Positions 1-64,000 of a DNA stretch of 64,000 nucleotides are shown here, piece by piece; within the stretch, counting starts at the first letter, position 1; each line of letters starts with the position of its first letter. Source of the stretch: an uncultured Gemmatimonadaceae bacterium (lineage in GTDB: Bacteria; Gemmatimonadota; Gemmatimonadetes; Gemmatimonadales; Gemmatimonadaceae); contig CAWHHI010000003.1 of assembly GCA_963829055.1 (NCBI GenBank), positions 1-64,000 of the forward strand, read 5' to 3'. The position numbers and the translations under genes were made by a program. A model generated the notes under the pieces. That model was not told the origin of the DNA, searched no databases, and saw nothing but the letters and a program-made list of their open reading frames with translations.

Positions 1-673
1 GACCAGTCTGTGCGCGGGGGCCTTGTACGGAACGATGGCGAACTTGTCCAGCGATATACCGAACGCGTTGCCCTGCTTCTCGGCAATGCCGATGACGGTG
101 TAGGGCACGCGGCCGATGCGGATCTCGCGTCCAATGGCAGGAAGGTCCGGGAAGAAATGCTTCCGGGCCTCCTCGCCAATGACGACGACAGGAGTGCCGA
201 GCTCGTACTCCTGGGCGGTTGGCAGGCGTCCCTCGGACACGCCCATGTTCTTGATGTCGAACCAGGCGCCGTCGACGCACTGGATGGTCAGGGTACGCGG
301 CTTCGCATACCGCGACTCCACCGACACCGACGCCGCTTCCCTCGACGGACCAGCGCGCGCTGGGCGGGAGGGAGGCGACGACGACGGGAATGTCATCTTC
401 GGTGATACGGGGGCGACTGCGGAGGGCGCGCCACTCGCTCTCGTCCATGTCGCCCATCTGGATGTTCGGCCGGGACCGGACCTCGAAGGAATTCTTGGTG
501 ATGAGCTTTCCGACGAGGTCGTCTTCCACGTAGCGCCCCACGCCATTGATGATCGAGACGATGGCGATGAGGAACATGACGCCGATGGCGACGCCAATGA
601 GGGTGAAGAAACTCTTGAGCTTCTGCACCCGGATCTGGGCCAGGGCGAGCCTGATGGCTTCGAAAAGAGGCAC
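1..673 (-). CDS. MacB/FtsX-type ABC transporter permease, N-terminal part (runs off the left edge; frameshift near 335)
   Basis: Manual translation from GTG 673: MPLFEAIRLALAQIRVQKLKSFFTLIGVAIGVMFLIAIVS..., then ...VVVIGEEARKHFFP...IGRVPYTVIGIAEKQG (MacB periplasmic domain). Confidence 0.8.
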   Translation of the reverse strand, partial: MPLFEAIRLALAQIRVQKLKSFFTLIGVAIGVMFLIAIVSIINGVGRYVEDDLVGKLITKNSFEVRSRPNIQMGDMDESEWRALRSRPRITEDDIPVVVASLPPSARWSVEGSGVGVGGVAVCEAAYPDHPVRRRRLVRHQEHGRVRGTPANRPGVRARHSCRRHWRGGPEAFLPGPSCHWTRDPHRPRALHRHRHCREAGQRVRYIAGQVRHRSVQGPRAQTG

Positions 674-784
674 GGTCGAATGTTGTGGGCGCGGGGTGCG
701 GAAGGATAGTCCGGCGCCCGTTTCGCCGCGGTATACCGTCGGGACACTACCCTACTTCGTCGGCTGGCTGCTTTGTTTCATCCT

Positions 785-889
785 GTCATCCCGAGCGGCA
801 GCGAGGGACCTGCTGTGGCGTCATCGTAGCAAGACCAGCCACGAGGACATCACAATAGGTCCCTCGTCGCTGTTGCTCCTCGGGATGAC
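785..889. repeat. Palindromic REP element, subtype A (GTCATCCCGAG...CTCGGGATGAC), 105 bp
   Basis: Inverted arms visible; its end overlaps the GIY-YIG stop codon; internal spacer is similar to the copy at 54016. Confidence 0.9.
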
Positions 890-1182
890 TAGTCATACCA
901 GTTTGCGGCCAGGTCCCGCCACGCCGGGTTGTCGCGCTCGATGAGTGCGATCTTCTTCTCACGTCGCCAGCCCTTCAGCTCCTTCTCGCGCGCGATCGCG
1001 CCTCGCGCATGACTGGTCGTCTCGAAGAACACCAGTGAGGTGGTTCGATACTTCGCCGAGAAGCCCCTTATCAACTTTGCGCGGTGCTCCCAGATCCGGC
1101 GCACCAGGTTGTTGGTGACACCGATGTACAATCGCCTGGAGTGGCTTGCGAGGATGTAGACATGGTAGACGCGCCGCCGCAT
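889..1182 (-). CDS. Minimal GIY-YIG nuclease (UPF0213/Ssn-like), flanked by REPs
   Basis: 97 aa with VYILAS...LYIGVTNNLVRRIWEH...AIAREKELKGWRREKKIALIERDNPAWRDL. Confidence 0.9.
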   Translation of the reverse strand: MRRRVYHVYILASHSRRLYIGVTNNLVRRIWEHRAKLIRGFSAKYRTTSLVFFETTSHARGAIAREKELKGWRREKKIALIERDNPAWRDLAANWYD

Positions 1183-1310
1183 GCTCGTTCATCCATACTT
1201 GGAGACTGCTGGTATAGTCAGCGGGGCGCGGCGGGATCTGTCATCACAATGGCGCGTGTGAGACCTTTGTGTCTCTCAACGGCACCACGGCGGACCACCA
1301 GAACGGTCGA

Positions 1311-1359
1311 GCAGGTCCCTCGCTGCCGCTCGGGATGACACGTGCGCTCGGGATGACAC
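1311..1359. repeat. REP right arm with a duplicated terminus (GCTCGGGATGACAC x2)
   Basis: 1311-1340 is the reverse complement of 784-813; the terminal 14-mer repeats at 1328 and 1346. Confidence 0.85.
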
Positions 1360-4300
1360 CACTACGCATCATCACGTTTGGGACGCTCTCCGTGCGCAGC
1401 GACCGGGGCACCGTCGCCGGCGCCGCCGGGCAGCCGCGCCGGCTGGCGCTGCTCGCGCTGCTCGCGCGCGCGGGCGAACGGGGCGTCACGCGTGAGAAGG
1501 TCACGACGCTCCTCTGGCCCGACGCCGACGACGAGAAGTCGCGACGCGCCATCACCCAGGGCATCTACGCCCTCCGGCAGGAGCTCGGCTCCGACGACGC
1601 GATCCTTGGTATCAAGGAGCTGCGCCTGAACCCCGAATTCCTCACGAGCGACGTCTCCGATTTCACCGCCGCAGTCCGCGGTGCGCGACCCGAAGACGCC
1701 GTACGCGTCTACGCCGGCCCGTTTCTCGACGGCTTCCACCTCGCGGGCAACGAGGAGTTCGACCGCTGGGTCGATGCCGAGCAGGCGTCACTCGCACAGG
1801 AGCACGCGGAGGCGCTCGAGCACCTGGCTGTCGCCGCTGACGGCCGCGGCGATCACGGTGCCGCAACCGGATGGTGGCGGCGGTTGTCGGCGAAGGATCC
1901 GCTCAGCGCGCGCTACGCCATGGGCGTCATGCGAGCGCTCATGGCCGCGGGCGACAAGCACGGCGCCCTGGAGCACGCGCGCCTTCACGAGATGCTGCTC
2001 GAGGAACAGCTCGACCTCCCGGCAGACCGCGACGTCGTCGCGCTCGCGGCCCGCATCCGACGCGAGCTGCGCGCAGGCGCGCGGGCCGAGGCAGAGCTGC
2101 AGGCGGCGGCAGTGGCGGAGGCAGCGGTCGCGGTGGAAGAACCGCCGCACGTCAGCAGCAGTGTGGACGCGACGATGCCTAACGTGGAGGTGATGCCGCC
2201 GGCCACGAGCGAGCCTCCGCTTCCACCGCCGGAACGCGCCGAGGCGCGCGTCATCGACGACGTCGTTCCGGCTCTGGCATCGCCCCCCATCGCCACTTCT
2301 GCCGTCGCGTCTGCGCCGCCACGTGGCCGACGCCCGCGCCAGATCGCGCTCGTTGGCGCGGCGATCGCCGTGGTCGTCGTCACGGCGGCCATCGCCTTCG
2401 TCACCCGTGCACAACGTGCTACGGACGCCGACACCATCCCGCTCGTCGCCGTTGGACGCATCACCGATTACAGCACGACACCCAATCGGCGGATCGGGCC
2501 GCCCCTCACTGACCTCCTGTCGACGAGCCTCGCGCGCGCCCGCGGGATGCGCGTCGTGAGTGGCGCGCGGATGCTGGAGCTCATCCGCCGAACGTCCGCC
2601 GACGGGGACACCAGTGCCGGAGCCATTCTCGCCGCGGCGCGACTGGCGGGCGCGACGGAGCTCGTCGACGGGACTGTCTATGCTCGGCCAGACGGACGAC
2701 TGCGTCTCGACCTCCGCCGCGTGGCCATCAGGAACGGCGACATCATCGACGCACAATCGGTCGAAGGGCCCGATCTCTTCGCGCTCGTCGACAGCGGCAC
2801 CGCCCGGCTGGTCGCCGTGCACGGCGGCACCCCGCTCGGTTCTGTCGCAGGCGTCACGACTCGCTCGGTGGCGGCATACAGCCTGTACGCGCAGGGACTC
2901 CGCGCCAACGCTGACGGCGATGTCGCGAGCGCGCGCCGACTGTTCGGCGCGGCAATGGAGGAGGATTCGTCGTTCGCGATGGCGGCGTACCAGTATGGTC
3001 GCCTCGCGACGAGTCGCGCGGAGCTCGTTGCCGGGCTCGCGCGCGCGCTTCGACTCTCCGCAGGCGCCACGGATCACGAACGCCTCAGTATCCGAGCGGG
3101 ATGGGCGTGGACGATGTCGGCAGGAGAGCTGGGAGCGCTGGCCGACTCGCTCGTGGCCCTGTACCCGCAGGAGACACAGGGCCACCTCTTCAAAGGCATC
3201 GCGCGGCTACAGGACGGCGATTTTCTCGGCGCGGTCGGACCGCTCGAGCGCGTCGTCTCCATGGATTCGCTCTCCTTCACGCGAGCGGACAGCGCGGTCG
3301 ACTGCGACGCCTGCAGCGCGATGGGTCAGCTGGTGCTGAATTACGAGCTCGCCGATTCGCTCGAGGCGGCCGAGCGTGAGGCGCGCCGCTGGATCCGACT
3401 CGAACCGGCGAGTGCGCTGCCGTGGCTCAGTCTCTGGGACGTACTGGAACGGTCGGGAAAGTTCGCCGAGGCGGAACGCGTGTCGGCGCGCATCCGACAG
3501 ATCGATCGAGATGGCATTGGGTACACGGGTCGAATCGCCGGCAACGCCATTCGCACGGGCAACTTCGAGTTGGCGGATCGTGTGCTGCGCGCCGCGATTC
3601 AGAGTGGAACGCTGGACGCGCAGACCAACGCCCTGTGGGACTTGGGCCTCTCCCTCCGGCATCAGGGACGCATAGCCGAAGCGATCGACGTGGGACGACG
3701 CTATCGCGTGTTGGCCGATCGCGCTGAAGGGCTGACGGCAGGGGAGGTGTCGGTGTCGGTCCGTCCGCTCGCGCAGTCGCTGTTCGACGCCGGGCGTTAT
3801 CGCGAGGCCGCGGCGCTGTTCGACTCCAGCGCCGCCTGGCGCACGCGCGAGGAGATCCCGTCGGGGTTGGCGGGCGAGCGAGCATGGAGCCTCGCGCACG
3901 CGGCTCGGTCATGGGCGGCGGCAGGCGACACGAGTACGCTCACCGTGCGCGCCGACACCATCACGTCGGTCGCGATCCTGAGCAACAGCGCGCGCGACAG
4001 GCGATTGCCGTCGTACATCCGCGGGCTTCTCTTCCTCGCGCGAAACGACATCCCGAACGCCATCTCGGCCATCCGTAGCTCGCTCTACTCGCTGCCGGCG
4101 GGCTACACCCGCGAGAACTACGACCTGGCCCGCGCCCAACTCCGCGTGGGCAGGGCACGCGACGCGGTCGCGGTGCTTCAGCCGATCATGCGCGGCAAGC
4201 TCGATGCGTCCAACATGTACGTGACGCAGACCGAGGCGCACGAGCTGCTGGCGCAGGCGTGGGAAGCGGCCGGTCGAGCCGATAGCGCGTCGGCCCATTA

Positions 4301-4490
4301 CGAGCGCGTTGCGCGCGCCTGGGAACACGGCGATCCGGCCTACGCGAAGCGGGCCGAGGACGCGAGGCGGCGCGTCTCCCGGTCGGTTAGCGGCGATAAA
4401 TCCGCCGCCGGCGAGTGCGCGCGGGTGCGTCGCACGCGCCCGGTTTCCCTACTGAAGAGTCATACGGCCAACGACTTAGCGGCGTGTTGA
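1353..4490 (+). CDS. SARP/BTAD-domain transcriptional regulator with TM segment, TolB-N-like and TPR regions
   Basis: LRIITFGTLSV...RRLALLALLA...LLWPDAD...YAGPFLDGF...FDRWVD, hydrophobic TM, TPR-like helices; the true 3' end may be near 4390. Confidence 0.8.
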   Translation: MTPLRIITFGTLSVRSDRGTVAGAAGQPRRLALLALLARAGERGVTREKVTTLLWPDADDEKSRRAITQGIYALRQELGSDDAILGIKELRLNPEFLTSDVSDFTAAVRGARPEDAVRVYAGPFLDGFHLAGNEEFDRWVDAEQASLAQEHAEALEHLAVAADGRGDHGAATGWWRRLSAKDPLSARYAMGVMRALMAAGDKHGALEHARLHEMLLEEQLDLPADRDVVALAARIRRELRAGARAEAELQAAAVAEAAVAVEEPPHVSSSVDATMPNVEVMPPATSEPPLPPPERAEARVIDDVVPALASPPIATSAVASAPPRGRRPRQIALVGAAIAVVVVTAAIAFVTRAQRATDADTIPLVAVGRITDYSTTPNRRIGPPLTDLLSTSLARARGMRVVSGARMLELIRRTSADGDTSAGAILAAARLAGATELVDGTVYARPDGRLRLDLRRVAIRNGDIIDAQSVEGPDLFALVDSGTARLVAVHGGTPLGSVAGVTTRSVAAYSLYAQGLRANADGDVASARRLFGAAMEEDSSFAMAAYQYGRLATSRAELVAGLARALRLSAGATDHERLSIRAGWAWTMSAGELGALADSLVALYPQETQGHLFKGIARLQDGDFLGAVGPLERVVSMDSLSFTRADSAVDCDACSAMGQLVLNYELADSLEAAEREARRWIRLEPASALPWLSLWDVLERSGKFAEAERVSARIRQIDRDGIGYTGRIAGNAIRTGNFELADRVLRAAIQSGTLDAQTNALWDLGLSLRHQGRIAEAIDVGRRYRVLADRAEGLTAGEVSVSVRPLAQSLFDAGRYREAAALFDSSAAWRTREEIPSGLAGERAWSLAHAARSWAAAGDTSTLTVRADTITSVAILSNSARDRRLPSYIRGLLFLARNDIPNAISAIRSSLYSLPAGYTRENYDLARAQLRVGRARDAVAVLQPIMRGKLDASNMYVTQTEAHELLAQAWEAAGRADSASAHYERVARAWEHGDPAYAKRAEDARRRVSRSVSGDKSAAGECARVRRTRPVSLLKSHTANDLAAC

Positions 4491-4630
4491 CAGTCCGTTG
4501 ATCCGTGGCCTACTCGGCTTCCTAAGCTCCCTGTCACAAGCCGATCGAGCCGGCGCGCGGCGATCCCCGCTGCCTGGCACCGCTCGTGGCAACTCGACAT
4601 AGAGGACGCTTGAGCGTCCGGGAGCTACAA

Positions 4631-5671
4631 ATGACTTCCTACCTTCTGAAAGGCGTTCGGTCCGTTGGAGTGCTCGGTGCACTCGTCGCGTCGGCCGCCC
4701 TCGCCGCTTGCACGCAGGACCAGCCCACGGCGCCGACGGTGAACGCGCCAACCGATGCTTCGGCCTCGATCGGAGGATTGCCGGGGTTGACCTGCTTGCC
4801 GAGATGCGCGCCGGTCGTCGGACAGATCGCGTACGTGAGAGCTGATCCGAACGAGAAGTACCTGGGCCACATCTGGATCATGAACGCGGATACTACCGGC
4901 AAGACACAGATCACGTTCGGCAGCGGCGATGATGACTACCCCGCGTGGTCGGCCGACTACAAGAAGGTGGTGTTCTCGACGAATCGTCGCGGTAGCTACG
5001 AGCTGTTCGTCGTGAACGCCGATGGCACGGGGCTCATGCCACTGACGAACACCGTCAATGGCTCGCGTGATGAATACCCGTCGTGGACACCCGACGGAAC
5101 CGAAGATCTACTTCACGCGGTACGGTGATCAATCCGGCCGCGAACGCATGGCGCTCGGAGATCTACTCGGTGAACGCCGACGGCAGCGGGCCTGACGAGG
5201 GTGTCGAACGACCGCGCGAACCTGTACGATACCAGCCGTGTCGCCCGACGGGAAGAAGCTCGCCGTGACCAGACTGGCCAGCGGGTCGTGGGCCGATGCC
5301 CGTATCGTCACGATGAATATCGAACGGGACGGGCACCGACGCTGCTGACATCCAACGCGAAGGGCGACGGCAACCCGGCATGGGCGCCTAACGGCACCAA
5401 GCTGGTGTTCACCTGTAACATCGGCTACGTGACCGATCGCGACATCTGCGTCGTGAACGCGGACGGTACGGGCCGCACAGCCATCGTCACGACCGCTGGT
5501 GAGCAGGCAGTCCCGACCTTCTCGCGCGATGCAAGCCGCATCGTGTTCGGGTCGTTCGCTCAGAGCCCGAATGGTCGCCTCATCTCGATCAAGCCGGACG
5601 GGACAGGCGCGGTTCAACTCGAGTCGGATCTCGATCCCATGGCGTACTACAGCCCGGCGTGGTCGCGGTGA
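4631..5671 (+). CDS. TolB-like (PD40) beta-propeller lipoprotein, frameshifted
   Basis: Lipobox ALAAC; repeats YPAWSADYKKVVF, YPSWTPDG, PAWAPNGTKLVF, PTFSRD, SPAWS spread over several frames. Confidence 0.75.
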
Positions 5672-5733
5672 GCCTTCTGTAGCGCTGACGCACGGCGTCG
5701 TTAGGCGCCGAGATGGTCGGTAAATGTCGTGAG

Positions 5734-5758
5734 GGGCGGCCCGCGCTGCGGGCCGCCC
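5734..5758. terminator. GC hairpin between convergent genes
   Basis: GGGCGGCCCGC-gct-GCGGGCCGCCC. Confidence 0.55.
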
Positions 5759-5773
5759 TTCCGCCATCGGAGA

Positions 5774-6748
5774 CTACGCCGTGCGCCGCCCATGCGCGCG
5801 AGCTCCGCTTCGGCGGCGATGTACCCGAACGCGCCCCACTGGCCGCCGGCCAGGATGCGCCGGAACACCTGCTCTGCCTGTGCGCGACGGCCGTTATAGA
5901 GGTGCCAGTTCCCGATGCCGTACGCGCCGGTCGCGTCGGTGACCGACATCTCCCCCGTCGGCCCGACCGCGAGCACCGAATCGGGTGACAGCTCGCCCTT
6001 GTACATGAGAAGCAGGCGGTGATACGTGTCGTTCTCGATGACGTTCATGTCGCGGCGGATCGGCACGAGGACTTCGGCTGCTTCCTTGTCGCGCCCGAGC
6101 CGGCGGAGACTCATGTACAGCCAGTGCGCCGTGGAGACGCGCCGGTCGTCGTTCCGTGCATCGGCCATCTCGCGACGATACACGGGCAGCGCACGGGCGA
6201 AGTCGCCCTGCAGGTAGTACGCGAGTGCCAGGTGGTAGGCGATGTTCGATTGCAGCGTCCCGATCGGCATGTTGCGCGCGTTAGGCTGGCCGTCCGGCTC
6301 GACCTCGTCGGGCTTGCCTTGCGTCAGTTCCGTCGCCCGCTCGAGATCCCGCGCCGCGCGATCGAGCTCACGCACCGAGATATAGCGGTGGCCGCGGTGG
6401 CGATACAGCCACGGGTTGTCGGGGTAGAGCGCGATCCCGCGCGAGAAGACGTCGATCGCCTCGCGGATCCGCCCGAGGTAGGCCAGCCGGCGGCCGTACC
6501 AGATGAGCGAGTCGGCATTCGTGGGCGCATGGTCCAGAGCCGTCTTCGCTTCGGCGAGCTGCTTCTCGTACCGTGCTCGCGTTTCGGCGCCGAGTGGCAG
6601 GGTGCGGAGCGTGTCGCCGAGGAACGGAGATGGCCTGCGCGCCAGGCGGCGGCGCGGCTGGTGAATGCGGTTCAGGGGCGCTGGCGCAGCCCGCGAGCAG
6701 GATGGCGAGCAGGGCGGATCGGGTACGGTACACGGCGCGGTCATCCAC
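5774..6748 (-). CDS. TPR-repeat lipoprotein (frameshift near 6625; ends approximate)
   Basis: Signal LLAILLAGC in one frame, TPR body (LIWYGRRLAYLGRIREAIDVFSRG, LYRHRGHRYIS) in ORF 5701..6831. Confidence 0.7.
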
Positions 6749-6825
6749 GGTTTTGTATCGCTCGAAGGTATCGCGGTGACGGCGGCGCGGTAGCGGGCGC
6801 GCGCCGCGAGTGTAGAATCGAGCCC

Positions 6826-9123
6826 ATGCACTCGACCTCACCCCGCCGCGCCGCGCTGACTGTCGTCGCGCTGTTCCTGTTGTGTGCCGTGCTCGTTAGG
6901 GACGCTGCCACTCCTCCAGCGCCCGCCGCCGCCACCGCGCCGGCTACCGAATTCTCGGCTGAGCGTGCGCTGGCGCACGTGCGCGAGATCGCGCAGCGTC
7001 CGCACCCCGCGGGCAGCGCGGACAACGCGCGCGTTCGCGACTACCTGATCGCGCAGCTCCGCGCGCTCGGGCTCGAGCCCCAGGTACAGGAGGCGACGGG
7101 CGTCGGCACGCGCTATCCGGAGGCCGGCCGTATCCGCAACGTGCTCGCTCGCCTTCCCGGGCGCTCGCCGGGTGGGCCCGCGGTGGTGTTGATGGCGCAC
7201 TACGACGGCGTCGCCGGAGGCCCTGCCGCGGGCGATGACGCAGCCGGGTCGGCCGCGATCCTCGAGACGGTCCGCGCGTTGCGCGCCGGGCCGCCACTCG
7301 CGCACGACGTGATCATCGCGATCACCGACGGCGAAGAGGCCGGGCTGCTCGGCGCCGCCGCGTTCGTGCGCGAGCATCCGTGGGCCAGGGATGTCGGCGT
7401 CACGCTCAACTTCGAGGCGCGCGGGACGACGGGCCGGTCGTACATGTTCGAGACCGGTCCCGGCAACCTCGATGTCGCCCGCGTGCTGCGGAACGTCCGC
7501 GACCTGTCGGCGACGTCGCTGTCGGTCACCGTGTACCGCACGCTGCCTAACGACACAGACCTGTCCGAGATGGCGGTGCTCGGAAAGCCCGCGCTCAACT
7601 TCGCGTTCGCCGATGGCGTCGAGCGCTACCACACCGCCCACGACGACGTCGCGCACCTGAACCCTGGCAGCCTGCAGCATCACGGCGCGCAGATGCTGAC
7701 GCTCGCCCGCGCGTTCGGCGACGGGCCGCTCCCGCGCCCGACGACGGGCGATGCCGTGTTCTTCGACATGCCACTCATGGGTCTCATTGTGTACCCGGAG
7801 GGTTGGGCGTTGCCGATCACGATCGTGGCGGTGCTGCTCGCGCTGGCTGCGGTGGTTCGGGCGCGACGCAACGGCGAGGGCTCGTGGCGCGATGTCGTCC
7901 TTGGCGCGCTTGGTACCGTCATCGCGGCCGCACTCAGCGGCGCTGTGGCGTACGCCTCGGGGAGTGTGATCACGCGGGTCCATACCGCGGCCGGCTGGGG
8001 CGGCGCGCCGGCGTTTCGCGGCATCTACGCCGCGGCGATCGCCGTGCTGGCACTGGCGGTGGCGCTCGCCTGCTGGCGCATCGTGAGGTACGTCGCGGGC
8101 GTGGTCGGGGCGCATGTCGGGGTACTCGTGGTATGGGCGGCCATCACGCTCTTCGTGACGGTGCGGTTGCCGGGCGTCAGCTTCATGTTCGTGTGGCCAC
8201 TCGTGGCCGGCGCGATCGCATCGCTCATGACACGCACGCGACCCGCCGCCGGCAGGCGCCTAACGCCGACCGCCGGCTCCGACGTCGCGCTGTGGGGCGC
8301 GACGATCGTCGCGGCGGCGGTGGTCGTGCCGATCGTGTACGCGGTGAGCGCCGTCATGCTGGGCGCCGTCGGGCCGGGGGGCATCGCGGTCGGTGTGGTC
8401 GTGGCGTTGCTCGCCTGGCTGCTCGCGCCGCAGCTCGAGGCGCTGGGCGGCAGTCACTGGACCGCCTCCGGCGCGGCACTCGCCGCGGGACTCGTACTGA
8501 CCGCGACCGGGATGGCGACAGTTCGCAGCTCGCCAGATCATCCCACGCCATCCGTGCTCGCGTATGCACTCGATGCCGACAGCACCAATGCGTGGACGGT
8601 CGCACGCGGAGCGACCGCGAGTCAGCTCACGGTATTGAGGTCGCCACAGCAAAGTCCGCCGGCATGGCTGTCACGCACGTTCGGCAGCGGACCGTTGACG
8701 CTGTACGGCACGGGCACGCGCCTGGTACTCGGGGCGCCGCTCGCGACCGTGATCGCGGATTCGACCGCGGCCGGCGAGCGACGCCTCGTGCTTCGCATTC
8801 GGCCGCCGGCGGGGACGGAGACGATCAGCATGCACGCGAACGAGACCCGCGTGCTCCGCTCGTCCATCGACGGTCGCGCGATCGACACGGCGCGATACCG
8901 GAGTAGCGTTAGGTTCTGGCGGCTGGACTACACGGCGCCCCCGGATTCCGGTATCACACTCGGCCTCACCGTACCCGCCGGCAGTTCCGTTTCGCTCGAC
9001 GTGCTCGCGCGCTCGCCCGGTATCCCGGCGGCGGCGAACGTTCAGCCGACGCGAACGGCGGACGTCGTCACGGCCCAGACCGGCGACGTCACCGTCGTGC
9101 ATAGAACGCTCTTCATCCAGTAG
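6826..9123 (+). CDS. Membrane-bound M28 family metallopeptidase
   Basis: LMAHYDG, GDDAAG, TDGEEAGLLGA, NFEARG, NDTD, YHTAHDD motifs followed by multiple TM helices. Confidence 0.9.
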   Translation: MHSTSPRRAALTVVALFLLCAVLVRDAATPPAPAAATAPATEFSAERALAHVREIAQRPHPAGSADNARVRDYLIAQLRALGLEPQVQEATGVGTRYPEAGRIRNVLARLPGRSPGGPAVVLMAHYDGVAGGPAAGDDAAGSAAILETVRALRAGPPLAHDVIIAITDGEEAGLLGAAAFVREHPWARDVGVTLNFEARGTTGRSYMFETGPGNLDVARVLRNVRDLSATSLSVTVYRTLPNDTDLSEMAVLGKPALNFAFADGVERYHTAHDDVAHLNPGSLQHHGAQMLTLARAFGDGPLPRPTTGDAVFFDMPLMGLIVYPEGWALPITIVAVLLALAAVVRARRNGEGSWRDVVLGALGTVIAAALSGAVAYASGSVITRVHTAAGWGGAPAFRGIYAAAIAVLALAVALACWRIVRYVAGVVGAHVGVLVVWAAITLFVTVRLPGVSFMFVWPLVAGAIASLMTRTRPAAGRRLTPTAGSDVALWGATIVAAAVVVPIVYAVSAVMLGAVGPGGIAVGVVVALLAWLLAPQLEALGGSHWTASGAALAAGLVLTATGMATVRSSPDHPTPSVLAYALDADSTNAWTVARGATASQLTVLRSPQQSPPAWLSRTFGSGPLTLYGTGTRLVLGAPLATVIADSTAAGERRLVLRIRPPAGTETISMHANETRVLRSSIDGRAIDTARYRSSVRFWRLDYTAPPDSGITLGLTVPAGSSVSLDVLARSPGIPAAANVQPTRTADVVTAQTGDVTVVHRTLFIQ

Positions 9124-9361
9124 CGCCCGCCGGTAGCGCCCGCGCGATGGCCGCGACTCGCCGCCATCGCGCGGTGACACGGTCAGGCGACGGGCGAGCT
9201 GCCATTCGGTGTGGCAAGCCGCTGATACCGGCAGGTCCCACATCGACGACACGCATCGCGTGTCGTCATTCGAATGTTGGGGCCGCGCGCTCCGCGGTGC
9301 AGAGTCGGGGGTCTCGAACAACACCCGAGCACTACCCGTCTCGCATCAGGAGCGTCGCCCT

Positions 9362-10330
9362 ATGTATCGCCGCATCTGTACGCTGTGTCTCGTCGCGCTA
9401 TCGACCGCCGCCTGCGCGGCCGATACCGCCACTGCGCCACTCGCCTCGCCGCCGGGGTCCGCGTCGAGAAGCAACTCCAACGGTGAAGGAGATGAGGCGA
9501 GCGCTGCCGCGCATCTGGATCTTCGGGCCGTTCGGGCCGAGTTGCTTGCGGTCGACCGCGCGTACGCCGAAGCGGCGAAGTCGGTCAATCTGATCGACGC
9601 GCTCGTCGCGCCGCTCGCGCCACAGGGCGTGTTCCTCGCACCGGGTCCGGTTTTCACGCGTGGGCCGGCTGCCGTGCGAGCGCTGCTCTCGGCGACACCG
9701 AGCAACGCGACGTCGAAGTTCGGGTGGACTGCCATCCGTGTGGATGTGTCGTCGGACGGCAAGGAGGGATACACCGTCGGTTACTCGGAGCTGACGCTGG
9801 CGTCCGGCGCGGTCGTGCCGGGACGCTACCTCTCGTACTGGGTGAAGCAGGCCGATGGCACATGGAAGATCGAAGCGTACAAGCGACTCACGCGCGTACC
9901 CGGTCCGGTGTCGCTCACGCCGCCGCCGGGGTTCGAGACGCCGGATGACAAGCATCGCCGGTACTTCCCGAACACCGACCCGACTGCGGAAGCAAACGCC
10001 GCGGCGGCGGCCGATCTGGCGTTCAGCGACCTCGCGCAGGTGGTCGGCAACTCGGAAGCGTTCGCGCGTTATGCGGCGCCGACGGGCATGCAGTCTGGCG
10101 CGGGCGCGAGCGTCGGCTGGGAGTTCGGCCGCGAGGCGATTTTCGCGGCCCGTGCCGGCGACGCGTTAGGCGCGTTCAGCTGGACCCCGGTCATCGCCCA
10201 CGCGGCGTCGAGTGGCGACATGGCCTTCACGGTCGGCTGGGTCTTCAACGCCGCCGGCCAGACGCTCGGCAAGTATTTCTCGGTGTGGCAGAAACAGAAC
10301 ACAGGGGAGTGGCTCTACGTCGTAGACTGA
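9362..10330 (+). CDS. Lipoprotein with two NTF2/SnoaL-like (DUF4440) domains
   Basis: Signal ...STAAC; two repeats ending SSDGKEGYTVG..GRYLSYWVKQADGTWK and SSGDMAFTVG..GKYFSVWQKQNTGEW; AGGAG RBS. Confidence 0.7.
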   Translation: MYRRICTLCLVALSTAACAADTATAPLASPPGSASRSNSNGEGDEASAAAHLDLRAVRAELLAVDRAYAEAAKSVNLIDALVAPLAPQGVFLAPGPVFTRGPAAVRALLSATPSNATSKFGWTAIRVDVSSDGKEGYTVGYSELTLASGAVVPGRYLSYWVKQADGTWKIEAYKRLTRVPGPVSLTPPPGFETPDDKHRRYFPNTDPTAEANAAAAADLAFSDLAQVVGNSEAFARYAAPTGMQSGAGASVGWEFGREAIFAARAGDALGAFSWTPVIAHAASSGDMAFTVGWVFNAAGQTLGKYFSVWQKQNTGEWLYVVD

Positions 10331-10345
10331 TCGACGACGGACGGC

Positions 10346-10454
10346 GCTGGTTGCTGGGTGTGGGTGCTTGTTGCTGGGTGACGCTGGGTGCCAGCTGGGC
10401 GCGGCCGGTCACTCAGCGTCACCCAGCCACCAGCACGACCACCCAGCAACCAGC
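10346..10454. repeat. GCTGGGT-rich long imperfect palindrome, copy 1
   Basis: GCTGGTTGCTGGGTG...CACCCAGCAACCAGC; second copy at 19617-19714. Confidence 0.85.
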
Positions 10455-10528
10455 TGCGCGCTCTGCTAGCTGAAACGTTCCGCCGAGTGCTACCGTACCG
10501 CCTAGGACTTCCCCTCTGCACCTAGGCT

Positions 10529-13003
10529 ATGTCGCTGACCGCTCAGATCCGCCCGACCCTCCGTCGTCTCGCCCGCGCTCCCGGCTTCACGACGATCTCG
10601 ATTCTCACCCTCGGGCTTGGCATCGCCGGCACGACCGCCGCGTTCAGCGTCGTGAATGCCGTCCTGCTGCGGCCACTGCCCTACCGCGAGCCCGAGCGGC
10701 TCGTGCAACTGTGGCACGCCGCGCCCGGGCTCGGGATGCCGCAGGTCGAGCAGTCCGACGCGTCCTACATCCAGTACCACGACAAGGCGACGCGCTCGTT
10801 CCAGTCCCTCGCCAGCTATCGGACCGAGTCGGCGAACCTCACCGGCGGCCAGGACCCCGAGCGCGTCGCGTCCGCCGCGGTCACCGCGTCGTTCCTTCCC
10901 ACGCTCGGCGTCGTTCCCGCGCTCGGCCGCAACTTCACCGAGGACGAGGACCGGCCCGGCGGCGCCGCGGTCGTCATTCTCTCCAACGCACTCTGGCAGC
11001 GACGGTACGGCGGGGACCGGAACATCATCGGGAAGCCGATCCAGATCGACGGGATCGCCCGAGAAGTCGTCGGCGTCATGCCCGCGACGTTCCACTTTCC
11101 GTACGCGACCACCGAGCTCTGGACGCCGATGGCGATCGACCGCGCGCACCTCAACACCGGCAGCTTCAATCGCAACGCGATCGGGCGGCTTCGGCCAGGC
11201 GTCACGATCAAGGCGGCCGAGGCGGAGATGCAGCCGATTCTCATGCGGTTGCCGGATGACGTGCCCGGCATGATGACGCGCGCCATATTCGAACAGGCGA
11301 AGATCCAGGTCACGCTCCACTCGCTGCGTGACGACGTCATCGGCGACATTCGGCCGATCCTCTTCACCGTGCTCGGCACCGTCGCGTTCGTCCTGCTCAT
11401 CGCCTGCGCGAACGTCGCCAACCTGTTTCTCGTGCGGGCCGAAGCGCGGACGAAGGAAGTGGCGGTGCGCTCCGCGTTAGGTGCGACGCCGCGCGCGATC
11501 GTCAGGCTCTACCTCGGCGAAGGGCTCGTGCTCGCGGCCGCCGGCGCTGCACTCGGCGTCGTGCTGGCGTACGGCGCGCTGAACCTGCTGCTCCGGACCG
11601 CGCCCGAGGGTCTTCCGCGTGCCAGCGAGATCGGCATCGACCTGACGTCGTTAGGCGTCGCCGCCGCCATCGCGGTGATCACCGGCGTGTTCTTCAGCGC
11701 CGTGCCGTTCTTCCGGTCCGGGAAAGCCGAGCTGACGCCCATGCTCCGCGACAGCACGCGCGGATCGACGAGCGGGCGCGAGCGACAGCGTGTGCGCAAC
11801 ACGTTCGTCGTCGCGCAGGTCGCGCTCGCGCTCATCCTGCTCGTGGGCTCCGGGCTGCTCGCGCGATCGTTCCAGCGGATGCGGGCCGTCGACCCGGGGT
11901 TCAAGCCGGCGAACGTGCTGACGCTTCGCCTGTCCATTCCGGAGGCCACGTACCGCACGACGGGTGACATCGCGCGCTTCTACCATCAGCTGACCACTCG
12001 GCTCGCTACGGTGCCCGGCGTACAGTCCGTAGGGACGGTCACAAAACTTCCGCTCTCCGAGGGCGGCGACAATCACAACGGCGCGTGGATCGAAGACCGC
12101 CCGATCACCAAGGACGAGTTGCCGTCGATTCACCTGACGGTGAACGCCTCGCAGGATTACTTCGCATCGATGGGCATTCCCCTCATCGAAGGGCGCACGT
12201 TCCGGGATGATGGAACCGATCGGCCGTCGCACGAGATGATCGTCTCGCGTTCGTTCGCTCGCCAGTATTGGCCTAACGGGAGCGCCATCGGCAAGCGAGT
12301 GAAGAGCGGTGGACCCGAGGCCCCGTGGAGCACGATCGTCGGCGTCGTGGGCGACGTGCACGACGAGGCGCTGACCAAGCCGGCAGAGGAGACCGTCTAC
12401 CAACCGATCGTCACGGTCGTCCAGCCGCAGCCGGGAGCACCGGATTCAATTATTGCCGACAACACGATGTCGCTGACGATCCGGACGTCCGGGGAGGCGA
12501 TGGCAGTCTTCCCGGCGGTGCGGCGGGAGATCTGGGCCATAGATCGCAACCTGCCGCTCGTGAACGTGCGCGCGATGTCGCAGGTGGTCGAATCGGCGAT
12601 GGCGCGCACGACGTTCACGCTGATCATGATCGGCGCGGCGGCGGGCGTGGCGCTGTTGTTAGGCGCCATTGGCATCTACGGCGTGATCAGCTACATGGTC
12701 AGCCTCCGGACGCGCGAGATCGGCGTCCGCATGGCGCTCGGCGCGCAGTCCACGGAGGTACGACGCATGGTGGTGCGTCAGGGACTGGTGCTGGCGGTGA
12801 TCGGCGTCGGCATCGGTCTCGCGGGAGCGCTCGCGCTGTCGCGGCTCATCAGCTCACTGCTCTACGGCATCGCGCCGCACGATCCGCTCACGCTCGGCGT
12901 GGTGACGGTCGGGCTGCTGGCGGTGGCCGCGGTGGCGAGCTGGTTGCCCGCGATGCGGGCGGCGCGGATCGACCCGATCGAGGCGCTGCGAGCCGACGGC
13001 TGA
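10529..13003 (+). CDS. Duplicated (ADOP-type) ABC permease
   Basis: [49 protein letters not shown]. Confidence 0.92.
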
Positions 13004-13004
13004 C

Positions 13005-13118
13005 GTCATTCCGAGCGGAGGCCGAAGGCCGGAGTCGAGGAATCGCGATCATACGGGTAGAGGGCTCTCTACCCTGACGCCAACGATTCCTCGACTCGCT
13101 TCGCTCGCTCGGAATGAC
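13005..13118. repeat. Palindromic REP element, subtype B (GTCATTCCGAGC...GAGTCGAGGAATCG)
   Basis: Inverted arms with inner hairpin TAGAGGGCTCTCTA; closely similar to 34903-35021. Confidence 0.9.
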
Positions 13119-13258
13119 AACGATCGTTCCATCATCACGTTTCATAGGGCAAACCAGCGTTCCACGAAACGGTCCACGCGTGACGCCACGGCTGCGCGCG
13201 TGAGCCCAAGTCTCGGCCACACCGAGCGTTAGCCCGTCACCAGGCGGCGAGTTGGCCG

Positions 13259-13274
13259 CGGCCGTACCGTTGCT
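13259..13274 (+). promoter_or_regulatory. Putative sigma-54 (-24/-12) promoter
   Basis: cGGCcgtaccgTTGCT with correct GG-N10-GC spacing, 60 bp before the ATG at 13334; a sigma-54 activator gene lies nearby. Confidence 0.5.
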
Positions 13275-13333
13275 TCTCCAGGGGTCGATGGCGCCGGCAC
13301 CGGCCGGCCCGCAGACACCAACAGGAGACGCTC

Positions 13334-14479
13334 ATGATGAAGATCCCACGCCTTGCCTTCCTCACGCTCACGCTTGCGGCGTGCGCCGAGGATGCCACCT
13401 CGCCCGCCATGCGGGAACCTGGCGCGGCGTCCCTCTCGAAAGGCGCGTCCGGCAATTCCGTCGGCGCGGTGTTCACGCTCAGCAACCAGGCAGCCGGCAA
13501 CGCGGTCATCGCGTTCAGCCGCTCGTCCGACGGTTCGCTCACGCCAGCGGGTTCGTTCGCGACGCTGGGCAACGGAACGGGCGCCGGACTCGGATCGCAG
13601 GGTGCGCTCGTCCTGAGCGACGACGGCGGTTTCCTGTACGCGGTCAACGCGGCGAGCAACACGATCACGTCGTTCGCGGTTGATGGTGCTTCGCTCACCC
13701 GGATCGGGACCGTTCCATCCGGTGGAACGCTGCCCATCAGCCTGACCACACACGGCAACCTCGTGTACGTGCTCAACGCCGGCGGCACCGAGAACATCAC
13801 GGGCTTCACCGTGTCGGCGTCGGGCGCGCTCGCCATGCTCGCCGGCTCGACTCGCCCGCTCAGCGGCACCGGTGTCATGCCGGCCGAAATCGGTTTCGAT
13901 CCGTCGGGACGCTGGCTCGTCGTCACCGAGAAGGGCACGAATCTCATCGACACGTACGCGGTCGGCGGTAACGGCTATGCGTCCGCTCCAGTCGTCAACC
14001 CATCGGCGGGCATGACGCCGTTCGGATTCGCGTTCAACCAGAAGGGCGTCCTGATCGTTTCCGAGGCATTCGGCGGCGCGGTGAACGCGAGCGCGGTGTC
14101 CTCGTACACGTTAGGCGGCGACGGCAGGCTCAATGTCGTCAGCGCCTCGGTGCCGACCACAGAGACGGCGGCGTGCTGGGTCGCGGTCACGAACAACGGG
14201 AAGTTCGCCTACGCAGCCAATACCGGGAGCGCGTCGGTCACGGGCTTCGACGTGAACAAGGCGAACCTCACGATACTCGACGCCGACGGCCGCACCGGCA
14301 GCACGGGCACCACGCCCATCGACGTCGCCATGAGCCGGAACAGTCAGTTCCTCTATGCGCTCACCGCCGGCTCGCACGCGATCAGCGCATTCGGCGTCCG
14401 GCAGAACGATGGGTCGCTTTCCACGACGCAGGGCGCGGGCGGTCTTCCGGTCGGCACGGTCGGCCTGGCCGCGCAGTAG
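13334..14479 (+). CDS. Lactonase-family (6-phosphogluconolactonase-like) beta-propeller lipoprotein
   Basis: Lipobox TLAAC; LSDDGGFLYAVNAASNTITSF, CWVAVTNNGKFAYAANTGS; AGGAG RBS. Confidence 0.8.
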   Translation: MMKIPRLAFLTLTLAACAEDATSPAMREPGAASLSKGASGNSVGAVFTLSNQAAGNAVIAFSRSSDGSLTPAGSFATLGNGTGAGLGSQGALVLSDDGGFLYAVNAASNTITSFAVDGASLTRIGTVPSGGTLPISLTTHGNLVYVLNAGGTENITGFTVSASGALAMLAGSTRPLSGTGVMPAEIGFDPSGRWLVVTEKGTNLIDTYAVGGNGYASAPVVNPSAGMTPFGFAFNQKGVLIVSEAFGGAVNASAVSSYTLGGDGRLNVVSASVPTTETAACWVAVTNNGKFAYAANTGSASVTGFDVNKANLTILDADGRTGSTGTTPIDVAMSRNSQFLYALTAGSHAISAFGVRQNDGSLSTTQGAGGLPVGTVGLAAQ

Positions 14480-14493
14480 ACGATAGTGGGCCC

Positions 14494-14550
14494 GTCATTC
14501 CGAGCGCAGCCGCCTTCGCTCCGCTCGGAATACCGGCCGCTCGGAATGAC
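14494..14550. repeat. Short/collapsed REP element
   Basis: GTCATTCCGAGCG...CCGCTCGGAAT...CCGCTCGGAATGAC. Confidence 0.8.
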
Positions 14551-14584
14551 TGGATTGTCGGCTCGTCGCGAGTACTGTACTCCC

Positions 14585-16371
14585 ATGCCGCTCACGCTCA
14601 ATCGCGCGTTGCTCGGGGCGATCGGCGCGGCGATCCTGTCCGGCGTGATCCCGGCGGCGATCGTCCTCGATCGCCGCCTCGCGTCCGCCCTCGAGGACCG
14701 CGCGCGTCTCGACCTCGCTCTGGCGCCGCGCGTACTCGCGGATCGGATGTCCGCGAACGCGACGACCTTGATGATGTACGCGAAGGACCTCGCGCACGTC
14801 TCCGGGCTGGCCAACGCCGTTGCAAGCGGAGACCGGCCCACCGCCGTCGTGACGATCGGCGCCGCGAGTGCGACGTACTCCGCCAATCCAGTGCTCGTCG
14901 GCCCGGGCGGCGAGAGCTGGACCGGCCCCGCGGTCGACTCGTCGCTGTTGGCCGAGACGCGCGCCGGACGCATGCCGGTGGTGACGCACCGTATGGGCCG
15001 TACGATCAGCAACATCGCGCTCGCGCCAATCGTGCGTGATGGTAAGTGGGTCGGCGCCGCCGGCGTCACCGTGCCGCTCGACGACCGTGTCGCCGGAACG
15101 CTTTCGGGCCTAACGCGCGCCGGCGTCGTGCTGATCGGCGATAGCATCGGAACGGTCGCCAGCACGCTGGACTCGGCTACCACTCGTGCGTTGACCGCAG
15201 CCATTGTTCGAACACGCATCGACGGCGTGCCCCGCGAGCTCTCAGCGGGTGGCCATCGCGTGATCGCCGTCGCCGCGCGTCTGGACGGTACGGCCACGGC
15301 CGTCTTCATCCGGCAGCTCGACGATGAGCTGGCGGTGCTGCCGGAGCTGCGCCGCGTCGCCACGCTGTCGGCGGTCGCCGCGCTGCTGATCGCATTGACG
15401 TTAGGCACCCTGCTCGCCGCTCGTATCGCGCGGCCAGTACACCAGTTGGCCGCCGCGGCGAATGCATTCGCCGCCGGTCACCTCGACGCCCCCGTTCCCA
15501 CGTCAGGCATTCGCGAAGTCGACCAGGTCGCCGCGACGTTCGACGATATGCGCCGAGCGCTGGCGACACGACTGACGGAGTTGGGCGAGGCGAACGCCGC
15601 GCTCACCGACCGCAACACTCGCCTCACCGCCCTGCAGGCGGATCTGATGCAGCGCGATCGACTCGCGGCGACAGGGCGGCTCGTCGCACAGCTCGCGCAC
15701 GAGATCCGGAATCCTGTCGCGTCACTCCGGAACTGCCTGGAGCTCATTCGGCGGCGCGTGGAAAACGACCCCGAGGCGCGCGAGTTCACCGACCTCGCGA
15801 TCGACGAGTTGCTTCGCATGCACGAGTTGGCGGAGCAGATGCTCGACATCGCGCGACCGCAGGATCCGGGCGTGCGACACTGTCGCCCTGCCATCGTCGC
15901 TCGCGAGGTCGCGCGACTCGCGTCCCTTGGCCCGACGGATGCGGGCGACAACGCTCGTCCGGCGCTGGAGATCGCGGTCCATGGGGACGACGGTGCGGAA
16001 GCCGCGATCGCGCCCGACGCGCTCAAGCAGATTCTCGTGAACGTCCTGCAGAACGCGCGTGACGCCGCGTCACCGGCGGCGGCGAAGGTCGGCATCTCCG
16101 TTCGCGCCGCTGACTCCCGTGTCGCGATCGACATCCGCGATGATGGGCCCGGCATTCCCGCCGACATCACGCGTCGCGTGTTCGACCCATTCTTCACGAC
16201 CAAGGACGCCGTGCACGGCGTCGGACTCGGCTTGTTCGTGGCCGAGGGGCTCGTACGCAGTGCGGGTGGGAGCATTCGAGATCGCAAATGGAGCGATGAA
16301 GCCGCCGTCGTCGCTCGCGGCCTATCGCGGCGCGTGGTTCCATATCGAGCTTTCCTCCACGCTCGTGCTAG
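14585..16371 (+). CDS. HAMP-domain sensor histidine kinase (3' end uncertain, frameshift near 16276)
   Basis: LAHEIRNP H-box, [30 protein letters not shown]. Confidence 0.85.
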
Positions 16372-17705
16372 ACTCCTCGTCGTCGACGACGACCACGCGT
16401 TCCGCGTCTCGACTGCCGCGCTGTTGCGCGCCGACGGCTACGATGTCGACGTCGCGAGTGATGCCAGCGCAGCCGTGCAGGCAATGCGCGCGCAGGCATA
16501 CGATCTCGTGCTGCTGGATCTGCGCATGCCGGGCATCGACGGCATCCAGCTCGTAGAGACGCTGCGCGTGTGGGGCGAGCGCGTGCCCGTGCTGATGATC
16601 AGCGGGTACGGCACCGTCGAAAGCGCGGTGCGCGCAATGCACGTGGGCACGGATGACTTTCTCACGAAGCCCGTCGAGCCGGATGTGTTGAGCGCGCGCG
16701 TGGCCGAGTTGCTCGAGCGTCGCCCGGTCACGACGCGGGACGACGCCGCCGTCGCCGGCATGGTCGGTCGCACTCCCGTGATGCGCGAGCTCTTCGCATC
16801 GCTGCGGCGCGTCGCACCGCAGGACACGACGGTGCTCGTCACCGGCGAGACCGGCACGGGCAAGGAAGTCGTGTCGCGCGCCGTACATCAGCTCTCGCCC
16901 CGTCACGCCGCTCCGTTCATCGCGGTCAACTGCGGCGCGTTCAGCGAAGGGGTGCTCGAGAGCGAGCTGTTCGGCCACGTGAAAGGCGCGTTCACCGGCG
17001 CCGTTCGCGATCGCGCGGGTGTATTCGAGTCCGCGCACGGCGGAACGATCCTGCTCGATGAGGTCGGAGAGATGAGCCTCGCCATGCAGCAGCGGTTGCT
17101 GCGCGTGCTGCAGGAACGCGAGGTCACGCGCGTGGGGTCATCGCGTCCGGTGCGCGTAGACGTACGCATCGTCGCCGCCACAAATCGCGATCTCGGTTCG
17201 GCGGTATCAGCCGGAAGCTTTCGCCAGGACCTGTATTACCGCCTCGCCGTCTTCCCGATCGTGGTCCCTCCGCTCCGTGAGCGGCGCTCGGACATCCCGC
17301 TGCTCGTCGCACACACGCTGCGACGGTCTACGCGATCGTGTGCCGGATAGCAGCGCGCTCGCCTGTTCCGCGTTCGCGCTACGACTCCTGCGCACGCACG
17401 ACTGGCCAGGCAACGTCCGCGAGCTCATGTCGGTCATCGAACGCAGCGCCGTGGACGCTGGGTTCAGTCGCATCGAGGCACAGCACCTTCCGGCCGAGCT
17501 TCGTCGCGCCGCCGACGCCGGCAGCGAATCACGCTACCGAGCAGCCACCTCGGCCGACGAAGAGCGCGAGGCCATCGTCGCCGCGCTCGAACAGACCGGG
17601 GGCGCAGTTACGCGCGCGGCGGAGCTGCTCGGCATGGGACGCACGACGCTGTGGCGGAAGCTCAAGCAGTACGGCTTGATGAATGGCGCGTCGGCAGACG
17701 CGTGA
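16358..17705 (+). CDS. NtrC-family sigma-54 response regulator (start uncertain, frameshift near 17325)
   Basis: LLVVDDD receiver, [22 protein letters not shown], Fis [20 protein letters not shown]. Confidence 0.85.
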
Positions 17706-17742
17706 TCAACATCGGACGCGCGTAATCTCGTGATCCGCGTGA

Positions 17743-18697
17743 TCACCTGTTCCCGTACTCTCGCGGCGGCAGCGTGCGCAGGTACGCGTAGAGCGCGCTG
17801 ATCTCGACGTCGGTCATCTGACGCAGCAGGCGAATCGGCATGTTCGTCGAGTCGATCGCGCTGCCGTCCGGACGACGACCCGTGCGTAACGCACGCGCGA
17901 AGTCGTCGCTCGGTCCACTTGCCGATGCCGGCCGGCGTGATGTTCGCCGCCGGCCCCCACTCCGGCGGCGCACCGGGAATCTTGCCGCCCGAGAATCCGT
18001 CGCCGTGGCACCCCGTGCACCCCGTCGCCAGATACTTCCCGTAGCTCGCCGTCGGCTCCGCGAGCAGGCGCTTCTCGTGCGGTCGCGCGTGGTCGATGTC
18101 CTCGGCCGACAGGATCCTGACCTTGTTGGCGACGTACATGGTGCGCAGCAGCGGACCCGCGTACGACGTCGGTGCGGCATGCCTAACGTTGGGGACGCTT
18201 CGCGCGTAGGCGATGATCGCCGCCAGGTCTTCGTCCGTGAGCGTCGTGAATTCGCCCGCGGGCATGAAGAGCAGCGGCTTGCCGTCACGCTTCACGCCGT
18301 GCCGTACCGCGCGCTCCCAGTCACGTGGCTCGAGCTCGGCGCCACGCCCGCCGAGCGTGAGGTTCGGGCCGGCAAGGCGCCCGATGATCGGCTGATCGAC
18401 GATCGTATTCCCGGCGAGGCCGGCGCCGTGGCATTCCACACACCCGCGCACGGTCGCGACGTGTTCGCCGTGCATGACGCTGGCCGCGTCTTCCGACACT
18501 GCGACCGAGTGTTCCGGGATAGAGAACCGCGCGCGGAATCGACGTTCTGAAAGCCCGTAGACGCTCGCCGCCCCGACGAGCACCACGGCCAGCAACGCGA
18601 GGACTACGCGGCCGAGCCAGCGAAGGATGGCGCGTGAGGTCGTTCGGGGATGCTGGAACGTGGGCGCGGCTTCGCGAGTGAAAGTCGATTCCGTCAT
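17743..18697 (-). CDS. Membrane-anchored diheme cytochrome c (frameshift near 17910)
   Basis: N-terminal TM; CVECH and CTGCH heme motifs; C-terminus in ORF 17743..18288. Confidence 0.85.
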
Positions 18698-18850
18698 ATG
18701 GCTGCTGGCGCGGGTCCGCGCCGGAGAAAGGAGGTGATGTCGAGTGACCGAGCGACGATAGCCGCAATGTCGGAACGGTCGACCCGAGTCGCATGGGTCA
18801 CGTGACCCAATCCTCGCCTCCAATCCGCTTTCCACGCACGACCAGCCCGC

Positions 18851-18880
18851 TTGACACCCGCGTCAGGGTCTGGGCATCAT
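18851..18880 (+). promoter_or_regulatory. Putative sigma-70 promoter of the fae operon
   Basis: TTGACA-18 nt-CATCAT. Confidence 0.45.
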
Positions 18881-19056
18881 GGCAACCCGCCGCGTCGTAC
18901 GCGGCGTCGCTGACAAATGAACCACACGGGCTACCCACCCGGACACTCGCCTGGTGGGACTGCGCACGAGCCGCACTTGCGACCACGCGCCGCTCCGTTC
19001 ACTGGAAAGTCAGACTTGGCAGCGCTGGCTCACCTTTCCACACGGGGGACGTCTCA

Positions 19057-19617
19057 ATGGCAGCGGATTTCTTTCTCGGCGAGTCGCTCGTCGGCGACGG
19101 TAACGAAGTCGCCCACATCGACCTGATCATCGGCTCCAAGTCGGGCCCCGCCGGGACCGCGTTCTGCAACGCGCTCACGAACAACAAGGACGGCTTCACG
19201 ACGCTGCTCGCCGTCGTCGCGCCGAACCTGCCGGCGAAGCCCGACACCATCATGTTCAACAAGGTGACGATCAAGGGCGCCAAGCAGGCCGTGCAGATGT
19301 TCGGGCCGGCTCAGGCGGCGGTCGCGCGCGCGGTGGTGGACTCGGTCGAAGCGGGCATCATCCCGAAGAACAAGGCGGACGACTACTGCATCATGGTCGG
19401 CGTCTTCATTCACTGGGACGCCGCGGATGACCAGAAGATCTTCGACTACAACTACCAGGCGACGAAGGAGTCGATCCAGCGCGCGCTCGGCGGCGAGCCG
19501 AAGGTGGACGACGTCATCACGCGCGCTCGCACGGCGAAGCACCCGTTCGCGAGCAACGCCGAGGACAAGCGCGGGTCCAAGCAGAATGACGGGCGCAAAC
19601 CTCTGACTCACGGCTAG
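19057..19617 (+). CDS. fae: Formaldehyde-activating enzyme
   Basis: [19 protein letters not shown]...[23 protein letters not shown]...GVFIHW. Confidence 0.95.
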
Positions 19618-19714
19618 CTGGTTGCTGGGTGCGGGTGCTGGTGGCTGGGTGACGCTGGGTGCGGCAGGTCACTCAGCGTCACCCAGCAACAAGCACGACC
19701 ACCCAGCAACCAGC
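19617..19714. repeat. GCTGGGT-rich long imperfect palindrome, copy 2
   Basis: Same arms as 10346-10454; fills almost the whole fae-mtd spacer. Confidence 0.85.
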
Positions 19715-19724
19715 GCCGTTGTCT

Positions 19725-20630
19725 ATGCGCAAGATCCTTCTGCACCTGGACACCTCGGCTCATCCGAGCGTGTTCGATCGCGTCGTCGCCTATGACGGCG
19801 GCGCGGACGACGTCCTGAGCTACGGCGGCGTTACCGTCGACGCCGTACGCGACCTCGTGCACGGCGCGATCTTCACGCGCGGGCCCAAGGACCTTCACAA
19901 CACCGCGATCTTCATCGGCGGCACCGACATGACCGCCGGCGAGCAACTGCTCGCCGCGGTGCGGAAGACGTTCCTCGGACCACTGAAAGTCTCGGTCATG
20001 CTCGACTCCAACGGGTCGAACACCACCGCGGTCGCCGCCGTCGCGAAGCTCGTGCAGACCACGGGCGATGTGCGTGGTAAGCGCGCCGTCATTACCGCCG
20101 GCACCGGCCCCGTCGGCACGCGGGCGGCGGGTCTGCTCGCGAAGGCCGGCGCTCACGTGACCATCACGTCCCGCCACACCGAGGAAGCGGAGCGCGTGGC
20201 CGGGCAGATCCGCCAGCGGTTCGGCGGGTCGGTCGATCCGGTGGTCGTCACGGACGCGTCGCACGTTGCCGCCGCGTTAGGGGATGCCGAGCTGCTGCTC
20301 AACACCGGACCGGCGGGCGTGCAGCTCGTGCCGCGGGACGCGTGGCGCACCGTGCGCACACTCCGCGTCGTCGCCGACCTCAACGCCGTGCCGCCGTTAG
20401 GCATCGAAGGCGTCAATGTCTCGGACTCCGGCGTCGACCGTGACGGCGTCACGACGTTCGGCGCGCTCGGCGTCGGCAACTTCAAGATGAAGGTGCACAA
20501 GCGCTGCATCGCGAAGCTGTTCGAGCGGAACGACCAGATCCTGGACGCCGAGTCGATCGGGGATGTCGCGCGCGAGCTGGTGCAGGCGGCAGCGTCCGCG
20601 TCGTCACCGGCGGCGTCGAAGCCGGGGTAG
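19725..20630 (+). CDS. mtd: NAD(P)-dependent methylene-H4MPT dehydrogenase (MtdA/MtdC-like)
   Basis: ILLHLDTSAHPSVFDRVVAYDGGAD, GAIFTRG, DSNGSNTTAVAAV, GTGPVG, DLNAVPPLGI. Confidence 0.9.
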   Translation: MRKILLHLDTSAHPSVFDRVVAYDGGADDVLSYGGVTVDAVRDLVHGAIFTRGPKDLHNTAIFIGGTDMTAGEQLLAAVRKTFLGPLKVSVMLDSNGSNTTAVAAVAKLVQTTGDVRGKRAVITAGTGPVGTRAAGLLAKAGAHVTITSRHTEEAERVAGQIRQRFGGSVDPVVVTDASHVAAALGDAELLLNTGPAGVQLVPRDAWRTVRTLRVVADLNAVPPLGIEGVNVSDSGVDRDGVTTFGALGVGNFKMKVHKRCIAKLFERNDQILDAESIGDVARELVQAAASASSPAASKPG

Positions 20631-20634
20631 CGCC

Positions 20635-21730
20635 ATGCCGCGCGTCATCGGGATCGATCCCGGTACTGTCAGCATCGACGTATGCGGGCTCGACGATGGC
20701 CGTCTGTTCTTCGACGAATCGTTCCCCACGCGTGACGCGCTCGCTACCCCGGCGCGCTTCGTCGCGCTGCTCGAGTCGCGCTCGCCCGTCGATCTCATCG
20801 CCGGCCCATCGGGCTACGGGTTGCCGCTGCGTCGCGCGCACGAGCTCACCGACACGGACATTCGCCTCGCGTATCTCTCGGTCGACGGCGAGAAGGGCGG
20901 TATCGGTGGCCTGCGTTCACTGGCACGGGCGCTCGCGGCGTCGGGCCTGCCGGTCGTGTTCACGCCCGGCGTCGTGCATCTCCCGACGGTGCCGGCGTAT
21001 CGCAAAGTGAATCGCGTCGACATGGGGACCGCCGACAAAGTGTGCGCGACGGCGTTGGCGGTGCGGAACCAGGCGCAGCGCCACGGCTGTGCGATCAGCG
21101 ACGTATCGCTCATTCATCTCGAGCTCGGCGGCGCATTCACCGCCGCCGTCGCCGTCGAACGCGGACAGATCGTGGATGGTCTCGGTGGATCGTCGGGGCC
21201 CATCGGCGTCCGGGCAGCGGGCGCACTCGACGGTGAAGTGGCATATCTCGCCGGCACCATCACGAAAGACATGCTGTTCGACGGCGGCGCCGGGACGATC
21301 GCCGGCGAAGAGCAACGCTGACGATGCCTGGCTCGTCGCGCCGGAAACGCCGACGGCGAAGACGGCGTGGTTCGCGTTCATGGAAGGCGTAGTGAAGACC
21401 GTCGCGATGCTGCTCGTGTCCGCACCGAGCGCGCGCGAGGTCGTGCTGTCCGGCCGCGTCGCGGCGATCGAGCGCGTGCAGGTCGATCTCGCGCGTCGCC
21501 TCTCGACGGTCGCGCCGCGCGTTGCCGTTCAGCATCTGCGCGGTTTCGCGAGAACGGCGAAGCAGGGCGCCCAGGGCGCGGCGCTCGTCGCTGACGGTCT
21601 CGCGGGCGGGCACGAGGACGAGCTCGTGAGCACGATGGGTATCCGCCGCGCGTCGGGAACGGTGCTCGACCACCTGGTTCTCATCTCGCCCGCGACAGCG
21701 CGGCACCGACTCGGCATTCGGGATGCCTAA
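20635..21730 (+). CDS. DUF1464 family ASKHA-fold protein (frameshift near 21315)
   Basis: VIGIDPGT, IAGPSGYGLP, RKVNRVDMGTADK, GALDGEVAY, AKQGAQGAALVADGLAGG. Confidence 0.75.
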
Positions 21731-22923
21731 CGTATCGTCGTCGCGTCCAGCACGTGTGCTCATCGCCGGAGTCTCGACGCGAGCCATGGCCGAATCGGCG
21801 GCGCGAGCGGGGTACGCCGTGACGACGCTCGACGCGTTCGGCGATCTCGACCAGCACGATGGCGTGCACGCGCTCTCGCTGCCGCGGGATTTCGGCGTCG
21901 CGTTCACGAGCGATGCCGCAGCGCGCCTCGCGAGCGAGCTCACCTGCGACGTCGTTGCGTACCTGTCGCCGTTCGAGAATCACGCGCGGGCCATCGCGCG
22001 ACTCGCGGAGGGTCGGGCGCTCTGGGGTAACTCGCCGTCGGTGGTTCGTCGTGTCCGAGACCCGTGGGTGCTCGCCGAATGCGTTGGCGCGTCAGGGCGT
22101 GGTCGTGCCGGATCTGCTTCCCGCGGGTACACGACCATCGCTCGACGACGAGAGCTCCGAGTGGCTCGTCAAGCCGCTCGCGTCAGGCGGCGGCCACGGC
22201 GTACACGCCTGGCACCGCGATGATGTCGTCCCACCGAGCGCATACCTGCAAGGCTTCGTCGAGGGCGCACCGGCATCCATCGTCTTCGTTGCAGCCCGCG
22301 GGCGGTCCGTACCGCTCGGCCTAACGAGGCAGCTCGTAGGCGACGAGGCGTTCGGCGCGACTGGCTTCCGCTACTGCGGGAACATTCTGGCGGCAGCGAA
22401 CGACACGCAGTTCCATCGGGATGCCGAGCTGGTGGCAGCCGCGAGTGCGCTCGCCGGTGCCGTAACGCGGGAGCTCGGTCTCGTCGGCGTCAACGGGATC
22501 GACTTCATCGCGCGTGATGGCGTTCCGGTGCCGATCGAGGTCAACCCACGCTACTCGGCGTCCATGGAGCTCGTCGAGCGGGCGTACGGCGTGTCGATCT
22601 TCGCCGTACACGCCGCAGCCTGCGCGGGCGACGAGCTCCCACTGTTTGACCTCGAGCGAGCGCGACAAGCTCCACGCGCGCTCGGCAAGGCGATCCTGTT
22701 CGCTCGTCACGACGTGACTTGCGGCGACACGCGTCCGTGGCTCGACGACCCCACGGTGCGCGACGTGCCGCATCCGGGCGAGCCCATCCCTTCGGGACGA
22801 CCGGTGTGCACCGTATTCGCCGAAGGCGCCGACTCCACCGAGTGCTATGCGTCACTCGTCAGGCGTGCCGAGGAGGTGTACTCCGTGCTCGACGCGTGGG
22901 CGGCGGCGGGGGCAGCGCAATGA
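21723..22923 (+). CDS. ATP-grasp protein of H4MPT/MFR clusters (Orf1/OrfY-like; frameshift near 22085)
   Basis: STRAMAESAARAG..DAFGDLD, KPLASGGG, FRYCGN, GVNGIDF, EVNPRYSAS, DVPHPG..PVCTV. Confidence 0.8.
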
Positions 22924-24209
22924 CGGCACCGGGCCTCATCGAGAACGTCACCTGCCTCGGCTGCGGCTGCGCGTGCGATGACATCGGCATCACCGTGCGC
23001 GATGGACGGATCACCGAGGCGCGGAATGCCTGCGCGCTCGGCGTGGAGTGGTTCGGCGACGGGCAGGTCCCCGCACGGTCGCGCATCGACGGCCGGGACG
23101 TCAGCCTGGACGAAGCCGTCGGCGAGGCGGCCAGAACGCTCGCCGGCGCTTCGCGGCCGCTCGTGTACCTCGCGCCCGACGTCTCGTGCGAGACGCAGCG
23201 CGAAGGCGCCGCGATCGCGGACATGCTGCGCGCTCGGCTCGACAGCGTGACATCTTCGACCGTCGCGGGGTTCGTTCTGTCGGGACAGGAACGCGGCTAC
23301 GCGTCCGCAACGCTCGGCGAGATCCGCAACCGGGCCGATGTCATCCTCTTCTGGGGCGTGGATCTGGAGCGGCGGTATCCGCGATTCACTTCGCGTTATG
23401 CGCCGGATCCCATCGGCGTTCACGTTCCGGACGGACGTCGTTCCAGGACGGTCATCTCGGTCGATGTAGGGGCTGCAGTGACTCTCGCCGCTGCCGATCA
23501 TCGCACGACGATCGACCCGGCCGACGAGCTCGCGACGCTGACGGCACTCCAGGCGATCGTACGGTCGCCTGACACTGGCTCGGCCACATTCGCGCGATCG
23601 CCGGGTGCTGCATGGGATACGGCGCGGGACCTCGCGCCAATGCTCCTGTCCGGACGCTACGTCGCGCTGGTGTATGACGCCGAGCCCGACGAGCGCACAG
23701 CTCGATCGCCGCAGCGGTTCGACGCGCTCGGCGCGTTAGGCGCGGCGCTCAATGAGAGAACACGGTGCGCGGCGATCGCGCTTCGAGGCGGCGGCAACCG
23801 GTCCGGTGCCGATTCGGTGCTCACGTCGCAAACCGGGTACCCGATGGCCGTGGACTTCGGGCGGGGCTATCCGCGGTATGGCCCGCATGATGGCTTGGCC
23901 GCGGCTGCCCGCGACGGCATTCGAAGCGACGTTGCCCTGGTAGTCGGTAACGCCGCAGCGCTTCCATCAGCAATCTCGACCGCGTTGTCCCGCGTCCATA
24001 CGGTCACCATCGGTCCGAGGGCCAGTGAGTCGCCGTTAGGCGACCGCGCTATAACGATCGATACAGGTGTGGACGGCATCCACACCGGGGGAACGGCATT
24101 TCGCACCGACGACGTACCACTGCCGCTGCGCGCGGTGATGGCCGGCTTCCCGTCCGCCGTCGACACTGTTCGCTCCATCGCGTCGCTCGTACGACGCATG
24201 ACACAATGA
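22920..24209 (+). CDS. fhcB: Formyltransferase/hydrolase complex subunit B (FwdB homolog)
   Basis: VTCLGCGCACDDI, TLGEIRNRADVILFWG, QTGYPMAVDF. Confidence 0.88.
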   Translation: MTAPGLIENVTCLGCGCACDDIGITVRDGRITEARNACALGVEWFGDGQVPARSRIDGRDVSLDEAVGEAARTLAGASRPLVYLAPDVSCETQREGAAIADMLRARLDSVTSSTVAGFVLSGQERGYASATLGEIRNRADVILFWGVDLERRYPRFTSRYAPDPIGVHVPDGRRSRTVISVDVGAAVTLAAADHRTTIDPADELATLTALQAIVRSPDTGSATFARSPGAAWDTARDLAPMLLSGRYVALVYDAEPDERTARSPQRFDALGALGAALNERTRCAAIALRGGGNRSGADSVLTSQTGYPMAVDFGRGYPRYGPHDGLAAAARDGIRSDVALVVGNAAALPSAISTALSRVHTVTIGPRASESPLGDRAITIDTGVDGIHTGGTAFRTDDVPLPLRAVMAGFPSAVDTVRSIASLVRRMTQ

Positions 24210-24216
24210 CACCGCA

Positions 24217-25875
24217 ATGACGCCGCTCCGTATTGCTGGCGGCCGCGTGTACGATCCCGCGAACGGCATCGATGGCGACGTCCGCGACATCTGCATCGAC
24301 GACGGTCGCATCGTCGCCGACGTCCCGTCGTCCGCGCCACGGCTCGACGCACGTGGAATGGTCGTCATGCCGGGCGGCGTGGACATGCACTGCCACGTCG
24401 CAAGCGGTTCCGTGAACGTCGCCCGCCGGCTGCTCCCGGAAGATCACGCGCAGCACCCTGCCCTCGCGCCTGTCCTGGACGACCTCGCGACGATCCCGCG
24501 ATCCGGATCCGCCGGACTCGTCCCGACGACGTTCACGACGGGCTACCGCTACGCCGGTCTCGGGTACACCACGGTGTTCGATGCCGCGGTCGCGCCGCTC
24601 ATGGCGCGGTCCGCTCACGCTCAACTCGACGACACGCCAATCGTCGACGGCGGTTTCTTCGTCCTTCTCGGCAACGACGACTACCTGCTTCGCCAGATCG
24701 ACGCCGGCGAGCGCGAGCGCGCCCGCGAGTACGCCGCGTGGCTGCTCGGCGCGTCCGGTGCGTACGCCATCAAGGCGGTGAATCCGGGTGGCATCGAGCT
24801 GTGGAAGCGCGGGTCGCGGGAGCGAACGGAGCTCGATCAGGCGTTAGGCTCGAGCCGAGTGACACCGCGCGCGATTCTCGAGACGTTGGCTGATTCCGCT
24901 ATCGCACTCGGGCTACCGCACCCGCTGCACATTCACTGCAACAACCTGGGCCTTCCGGGTAACGCATCCACCACGCTCGCCACGATGGCGGCCCTCGAGG
25001 GGCGCCGCGCGCATTTCACGCATCTGCAGTTTCACAGCTACGGCACGTCGGGCGACGGTGCGTGGCGCTCGGCCGCGCGGGAGGTCATCGAGTACGTCAA
25101 CGCGCACCCGAGCCTGAGCGGTGACGTCGGCCAGGTCATGCTCGGCCCCGCTGTGACGCTCACCGCCGACGCGCCTGTGGAGTACCTGCTCCACCGGAGC
25201 AGTGGCCGAAAGTGGGCGAACGTGGACATCGAGCTCGAGACGGGCTGCGGCGTCGTGCCTCACGAGTACAAGGAACGCAACGCCGTCGCGGCGCTCCAGT
25301 GGGCGATCGGCCTCGAGCTGTTCCTGCTGTCGAGTGACCCGTGGCGCGTCGTGCTCTCCACGGACCACCCGAATGGTGGGTCGTTCATGTCGTACCCGGC
25401 GCTGATCCGCCTGCTCATGGATCGCGCGCATCGCGACGAGCAGATCAAGCGCGTCGAGCCGAAGCTGCTGGCCGGCAGCACGCTCGCTGATGGAATCGCG
25501 CGCGAGTACACGCTCGGCGAGATCGCTATCATCACGCGAGCTGGCCCGGCGAAGCTGCTCGGCCTGCGAGACAAGGGGCATCTCGGCGTCGGCGCGGATG
25601 CGGACGTCACCGTCTACATGCCCGACGCGGACACCGAGAAGATGTTCGCGACGCCGCGGTACGTCGTGAAGGGCGGTACACTCGTGGTCGAGGAGGGGCA
25701 GCTTCGCCGCGCACCAGCCGGCCGACGGCTCCACGTGCGGCCGTCATTCGACGCTGCCGTGACGGCCGACATCGAGCACCACTTCAACCAGTATTCGACG
25801 GTGCGGTTCGCCAACTACCCCGTGGGCGATCTTCGCGACGCGTCTGTGCCACTCGCGGCGAGCGGAGCGCGCTGA
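24217..25875 (+). CDS. fhcA: Formyltransferase/hydrolase complex subunit A
   Basis: PGGVDMHCH, HIHCNNLG, THLQFHSYG, STDHPNGG. Confidence 0.93.
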   Translation: MTPLRIAGGRVYDPANGIDGDVRDICIDDGRIVADVPSSAPRLDARGMVVMPGGVDMHCHVASGSVNVARRLLPEDHAQHPALAPVLDDLATIPRSGSAGLVPTTFTTGYRYAGLGYTTVFDAAVAPLMARSAHAQLDDTPIVDGGFFVLLGNDDYLLRQIDAGERERAREYAAWLLGASGAYAIKAVNPGGIELWKRGSRERTELDQALGSSRVTPRAILETLADSAIALGLPHPLHIHCNNLGLPGNASTTLATMAALEGRRAHFTHLQFHSYGTSGDGAWRSAAREVIEYVNAHPSLSGDVGQVMLGPAVTLTADAPVEYLLHRSSGRKWANVDIELETGCGVVPHEYKERNAVAALQWAIGLELFLLSSDPWRVVLSTDHPNGGSFMSYPALIRLLMDRAHRDEQIKRVEPKLLAGSTLADGIAREYTLGEIAIITRAGPAKLLGLRDKGHLGVGADADVTVYMPDADTEKMFATPRYVVKGGTLVVEEGQLRRAPAGRRLHVRPSFDAAVTADIEHHFNQYSTVRFANYPVGDLRDASVPLAASGAR

Positions 25876-25876
25876 C

Positions 25877-26794
25877 ATGTACGTCAACGGTGTGCTCATC
25901 CAGGACACGTTCGCCGAGGCGTTTCCGATGCGCGCGGCGCGTATCGTGATCACGGCGGTGAGCTCACGCTGGGCGCGCGAAGCCGCCCTCAAGCTCACGG
26001 GGTTCGCCACGTCCGTCATCGCGTGCAAGTGTGAAGCGGCGATCGAGCGAGAGCTGGCTCCGAGCGAGACGCCCGACGGCCGGCCGGGATTCAGCACGCT
26101 GCTGTTCGCCATGGACACCGAGAGCCTTGGCAAGCGCCTCGTCGAGCGGATTGGCCAGACGGTGCTGACGTGTCCGACGACGAATTGCTTCGATGGCCTG
26201 CCGGACGCGGAGCGCCGCCTAACGTCGGGCCGAGCGCTGCGCGTATTCGGCGACGGGTTTCAGGGGAGCAAGGTGGTCGGTGGCCAGCGCTTCTGGCGCG
26301 TTCCCGTCATGGATGGCGAGTGCCTGCTCGAGGAAAGCTTCGGCGCCGCGAAGGGCGTTGGCGGCGGGAACTTTCTCATCCTGGGAGCGAACGCGTCGAG
26401 CACGCTGGCCGCCGCTGAGGCGTCGGTGGCGGCGATTGCGAGCATGCCGGGCGTGATCCTTCCCTTTCCCGGCGGCATCGCACGGAGCGGGAGCAAGATC
26501 GGGTCGCGTCAGTACAAGTCGCTCGTGGCCTCCACGAACGATGCCTACTGTCCGACGCTGCGTCCGCTCACGGACTCGGCGTTGCCGGACGACGTGCACA
26601 GCGTGCTCGAGATCGTCCTCGATAGCCTCGACGAAGCATCGATGCGCAGAGCAATGTACGCAGGCATGACGGCCGCATGTGTGCCAGGTGTTCGCGCGAT
26701 CAGCGCGGGGAACTACGGCGGAAAGCTGGGCCCGCACCATTTTGCGCTACGCGAGATCATGAGCGAGAGCGCGAATGTCGGAGTGCAGCCGTGA
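25877..26794 (+). CDS. fhcD: Formylmethanofuran:H4MPT formyltransferase
   Basis: DTFAEAF, GFATSVIAC, TPDGRPG, RIGQTVLTCPT, SAGNYGGKLG. Confidence 0.95.
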   Translation: MYVNGVLIQDTFAEAFPMRAARIVITAVSSRWAREAALKLTGFATSVIACKCEAAIERELAPSETPDGRPGFSTLLFAMDTESLGKRLVERIGQTVLTCPTTNCFDGLPDAERRLTSGRALRVFGDGFQGSKVVGGQRFWRVPVMDGECLLEESFGAAKGVGGGNFLILGANASSTLAAAEASVAAIASMPGVILPFPGGIARSGSKIGSRQYKSLVASTNDAYCPTLRPLTDSALPDDVHSVLEIVLDSLDEASMRRAMYAGMTAACVPGVRAISAGNYGGKLGPHHFALREIMSESANVGVQP

Positions 26795-27612
26795 CCGAGC
26801 ACATCACGCTCACGTTGCGCGCGCCGCTCGAGGAGTCGATTGAAGCAACGTCCGTCGTGCCCGATCGGTTCGCGTCGTTGAGTGAACGCGACATTGCCGC
26901 ATTGCCGGTGTGGTGCGGGCGCAAGCAGCAGGCGCTGGGGGAATTCTTCGCGGTGGACGGCGGCCACTCCACGGACGTGCGTGTCATCGGTGACGTTAGG
27001 CGTGCAGCCGAGTTGGGCGCCGGCATGGCCGGGGGCAGGCTGGTGATCGAGGGTGCCGCTGGCGATCGCCTCGGTCTGGGGATGACCGCGGGTCACATCG
27101 ACGTCCTCGGCGCTGCAGGCCATGACGCGGGTGTCGGCATGAGTGGCGGATCGCTGCACATTCGCGGAGATGTCGGCGACCGCGTCGGGGCCGCATTGCC
27201 GGGAGCCGCCCGCGGTATGACGGGCGGCGAGATCGTGGTCGAGGGTGCCGCAGGCACCGACGCAGGTGCTCGCATGCGGCGCGGGCTGCTGTTCATCGGC
27301 GGTGACAGCGGCGATCGAACGGCGCGCGGCATCATCGCCGGTACGGTGATCGTGATTGGACGCGTAGGCGCCGAGCCCGCTCACGGGAGCAAGCGTGGGA
27401 CGCTCGTGGCGGGCGACGGTATCGAGGTGCCGGTCACGTATCGTTATGCATGCGACTACGAGCCGCCGCATGTGCGGCTCGCGCTCACGTACCTCGGTCG
27501 ACGCTACGGGCTCTCGATCTACGCGCGTCTCGTCGACGGACGATACAGGCGTTACTGCGGTGATGCCGGGACGGTGGCCAAGGGTGAGATCCTCGAGTGG
27601 CTTCCTGAATGA
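26791..27612 (+). CDS. fhcC: Formyltransferase/hydrolase complex subunit C
   Basis: GXGXG beta-helix repeats GAGMAGG, GMTGGEI, MRRG; GKGE-like C-terminus. Confidence 0.92.
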   Translation: MTEHITLTLRAPLEESIEATSVVPDRFASLSERDIAALPVWCGRKQQALGEFFAVDGGHSTDVRVIGDVRRAAELGAGMAGGRLVIEGAAGDRLGLGMTAGHIDVLGAAGHDAGVGMSGGSLHIRGDVGDRVGAALPGAARGMTGGEIVVEGAAGTDAGARMRRGLLFIGGDSGDRTARGIIAGTVIVIGRVGAEPAHGSKRGTLVAGDGIEVPVTYRYACDYEPPHVRLALTYLGRRYGLSIYARLVDGRYRRYCGDAGTVAKGEILEWLPE

Positions 27613-27651
27613 CACGCCGACGGGTGAACGAGCGAACGACCGGAGCGCACG

Positions 27652-28608
27652 ATGACTGACTTCACGCTCAACGTTCGTGCGGCGCTCATCGCCGACCGCA
27701 TGGCTTTTCACGCCGCCGAGTACGGCGTCGCGGTGCATACGCTGAGCTCGGGCGCACGCGTCATCGATGCGGGAGTCGCTGCGCCGGGAGGCCTCGCGGC
27801 TGGCCAGGCGATGGCTCACGCGTGCATGGGTGGCCTCGGGCATACGTCGTTCACGCCGCTATCGATAGGCGAGGACTCGTACCAGGGCGTGCAGGTCTGG
27901 ACCGATCACCCGGCCATCGCCTGCATGGCCTCGCAATACGCCGGCTGGGCCATTCACGTCGGCGAATTTTTCGCGATGGGCTCCGGGCCGCTTCGAGCCA
28001 TCGCTCGCGTGGAGCAGGCGCTGTTCGACAAACTCGCGTACACGGAGAAGACGGATCGCGGCGTGCTCGTGCTGGAGGGGAGGACGCTCCCGACGGACGA
28101 CATCGCCAACTGGGTGAGCGAGCGTGCCGGCATCGCGCCGTCAGCGCTCACGTTCATTGTCGCGCCCACTGCAAGCATCGCGGGCGGCATTCAGATCGCC
28201 GCCCGCATCCTGGAGACCGGGCTGCACAAGATGGATGCGCTGGGCTTCGACGTTAGGCAGGTGACGAGTGCGGTCGGCACCACCCCGGTGCCACCGGTCG
28301 CGAAGAACGACCTCCGCGCCATCGGCCGCACGAACGACTGCATCCTGTACGGCGGTCAGGCGCGATACACCGTTCGTGCCGACGACGCGACGCTCGAGAC
28401 GCTCGCGCACCAGCTTCCGTCGTCGGCGTCCGCTGACTACGGCACGCCGTTCTACGAGATCTTCGAGCGGTACGATCGCGACTTCTACAAGATCGACAAG
28501 CTGCTCTTCAGTCCCGCCGAGGTGTGGCTGACGAGCGCGACGAGCGGGCGCACGTTTCACGCGGGCCGGCTCGAGCCGACGGTGCTGCGCGCGTCGCTGT
28601 TCGGCTGA
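27652..28608 (+). CDS. mch: Methenyl-H4MPT cyclohydrolase
   Basis: ACMASQYAGW, MGSGP, ETGLHK, GRTNDCILYGG, FYKIDKLLFSPA. Confidence 0.95.
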   Translation: MTDFTLNVRAALIADRMAFHAAEYGVAVHTLSSGARVIDAGVAAPGGLAAGQAMAHACMGGLGHTSFTPLSIGEDSYQGVQVWTDHPAIACMASQYAGWAIHVGEFFAMGSGPLRAIARVEQALFDKLAYTEKTDRGVLVLEGRTLPTDDIANWVSERAGIAPSALTFIVAPTASIAGGIQIAARILETGLHKMDALGFDVRQVTSAVGTTPVPPVAKNDLRAIGRTNDCILYGGQARYTVRADDATLETLAHQLPSSASADYGTPFYEIFERYDRDFYKIDKLLFSPAEVWLTSATSGRTFHAGRLEPTVLRASLFG

Positions 28609-29327
28609 TGACCGCTGATCGACTGTCGCCTGGCGAGGTACTGCAGACCGCGCGACTGCTCCTGCGGCCGTGGCGCGATGGCGACCTCGAACCGTTTGCC
28701 GCGCTGAATAGCGATCCGGTTGTGATGGAGCACATGCCGACAATGCTCGACCGCTCGGCCAGCGACGCGTTGGTTGCGCGCATCCGAACGCATTTCGACC
28801 AGCACGGATTCGGGCTCTGGGCGATCGAAGTACCGGGCATTGCGGACTTCGTTGGCTACGTGGGACTCCTGGTGCCGCGCTTCACAGCGGCGTTCACGCC
28901 GTGCGTCGAGGTGGGATGGCGACTTGCGCGCGAGCATTGGGGTCGAGGGTACGCGACGGAGGGCGCGCGTGCGGCGGTGTCGTTCGGGTTTCTGTCGGCT
29001 GGCCTGGACGAGATCGTGTCGTTCACCGTGCCGGCGAACACGCGTTCCGTCGCAGTGATGGAGCGACTCGGTATGACCCACGACCCGTCGGATGACTTCG
29101 ACCACCCGTCGCTGCCTGCAGGTCATAGACTTTCACGTCACGTCCTCTACCGCCTCTCGCGGCCGGCGAGCGCGTTGTCATCCCGAGCGGAGCGTTGTCA
29201 TTCCGAGCGAGCGGCAGCGAGGGATCTCGTGAGGTGCTCGTGGCAGGACGTGGCCCCTGCGTATCGGGACGATCGCCGATTCCTCGACTCGCTGCCGCTC
29301 GGGATGACACTGTCAATGATCGCCTAA
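28608..29327 (+). CDS. RimJ/RimL-type GNAT acetyltransferase with REP-derived C-terminal extension
   Basis: TARLLLRPWR, VEVGWRL..WGRGYATEGA, HVLYRL; the last ~50 codons run through a REP. Confidence 0.88.
   Translation: MTADRLSPGEVLQTARLLLRPWRDGDLEPFAALNSDPVVMEHMPTMLDRSASDALVARIRTHFDQHGFGLWAIEVPGIADFVGYVGLLVPRFTAAFTPCVEVGWRLAREHWGRGYATEGARAAVSFGFLSAGLDEIVSFTVPANTRSVAVMERLGMTHDPSDDFDHPSLPAGHRLSRHVLYRLSRPASALSSRAERCHSERAAARDLVRCSWQDVAPAYRDDRRFLDSLPLGMTLSMIA
29177..29308. repeat. REP element (A/B hybrid, duplicated head) inside the GNAT 3' end
   Basis: GTCATCCCGAGCG at 29177 and GTCATTCCGAGCG at 29197; ends GCTCGGGATGAC. Confidence 0.88.
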
Positions 29328-29328
29328 C

Positions 29329-30216
29329 GTGCGAGTCACCATCCTCAGCGCCCGAACCGGCTGGCACACCGACGAGCTACTCCGCGCCCTGACCGAGCGC
29401 GGCCACTCGGGTGTCGTTGTACCCTACGAAGCTCTCGTCGCGCGTGTGGCGTCTCGCGGCAAACTCGTCTCGCTTCAAGCCGGCCCCGACCAACTTCTCG
29501 ACGCCGACGCCGTCCTCGCCCGCATCATTCCCAACGGCTCGCTCGAGCAGATCATCTACCGCGTCGACGCACTCCACTGGCTGGAGGATCGTGGCCTCCG
29601 CGTGATGAACTCGCCTCGCGCCATCGAGCGTTGCGTCGACAAGTTCTATACATCCGCACTCCTGCACGAAGCAGGACTCGAAACACCGGAGACCGTCGTC
29701 TGCGAGCGTGTCGACGACGCAATGAACGCCGTTCGCGAAATGGGCGACGTCATCGTCAAGCCGCTGTTCGGCTCCATGGGCCATGGCATGGTGCGCGTCA
29801 GCGACCCGGACACCGCGTTTCGTGTGTTCCGCGCGCTCGAGATGACACGCGCCGTGTTCTACGTGCAGCGCGTGATCGAGCATGCCGGATGCGACGTGCG
29901 CGCGTTCGTCGTCGGTGACCGCGTTGTCGCCGCCATCGAGCGACGCGCTCGCGATGGCGGCTGGCGCACCAACGTCTCACTCGGCGGCGAAGCCCGAGCC
30001 GTCGACCTCTCGCCCTCCCAGTGTCGCATGGCGCTCGACGCCGCACGCGCCGTCGGAGCCGACTACGCGGGCGTGGATCTCTTGCCAGCCCTCGATGGCA
30101 CCACCTATGTGCTCGAAGTGAACGGAATCCCCGGCTGGTCTGGCGTGCAGACGACGACGTCGACGGACGTGGCCGGCGAGATCGTCGACCACCTGCTCGC
30201 GAAGATCCGCGAATGA
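29329..30216 (+). CDS. RimK-family glutamate ligase (Orf5)
   Basis: GSLEQIIYRVDALH, KPLFGSMG, WRTNVSLGG, EVNGIPGW. Confidence 0.9.
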   Translation: MRVTILSARTGWHTDELLRALTERGHSGVVVPYEALVARVASRGKLVSLQAGPDQLLDADAVLARIIPNGSLEQIIYRVDALHWLEDRGLRVMNSPRAIERCVDKFYTSALLHEAGLETPETVVCERVDDAMNAVREMGDVIVKPLFGSMGHGMVRVSDPDTAFRVFRALEMTRAVFYVQRVIEHAGCDVRAFVVGDRVVAAIERRARDGGWRTNVSLGGEARAVDLSPSQCRMALDAARAVGADYAGVDLLPALDGTTYVLEVNGIPGWSGVQTTTSTDVAGEIVDHLLAKIRE

Positions 30217-31145
30217 CTGCTCACGAGTTCAACGCACAGGTCGCCGCCGCCGCGCAGCTCGCCTGCCTGCTCGAGGCGAGCGCCGCGAAACCCGGCAACG
30301 TTTCGCCCGGCGTTCACTTCGGCGACACGACGTACGAAGATTTCCTGGCCAGCGCCGCCGCCATCGGACCGCCGTTAGGCGCCGCCGGCACCAACGCGCT
30401 CGGCACCACGATTCGGCGCGCTGTTCAGGCGACGCGCCGCTGGACGAGCGTCAATACGAATCTTGGAATCGTGCTACTGCTGGCGCCGCTCGCGCGCGCG
30501 GCCGGCCGACGGCTCAGCGACCCACATTCAGATGCCCGTACGAAGGGCATGATCGACGCCGCCGACCTCCGCCGAGCGGTTCGCCAGATACTCATTCAGA
30601 CCACGGTTGACGATGCCCGCGAGGCGTACACGGCCATCCGCCTCGCATCGCCCGGCGGGCTGGGCTCCGCGCGCGAGCAGGACGTGGCCAACGAACCGAC
30701 CGTGACGCTCACCGAAGCCATGCGCCTCGCCGCCGACCGCGACGGCATCGCGCGTGAGTACGCGACGGACTTTCAGACTACCTTTGAGATCGCGACGCCA
30801 GCGCTCGCGCGCGCGCGCGAGGCCGGACTCGATTGGAACGACGCCGTCGTGGAGACGTTCTTGACCCTGCTCGCCACGTGCCCAGACACTCACATCGCTC
30901 GGCGAGCCGGCCAGGATGTCGCCGATGACGTCACCCGACAGGCGCGCGCGGTTCTCGATCATGGCGGTGTCCGATCGCCGACCGGGCGCGCAGCCATCTC
31001 GAGCATGAGCGACGCACTACGCGACGGGCGCAACCAGGCCAACCCCGGAACCACCGCTGACATCACGGCCGCCGCAATCTTCGTCGTGCTCGTCGGCGGC
31101 GGCTGGCACTCGAGGAACGGAGGAGTCGATGCAGCATCGCGGTGA
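30213..31145 (+). CDS. CitG-like protein (Orf7)
   Basis: ACLLEASAAKPGNV, NTNLGIVLLLAPL, NPGTTAD. Confidence 0.88.
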   Translation: MTAHEFNAQVAAAAQLACLLEASAAKPGNVSPGVHFGDTTYEDFLASAAAIGPPLGAAGTNALGTTIRRAVQATRRWTSVNTNLGIVLLLAPLARAAGRRLSDPHSDARTKGMIDAADLRRAVRQILIQTTVDDAREAYTAIRLASPGGLGSAREQDVANEPTVTLTEAMRLAADRDGIAREYATDFQTTFEIATPALARAREAGLDWNDAVVETFLTLLATCPDTHIARRAGQDVADDVTRQARAVLDHGGVRSPTGRAAISSMSDALRDGRNQANPGTTADITAAAIFVVLVGGGWHSRNGGVDAASR

Positions 31146-31629
31146 ATTCCGAGTGTCGGTCACGAAGGACTACCTCGTCTTCGCGTCCGCCCACTTCATC
31201 ACGTTCTCGGGACATCGCTGCGAGACGCTGCACGGCCACAACTACCGTGTGGGCGTCGTCGTCGAGGGCGCGCTGGACCCCGAGAGCTGGTACGTGTTCG
31301 ACTTCTCCGTGCTCAAGCGCATCATGCGCAAGCTGTGCGACGACATCGATCACAAGGTGCTGCTGGCGACGACGAACCCGCACCTCCAGATCGCCGAGCA
31401 GGGCGACTCGGTCACGGTCGCGTACGACAACCGTCCGCGCTACGTCTTCCCCAAGCGCGACTGCGCGCTGCTGCCGCTGCCTAACACCACCGTGGAGATG
31501 TTGGCCGAGTACCTGACGGGGTTGCTGCAGGCGGAGCTCGCGAAGGAGGGGGCGAACGGCGTGACCGCCATCGAGATGGAAGTCGAGGAGAACTTCGGTC
31601 AGTCGGCGACGTATCGACTCACGCTATAG
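31129..31629 (+). CDS. 6-pyruvoyl-tetrahydropterin synthase family (T-fold) protein
   Basis: FASAHFI..CETLHGHNY, DHKVLL, NTTVEMLA. Confidence 0.88.
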   Translation: MQHRGEFRVSVTKDYLVFASAHFITFSGHRCETLHGHNYRVGVVVEGALDPESWYVFDFSVLKRIMRKLCDDIDHKVLLATTNPHLQIAEQGDSVTVAYDNRPRYVFPKRDCALLPLPNTTVEMLAEYLTGLLQAELAKEGANGVTAIEMEVEENFGQSATYRLTL

Positions 31630-31642
31630 CAGCTCGGGTCGA

Positions 31643-32383
31643 TCAGACCGCGGCGTTCCAGCCGCCAGGAATACTTCCACTGAGAAGCGCCGTCGCCACG
31701 AGCGCCCCATCGCAACCGACGGCCGCGAGTGCGCGCAGGTCGGCCGAATCTCGAACGCCGCCGCCAGCGAGCAGCGTGACTCGTGGCGCCGCCCGCCGAA
31801 TGTCGTCCATCATGTGCAGGTCGATTCCCGCTCCCGTCCCGACGCGGGCCAGATCGAGCACGATCACGCTCCCGACACCCGCATCCGCCGCGCGCACCGC
31901 GAGTTCCGCTGCGCTCGAGCCGGCCGTCCAATCGTTAGGCGCCCGGACGGGCTCGCCCAGCCGGAGATCGAGACTGAACGCAATGCGTTCCCCTCCAGAC
32001 TCCAGGCAAATCGCATCGAGCGCCTCGAACGTCGCGAGCGTCTCGAGCCCGACGATCACCGTACGCGCACCGGCATCCAGCACCGCCGCCACGTCGGCCG
32101 CTGTCGACGTCCCGGCGTCTACCCAGAGCGGCACGCCCAGCGCCGCCAGCTCACCGAGCACGCCCCTGTGCATCGCACTCACACCGCGTTCGATGGCGTC
32201 GAGATCAGCGACGTACAGCTCGCGGACGCCGAGTGCGTCGACGTACGCACGCCCGAGAGCGACCGCATCGCCATTCACACTCGCTCCCGCGGCCATGCCG
32301 ACCGGCGCGTAGGAATCACGTCGGCCCCCACGCGCGTGAACCGCGTGGCCACCCTTGAGATCGATGACGCCGACGACACGCAC
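31643..32383 (-). CDS. HisA/HisF-like TIM-barrel protein (Orf17)
   Basis: VIDLKGGHAVHARGGRR..Y, LYVADLDAI, LDLARVGTGAG, GGGVR. Confidence 0.88.
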   Translation of the reverse strand: MRVVGVIDLKGGHAVHARGGRRDSYAPVGMAAGASVNGDAVALGRAYVDALGVRELYVADLDAIERGVSAMHRGVLGELAALGVPLWVDAGTSTAADVAAVLDAGARTVIVGLETLATFEALDAICLESGGERIAFSLDLRLGEPVRAPNDWTAGSSAAELAVRAADAGVGSVIVLDLARVGTGAGIDLHMMDDIRRAAPRVTLLAGGGVRDSADLRALAAVGCDGALVATALLSGSIPGGWNAAV

Positions 32384-32466
32384 GGTCGCGTTACCTCGAA
32401 GATGAACAGTGACGGACGATGCCGGCCGCCTCACGTCCTCACGAGCACCTGAATATCATCCACCGC

Positions 32467-34140
32467 ATGCGCAATTCCAGCGGCACGAGCGGCGTGATTG
32501 GGTGGGACATCGGCGGTGTGAACACGAAGGTCGCGCGTGTACAGCACGGTCGCGTACTCGTCGCGCATTCTCACCCGTATGAGATCCAGCGCGATCCGGC
32601 CGCGCTCGGCCCTCTGCTCACGACGCTCGCCATGCAGGTCGAATCCACCGCGGGCGACCGGCACGCCGTGACGATGACCGCCGAGCTCTCGCAGATGTTC
32701 CGGACGAAGCGAGATGGCGTGGCGTTCGTCCTCGATGCCGTCTCGTCCGCGTTTCCGTCGTCGGACATCCATGTCTACAGCGTCGACGGCCGCTTCCTCT
32801 CCCCCGCCGACGCGCGATGCGAGCCGCTCGCCGTTGCGGCGTCCAATTGGGCCGCCACCGCCAGAGTGGTTGCCGCGAGCTACCCTAACGCGATTCTCAT
32901 CGACATCGGCACCACCAGCACGGACATCATCCCGATCGAGGACGGAGAGGTCGTCGCCGTGGGAACGACTGACCCGGCGCGTCTCGCCAGCGGGGAGCTC
33001 GTGTACTCCGGCGCGCTTCGCACGGCAGTCGAGGCCATCACAGCGGTCGTCCCGCTCGGCGACACGACGGCAAGCGTGTCGGCCGAGGCGTTCGCGCTCG
33101 TCGGCGACGTCCATGTGTGGCGCGGCGATCTCGCGAGCGACGACTACTCGGTTCCGACTCCCGATGCGAGACCGACGTCGCGCGAGTTCGCCGGCGAGCG
33201 CATCGCCCGCATCGTGTGCGCTGACCGCGAGATGCTGGACGATCGCGCGATCTCCGCGATCGCCGACGCCGTCGCGAGCGCACAGGTGGACGTGATCAGC
33301 AGGGCGATCACACGCGTTCGCGCGCGTCACACGCGTCTCCACACCGCCGTCATCACGGGGCTCGGCTCCTTCATCGCCGCGCGCGCCGCTCGTCAGGCAG
33401 GACTCCACGTCGTTCGCCTAGCCGATTCCATGGGCGACGACGCGTCGCGGTGTGCCCCAGCCGCTGCCGTCGCGCTGCTGCTCGATGGCAGTCTGTCCCA
33501 CCATGCGCCAAGCGCACGGAGGCCGCGTACCACGCCACCTAACGTCGACAGGGCCACGTACCCGGGTATGGCGGACATGGTCGTCAAAGTCGGCGGCGCT
33601 CTGCTCGCCTACCCCACCCTGCTCGACGCCACGCTCCGCGGCATCATCGATGCCGGCACCGACGCGCGCATACTCATTGTCCCCGGCGGCGGTCCATTCG
33701 CCGACGCGGTTCGCGACGCCGATCGACGTATCCACCTCGCCGACGACACCGCGCACTGGATGGCGATACTCGCGATGGACCAGTACGCGCACCTGCTTGC
33801 CGCGCGCCATCCGAGCCTCGCCCTCGCCGTCACCATCGCCGAAGCCGAGGCGATACTGACGCAGCATCGAGTCCCGGTGCTCGCACCGTATCGCTGGCTG
33901 CGACAGGCAGACCCGCTACCGCACTCGTGGGACGTCACGAGCGACAGTATCAGCGCGTGGATCGCCGGAGCCGTCGGCGCTACTCATCTCGTGCTCGTCA
34001 AACCTCCAGGCGCGGATGTCAGCGCGGCGGTCGACCCCCAGTTCTCCCACACACTTCCGACCGGCATTTCGTCACTTACGGTCACGGCTGATGCGAGCGA
34101 TGCGCTCGTCGCGGCGCTGCGCGTCCCCGCGCGACGCTGA
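32467..34140 (+). CDS. Fusion of MfnF/Orf9-like (hydantoinase A family) and MfnE/Orf21-like (amino-acid kinase family) domains
   Basis: GWDIGGVNTK, TMTAELS, ASNW, DIGTTSTD; then VVKVGG, PGGGPFADAVR, LPHSWDVTSDSI. Confidence 0.85.
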   Translation: MRNSSGTSGVIGWDIGGVNTKVARVQHGRVLVAHSHPYEIQRDPAALGPLLTTLAMQVESTAGDRHAVTMTAELSQMFRTKRDGVAFVLDAVSSAFPSSDIHVYSVDGRFLSPADARCEPLAVAASNWAATARVVAASYPNAILIDIGTTSTDIIPIEDGEVVAVGTTDPARLASGELVYSGALRTAVEAITAVVPLGDTTASVSAEAFALVGDVHVWRGDLASDDYSVPTPDARPTSREFAGERIARIVCADREMLDDRAISAIADAVASAQVDVISRAITRVRARHTRLHTAVITGLGSFIAARAARQAGLHVVRLADSMGDDASRCAPAAAVALLLDGSLSHHAPSARRPRTTPPNVDRATYPGMADMVVKVGGALLAYPTLLDATLRGIIDAGTDARILIVPGGGPFADAVRDADRRIHLADDTAHWMAILAMDQYAHLLAARHPSLALAVTIAEAEAILTQHRVPVLAPYRWLRQADPLPHSWDVTSDSISAWIAGAVGATHLVLVKPPGADVSAAVDPQFSHTLPTGISSLTVTADASDALVAALRVPARR

Positions 34141-34830
34141 CGCCGTACGAAGCCCACGCACGAGATCGGCCGACACGCGTCCACTCCGCCCCCCGATGCA
34201 CGCGGCGCCGCGAACCCCCGCCACGTCCGCGCCGGCATCACGCACGCGACCGAGGTCGTCGACACCAAGCTTTCCGGCGACGGCGGCGATCAACTTGAGC
34301 CCGCGCGCTCGCCCCACCCAGGCGGAGAGCTCGATGCGCGACCATAGCGTGGTCAGCCCCGCACCCTCCTTGTCCGCCGTGTCGACCAGCACGCCTCGCG
34401 CACCCGCATGCGCCGCAATCGCGAGAAGCTTCGTCGCGTCGATGCTCGTTCCATGCTCGGCATCGGCGTACGCGACCGCGACGACGCCGCTCGCCGGATT
34501 GCCTCGCTCGCACCCGCGCACACACGCGACGATCAGCCGCTCGACACGGCGCGCATCGGCGATGCCGGCAAAGCCCACTTTGACGAGGCCGGCCCCGCTC
34601 GCCGAGTATTCAAATGCGAGACGCCCGATCGCGGTCTCATCGTGTGCGTCCCCGAGCGCCGCCGTCACGAGTCGAGCCGGAGGTGTCGCAGCGCGAATTT
34701 CACGCAAAACGTCCGGGCTCACGGCACCGAGCGCCCCCCGCGCCGGCTCTTTCGCATCTATCACGTCCGCACCACCCTCGGCCGCCGCGACCGCCTCGTC
34801 GGCGGACCGCACACTCACCAGAAGTCTCAT
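34072..34830 (-). CDS. mfnB: (5-formylfuran-3-yl)methyl phosphate synthase (Orf22/DUF556)
   Basis: MRLLVSVRS..EA..GGADVIDAKEPARGALG, LVDTADK, GVRGAAC. Confidence 0.88.
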   Translation of the reverse strand: MRLLVSVRSADEAVAAAEGGADVIDAKEPARGALGAVSPDVLREIRAATPPARLVTAALGDAHDETAIGRLAFEYSASGAGLVKVGFAGIADARRVERLIVACVRGCERGNPASGVVAVAYADAEHGTSIDATKLLAIAAHAGARGVLVDTADKEGAGLTTLWSRIELSAWVGRARGLKLIAAVAGKLGVDDLGRVRDAGADVAGVRGAACIGGRSGRVSADLVRGLRTASASRGDAQRRDERIARISRDRK

Positions 34831-34902
34831 CGCGCCCTTCGCTCGAGGGTAAGGAACTCAGCGGCGATTGTAGGCGCCGAGCTACCCGCTGTCAAAGCCG
34901 TC

Positions 34903-35021
34903 GTCATTCCGAGCGGAGGCCCGCAGGCGGAGTCGAGGAATCGCGATTGTCCGCGATAGAGGGCCCTCTATCGGGACGATCGCGATTCCTCGACTCGCCT
35001 TCGGCCTCCGCTCGGAATGAC
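34903..35021. repeat. Palindromic REP element, subtype B, 119 bp
   Basis: Near-perfect palindrome GTCATTCCGAGCGGAGGCC...GGCCTCCGCTCGGAATGAC. Confidence 0.92.
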
Positions 35022-35086
35022 AAGCCTCGTTCATTGCTCGCGCTTCGCGCGCGAGACACTTTCCTCGCGTCACTCCACGGAGATCC

Positions 35087-35866
35087 TTGTTGGCGACGCC
35101 GAGCGCCCCCCCGTTGCTTGCCGGAATGCGTGTGCTCGTCACTGGTGCGTCCAGCGGAATCGGACGCGCCATCGCGATAGCGTCGGCCCGCGCCGGCGCC
35201 GACGTCGCGGTGACGTACCGGCTCAACGAGCGCGGCGCCCGCGACGTCGCCCGCGAAGTCGAGGCCATTGGCCGACGCGCCCGCGTGGTGCGCCTCGATC
35301 TCGGCGACGTCGCCTCCGTGAACGCCCTCGGCGGCGCCGTTCGCTCCGGCCTCGGTGGCGTGGACGCTTGGGTGAACAACGCCGGAGCCGACGTCCTCAC
35401 CGGTCCCGCCACGACCATGAGCGTGATGGAAAAGCTGGATCTGCTCATGCGCGTCGACCTGCGCGGCACCATGCTCGCGTCATGGCAGGCAGCCGAGCTC
35501 ATGGCAGCGCAGGACAAGGGCGGCGTTATCATCAACATGAGTTGGGACCACGTGCTCACGGGAATGCCGGGCGTCGAAGCACAGCTGTTCTCGGCCGTGA
35601 AGGGCGGCGTGTTGTCGTTCAGCAAGTCGCTCGCGCGTACCGTCGCGCCACGAGTACGCGTCAACGTGCTCGCACCCGGTTGGATCGAGACGGCATATGG
35701 CACCGAAGTCGACGAGACCATTCGGCGACAGGTCGTCGCGTCGACGCCGCTCGAGCGATGGGGAACGCCCGAGGATGTCGCGAGCGCAGCCGTCTATCTC
35801 GCATCGCCCGCAGCATCGTTCGTCACGGGCCAGACGATGCTCGTTGGCGGCGGCGTCGTGATGTGA
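35087..35866 (+). CDS. SDR-family oxidoreductase
   Basis: TGASSGIG, NNAG, RVNVLAPGW; catalytic YxxxK appears as FSAVK. Confidence 0.88.
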   Translation: MLATPSAPPLLAGMRVLVTGASSGIGRAIAIASARAGADVAVTYRLNERGARDVAREVEAIGRRARVVRLDLGDVASVNALGGAVRSGLGGVDAWVNNAGADVLTGPATTMSVMEKLDLLMRVDLRGTMLASWQAAELMAAQDKGGVIINMSWDHVLTGMPGVEAQLFSAVKGGVLSFSKSLARTVAPRVRVNVLAPGWIETAYGTEVDETIRRQVVASTPLERWGTPEDVASAAVYLASPAASFVTGQTMLVGGGVVM

Positions 35867-35934
35867 TCGATCTTGCCATTGAGCGCGCGCACTCCTGTCG
35901 CGGTTAGGCACGCAGCCACTCTCGGAGATTTGCC

Positions 35935-36297
35935 GTGTCCAAAAAAGAACCGACGTACGACGACGCCCAGATCGCGGAACAGCTCGCGACGCTCCCGGGC
36001 TGGTACTATGAGGACGGCTGGATTCGTCGCTACTACAAGACGGACGGCTGGCCCACGACGCTCATGCTCGTGAACGCCATCGGCTACGTAGCCGAGGCCG
36101 CGTACCACCACCCCGATCTTTCGGTGACGTGGGCGCGTGTGGGCGTGAAGCTCATGACGCACAGCGCTGGCGGCATCACGGAGAAGGACTTCGCGCTCGC
36201 GCGCCGCATCGAGGAGATCGTGCTCTGGCGCCCAGCGGAAGGCGGTGCGCTCACCGGCACGCCTAACAAGTTCGTCCGGAGCGGCGACCCGCGGTGA
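35935..36297 (+). CDS. Pterin-4a-carbinolamine dehydratase family protein
   Basis: AEAAYHHPDL, THSAGGITEKDFALA. Confidence 0.9.
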   Translation: MSKKEPTYDDAQIAEQLATLPGWYYEDGWIRRYYKTDGWPTTLMLVNAIGYVAEAAYHHPDLSVTWARVGVKLMTHSAGGITEKDFALARRIEEIVLWRPAEGGALTGTPNKFVRSGDPR

Positions 36298-37712
36298 CCG
36301 AACGACCCGGCGCACCCCGCCGCATCCTGTTCGTCACCGGGAAGCTCGCGGAGCCGGCGCTGCGCCGTGTGCTGTCGGACATGTCGCCGTCGTTCACGTA
36401 CGACGTGTCGGTCCTTGGAATCACTGTCGCGGCGCTGATGACCACGACGTGGATTGCCCGTCACCTCGATGCGGTGCCTGACGACACGGATCTCGTGCTC
36501 ATCCCCGGGCTCTGCGAAGGCGATCCCGAGATCGTTCGCGAGAAGGTCGGACGTCGCGTCGAGAAGGGCCCCAAGGATCTCCGCGAGATCCCGAGGTATT
36601 TCGGCCACCAGCCACCGCGCGACTACGGCGCGTGGGACATTGAGATCGTCGCCGAGATCAACAACGTTCCGCGCCTCACGCGAGAGGCGACGCGTCGCGC
36701 CGCGGACTACTTCCGCGACTCAGGCGCGGATCTCATCGACATTGGGTGCACGCCCGGGCTTCCCTTCCCTCACCTCGCGGACGTCGTGCGCGAGCTCGTG
36801 TCCGCCGGCATGCGCGTGAGCATCGACAGCTTCGACGTCGACGAGATTCGCGCGGGCGTTGGCGCGGGCGCAGAGCTCGTGCTGAGCGTGAACAGCTCGA
36901 ACATCGACGTCGCACCGGATCTCGCTGCCGCAGCGGCACGAGCCGTCGTGGTGCCTGACGCCGGCGAGTCGTTCGAGAGCATCGACCGCACGATCGCAGA
37001 GCTCGATCGACTCGGCGTTCGATACCTGATCGACCCGGTGCTCGAGCCCATCGGCTTCGGCTTCATGGCGTCGCTGGAGCGCTACGCCGAGGCGCGACGA
37101 CGATATCCGGATGCCGAGTTGATGATGGGCATCGGCAACATCACGGAGCTCACTGCAGCCGACTCCACGGGTGTGAACGCGCTGCTCATCGCGATCTGCC
37201 AGGAGTTGGGCATTCGCACGGTGCTCACGACGGAAGTCATTCCGTGGGCTCGCGGCTCGGTGCGCGAGGTCGGCATCGCGCGGCAACTCATGCATCACGC
37301 GATCACCGCGCACACAATCCCGAAGCACCTGGACGATCGTCTCGTGACGATAAAGGATGCTGAGATCTTCGCGTACTCCGAGGACGAGCTTCGCGATCTG
37401 CAGCGCCGCATCACGGACCCGAACTTCCGCATCTTCACCGATCGCGATGTCATCACCGTGCTCAATCGCGAGCACTTCGTGCGCGGCACGGACATTCAGG
37501 ACATCTTCGCGCAGCTCGGCGTCACGGAAGCGACGCACGCCTTCTACCTCGGCAAGGAGCTCGCGAAAGCGAAGCTCGCGATCACACTCGGCAAGACCTA
37601 TCGGCAGGAAGGATCGTTGTCGTGGGGGTATCTCACGCCGCCGGACGACGTGAAGTCCGAGCACGTGCGGCTGACGCAGCGGTCGGCGCGAGCGGGCGAG
37701 CCGCTGCGATGA
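36294..37712 (+). CDS. Dihydropteroate synthase-like protein (Orf20)
   Basis: LFVTGKLAEPAL, GPKDL, GADLIDIG, MMGIGNITELT, HAFYLGKEL. Confidence 0.88.
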   Translation: MTERPGAPRRILFVTGKLAEPALRRVLSDMSPSFTYDVSVLGITVAALMTTTWIARHLDAVPDDTDLVLIPGLCEGDPEIVREKVGRRVEKGPKDLREIPRYFGHQPPRDYGAWDIEIVAEINNVPRLTREATRRAADYFRDSGADLIDIGCTPGLPFPHLADVVRELVSAGMRVSIDSFDVDEIRAGVGAGAELVLSVNSSNIDVAPDLAAAAARAVVVPDAGESFESIDRTIAELDRLGVRYLIDPVLEPIGFGFMASLERYAEARRRYPDAELMMGIGNITELTAADSTGVNALLIAICQELGIRTVLTTEVIPWARGSVREVGIARQLMHHAITAHTIPKHLDDRLVTIKDAEIFAYSEDELRDLQRRITDPNFRIFTDRDVITVLNREHFVRGTDIQDIFAQLGVTEATHAFYLGKELAKAKLAITLGKTYRQEGSLSWGYLTPPDDVKSEHVRLTQRSARAGEPLR

Positions 37713-38287
37713 TCATCGAGACCATCGTCACGACCATGGACGCCACCGGCGCGGTGAACATCGCTCCCATGGGCGTGGAGTGGGACGGCGGCGATGATCC
37801 GCCGGTACTCAAGCCGTTTCTCGAGACCACGACGTTCCGTAACGTGACCGCGACTGGCGTCGCCGTCGTGAACCTCGTGGACGACGTGCGCATCTTCGCG
37901 CGTGCGGCTATCTCGAACCCGGATTATCCCGTCGTGCCCGCCGTCGCTGTACGCGGCGTGTGCCTGGAGGCGGCGTGTTCGTGGCGTGAGCTGACGGTGC
38001 GCTCAATGGATAGCACCCCTCCGCGATCGCGCATCGAGACGACGATCGTGCACCGCGGCTTTCGGCGAGAGTTCATCGGCTTCAATCGAGCTCGTCACGC
38101 CGTGCTCGAGGCCGCGATCTACGCCACGCGCGTGCACATGCTCGACCGGTCGTTCATCGAAGCCGAGCTCGCGCGCCTACAGGTGATCGTCGACAAGACT
38201 GCCGGCCCAGCCGAGCATGAAGCGATGGCGCTCCTCACGGAATACGTGCGCTCCGCGCCAGGCACCCGTCCGTTGGCCAATCGTTAG
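37709..38287 (+). CDS. DUF447 family protein (Orf19)
   Basis: MIIETIVTT..NIAPMG, GFNRARHAVLEAAIYATR, VDKTAG. Confidence 0.88.
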   Translation: MIIETIVTTMDATGAVNIAPMGVEWDGGDDPPVLKPFLETTTFRNVTATGVAVVNLVDDVRIFARAAISNPDYPVVPAVAVRGVCLEAACSWRELTVRSMDSTPPRSRIETTIVHRGFRREFIGFNRARHAVLEAAIYATRVHMLDRSFIEAELARLQVIVDKTAGPAEHEAMALLTEYVRSAPGTRPLANR

Positions 38288-39328
38288 GTGAGCGGCGACA
38301 CCGTCACCGTCGAGGCTCCGGCGCGCCTGCACTTCGGACTGCTGGACCTCCGCGGCGCGTTAGGGAGGCGCTTCGGTGGCATCGGTGCACCGGCACCCGA
38401 GGTCAGCGCGCGCGTTTCCGTGTCGCTCGCGGATGACGTCGAAGCCGAGGGGCCGGACGCCGGCCGCGCGGTGGAGTTTGCGCGCCGGTTTCTGACGCAC
38501 CACGCGCTCGCCGGCGGTGCTCACGTCCAGGTCGAGCGAGCCATCCCACCACATTCGGGGCTCGGATCCGGAACGCAGCTCGCGTTGTCGATCGCGCGCG
38601 CGTTGGCCGATCTGCATGACGTGAGGGCAACACCACCGGACCTGGCGCGAGCCGTCGGACGCGCGAAGCGATCGGCGGTAGGCACGTGGACGTTCGCCGG
38701 TGGCGGGTTCGTGGTCGAGGGTGGGCGACGCATGGATCAGAACGACGACACCGGCCCGCTGCTCGCGCGCCTCGCGTTTCCGACCGCCTGGCGTTGTGTC
38801 GTAGCGGTACCGAAAGCGCAACCCGGTGTCAGCGGTGCCGCGGAGGCTGAGGCGTTCGCGTCACTGCCATTGCCGGCCGAGCGTGAGGTGGAGCGCGTGT
38901 CGCATCTCGTGCTCATGGCCATGTTGCCCGCGCTCGCCGACGGTGACCTCTCGACATTCGGCGCGGCGCTCACCGAGGTGCAGGAGATCAACGGACGCTG
39001 GTTCTCTCACGCGCAGGGCGGCACGTTCGCGCCGGGCGCGTCGAGCGCCCTCGTGACGCGCATGCGCGAGTGGGGCGCGGCCGGCGTTGGCCAGAGCTCG
39101 TGGGGACCCGCGGTGTACGCGATCGTCGACGGCGATGACGCGGCGCACGACCTCTCGCGCCGCGTGCGTGACGCGGTGGGCGACGGCGGCGCGGTCTACA
39201 CGGGTGCGTTTCCTCCGCATGGCGCGACGTGTCGTCCCGAGCGCAGCAGCCGTCATCCCGGGCGCCAGGGATTGTCATCCCGAGCGCAGCGAAGCGACAG
39301 CGAGGGATCTTCCGTGAAGTACCCATAG
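38288..39328 (+). CDS. mptG: Beta-ribofuranosylaminobenzene 5'-phosphate synthase (GHMP kinase fold)
   Basis: PARLHFGLLD, HSGLGSGTQLAL, GGFVVEGG, GQSSWGP; tail is REP-derived. Confidence 0.92.
   Translation: MSGDTVTVEAPARLHFGLLDLRGALGRRFGGIGAPAPEVSARVSVSLADDVEAEGPDAGRAVEFARRFLTHHALAGGAHVQVERAIPPHSGLGSGTQLALSIARALADLHDVRATPPDLARAVGRAKRSAVGTWTFAGGGFVVEGGRRMDQNDDTGPLLARLAFPTAWRCVVAVPKAQPGVSGAAEAEAFASLPLPAEREVERVSHLVLMAMLPALADGDLSTFGAALTEVQEINGRWFSHAQGGTFAPGASSALVTRMREWGAAGVGQSSWGPAVYAIVDGDDAAHDLSRRVRDAVGDGGAVYTGAFPPHGATCRPERSSRHPGRQGLSSRAQRSDSEGSSVKYP
39231..39310. repeat. Three tandem REP heads plus a left arm inside the mptG 3' end
   Basis: GTCGTCCCGAGCG (39231), GTCATCCCGGGCG (39252), GTCATCCCGAGCG...GCGAGGGATCT (39274). 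Confidence 0.8.
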
Positions 39329-39548
39329 CCGACGCCGCGGAAAGACGTTAGGCATTGGTCCGATTGCTGCTGACTGTCGGCCATTGTCGCCGGTCATTAC
39401 TTCCGTCGCGGCGGTCATTCCGTCCTCGCAGGCTGGCGACCATTTCGCGCGTGGGTTCCGTCACCGCGCGACGCCGTGCCGTGGGCGACCGTAAGCATGA
39501 TGCCCGGATCGGCACCACACGGCGGCGCTCCACCGGTCCCGGCCTAAC

Positions 39549-41241
39549 GTGTACCCACGGTCGGAGAGACCATGCTTCCTATCTCGTCATCAACCCCTGC
39601 GCGCCGGTCAGACGATCGCGGCGTTACTCTCTGCGCGTCACGTCTCCCGCTGCGTCCCGCTGCTGTTCGTGCTCGCGGCATGCAGTGACGGCGGCATCGT
39701 CGAGCCACCGGCCAGCGTTGTGCGCGGCAGCCCGGCTCATGCCGCGGTCGTCGTGACGCCTGACTACTCCACGTTCGACACGCGCGCTGAGTTCGCGGCG
39801 GCTGGCGTGGTCGATCAGCTGAACGGCTTCGACGAATTCACCGGTGACCCCGTGTACCCGCAATCCACACCGTGGACGACGCATGGCGTGACCTACACGT
39901 CGGCGCCGAACTTCGTGTTCGGCCCCGGTGTCGGCCTCGGCGTCTCGAGCAACGCCGTGTCCACCGAGTTCGGCGCGCCACTATCGGGCACGTTCGCCTC
40001 GGCCGACGCCGTCACCCTGTTCGGCGCCGACATGAGTCTCATCGTCACGGCGGCGCCAGTGAAGCTCGTGCTGTCCACCAATCTGAGGACGTACACGTTC
40101 GACAATCTCGACATTCCGCTCGCCGACGTCGGTCGACGCTTCTTCGGCGTCGCGCTTTCGACACCTGGCGAGTATCTCACCGGATTTCGGTTCGTGGTCG
40201 GCCCGGCGTCGACGCTGCTCCTCGACAACGTTGCCATCGGCCACACCGGTGTGCCAAACGCCCCTCCCGTAGCAACGGCTGGCGGGTCATACACTGGTCA
40301 GGAAGGATCGGCGGTTGCGCTCTCGCTGAGCGGCAGCGACAGGGACGCCGACGCCCTCACGTTTTCGTGGGATCTGGGCGACGGCACCAAGGGCTCGGGA
40401 GCAACTCCTCCGTCGAGCCACGTGTACGTGAACGATGGATCGTACGCCATCACGCTCGCGGTCTCCGATAGCCGCGGTGGCGTCGACACTGCACGCACCA
40501 CAGCCGCGATCTCGAACGTCGCGCCGGTTCTCGCTCCGTTCTCGGTGCAGGCCGCTCCGCTGGCGCTCACGGCCGGCGGCGTGACGCTCTCGGTCTCCGC
40601 CACGTTCACCGATGTCGGCGTCGCCGACGCCCATACCGCCACGCTCGACTGCGGCGTCGGAGCTGTTGCTCCCGCCATCGGCGCCTAACGGGACCGTCGG
40701 TGGCACGTGCCTGTTCACGACCCCGGGCGTCTATACCATCCAACTGACCGTGCGCGACGACGGAGGCGGTAGCGACACGCGATTCGCGACAGGTCAGGCG
40801 GTGGTGTACGACGCGAGCGCCGGGTGGGTGACCGGCGGCGGGTGGATCGCGTCGCCAGTAGGAGCCTACGCTGCGGCTCCGGCGCTGACCGGCAAGCTGA
40901 CGTTCGGCTTTGTGGCGCGCTATCAGTCGTCGACCACGCCGGGTGGGAACGCGGAGTTCAAGCTGAACCTTGGGAAGCTCAGTTTCCGAAGCAGTGCACT
41001 GGACTGGCTGGTGGTCGCCGGGAACACGGCCCAGCTACGGGGCCGCGGTATGATGAACGGTGGCGGCGACTACGCGTTCGAAGTCCTCGCGGTCGATGAT
41101 TCACCAGGTGATGGGGCCCGCATCCGCATCTGGGATCGCACGACGGGCGCGGTCGTCTATGACAACCAGAGGGGCGAACCGCTCGACGCCGGCGCCGTCA
41201 CGGCGCTCGGTGGCGGCAGCATTCAACTCCATCAGCGGTAG
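39549..41241 (+). CDS. PKD-domain lipoprotein (start uncertain, frameshift near 40670)
   Basis: VLAAC lipobox; NAPPVATAGGSY..FSWDLGDG..HVY..GSY; VTGGGWIASP..LGGGSIQLH. Confidence 0.75.
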
Positions 41242-41349
41242 GACCGCGCCTGTTGAGTTCTTGATCTTCGCCGCGACCGGCATTATCAAATGGTTGGAAC
41301 GCCAATTGTTACCAGGCGGTGGCAGGCGTTCGCGGCGGGCAAGGTGCTT

Positions 41350-41805
41350 ATGGCGTCTCGAGAGTTCGAAGGCACAGACAGCACGTCGCCCACGACAGCA
41401 AGCGGCCGTTCAACGAGCCGCGATCCGGGGGCGCCTAGCCAGGCGCCCCCGGATCCTGTCGTCGGCACCCCGGAGCATCTGCAGTCCACGTTCGCTCGCG
41501 CCGCGGCTGCCGCAGACCGAGCCGTCGGGATCTGGCTGGCGCGCACGGCGGAGCAGCGGACCCCGGACGACGTGCCGCCAGCCCCAACTGACCGCGCCTC
41601 CGTGGAGTTCCGGGCGCTTCGTGCGGTCGTGCGTGCTTCGGCCACCGCCTACGCGCGGCAACTACGCAGCGAAGGCGCGACTCCTGAGGGAATGCTCGTG
41701 CTCGTTAAGGCAGCGACCGTGAACCACCGCATTCCGAGCTTTGGAGCACAAGAGTTGACGAACGACCTCATTCGGTGGAGTATCGAAGCATATTTCGATG
41801 AGTGA
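41350..41805 (+). CDS. Hypothetical protein
   Basis: ORF with helical C-terminus PEGMLVLVK..IRWSIEAYF; lies upstream of and collinear with the PAS and MarR genes. Confidence 0.55.
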   Translation: MASREFEGTDSTSPTTASGRSTSRDPGAPSQAPPDPVVGTPEHLQSTFARAAAAADRAVGIWLARTAEQRTPDDVPPAPTDRASVEFRALRAVVRASATAYARQLRSEGATPEGMLVLVKAATVNHRIPSFGAQELTNDLIRWSIEAYFDE

Positions 41806-41836
41806 GATGGCAGTATCGCCCTAGCGCGAGGCACCT

Positions 41837-42463
41837 ATGAGCGCCGAACCGAGACCCGACTTCGGAGAGTTCGCCGAGTTTGCCGAGACGCTTCGAGGCC
41901 AGCGAGTCCACACCGCGCGCGTCGTTAGGCGCGCGCTGCGCCGGGCCAGCAGTCGCTACCCCGAAGGGTTCGCCGAGGAGTTGAACGACGTGTCGCGTGC
42001 GTTCGACGGCACGTTGGGCGATCTGGATCGCGCGGCCGAAGAGCTTCGCGCCCAGAACGAGGCACTCTTCTCGGCGCGCCTCGAGCTCGAAGGGTCGGCG
42101 GCGGTGTTTCGAGATCTGTTCGAGCTTGCCCCGTGCGCCTACGTGGTCACGGATGCAGACACCGCGATCATCTATGCGAACGACGCTGCCTGTACATTGC
42201 TCCATCGTTCCAAGAACGCCCTCGCGGGTAAGCCGCTGATCTGTTTTGTACCACTCGAACACCGAAGCTCTTTCCGGGCAGCGGTGTTGAGAAGTAGTGT
42301 GAATACGGCAGTGACTAGCTGGCCGGCCGTGCTGTTCCCAACTGGCGCCCCGGCGGAAATCGCCTGTCGAATGCGGGTCAGGCCTGCGACCGCTCCCGGT
42401 ACGCAACAGCCTCGCGCGCTCTACTGGAACATCACGGAGGAGTCCGATGAAGACCTCTTCTGA
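41837..42463 (+). CDS. Coiled-coil plus PAS-domain protein
   Basis: EELRAQNEAL..FRDLFELAPCAYVVTD..IIYANDAACTLL. Confidence 0.8.
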   Translation: MSAEPRPDFGEFAEFAETLRGQRVHTARVVRRALRRASSRYPEGFAEELNDVSRAFDGTLGDLDRAAEELRAQNEALFSARLELEGSAAVFRDLFELAPCAYVVTDADTAIIYANDAACTLLHRSKNALAGKPLICFVPLEHRSSFRAAVLRSSVNTAVTSWPAVLFPTGAPAEIACRMRVRPATAPGTQQPRALYWNITEESDEDLF

Positions 42464-42944
42464 CACTGTGACGCCGACGCGAACAGCGCCGGTGTCGACC
42501 AGCTCAGAACGGAGCGAGGACGTAGGCATCATCCTGGATGCACTTCGCTCGATCGTGCGCGAGCTCCGGCTCGCATCACGGGAAGCCGAACAACGCGTCG
42601 GAGTTCACGGGGCCCAGCTTCACGCCCTCCGTCAACTCGCTGATGCACCATCAATGTCACTCACCGAGCTCGCGGACCGCACGCACACCGACATCAGCTC
42701 GGTCAGCGTCGTCGTGAGCCGCCTGGTCGAACAAGGCCTCGTTGCCAGAAAATCGGCGGATGATGATCGGCGCCGACTGTCGCTTGGCCTCACCGCCCGC
42801 GGGCGTTCGCTGCTGCGGCGTGCACCAGAAACCGGCACGTCCCGACTCCTTCGGGCCGGTGCACACCTGAGCGACCGGGAAGTCCACACGCTCGCGAGCG
42901 GACTCGAAAAGCTCGTAAGCGGACTGGAGCGTTCAGACGGCTGA
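42447..42944 (+). CDS. MarR-family transcriptional regulator
   Basis: LTELADRT..SSVSVVVSRLVEQGLV..DDRR..LTARG. Confidence 0.9.
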   Translation: MKTSSDTVTPTRTAPVSTSSERSEDVGIILDALRSIVRELRLASREAEQRVGVHGAQLHALRQLADAPSMSLTELADRTHTDISSVSVVVSRLVEQGLVARKSADDDRRRLSLGLTARGRSLLRRAPETGTSRLLRAGAHLSDREVHTLASGLEKLVSGLERSDG

Positions 42945-42972
42945 TTCGCAATACGTGACGACCGATCACCTC

Positions 42973-43008
42973 AAGGCCCCCGAGAGCGTACGCTCTCGGG
43001 GGCCTTTT
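42973..43008. terminator. Intrinsic terminator
   Basis: AAGGCCCCCGAGAGCG-ta-CGCTCTCGGGGGCCTTTT directly after marR. Confidence 0.85.
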
Positions 43009-43116
43009 CACTGCGGGACCATGGGATGCGAATTGGCGGACTTATGACGGACGTTTTGGGGCGTGTTCAAAACTCTGTGGAGAATGTTCAAAACTTTGAA
43101 CCGACCCTTCATAACT

Positions 43117-44922
43117 TCAGTCATTCGCCCGTTCAGAGCCGTTACCAGACTCCTCTGTAACGCCGACACCCGCCTTCTCATAGTAGGAGCCGCGCTTCTC
43201 CCCGCGAACCACCAGCTCGCCTCGACGCACCAGCTTCTCGAGAACTCCACGCGCCTCCCGTCCCTCGACACCACAGAGCTCAGCTGCTGCCGAGCGGGTG
43301 ATGCGGCCGTGTAAGTCCACGTAATCCATGATCTTCCGCTCGCGCGCCCCCGCATGCTCGGCCGCCACATCCTCGTCGAAGTCCTCGACCCCGAGCGTCT
43401 GCGCGACCGCTGACGTGAAGTAATAGACCCGCTCACGCCTGTCCTCCCAGGAGTCGAGCAAGCCGGACTCGACTAATCGATCCAGCACTGCCCGAGTCGG
43501 GCCCTCCAAACGCTGAACGAGCGCCGCTGCCCGCCCGATCCCCATGGGCTCCTGCTCCCGCGCCATGGCATTGAGCAGCAGCAACGCGTCCAGCGACAGC
43601 CGCTTGCCCGGCACATCCCGCTCTGCCACCAACCTCGTAATGGCCACATTTGCTGGGCCATCATGCAGAATTACTTGCACTGTAGCGACAGTAGAGCGCG
43701 AGTAATCCGGCACTTGGCGCCCGTATCGAAGTTGCCCCTCGAAGATCGTATCAATGCCGCGCCCGGTCCGCTCGACCAGGCCAATACGTTTGAACGCGTC
43801 CGCCAAAACAGGATTTCTGGGCCGAGGTGGCGCGACGAGGATGTTGTCGAGCTGCACCTGATCGGGGAAACCGCCGGGGTTTGATACTTCGATCTCGTCG
43901 CCGGATCCGCCGGGAATGCCCGCCTCGCGCAGCTGAACGTGTACCGCTCCGGCACGGGTGTAGTCCCGATGGACGAGTGCGTTATGGAGCGCCTCGCGAA
44001 ACCCGGATGGGCTATGCGCCGGAACGCCCACGCGCACCATCCCCACCGCTAGCTCGTCCTCCTGGTTCCGCGCGTCGAACCGGAGCGCCACTTCTTCCGC
44101 CGTGCGCACGAGCGGCCATCGCACGAACTCGTTGACTGCCACTCGCGTCCCTCGAAGTACCTGAAACGCGACTTCGTGGTTCGGCACGTAGCGCTTGATC
44201 GCCTCCTCGCGCCCGACCATCAGCAACGCCGCGACGCGCACCCGGTCGAGTCGATCGCCATGCTCCCCCGCCCCCTCCGCGAGTCCGAGCGCGCGGACAA
44301 TCTCCGCGTCCGAGAGGTCGAGCAGGGTGGCGTCCGCTCGCCCGCGATTGAGTGCAACCGTCCGGCGAACGCGCTCGATCTCCAGCGGATCGAGATCCTC
44401 CCACCGTGCCTGCGGGACAACGAGCGCCGTGTAGTCCAGCGCTCCACGGGTCGCTTCGCGACTCTGGATCTCGTGGACGAGAAAGGGAACGCACATCGGC
44501 TTACCATGCGCGTCGGTCCCGCGACGCCGGTATACGCCATCGCTCGTGGAAGTTACCGGTCGACCAGCTGGTATCTCGATCGCCAGGATCTCCACACCAT
44601 CGACCGTGAGCAGGCTGCACTCGACCGGGCAACTCGGCACCGTCCGCCCCGCGATCATGAGCGCGACCCGATGCGGGTCGGTATACGTGCCGTGGCGATG
44701 AGCGATCCCGGTCGGACGACCATCGTCCGTCACGCCAGCGAGCACGACACCGCCATGGCCATTCGCGAGACACACGACGGCGTCCACGAGTTGATCATCG
44801 CGCAGCGGCGCTTCCGCTTCGGCGATGAACTCGGTGGTGAACTGCTCGCCACTCGCGAGGAGCCGGCGAAGCTCGGCGTCGGTGAGCACGACGGGCGGCG
44901 GGTGAGGGCGGAGGTACGGCAT
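43117..44922 (-). CDS. AlbA_2 (Schlafen-like) + HATPase_c_4 + HTH protein
   Basis: GEQFTTEF, VCLANGHGG..GVTDDG, REALHNALVHRDY, SNPGGF, PRNPVLAD..GLVERTGRGID. Confidence 0.85.
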   Translation of the reverse strand: MPYLRPHPPPVVLTDAELRRLLASGEQFTTEFIAEAEAPLRDDQLVDAVVCLANGHGGVVLAGVTDDGRPTGIAHRHGTYTDPHRVALMIAGRTVPSCPVECSLLTVDGVEILAIEIPAGRPVTSTSDGVYRRRGTDAHGKPMCVPFLVHEIQSREATRGALDYTALVVPQARWEDLDPLEIERVRRTVALNRGRADATLLDLSDAEIVRALGLAEGAGEHGDRLDRVRVAALLMVGREEAIKRYVPNHEVAFQVLRGTRVAVNEFVRWPLVRTAEEVALRFDARNQEDELAVGMVRVGVPAHSPSGFREALHNALVHRDYTRAGAVHVQLREAGIPGGSGDEIEVSNPGGFPDQVQLDNILVAPPRPRNPVLADAFKRIGLVERTGRGIDTIFEGQLRYGRQVPDYSRSTVATVQVILHDGPANVAITRLVAERDVPGKRLSLDALLLLNAMAREQEPMGIGRAAALVQRLEGPTRAVLDRLVESGLLDSWEDRRERVYYFTSAVAQTLGVEDFDEDVAAEHAGARERKIMDYVDLHGRITRSAAAELCGVEGREARGVLEKLVRRGELVVRGEKRGSYYEKAGVGVTEESGNGSERAND

Positions 44923-45036
44923 GCACCAGCCGTAATGCGCGCGTCGCGCGAGCCGGTGCGTCGGGTCTGGCAAGCTACCCGGTCGCACGACGTGGTCAAG
45001 CTGAATCGCTACCGGTCATGACGTCGCGCGGCGCGA

Positions 45037-46484
45037 TCAGCGCTGCGGAACGACGACTCCGTCCTTGATCACGGTTTTCCCGGCCAGCACCGCCTCGGGA
45101 TCCTCGAGTGGGTTGCGATCGAAGATGACGACCTGCGCCTTGCGGCCGGGCTCGATCGTTCCGTAGTCGTCCTCGCGTTCCATCACGCGCGCGCCACCGC
45201 GAGTCGCAATGCACAGCACGTCGGCCATCGGGATTCCCGCGCGCTGGAGCAGGATCATCTCCGGAAAGCACCGCATGGCCGGGGTCGAGCCAGTCGGTAC
45301 CGACCGCCAACCCAACGCCCGCCTCGTGCATGCGCCGGACATAGCCGGCGAGGATCTCGTACCCGCGCCGCGCGCGATCGCGCTGCGCCGGCGTCCACGC
45401 GTCGGATCGATCGAACGTGCCTAACGACTTCGTCGTGTACGGCGCGAACCCCACCCGCTGCGCGAAGATATGGAGCGTCGGCGTCACCGTCGCTCCGCTC
45501 CGTGCGAGGTCCTCGATGAGCGCGAGGAGTCCAGGGTCGTTCGGCCCGAGCGTATTGAACTGTTCGAGAACACCCCAGTAGAAGCCGGCCGGAGTGTCGG
45601 CGCCCAGCTCCTGACGCATCCGTGCCCAGGCCGCCCGACCCTCACTCGGCGAGATGACCTCGACCCCGAGCGTGTAAGCGTGCTCGAAGTGCCTGACGCC
45701 GAGTGTGAGGGCGCGACGCACGGACATGACGCCGAAGTCAATGTGCGTCGTCACGTGCATGTGGAGGCGCTGCGCTTCTCCGAATGCCGCTACGTATTCA
45801 GGCTCGCGCAGCCGCCAGTACAGCTTGACGTCACGAAGTCCCGCGTCGTGGTAGCGTCGCACACGCGCGACGGCGTCCGCGGAATCCCGCACGATTGCGT
45901 GCCCGACGTACGGTACGCGCCCTTCCTCATGCGACACGAGCGCCCCGCCGCTCGGGAAGAAGTCCGGAGCGCTCGGCGTCGGTCGCATCCACGCCGTCAT
46001 GAGCGCGAGATAGCGCTCGTCACCACCCACCTCACGAACCGCGGTCACGCCAAACGGCAAGTACGCACTGGCCCAGCGGGCGCGGTAGCTGGCGATGGAA
46101 TCCGGCGCGCATGACGAGTCGCGAAACCGCGCCACCTCCCGGCGTGATCGAGTCGGGAAAGACATACGCCGTGTGGTGATGCACATCGATCAGTCCAGGG
46201 ATGACGAGCCGTCCGCGCGCGTCGAGAACCTGGGCCCCACGAAGATCACCGCGCAGCGTGTCCAGCGCAGAATCGGCCACGACCTGGATGATGCGATCGC
46301 CACGCATGACGATGGCGCGATCGGGCAACGTCTTCGCGGTCCGCGTGTCGAGCACGGTCGCGTGCCGCACGACGAGTGCGCGCGGCTCCTGTACGCCCTT
46401 ATCGGGTGCCCCTTCCGACGCGCGACACGCCGCTGCGACGGCGATGCCAGCAGCGACACAGGTAACGCACGTACGTAGGCTCAC
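45037..46484 (-). CDS. Amidohydrolase family protein (frameshifts near 46110 and 45270)
   Basis: DARGRLVIPGLIDVHHH, FGVTAVREVG, VGTD, GTIEPGRKA. Confidence 0.8.
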
Positions 46485-46531
46485 ACCACATCAACCCGCC
46501 GCGGGCTCGGCGAGTCACGCCGTCGAAGCGG

Positions 46532-48200
46532 TCAGCTGATGGCGGATCGCTGATGGCTGATGGCTCCGCGCTCCGCGCGGCCTAACGCGTTATCCCCACG
46601 CCCGGCGTGATGCCCGCGTAATTGCCCGTCATCGACCGCCACCTTGCCGTTCACGACGACGTACTTCATGCCCGTCGCCAGTTCGGTCGGCTTCTGGTAG
46701 GTCGCGCGGTCGCGGAACGTCGCCCCGTCGAACACCACGACGTCGGCGAACTTCCCGCGCGCCAACACACCACGATCCTTGATGCCGAACGTCTCGGCCG
46801 TCAATGCACTCGACTGCTTCACGAACGCCTCGGGCGTCAGGATCTTCTTCGCCTGCACGTACTCCGCCCACTTCTTCGGGAACGTCCCGTACTTCCGCGG
46901 ATGGCCGGACGAGCCGTCGGAGCCCGTCATGACCCACGGGCGGCGCATGAACGCCTCGATGTCCTTCTCGTTCATGTTGAACGACGCCACCGACGCATCA
47001 CCCGCCACCACGATCTGAATCGCCGCTTCCACGGGCGTGATGTTGCGCGCTTTCGCGACCTGCTCGAGCGTCTTCCCGAGAATGGACGTATCGCGCGTCG
47101 AGCTGATGAGGAGCGCGGCCGCCCCGCCGCGGCGACGGAGATTCTCCGTCATGTCCGTGACGAGACGCGCCTTCGTTGCGGCATCCGCGACGCGTGCTCG
47201 CAACGAGTCGCGTCCGCCCACTTCGGCCCAGCGCGGCAACAGCGACGCGCCGACGGACGATCCCGATGCGGTGTACGGGTACTGGTTCGCGGTGACCTTC
47301 TGGCCACCCGCCTGCGCCGCCTCGATGATCGCGATCGCGGAATCGGACCGGCCCCAGACGTCGGTGCCTAACGCCTTGATGTGCGAGATGTGCACCGGCA
47401 TCCCGGCCTCGCGTCCGATGCGAATCGTCTCGCGAATCGCACCCAGCAGACCGACCGTGTACGAGCTCTCGTCGCGAAGGTGGGTGTCGTAGATCCCGCC
47501 CTGCCGAGCGGCGACCTTCGCCATCTCGATCACTTCCTCGGTCGTGCTGTAGCTCTGCGGCGCGTAATACAATCCGGTCGACATGCCGAGCGCGCCTTCG
47601 CGCATCCCCTTGTCCACGAGCGCGCGCATCGAGTCGAGTTGCGGGCCCGCGGCCGCCACATCGGACATCTTCATGACGGCCTGTCGAACCGTACCGTAGC
47701 CGACGAGCAACGCGCCGTTGGACCCGATCCCGTCGGCGCGCCACTTCTCCAGCGTGCGCGCGACTTCGTACGGCCCGCCACCGTCGTTTCCAGTGATGAC
47801 GGTCGTCACCCCCTGCATGAGGTAATCGACGTTCGCCCGACGCTTCGGGTCGTTGCTGGACAGATCCTCGAGGGCGTGCGTGTGCGGATCGATGAACCCC
47901 GGCGCGACGATCAGTCCCCGCGCGTCGATCGTGCGCCGCGCGGTGACGTTCGATTTCGCCGCGTCGCCCACGAACGTGATCCGGTCGCCCGTAATCGCGA
48001 TATCAGTGGTCCGCGCCGCGGCACCTGTCCCGTCGATGACGCGCCCGTTCCGGATCAGGAGGTCCGCCGGGCCACCTTGGGCGCCTTGGGCGTGCGTAAC
48101 GGCGCGGGAGAGCGAGCAGCAGCGGGCCGAGGGCCGAAACGGCGGCGATCCAGCGCATGCGTCGGCGCACGCGCTCGAGGGGGCGGGGAGGAATCATCAT
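46532..48200 (-). CDS. N-acyl-D-amino-acid deacylase family amidohydrolase (frameshift near 48100; ends approximate)
   Basis: DLLIRNGRVIDGTG, APGFIDPHTH, QGVTTVITGNDG, THLRDE, HPRKYGTFP. Confidence 0.88.
46534..46565. repeat. Short heptamer tandem repeat (GCTGATG)n
   Basis: agctgatggcggatcgctgatggctgatggct at the gene end. Confidence 0.55.
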
Positions 48201-48388
48201 CGCGCAAAATTGCAGCGCCGTACCGGTGCCTTGCCAGTGGCGGGCTGGTCGTACCGGGACACCGTGAACCCTTTACGGCCGTAGGGTTATCCAATCGCGG
48301 GCGTCTGCGACCATGATTGTGGTCGTAGCAACCAGCCCGTGTTCTCGTCTGTCCCAATCGGAGATTCCTTCCACCGAGGCGCCGCGAC

Positions 48389-49208
48389 GTGCACACGACG
48401 ACCGCAACCGCTCTCCCACTTCCGCCTACGCTTGCCGCCGACCTCGGCAAGCATGTCCGCTCGGATATCACGACGGGCGAATCCGGCGCGAACGTCGCTC
48501 GCTTCGAGCGTCCAGGCGGCACCACGGTCTACCTGAAGTCTCGCGCGCTCGGCACGACGCCGCATCGCCCGCTCTTCGAGGAAGGCGAACGGCTCGGATG
48601 GATGCACGCGGTGGGGCTGCCGGTGCCGGCCGTGCTCCAGTACCACGAATGGAAAGGCCGCGAGTACCTGCTCCTGACAGCCGTCCCAGGTCAGGACGCC
48701 TCGGCCCCGCGGCCCGCCGAGCAACATGGGGCGATCATCGCGGCGCTGGCGGCGGGCATGCGGACGCTCCATGCGACGAACATCAGCGCCTGCCCGTTCG
48801 ATCATTCGATTCGCGTGCGCCTGGCCGAGGCCGAGGCGCGTGTCCGGGCGGGCGACGTGGATGAATCGGATTTCGATGACGCGCGGCAAGGGCGGTCGGC
48901 GACGGACCTGTACGCCGAGCTGACCGCGTGTCCGCGACCACCGGAAGACCGGGTGTTCACGCACGGCGACTACTGCCTGCCTAACGTGCTACTGGTCACC
49001 GATGGCGCCGGCGTGCACGTGAGCGGTTTCGTCGACTGCGGGAACGCCGGGATCGCTGATCGCTACCAGGATCTCGCGCTCTGCGCGCGGAGCGTCGTGC
49101 AAAATCTCGGGCCCGAGTGGGTTCCGGCCCTGTTCGCGCGCTACGGTCTCGAACACGTCGATGAGGCGAAGGTCCGATACTATCAGTTGCTCGATGAATT
49201 CTTCTTGA
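48389..49208 (+). CDS. aph(3'): Aminoglycoside 3'-phosphotransferase, APH(3')-II-like
   Basis: GESGA, CPFDH, FTHGDYCLPNV, FVDCG..GIADRYQDLAL, YYQLLDEFF; an extra T before TGA at ~49205 explains the read-through to 49498. Confidence 0.88.
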
Positions 49209-49250
49209 GAACGATCCCTGCCACGCACGTAGGTCGAGTTGGACGTGGCA

Positions 49251-49568
49251 GGGCCGGTGGGAACTACGATTGCGCGGATGAACTGCAAAACAGCCGGATA
49301 CTGCTTTGCATTCGTACTGGCTCTCGCCGGACCCTGAGTGAAATGGGAACGGCCGCTCGGGGACGTCCGGCGTCTCCCGAGCGGCCGTTCCCAAGAATTC
49401 CCGGCTCGTTGCGAGCGGAGCCGTCCCCTACGGGGCGCTATCCTGCTTCTTCCGCGTCATCGCGCGCGATCGCCGTTCCCCTGGCCGCGGCGCGATGATG
49501 CCTGAATGCAAAGGTGTATCCGGTAGTTTCGCCGTACAGATCCGCCCAATCGTAGTTCCCACCGGCCC
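49251..49568. mobile_element. MITE-like or structured-RNA element with ~63-65 bp imperfect terminal inverted repeats
   Basis: GGGCCGGTGGGAACTACGATTG (49251) pairs with CAATCGTAGTTCCCACCGGCCC (ends 49568); internal hairpins. Confidence 0.55.
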
Positions 49569-49734
49569 CGGCGCGATGATCTGTAACGCCTAACGATGCG
49601 ACACGATCGGCGTCCTCACATCCATGGCTCGTCCCGCGACGGACCATAGATCGCGGGACTCAACTCATCATCCGCAGCACTGAGATCTGCTCGCGACGGT
49701 CAGATGCGATCACTCACGTCCTTCGCATACATAG

Positions 49735-49764
49735 TTGACTTAGGTATAAGCCGTGCTCTATACT
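49735..49764 (+). promoter_or_regulatory. Putative sigma-70 promoter of padR-permease
   Basis: TTGACT-18 nt-TATACT in an AT-rich patch. Confidence 0.65.
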
Positions 49765-49847
49765 CAGTTCAAATAGGGGTGCGCGCTGGCACGCGAGCGG
49801 CCGCACGTGGAGCATGAACGACTCATCGCACTCTCTCGAACACGCTC

Positions 49848-50180
49848 ATGGCCGGCTCCGATCTCTTCACGGGTACGCTCGACATTCTGATCCTCAAGGC
49901 ACTCACCTGGGGACCCCGACACGGCTACGCGATCGGCCGCTGGATTCGCGAGACCACGGAAGACGTGCTCGCCGTCCAGGAGGGCGCCCTCTACCCCGCC
50001 CTGCACCGGCTCGAGCGACGCGGCGTGATCTCCGAGGAATGGGGCCAGACCGACACCGGGCGTCAGGCGAAGTACTACACGCTGACCGCCGCGGGCCGCG
50101 CGCACCTGAGAGCCGAGGCCGCGCGCTGGACGGCGTACTCACGCGCGGTCACGCGCGCACTCGCCGTCGCCTCGGCGTGA
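49848..50180 (+). CDS. PadR-family regulator
   Basis: GTLDILILKAL..HGYAI..GALYPALHRLE..AKYYTLT. Confidence 0.93.
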   Translation: MAGSDLFTGTLDILILKALTWGPRHGYAIGRWIRETTEDVLAVQEGALYPALHRLERRGVISEEWGQTDTGRQAKYYTLTAAGRAHLRAEAARWTAYSRAVTRALAVASA

Positions 50181-50231
50181 GCCCAACACGGTCAACGACA
50201 CGACGCGACCCTAACGATTGGTAGCGGCATC

Positions 50232-52971
50232 ATGAAGCGCACCTTCCGACTGAGCGACACGCGGCCGGATCCACGGCGCGACGTCAGCGACGAGATCCGG
50301 TTTCACCTCGACATGCGTGCCAACGAGCTGATCGAGCAAGGCATGCCACGCGAGGATGCGTGGCGCGAGGCGCGGCGCCAGTTCGGCGACGTGGCGGCGA
50401 TAGAAGCGGAGTGTCGCGACGTGCGCACGGTGCGCACGCGTGAACGGGGCCGTCGCGAATGGCTCCGCGGGCTCACGATGGATCTGCGCTTCGCGCTGCG
50501 CTCGCTGCGGACGAACGCTGGATTCACGCTGGCGGCGGTGCTCACGCTGGGGCTCGGAGTCGGCGCGGCCGCGGCGGTATTCACCGTCGTCGACGGCGTG
50601 CTGCTTCGCCCGCTCCCCTACGCCGAACCGTCACGGCTCGTGATGGTCTGGATGAGGAGCTCCACGGCCCAGAGCATCGGGTCGGAGCTCCCGCTGTCGA
50701 GCGGCTTCTACGTCGACGCGCGTGAGAGCGTGAAGGCACTCGCCCCAATGGCCGCGTTCCGCTCGTGGCCATTCGTGCTGGGTGGAGCGGACGCGAGCGC
50801 GGAGCCCGAGCAGATCCCCGGATCGCGAGTGGAACCCACCCTGTTCGAGACGTTAGGCGTGCGCCCGCTGCTCGGACGCACGTTCACACGCGAGGAGTCC
50901 ACCCCTGGAGCTCCACGCGTGGCGGTGATCTCGTACTCACTCTGGCAGCGCCGGTTCGGCGGCGCTCGCGACATCGTCGGCCGAACGGTGACGCTCAGCG
51001 GCGACCGCTATTCGGTCATCGGCGTTATGCCGCGCGGGTTCGCCTTCCCGCGTGGTGCCGAGCTGCCGCCCGGACTGCAGTTCGGACCGCGAACCGACAT
51101 CTGGACGCCGCTCTCGTTCTCTGGCGCCGACCTCACGAACTACGGAACATTGAACCTGGCTGCCGTCGCGCGACTGACGCCGGGAATCGCGTCTCGAGCG
51201 GCCGAGTCGGAGCTCGGGACGTTCGGCGCTCGACTCATGCGTGAGCTCAAGGTGCCAGCGGGCCAGTTCGCGTACTCGATGGTCGGCCTCGAGGACCAGG
51301 CCGCGAAGTCGGTCCGCCGCGGACTGCTGGTGCTCCTCGGCGCCGTAGGGTTCGTGCTGCTCATCGCCTGCACGAACGTGGCGAACCTGCTGATCGCCCG
51401 AACCGGCGCGCGCGAGCGTGAGTTCGCCGTGCGCGCCGCGCTGGGCGCCGGTCAGCTGCGTATCGTCCGCCAGCTCGTGACGGAAAACATTGTCCTCGCG
51501 TTAGGTGGCGCGGCGGTCGGCATGGGTATCGCCGTCTGGGGGTCGCGCGTCATGCTCGCGCTCGTTCCCGGCAGCTTGCCGCGCGCGGACGATGTCAGCG
51601 TCGACATCCGCGTGATCGGCTTCGCGTGTATCGTGTCGATCGTGGCAGGGATCGCGTTCGCGATCGCCAGCGCCGTGCACGTCGCGCGGCAGAGCGTCGC
51701 GGCCACGCTCCAGAGCGCGGGGACGAGGCTCACTGGCAGCACACGCCGACGCTTCGGCCGGCGTGTCATCGTGGCCGCCGAAGTCGCGCTGTCGGTGATC
51801 CTCCTCGTGGGCGCCGGGCTGCTCGCCGGCAGCTTCGCCCGCCTGCAGCGCGTGACGCCGGGCTTCGACCCGCGTGGCGTGTTGACGGGAAGCGTGTTGC
51901 TACCGGTCGGTGAACGCTTCGACCCGGTGCACGACGGCCCGCGCTGGGTGCAGTTCTTCGAGCGCTACACCGCGCGTCTCGACGCGTTGCCCGGTGTGAG
52001 TGAGGCTGGGGCGGTGAGCTCACTCCCGCTATCCGGCGCCGTCGAGTCGGGGGATTTCACGATCGTCGGACGTCCAGCGCCAGCGCCGGACGCGAGGCCT
52101 AACGCCGAATACGACGTCGTCGCCGGTGACTACTTCGCGGCCATGGGGATTCGGCTCCTCGGCGGTCGTCGCTTCGATAGTCGCGATCGCGGGGATACAC
52201 CCGGCGTGGTGATCGTGAACCGCGAGCTCGCGCGCCGACACTTCCCCGGCATGAACGCGATCGGCCAGCACATTCGCACCGGGTTCGATTTTTCGAATGG
52301 CCAGACGTCGCGCGAGATCATTGGCGTCGTCGACAACGTCAAGCAGACGTCACTGGACGCCGAGGCGGTGCCGGCGGCGTACGTGCCGGTGTCGCAGAAT
52401 GCCGTATCCGTTCATGAGCATCGTCGTGCGGGCGGCATGTGCGAAGGACGCCCGTGAGTGTGATGCCGCGACGACGCTACCAGCCGTGCGCCGCGAGCTC
52501 GCGAGCATCGATCCCTCGCTCGCGCTCGCGAGCGTGCGTCCACTCGAGGCGGTCTTCGCGGACTCGATCGCACGGCAGCGGTTCAGCATGGCGGTGCTCA
52601 GTGTGTTCGCGGCGCTGGCGTTGCTGCTCGCGCTGGTGGGTCTCTACGGAGTGATCGCGCTCAGTGTCGCGCAGCGGCGGCGCGAAATCGGCGTCCGGAT
52701 GGCGCTCGGCGCGCAGCCTCGCGACGTGCTGGCGATGGTCCTTGGCGAGGGAATGCGGGTAACGCTGCTGGGTGTGGCGATCGGTCTCGCTGGGGCGCTC
52801 GTGCTGACGCGGGTTCTGCGAAGTCTGCTGTTCGACATGAGCCCGACCGATCCGCGTTTCTTCGCGGGATCGGCGTTGCTCGTCGCGGCGGTGGCGCTGG
52901 TAGCGACGTACGTGCCTGCGCGCCGTGCCGTCGGCGTGGATGCAACGTCCGCCTTACGAGATGCGACGTGA
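50232..52971 (+). CDS. Duplicated (ADOP-type) ABC permease (frameshift near 52397)
   Basis: DEIRFHL prefix, [32 protein letters not shown]. Confidence 0.88.
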
Positions 52972-52989
52972 CCCCGGATGTGTGGTTTC

Positions 52990-53056
52990 GTTAGCCGTTC
53001 GCAGTTAGCCGTTCGCAGTTTTGGCTGATGGCTCGATGGCCGCTGGCTGATAGCTA
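52990..53056. repeat. Heptamer-period tandem repeats between convergent genes
   Basis: GTTAGCCGTTCGCA x2, then GGCTGAT/GGCTCGAT/GGCTGATAGCT. Confidence 0.55.
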
Positions 53057-53966
53057 TTTGCTGAGGCTCGCCCACAGGTGGATCGTCGCGTACCCGCGCC
53101 ACGGGCGCCACGCCTCGGCGACATTCGAAGATGGCGCGTCGCTCGACACCAGCGGCGGCGAGCGCCTTGATGACGCCGAGGTCTGCGCCCGGAAACGCGT
53201 CGCGGTCGCCTAACGCGCGCATGCGAACGTACGACGCCGTCCATGGCCCGATGCCTGGCAATTGCTCGAGTGCGGCCTGGGCGTCGTCGGCCGAAGCGTG
53301 GCGAAGGCCCTCGAGGTCGAGAGCGCCGTCGGCGATCTGACGTGCCACGCCCGCCATTGTCGCAGCGCGCGCACGTGTGAGGCCGATGGAACGCAGTCGA
53401 TCCGGACCCGCGTCGGCAACGTCGGCAGGCGTGGGGAAGGCGAGGAACGAACCATTCCGCGGGCCGGGAGCGCGCAACGCGAACAGCTGAACCAGGCGAT
53501 CAGTGATGGTGCTCGCGCCGGCAACGCTCACCTGCTGTCCGAGGACGGCCCGCGCGAGACCTTCGAACGGATCGAGGAGTTGCGGCAGCCGAATCCCCGA
53601 TCGACGTCGTACGATGCCCGCGAGAATTGGGTCGCGTCGTGCAAGCCGACGAAAGCGCTCGAGATCGGCATCGAGGTCGAGCATGCGCCTAACGGCGGCC
53701 GCGAGCGTATCGGGGGCGAGCGTCGGACGCGACGTCACGATCAGCTCGCGCTCGCCGCGGAACCGAGCCGTCTCCGGGTCGACTGCGGCTTCGGCGATCG
53801 TGAGCATGACCGGCTTGCCGTTCAACCGTACGGACCGCCGGTACTCATTCCCGCCAACCGCCTCGAGCGAGGGCACGGTGCGCGCCGCGAGAAACCCGAG
53901 CACCCAGGCGAAGTCGAAATCGCGCGGGAGCGGAACGCGGACGCCGGCGTCTACGGAGTTGGGCAT
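53054..53966 (-). CDS. alkA: DNA-3-methyladenine glycosylase II (frameshift near 53127)
   Basis: AlkA N-terminus, DPFEGLARAVLGQQVS, HhH LPGIGPWTA, DAFPGADLG, WRPWRGYA. Confidence 0.85.
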
Positions 53967-54015
53967 CACCGGAAATTATCAGGGGTGCACCGATGCGCGA
54001 CCCGATTCGCGCCAT

Positions 54016-54120
54016 GTCATCCCGAGGAGCGCCCGCGACGAGGGATCTTGCTCGATGTCATCGTAGCCGGTCCAGCCACGAATACTTCACAGGAGATCCC
54101 TCGCTGCCGCTCGGGATGAC
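54016..54120. repeat. Palindromic REP element, subtype A, 105 bp
   Basis: GTCATCCCGAG...CTCGGGATGAC; spacer similar to the 785-889 copy. Confidence 0.9.
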
Positions 54121-54165
54121 ATGTTCCTCCTTCCTCGGGCCTCCTTCCTCCTTCCTCAGGCCCCG

Positions 54166-55296
54166 CTAGTACCTGCCGCCCGCCCCGCCACCGCCTGCAG
54201 ATCCTCCGCCGAAGCTGCTGCCGCCGCCACCTCCGCCACCGCCGCTCGACCCACCGGAGCCACCTGAGCTCTGCACGATTCGCGGGATCGTCCGCATGTA
54301 CGTTCGCGTCCACGCGCAGTTCCGACAGCGCTCGGTGATCTGCTGCTGCCCCGCACTCATTGTCGTGGCGGGGATCAGCGTACGCGACTGCGTCTCCAGC
54401 GTGCGCCGGTGGCACGACTTGCACATGGAGTAGCGGCTGAACCACGCCTTGTGCGGGATCGTGAGCGCGTACTGACAGGTCGGGCACACCCACACGTCGT
54501 AGTCGACGCTCTCGAGCTGCTCCTCCATCCGCTGCCCCGCGTCGAGGTGTGCGTCGTCCGCGCGCTCGTCGAGTCGAACCATGTTGCCATGGCCGTTCGG
54601 ACATTTCTTCGGCCGGCGACGACGGTAGCGCGCGGCGCCGGCAGCGCCTCCGAGAAGCGCGAGCCCCGATCCGATGGTGCCGAAGACGATCCCGGCTCGG
54701 CGCCCCACCTTTCGTCCTTCGCGAGGCTCCGCATCGCGCTCGACCGGCAGACCCTTGTTAGGCGGCGGGTTCGTCGTCGACATCGTCGAGCCACGCGCAT
54801 CCTTCTCCTCGCGCGCGATGGCCGCGATCGCCTCGACACCCGCGAGCATGCCGGCATCGAAGTCACCACGCCGGAACGCGGGGAAGATCGTCTGATCTCT
54901 CACGCGACCCACGCGCGAGTCCGGCAACACGCCCTCGAGCCCGTAGCCGACGCTCACCTGCACCGCGCGCTGCGTCGGCACCCAGAGGAAGACGATGCCG
55001 TTGTCCCGACCCTTCTGCCCCACGCCCCACATGCGATGCAACGCGAGCGCGACGTCGAACGGCTCGAAGCCCGACGTGGAGTCGATGGCGACGACGGTCA
55101 TCTCCGTCCCGGTCTCTCGACCGAGCGCCGACAGGAGCGCGTTCAGCGAGTCGACCGTGGCCGGCTTCAGATGGTGTGACGGATCGGCGACCCACGTGCC
55201 GCTCGCCGTTCGCGGATTGGGAACCCATCGCAGCCGCTCGGCCTGCGCCGGCGTGATCTGAACCAGCGCGAGTACCGCCAGCAGAAACGTCATCAT
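54166..55296 (-). CDS. TPM-domain protein with TM, CxxC-rich region and Gly-rich tail
   Basis: WGVGQKGRDNG, VGYGLEGVLPD, CPTC/CKSC/CRNC, FGGGSAGGGGAGGRY. Confidence 0.9.
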   Translation of the reverse strand: MMTFLLAVLALVQITPAQAERLRWVPNPRTASGTWVADPSHHLKPATVDSLNALLSALGRETGTEMTVVAIDSTSGFEPFDVALALHRMWGVGQKGRDNGIVFLWVPTQRAVQVSVGYGLEGVLPDSRVGRVRDQTIFPAFRRGDFDAGMLAGVEAIAAIAREEKDARGSTMSTTNPPPNKGLPVERDAEPREGRKVGRRAGIVFGTIGSGLALLGGAAGAARYRRRRPKKCPNGHGNMVRLDERADDAHLDAGQRMEEQLESVDYDVWVCPTCQYALTIPHKAWFSRYSMCKSCHRRTLETQSRTLIPATTMSAGQQQITERCRNCAWTRTYMRTIPRIVQSSGGSGGSSGGGGGGGGSSFGGGSAGGGGAGGRY

Positions 55297-55302
55297 GCGT
55301 GT

Positions 55303-57468
55303 CTACTTCCGCTCGCCGGGGTGGTAGCTGGTGGACGCGCTCGCGATCACCGCCTGCTTCGTCCACGGCATCGGCTTCATTCGGCCTCGCGCGTAGAGCG
55401 GCGCCTGGTCGAAGAAGTGCGGTGACGACGCGACCCCGCTCTGGCCGAACGTCACGACCGATCGCTGCCGGAGCGTCGGCGCGAACTCGACGACCGACAC
55501 GTAGGTGTTCCCGCTCGTACCGTAGATCTTCTTCGTTCCTGAGCTGCCCGCGTTGAACGCGAAGATGATACCTAACGCCGGCGGCCCGCCCGCGACCGCC
55601 AGACTGGGCTTCGCGTCGTCGAACGGCTCATGCCCACTCGTGCCGGGACGCTGGAGGCGATTCACGTCGCCCCACTTGACCTTCCACGTCCCGAAGTCGG
55701 CCTCGAATTCACGGCGCACGTCCACCAGCGCTACCAGTGCGGCACGGAGCGCCACGCTATCCGCCACGCCATCACGACCAATGGCGTTAGGCATCGACCG
55801 GAGTGCTCGCCCGAGCAGCTGATTCCACTCGAAGAATACCGTCATGCCCACCGAGGCTGTATCGCTCCGGCGATCCCAGCTCTGCAGCGCCTCCACGAGC
55901 GGCTGCGCCGCGACCGTGATCGAGTCGCGCCGCGAGAAGAACAGCGTCCGCTGCGGCAGGAACGTCTTTATCAGTGAGTCGGCGACGTACACGCGTCGAT
56001 CGAAGCCGGCCCTGGAGAGCTCCTCGAACGAGAACTTCCCTCCCGCGCGCAAGTGCTCTCTCATGATGCGCTGCGACGACTGCGCACGCGCGTTATACGG
56101 CTCGGGCGCCACGTACGCGGGCCAGCGCGTGCTATCCGGGTTCTCGCCATCGCCCGTCATGCGCCAGGGCGTCGAGTTCGTGTTGATCAGGTAGCCGCTC
56201 TTCGGGTTGAGACGCTGCGGCAACGAATCCAGTGACCAGTATCCAGCCCACTCGGTGCGCGGGTCACTGCCGTCGAGCGCCACCGCGGGATCGACGGCCG
56301 GCGCGCGCTTCGGAATCGCATTGCCATGGACGTAGAAGATGTTCCCCGCCACATCCGCGTACATCGTGTTCGAGCCCACGATCGTTCCTCGCGACATCGC
56401 CCGCTTCCACTCGGCGAACGTGCGCGCTTTCCCCATGAGGTACCGCTGCTCGAGCGCGCCGCCGTCCTCGCGAGCGAGCCGCACGGCCAGCGCCTGCCCG
56501 CCACGCGTGGCGACGATCGGCCCGTGATGCGTCTTCCGTAGCGTCAGGTACCGCGTCACGATGCCGCCGCTGGTCTTCACACGCACGCTGTCGCGCCACT
56601 CCGTCGCCATCCGGTACTCATCGCCATAGCGGTAGGCAAGCGGCCGCGCCACATCATCGAAGCGCTCGATGTAGACGTCGCGCGCGTCGGCGTAGTTGTT
56701 CGTGTGACTCCACCCGAGTCGGCCGTTGTGGCCCGTGCGCGGGATCGGGGTGCCGAGGATGGTGAAGCCGGAGAAGCGCCACCCTTCGCCACTCTCGATG
56801 TGCAGCTCATAGCGCTGGCCAGCACCGAAGAAGCCGACGTGCGGGTTGATGAACAGCATGGCGCGGCCCGTCGTCGTCTTCGACGGCGCGAGCGCCCACA
56901 TATTCGACCCTTCGTCGGGCTCCGGCGCCTGCCTCGCCTCCACGCGCTGCCAATCACGGAGGCGAATGCCGTCCAACACCGTGTTCGAGTCGATGCGCAC
57001 CGTCGCCAGGTCCACCGTCAACGCCCACCACGGCTCCCAGTGAGTCAGCAACCGTGGCGTGACCTCGGGATGCGTGGCGAGATACTCGTTCACGCCAGCC
57101 GCAAAGGCGTCGTAGATCGCTCGCATCGCTGGCGTTGCCTTGGCGTATGCGTCGCGCGATTTCCGCTCGACCTCGAACAATCGCGTCGCCACGTCACCCG
57201 CAACGGCGGTGTCCCCATATACTTCCGCGCGCCGGCCGAGGTCTTCGAGGTAGTCTTCCTCGAGCTGCCAGAAGTTGTCTTCCGCCTGAGCGTACATCAG
57301 GCCGAACACGACGCTGGCGTCGGTCGGGCCGTAGATGTGTGGCACCCCGAACTTGTCCCGGTGTATGGTGACCGTCTTCGCCACGCGGTCCCACTGATCG
57401 CGCTCGGCGGCGGAATACGGTGGGCTGGCGCTGGCCAGTTGTAACGCGAGCGCGAGAATCATAGACAT
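55303..57468 (-). CDS. Penicillin acylase family (Ntn hydrolase)
   Basis: IHRDKFGVPHIYG, YAQAEDN, GSNMWA, INPH, HFFDQA. Confidence 0.92.
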   Translation of the reverse strand: MSMILALALQLASASPPYSAAERDQWDRVAKTVTIHRDKFGVPHIYGPTDASVVFGLMYAQAEDNFWQLEEDYLEDLGRRAEVYGDTAVAGDVATRLFEVERKSRDAYAKATPAMRAIYDAFAAGVNEYLATHPEVTPRLLTHWEPWWALTVDLATVRIDSNTVLDGIRLRDWQRVEARQAPEPDEGSNMWALAPSKTTTGRAMLFINPHVGFFGAGQRYELHIESGEGWRFSGFTILGTPIPRTGHNGRLGWSHTNNYADARDVYIERFDDVARPLAYRYGDEYRMATEWRDSVRVKTSGGIVTRYLTLRKTHHGPIVATRGGQALAVRLAREDGGALEQRYLMGKARTFAEWKRAMSRGTIVGSNTMYADVAGNIFYVHGNAIPKRAPAVDPAVALDGSDPRTEWAGYWSLDSLPQRLNPKSGYLINTNSTPWRMTGDGENPDSTRWPAYVAPEPYNARAQSSQRIMREHLRAGGKFSFEELSRAGFDRRVYVADSLIKTFLPQRTLFFSRRDSITVAAQPLVEALQSWDRRSDTASVGMTVFFEWNQLLGRALRSMPNAIGRDGVADSVALRAALVALVDVRREFEADFGTWKVKWGDVNRLQRPGTSGHEPFDDAKPSLAVAGGPPALGIIFAFNAGSSGTKKIYGTSGNTYVSVVEFAPTLRQRSVVTFGQSGVASSPHFFDQAPLYARGRMKPMPWTKQAVIASASTSYHPGERK

Positions 57469-57624
57469 GCGTCGGGCATGGGTCTCGTGTACGTGAGCGA
57501 AGCCGGAATGGTGTCCGGCAGGGCCGTCGTCGGGTACTGCCGTCCGGCTTCCCGCGGTGTGTGCGTCGCCGCATACTAAGGAAGCACAACTCATGGCCTG
57601 GTAACCCCTTCACGTAGCCGTTGC

Positions 57625-59081
57625 ATGCGTGCTTCTATTGTCATCCGTATCACTTTTCGCTCGCCGGCATTGTCGCCGGCGTTGCGCCTCGTTCCCTGAC
57701 CGCTCAACAGGCCGGTCTTGCCGGCGTTGCCGGTAGCGTCACCGACAGCATCCACGGCGGTATTCCACTGCCGGGCGCCGTAGTGAAGATCAGCGGAACA
57801 ACTCGCCAGGGCACTACCGACGCTAACGGGCAGTTCCGGATCGACAGCATTCCGGTGGGCGATCACAGCCTGTCGCTGATCCATCCGCTACTCGACACGC
57901 TCGGTATCCAGATCAACACACGCGCGGTCCCGTTTCAGGCCGGCAACGTGCTCGCGGTCGAGCTGGCGGTTCCATCAGCACAGACCGTCCTCGAGCGCTC
58001 CTGTCCGGCTGCGTGGCGCGCGCGCGGACCATCGGCTCTCGTCGGCAAGGTTCTGGATGCTGACAACGACACGCCCCTTGTTGGCGCGAAGGTGACGTTG
58101 GTATGGCAGGAGCTGAGCCTCACTACCCTTCGAAAAGAGCCGCGTGTTCGTACACAGCCAGTTGGTCCCGATGGCACCTATCGAATCTGCGGCCTCCCTG
58201 GGGGTGTGAACGGTACCGTCCAGGGTGAGTTCAACGGCAGGAAGACGGCGGAAGTCCACGTGGTCATGGATGAGGCGAACCCTCTCGGGTTCCAGAGTCT
58301 GCGCATTGGAATGACCGCGGTCGCCGACGCACCGGTCGACACCACGCCTCGCGCGCCTGGGACAGTCGCCAAGGCCGATTCCGGACCGCCGAGACTGCGA
58401 GGGCCTGCCCGGCTGACCGGTCGTGTCGTGAACGCCGCCGGTGCGCCTATCGCGAACGCTCGCGTCGACGTCCAGGGAACCGGTGCCGCAACGCTGAGTC
58501 GGCAAGACGGGACGTTCGGCTTCACCGACCTGCCGAGCGGCACTCAGGCGCTCGTGGTCCGCCAGCTCGGATTCGAGCCGGTGGAAACGCCGGTCGAGCT
58601 CTCGGGACGCACGCCCAGGGAGGTGACCGTCACCATGTCCAAGCCAGCTCGCGTCCTCGAGACGGTCGCCGTGACAGCGGAGGCGTCGAAGGAAGGACTC
58701 GACCAGGTCGGATTCAACCGGCGGCAGAAGACCGGCTTCGGTTACTTCTTGAGCACGGAAGACATCGAGAAGCGCCAGGCAACGCGCATGACTGATCTCT
58801 TCCGCACGGTGCCGTCGTTGCGGGTCGTGCCGTCGGGGATGGACTACGTGGTCGAGAGCGGCCGGGACGTCCAGGGTGGCTGCGTCCGGTACGTCGTGGA
58901 CGGCGCGCCGTACAACGCGCTCTTCCCCGGTGACATCGATCGCCTGATGCCACCGAACGATGTCGCGGCGGTCGAGGTGTACGCCGGCTCGTCGACGCCC
59001 GCCGAGTTCCAGGCACCCGGCAACACATCGTGCACGACCATCGTGATGTGGAGCCGCTTCAAGGTGAAGAAGAACCGCTAG
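57625..59081 (+). CDS. Carboxypeptidase-regulatory-like repeat protein with C-terminal TonB-plug-like domain (probable 5' frameshift)
   Basis: GSVTDS..LPGAVV..TDANGQF repeats; GFNRRQKTGFG, YVVDG, AVEVYAG..PAEF. Confidence 0.75.
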
Positions 59082-60199
59082 CCGATTCGCTCGCCGAGGC
59101 GATGCGATCGCCGGTGGTCTGATCGAACCAGTGCACTTTCGTGGGCGCGATCCCGAGGGTCACGGTCGCGCCCACGTCCGGGAGCTGGCGCTCCAACACG
59201 CGCGCGGTGAGCGCATGTGACCCCGCCGTGGCATGAACGAGTGTCTCGTTCCCGAGCGGCTCGATGAGGTCGACCCGCGCGGGAACAGGCACGAAGGGGT
59301 CGGAAGCCTGCCGGGTGCCGATGACGCCGCCGTCACCGTGATATCCTCCGGACGAACACCCATCACGAGCTGGCGACCGGCGCGATCTGCGCAGCCAGTG
59401 CCCCGACCGGGATCACGAACGCGTCGCCGCGAGCGGTGAACGCCCTCCGGTCCGAGACCGTGCCCTCCACGAAGTTCATGGCTGGGCTGCCGATGAAACC
59501 GGCGACGAACCGATTGGCGGGACGGTCATAGAGCGCGAGCGGCGTGTCCACCTGCTGCACGCGTCCCGCGTTCATCACCACGATGCGGTCACCGAGCGTC
59601 ATGGCCTCGACCTGATCGTGCGTCACGTAGATCATCGTCGCGCCGAGGTCGCGGTGCAGCTTCGCGATCTCGCGCCGCGTCTGCACGCGGAGCTTCGCGT
59701 CGAGGTTCGATAGCGGCTCGTCGAACAGGAACACCGCTGGCTCGCGCACGATGGCGCGCCCCACCGCGACTCGCTGGCGCTGCCCGCCGGAGAGCTGCCG
59801 CGGCTTTCGGTCGAGCACCTCATCGAGTCCGAGCGTACTCGCGGCCAGCTGAACGCGCCGTTCGATCTCGGCCGCCGGCAGCTTCCGGAGCTGGAGCGCG
59901 AACGCCAGGTTCTCGCGCACCGTCATGTGCGGGTACAGCGCGTAGTTCTGAAACACCATCGCGATGTCGCGGTCCTTGGGCGGCACGTCGTTCACGAGCC
60001 TGTCGCCGATGAAGAGCCGGCCCGCGGTGATCGACTCGAGTCCGGCGATCATGCGCAGCGTCGTGCTCTTGCCGCACCCCGACGGGCCGACGAGCACCAC
60101 GAACTCGCCGTCGGCGACGACGAGGTCCACGCCGTGAACCGCCACGTGGCCGCCGTCTTGATATATTTTGCGCACGCCTTCGAGGCGGACGTTGGCCAT
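59059..60199 (-). CDS. Sugar ABC transporter ATP-binding protein, MalK/UgpC family (3' frameshifts)
   Basis: [50 protein letters not shown]. Confidence 0.92.
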
Positions 60200-60269
60200 T
60201 GGTCCCGATCGAAAATGGTTAGCGACAGCTCGCCGATCGTCGTTGCATTCCCGCCGTCACACCGCCGCC

Positions 60270-64000
<3,731 letters not shown>

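Follow-up and report, generated by a model that had tools for sequence, protein, structure and literature searches.

The nuclease locus

Between positions 785 and 1357 of the window (the whole 64,000-nucleotide stretch of DNA that was analysed) lies a small nuclease gene enclosed by hairpin elements.

785..810, + strand: hairpin unit, outer arm, with a GTC tag, a stem containing a tandem G·A mismatch, and a closing C (motif, fold)
858..889, − strand: longer hairpin unit that starts at the last base of the stop codon and, with 785-810, makes up the intact family-A doublet 785-889
889..1182, − strand: stand-alone GIY-YIG nuclease gene, 97 aa, classed as Ssn-like and of the K/R-76 subtype (PF01541, alignment, fold model)
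about 1237..1262, + strand: eroded inner arm of an upstream doublet (aligned to 785-889 and 54016-54120; weak fold)
1314..1339, − strand: outer arm on the upstream side of the gene, a full hairpin unit
1340..1357, − strand: truncated 13-nt copy with a 5-nt linker

PF01541, the GIY-YIG domain, is the sole profile matched by the 97-aa open reading frame (E 8.4e-12), making the product a single-domain protein of fewer than 150 aa and bearing out the original prediction of a GIY-YIG gene. It is the only stand-alone PF01541 gene in the 7.78-Mb genome, which is 86% complete; the two further PF01541 matches sit within longer open frames of 447 and 388 aa. A homologue from N. gonorrhoeae, retrieved in a search of a plasmid collection, has nine NTS copies within its 1.9-kb locus and is 51% identical to the 97-aa protein over 91 aa (E 3e-29 pairwise, 2e-19 database-wide); the start codon in that record is out of frame with the homologue, and the open frame was compared as given. 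With this homologue in place of N. meningitidis SsnA, the comparison lies inside the Ssn BLAST cutoffs of E < 1e-10 and at least 75% of SsnA length. Five residues are conserved in the 97-aa protein, Y9, Y19, R29, H33, and E66. Among them, Y9, Y19, and E66 are invariant among 43 aligned proteins and align with Y6, Y17, and E64 of SsnA, mutation of which is reported to abolish cutting (PMC11893778).

Folding the protein from its single sequence gave a poor model and folding from the 43-sequence input a good one (pLDDT 90.9), whose best PDB matches, with modest scores, are UPF0213 and Slx1 GIY-YIG domains; a PDB search by sequence returned marginal matches only. Searches of NCBIfam, PHROGs, and PADLOC with the locus returned nothing, the nuclease has no match in 50,697 phage records and two marginal matches in viral contigs, and no match to a sigma-70 promoter was seen upstream of the gene. 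Composition gives no support for a recent foreign origin (GC3 0.83 versus 0.82), and none of the matches listed from the GTDB and metagenome scans is a relative of the cassette at another locus with more than 66% identity.

The gene is present on contigs of all four metagenome runs, which come from four studies. Ten of the 14 listed substitutions between strains are synonymous, the indels keep the overall frame, and the catalytic residues are untouched. At 1003-1015, a compensated 1-nt deletion and insertion together with three substitutions are common to all four runs, with the result that residues 57-60 differ from those in the window; this is either a strain difference or an assembly error. 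Judged by its sequence, the 97-aa gene is a real, well-formed member of the Ssn nuclease-hairpin system.

At 785-889, two hairpin units face each other across a 47-bp spacer and together form an imperfect palindrome of 105 bp. Its predicted fold has an energy of −34.4 kcal/mol (z −6.7), and none of 200 shuffles was equally stable. It had been described as a complete 105-bp palindrome overlapping the stop codon. The length stands, and so does the overlap, which amounts to a single base: the last letter of TAG, at 889, is also the first of GTCAT. The palindrome is not perfect. The REP arm claimed upstream is also there, with more than had been noticed: the full unit at 1314-1339, the 13-nt copy, and the arm at about 1237-1262 are the remains of a decayed doublet. 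Oriented GTC-tagged hairpins flank the gene on both sides, and its place is between two doublets rather than at the tip of one. Over 31 nt the two outer arms (784-814 and, inverted, 1310-1340) are identical, and this 31-mer occurs only twice in the genome; a likeness of this level is found in 1.5% of random pairs among 188 similar units. Folded alone in ViennaRNA, one unit has little stability (−4.0 kcal/mol, z 0.4). Sheared G·A pairs are stable in DNA, and the folding program may understate the stability of a stem with G·A mismatches.

The repeat family

Genome-wide, the core motif GTCATYCCGAGC is found 1008 times, compared with 6.0 copies expected from a first-order model and 13.6 from a fifth-order model, a count that answers the proposal to look for the repeat across the genome. 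Each unit consists of the GTC tag, the stem ATYCC, the tandem G·A mismatch, G-C pairs, a variable loop, a return arm, and a closing C, and position −1 of the tag is T or C in 90% of units. The return arm is present in 707 of the 1008 copies. The pair at stem position 6 is kept in 699 of these 707, as T-A in 437 and C-G in 262; since two subfamilies make up much of this count, the pairs do not represent 699 independent events. The base pairing of the repeat is backed by covariation.

The 712 full units yield 256 head-to-head doublets and 3 tail-to-tail neighbors. Doublets measure 99-143 bp (5th to 95th percentile), and two spacer families, of 144 and 94 members, take in 238 of the 256. Of 334 composite doublets, 108 are no more than 10 nt from a stop codon, as placed by a crude ORF caller whose calls cover 64% of the genome. 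Convergent gaps contain 98 doublets and divergent gaps 34, against similar background numbers (610 and 645). An extra truncated copy, most often of 13 nt and followed by a linker most often of 4-5 nt, is borne by 238 ends. It is speculation that this linker length, which resembles the offset of the SsnA cut, is connected with it. Simple tandem duplication was considered as a source of the truncated copies and rejected: the similarity of their upstream flanks is slight (z 3-4 at three of eight positions) and does not extend to the far flank.

Target-site duplications of 2-8 bp showed no clear excess over shuffles in the 334 doublets at four end offsets, and flank fold-back was seen in none of them. 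The near-identical doublet matches listed include no exact whole-element pair. With neither a target-site duplication or fixed target nor an exact pair among those matches, no recent burst of transposition is visible. Rfam contains no match for the repeat. The octamer GCCTAACG, which has 5002 copies in the genome, is not enriched near repeat elements (95 of 558 elements within 100 bp versus 100 at random).

Within the window, GTCATYCCGAGC occurs 20 times with at most one mismatch, versus 1.51 expected. Six gene-less sites had been named in the original prediction, and all six carry the motif:

13005..13118, no strand: gene-less family-B doublet (exact motif; missing from the collinear site of G003 and G004)
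14494..14550, no strand: short rearranged gene-less element (exact motif; absent in G001, G003, and G004)
29177..29308, no strand: gene-less doublet with an extra truncated copy (exact motif; absent, with the adjoining GNAT gene, in G001, G002, and G004)
34903..35021, no strand: gene-less family-B doublet (exact motif; absent in G005)
39231..39309, + strand: single-ended tandem of two truncated copies and one full unit (one mismatch; absent in G001, G003, G004, and G005)
54016..54120, no strand: gene-less family-A doublet with the spacer type of 785-889 (one mismatch; absent in G005)

Some elements lie within or near coding sequence. The GNAT acetyltransferase ORF at 28608-29327 runs in frame through the 29177-29308 doublet, and the insert of GNAT gene plus doublet that is missing from G001, G002, and G004 ends beside a GCCTAACG word. 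Three full doublets in this genome lie inside long called ORFs (C4:577021, C6:586387, and C20:263648) and may be translated inserts. Behind the orthologue of the gene at window position 12990, the GTCAT doublet is replaced in G001 (L101) and G005 (L110) by other palindromes with short tandem units.

Association of the gene with a hairpin subtype

In GTDB genomes, an exact copy of the 12-mer GTCATYCYGAGC lies within 400 bp of the gene at 38 of 80 homologue loci, spread over many phyla, versus 1 of 70 control windows. With a broader pattern, the figures are 56 of 80 versus 1 of 69. The published SRM pattern was found at 4 of the same 80 loci. Typing of the hairpins used 217 loci (223 minus 6 duplicates; 210 distinct proteins), a set biased to close relatives of the query. 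A typed hairpin is present in 174 of these, with a mismatch stem in 155 and a fully paired stem in 19; 43 loci have neither. The corresponding numbers in control windows are 7 and 1 of 125.

The hairpin type goes together with residue 76 of the nuclease, which is Lys or Arg in all 155 mismatch-stem loci and Trp in all 19 paired-stem loci. Ten more loci from plasmid records comprise two with Lys and a mismatch stem, four with Trp and a paired stem, and four with Trp and no hairpin. In a tree, the Trp proteins fall into one clade with support of 97 and a small group with weak support, and this clustering means that the Trp/Lys split marks a subfamily and amounts to one or two evolutionary events. 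The tree does not prove that residue 76 is a determinant of specificity. In the same tree a named Gemmatimonadales homologue groups with genomes of that order, which suggests that the host is probably a Gemmatimonadota.

The published SRM pattern misses the repeat described here because the stem has a tandem G·A mismatch and the loop can be extended. None of the 1008 repeat cores matches the pattern exactly and 43 match with one substitution; in the whole genome the pattern has 65 matches versus about 78-91 in simulated sequence. As the pattern is unmatched, the repeat is filed as an SRM-like variant, not as SRM. Two organisms illustrate the point. A table in PMC11893778 lists Terracidiphilus gabretensis and Spirosoma oryzicola as cd10448-positive and gene-positive and as unenriched for the motif; the homologues in both are of the Lys type, and mismatch hairpins adjoin their genes. 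Every substrate in the oligonucleotide table of the same paper has a fully paired stem.

The locus is thus a variant of the published Ssn system, belonging to a subtype that the published motif misses. The claim of an Ssn-like nuclease with a cognate hairpin appears well supported by the sequence, the catalytic residues, and the consistent association between homologues and repeat. A literature search that mostly covered sources outside subscription journals found no published account of the mismatch-stem subtype, the Trp/Lys split, or doublets equivalent to the cassette minus its gene, although figures or supplements of the Ssn paper could show such variants.

Gene and repeat in relatives

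The seven congeners compared include the genome of the window (G000). The nuclease gene is found in two of them, G000, with 1020 motif copies, and G005, with 474; the two genes are at different loci and 57% identical. The five congeners without the gene, in which neither protein nor PF01541 searches found it, have 110-295 motif copies and are 77-92% complete. Of 201 genomes in the family, 24 have the gene: 10 of the 26 that are repeat-rich (at least 10 units) versus 14 of the 175 that are repeat-poor, an odds ratio of 7.2 among kin that are not independent. G056, G154, and G013 enter these counts solely as gene-negative, repeat-poor rows. In the 16 repeat-rich family genomes without a detected gene, five of which were also negative when rechecked by PF01541 search, the gene may have been lost or may have dropped out of fragmented assemblies. 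Some genomes of a sister family hold up to five copies of the gene.

In the slot of the nuclease gene, G002 and G005 have a globin gene and no repeat, and the nuclease gene of G005 lies elsewhere. Comparison of window 673-1352 with G002:C140, G005:C267, and G001:C255 reveals a swap slot behind a MacB-type permease gene; the occupant in G001:C255 is, by eye, what we take to be an amino-acid racemase gene.

All six named gene-less sites in the window are empty at the collinear position in at least one congener, most cleanly site 13005 in G003 and G004. Within the species, the cassette itself is in place in all four related metagenome runs, with no empty-site contig seen in them. Joints across the cassette with short sides (22-28 nt) turned out to be other repeat copies and were rejected as empty sites. 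One metagenome contig is 18 letters shorter at the cassette, the length expected if the truncated outer copy had been lost.

Both flanks of 14 G000 doublets could be matched in 0.73 of G005's 7.5 Mb, where 8 of the sites are occupied and 6 empty. In the reverse comparison of 12 G005 doublets in G000, 7 sites are occupied and 5 empty. Background occupancy is 269 of 2617 gaps, and the occupied share is inflated because many of the compared stretches were picked around known repeat matches. Orthologous sites in the two genomes can hold different repeat subfamilies (G000 C13:41056 versus L163 and C17 versus L165), suggesting replacement or repeated insertion at one site.

At two places in the window, 1353-1358 and 39229-39236, the tag of the element coincides with a similar word that already exists in the empty orthologues. 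The first word is the start codon of a BTAD gene and the second a gene's 3′ end. The plus-strand ATG at 1353, within the truncated copy, opens a frame that aligns with the beginning of the congeners' BTAD-domain gene. These coincidences hint at insertion directed by the tag to a GTCAT-like word at 1357 and 39231, in a setting where the intergenic DNA of congeners is too diverged for comparison.

Descent of the doublets

The clearest link between cassette and doublets comes from G005, where the sequence just inside each cassette arm equals half of the spacer in the genome's own gene-less doublets (19 examined). Because the arm-inner sequences are the spacer halves, a G005 doublet corresponds to the cassette minus its gene, with the gene splitting the spacer at its tip. 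For 11 of 13 cassette arms, from seven cassettes in six genomes, the best match is among the doublet spacers of the same genome (225, 19, 7, 3, 6, and 8 doublets sampled per genome). When G000, whose arms are themselves parts of doublets, is left out, this holds for 9 of 11 arms. No other layout is as frequent as arms that point inward around the gene (49 of 142). In 39 loci of this kind, the two arms have 8.9 of their inner 14 nt in common, versus 5.0 after shuffling, and none of 1000 shuffles reached that level. By eye, the family-B spacer of G000 resembles the cassette ends of G005; the present G000 gene adjoins family A.

As in IS/MITE pairs, the gene-less copies have the same ends as the element that carries the gene, a likeness that fits either direction of descent. 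The match between arms and spacers would equally result from gene conversion or from a gene captured at the tip of a hairpin. Descent of the doublets from the cassette, rather than capture of the gene into a doublet, seems slightly the better bet. The dispersed doublets are best described as likely derivatives of the cassette, with support that is new and indirect.

Mechanism and alternatives

The best overall explanation, to which we give an even chance, combines Ssn-type cutting, cassette-derived doublets, and slow spread initiated by the cut. While DNA is being replicated, repaired, or taken up, the SsnA-group GIY-YIG protein would bind the mismatch-stem GTCAT hairpin in its single-stranded form and cut some 5 nt to the 5′ side of the GTC tag. 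Predicted cuts lie at 779/780 on the plus strand and at 895/894, 1345/1344, and 1363/1362 on the minus strand. The gene-less doublets of about 110 bp would be non-autonomous derivatives of the cassette, and the cut would start their slow spread. GIY-YIG enzymes hydrolyse DNA and have no known strand-transfer or joining step; joining would presumably be done by host repair enzymes.

The biochemical part of this proposal borrows from the Neisseria enzyme. SsnA is reported to act on one strand, in ssDNA only, and to free a 20-nt fragment from an oligonucleotide in which the tag G is base 26 (PMC11893778), so that its cut falls 5 nt 5′ of the tag. By analogy, strand-specific binding and cutting of the mismatch hairpin in ssDNA is highly probable for the protein described here. 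Fold-back of a whole doublet (−34 kcal/mol) would pair the GTC tag, which SsnA is said to need (PMC11893778). That new copies require the nuclease, through copying that is slow, initiated by a cut, and completed by repair, we place a little below an even chance. The original interpretation holds in part. Its claim that the nuclease mobilises or maintains the gene-less copies has support that is real, if indirect, from the cassette-minus-gene doublets of relatives, the empty congener sites, and the lack of a RAYT with the GTCAT-family repeat. The claim is unproven, and no gene was found in 16 of 26 repeat-rich family genomes.

A domesticated form of ssDNA restriction, as in Neisseria, has been weighed as an alternative. 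The enzyme would cut incoming or recombining ssDNA at the repeats and so tune gene exchange, and the repeats would spread without it, by recombination or gene conversion. Restriction of ssDNA is the only in vivo role described for the Ssn family in PMC11893778, and congeners without the gene still keep their repeats. The genome carries ComEC and DprA as well, but these match in 10 and 11 of 14 control genomes and therefore say little. Patchy occurrence of the gene (24 of 201 family genomes), in differing places in G000 and G005, is unlike a settled host function, and the mirroring of cassette arms by doublet spacers would be left unexplained. We regard this reading as unlikely to be the main account, although it can coexist with cut-initiated spread. 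It is a good deal less probable that the repeats act mainly as RNA, forming hairpins in transcripts that stabilise mRNA or terminate transcription and are selectively maintained behind genes, and that the nuclease is a lodger that recognises them. The 108 doublets close to stop codons and the convergent excess described above are what it would expect, as is the occupation of about half of the tested orthologous sites in both G000 and G005; however, selection against insertions elsewhere also yields a location behind stop codons, Rfam has no match, and neither the invariant unpaired GTC tag nor the tie between hairpin type and residue 76 is explained.

Movement of the doublets by a RAYT or another transposase or recombinase, with the GIY-YIG gene captured between two copies, is the most doubtful of the readings and in our judgment very improbable. 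The doublets are REPIN-like in size and layout, and the genome, which is only 86% complete, has one PF01797 gene. That gene, however, has its own unrelated terminal repeats and no GTCAT-family copy in its 3.3-kb locus, no IS110 was found in the genome, CGTC-type repeats are reported never to flank tyrosine transposase genes (PMC3733652), and homologues over many phyla retain the hairpin beside the nuclease gene. The suggestion that no classical transposase is involved agrees with these observations, as no RAYT carrying the GTCAT-family repeat was found.

Beyond spread begun by Ssn-type cutting at this locus, a bolder generalisation is that the mobilisers so far missing for CGTC-type repeats would be Ssn nucleases, which would form a second, RAYT-independent REPIN system. 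The 97-aa enzyme would nick ssDNA beside the G·A hairpin and seed doublets from its own cassette ends, and a large K/R-76 subfamily would read mismatch stems, overlooked by the published motif, with residue 76 as the specificity switch. We advance this only tentatively, as something nearer to one chance in three than to an even one.

Relation to known systems

SsnA was described in 2025 as a cutter of single-stranded DNA (PMC11893778), and the Ssn family (cd10448) with its NTS and Ssn-related motifs was presented by Chenal et al. (PMC11893778). The present locus shares with it a single-domain GIY-YIG protein of about 95 aa that is about 50% identical to the Neisseria homologue and keeps the catalytic Tyr, Tyr, and Glu, a gene bracketed by oriented, GTC-tagged, C-closed hairpins, and hundreds of intergenic copies. 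It differs in that the stem is broken by a tandem G·A mismatch and the loop is extendable, in having Lys where the Neisseria type has Trp, and in repeats that occur for the most part as head-to-head doublets, whose spacers belong to two conserved families. The discussion in PMC11893778 raises, as a hypothesis, NTS-ssnA-NTS as a domesticated mobile element behind repeat expansion. In the available text of bioRxiv 10.64898/2026.09.22.753630, SsnA repeats serve as a benchmark only.

CGTC-tagged REPs, for which Di Nocera et al. in 2013 reported finding no dedicated transposase (PMC3733652), resemble the present repeat as described there in the terminal (T/C)GTC tag, the A-T pairs that open the stem, the dominance of head-to-head and rarity of tail-to-tail pairs, the location behind genes, and the lack of a flanked RAYT. 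The families described have an uninterrupted stem of 8-9 bp and a loop of 4-5 nt, whereas the present units have the G·A mismatch, variable loops, and a GIY-YIG gene as their partner.

REPIN-RAYT systems, in the description of bioRxiv 10.1101/2021.07.10.451892, are similar in their extragenic doublets of about 100 bp made of inverted hairpins, diverse populations that turn over slowly, a partner gene in single copy with the repeat on either side, and higher repeat numbers where the gene is present. Their partner is an HUH tyrosine transposase, in contrast to the GIY-YIG hydrolase here, and RAYTs are given as vertically inherited, whereas the GIY-YIG partner is patchy, at varied loci in congeners, and present in up to five copies. 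No RAYT is flanked by the present repeat, and its partner gene has no fixed, vertically inherited locus.

As the Ssn system is already published, the locus is no novelty in itself. A common subtype escapes the published motif, however, which enlarges the set of candidate site-specific ssDNA cutters and the specificities to be expected among them, and the difference at residue 76 offers a one-residue swap as a test of specificity. The cassette-minus-gene doublets make the question of what copies CGTC-type repeats directly testable. If a GIY-YIG hydrolase does drive repeat spread, bacterial DNA would have a new way of becoming mobile.

Several loci met in the course of the comparisons have features of their own. 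The RAYT-like gene L001 (G000:C20:33520-36846) is bracketed by short, iterated terminal repeats of the AGTCTGACTC type that are unrelated to the GTCAT family. On a Planktothrix plasmid (L311), a Lys-type homologue and mismatch hairpins lie within a DISARM/MmeI defence locus. Three other loci (L011, L126, and L132) hold regular tandem arrays of the unit with periods of about 107, 36, and 43 bp, which could be mistaken for CRISPR arrays.
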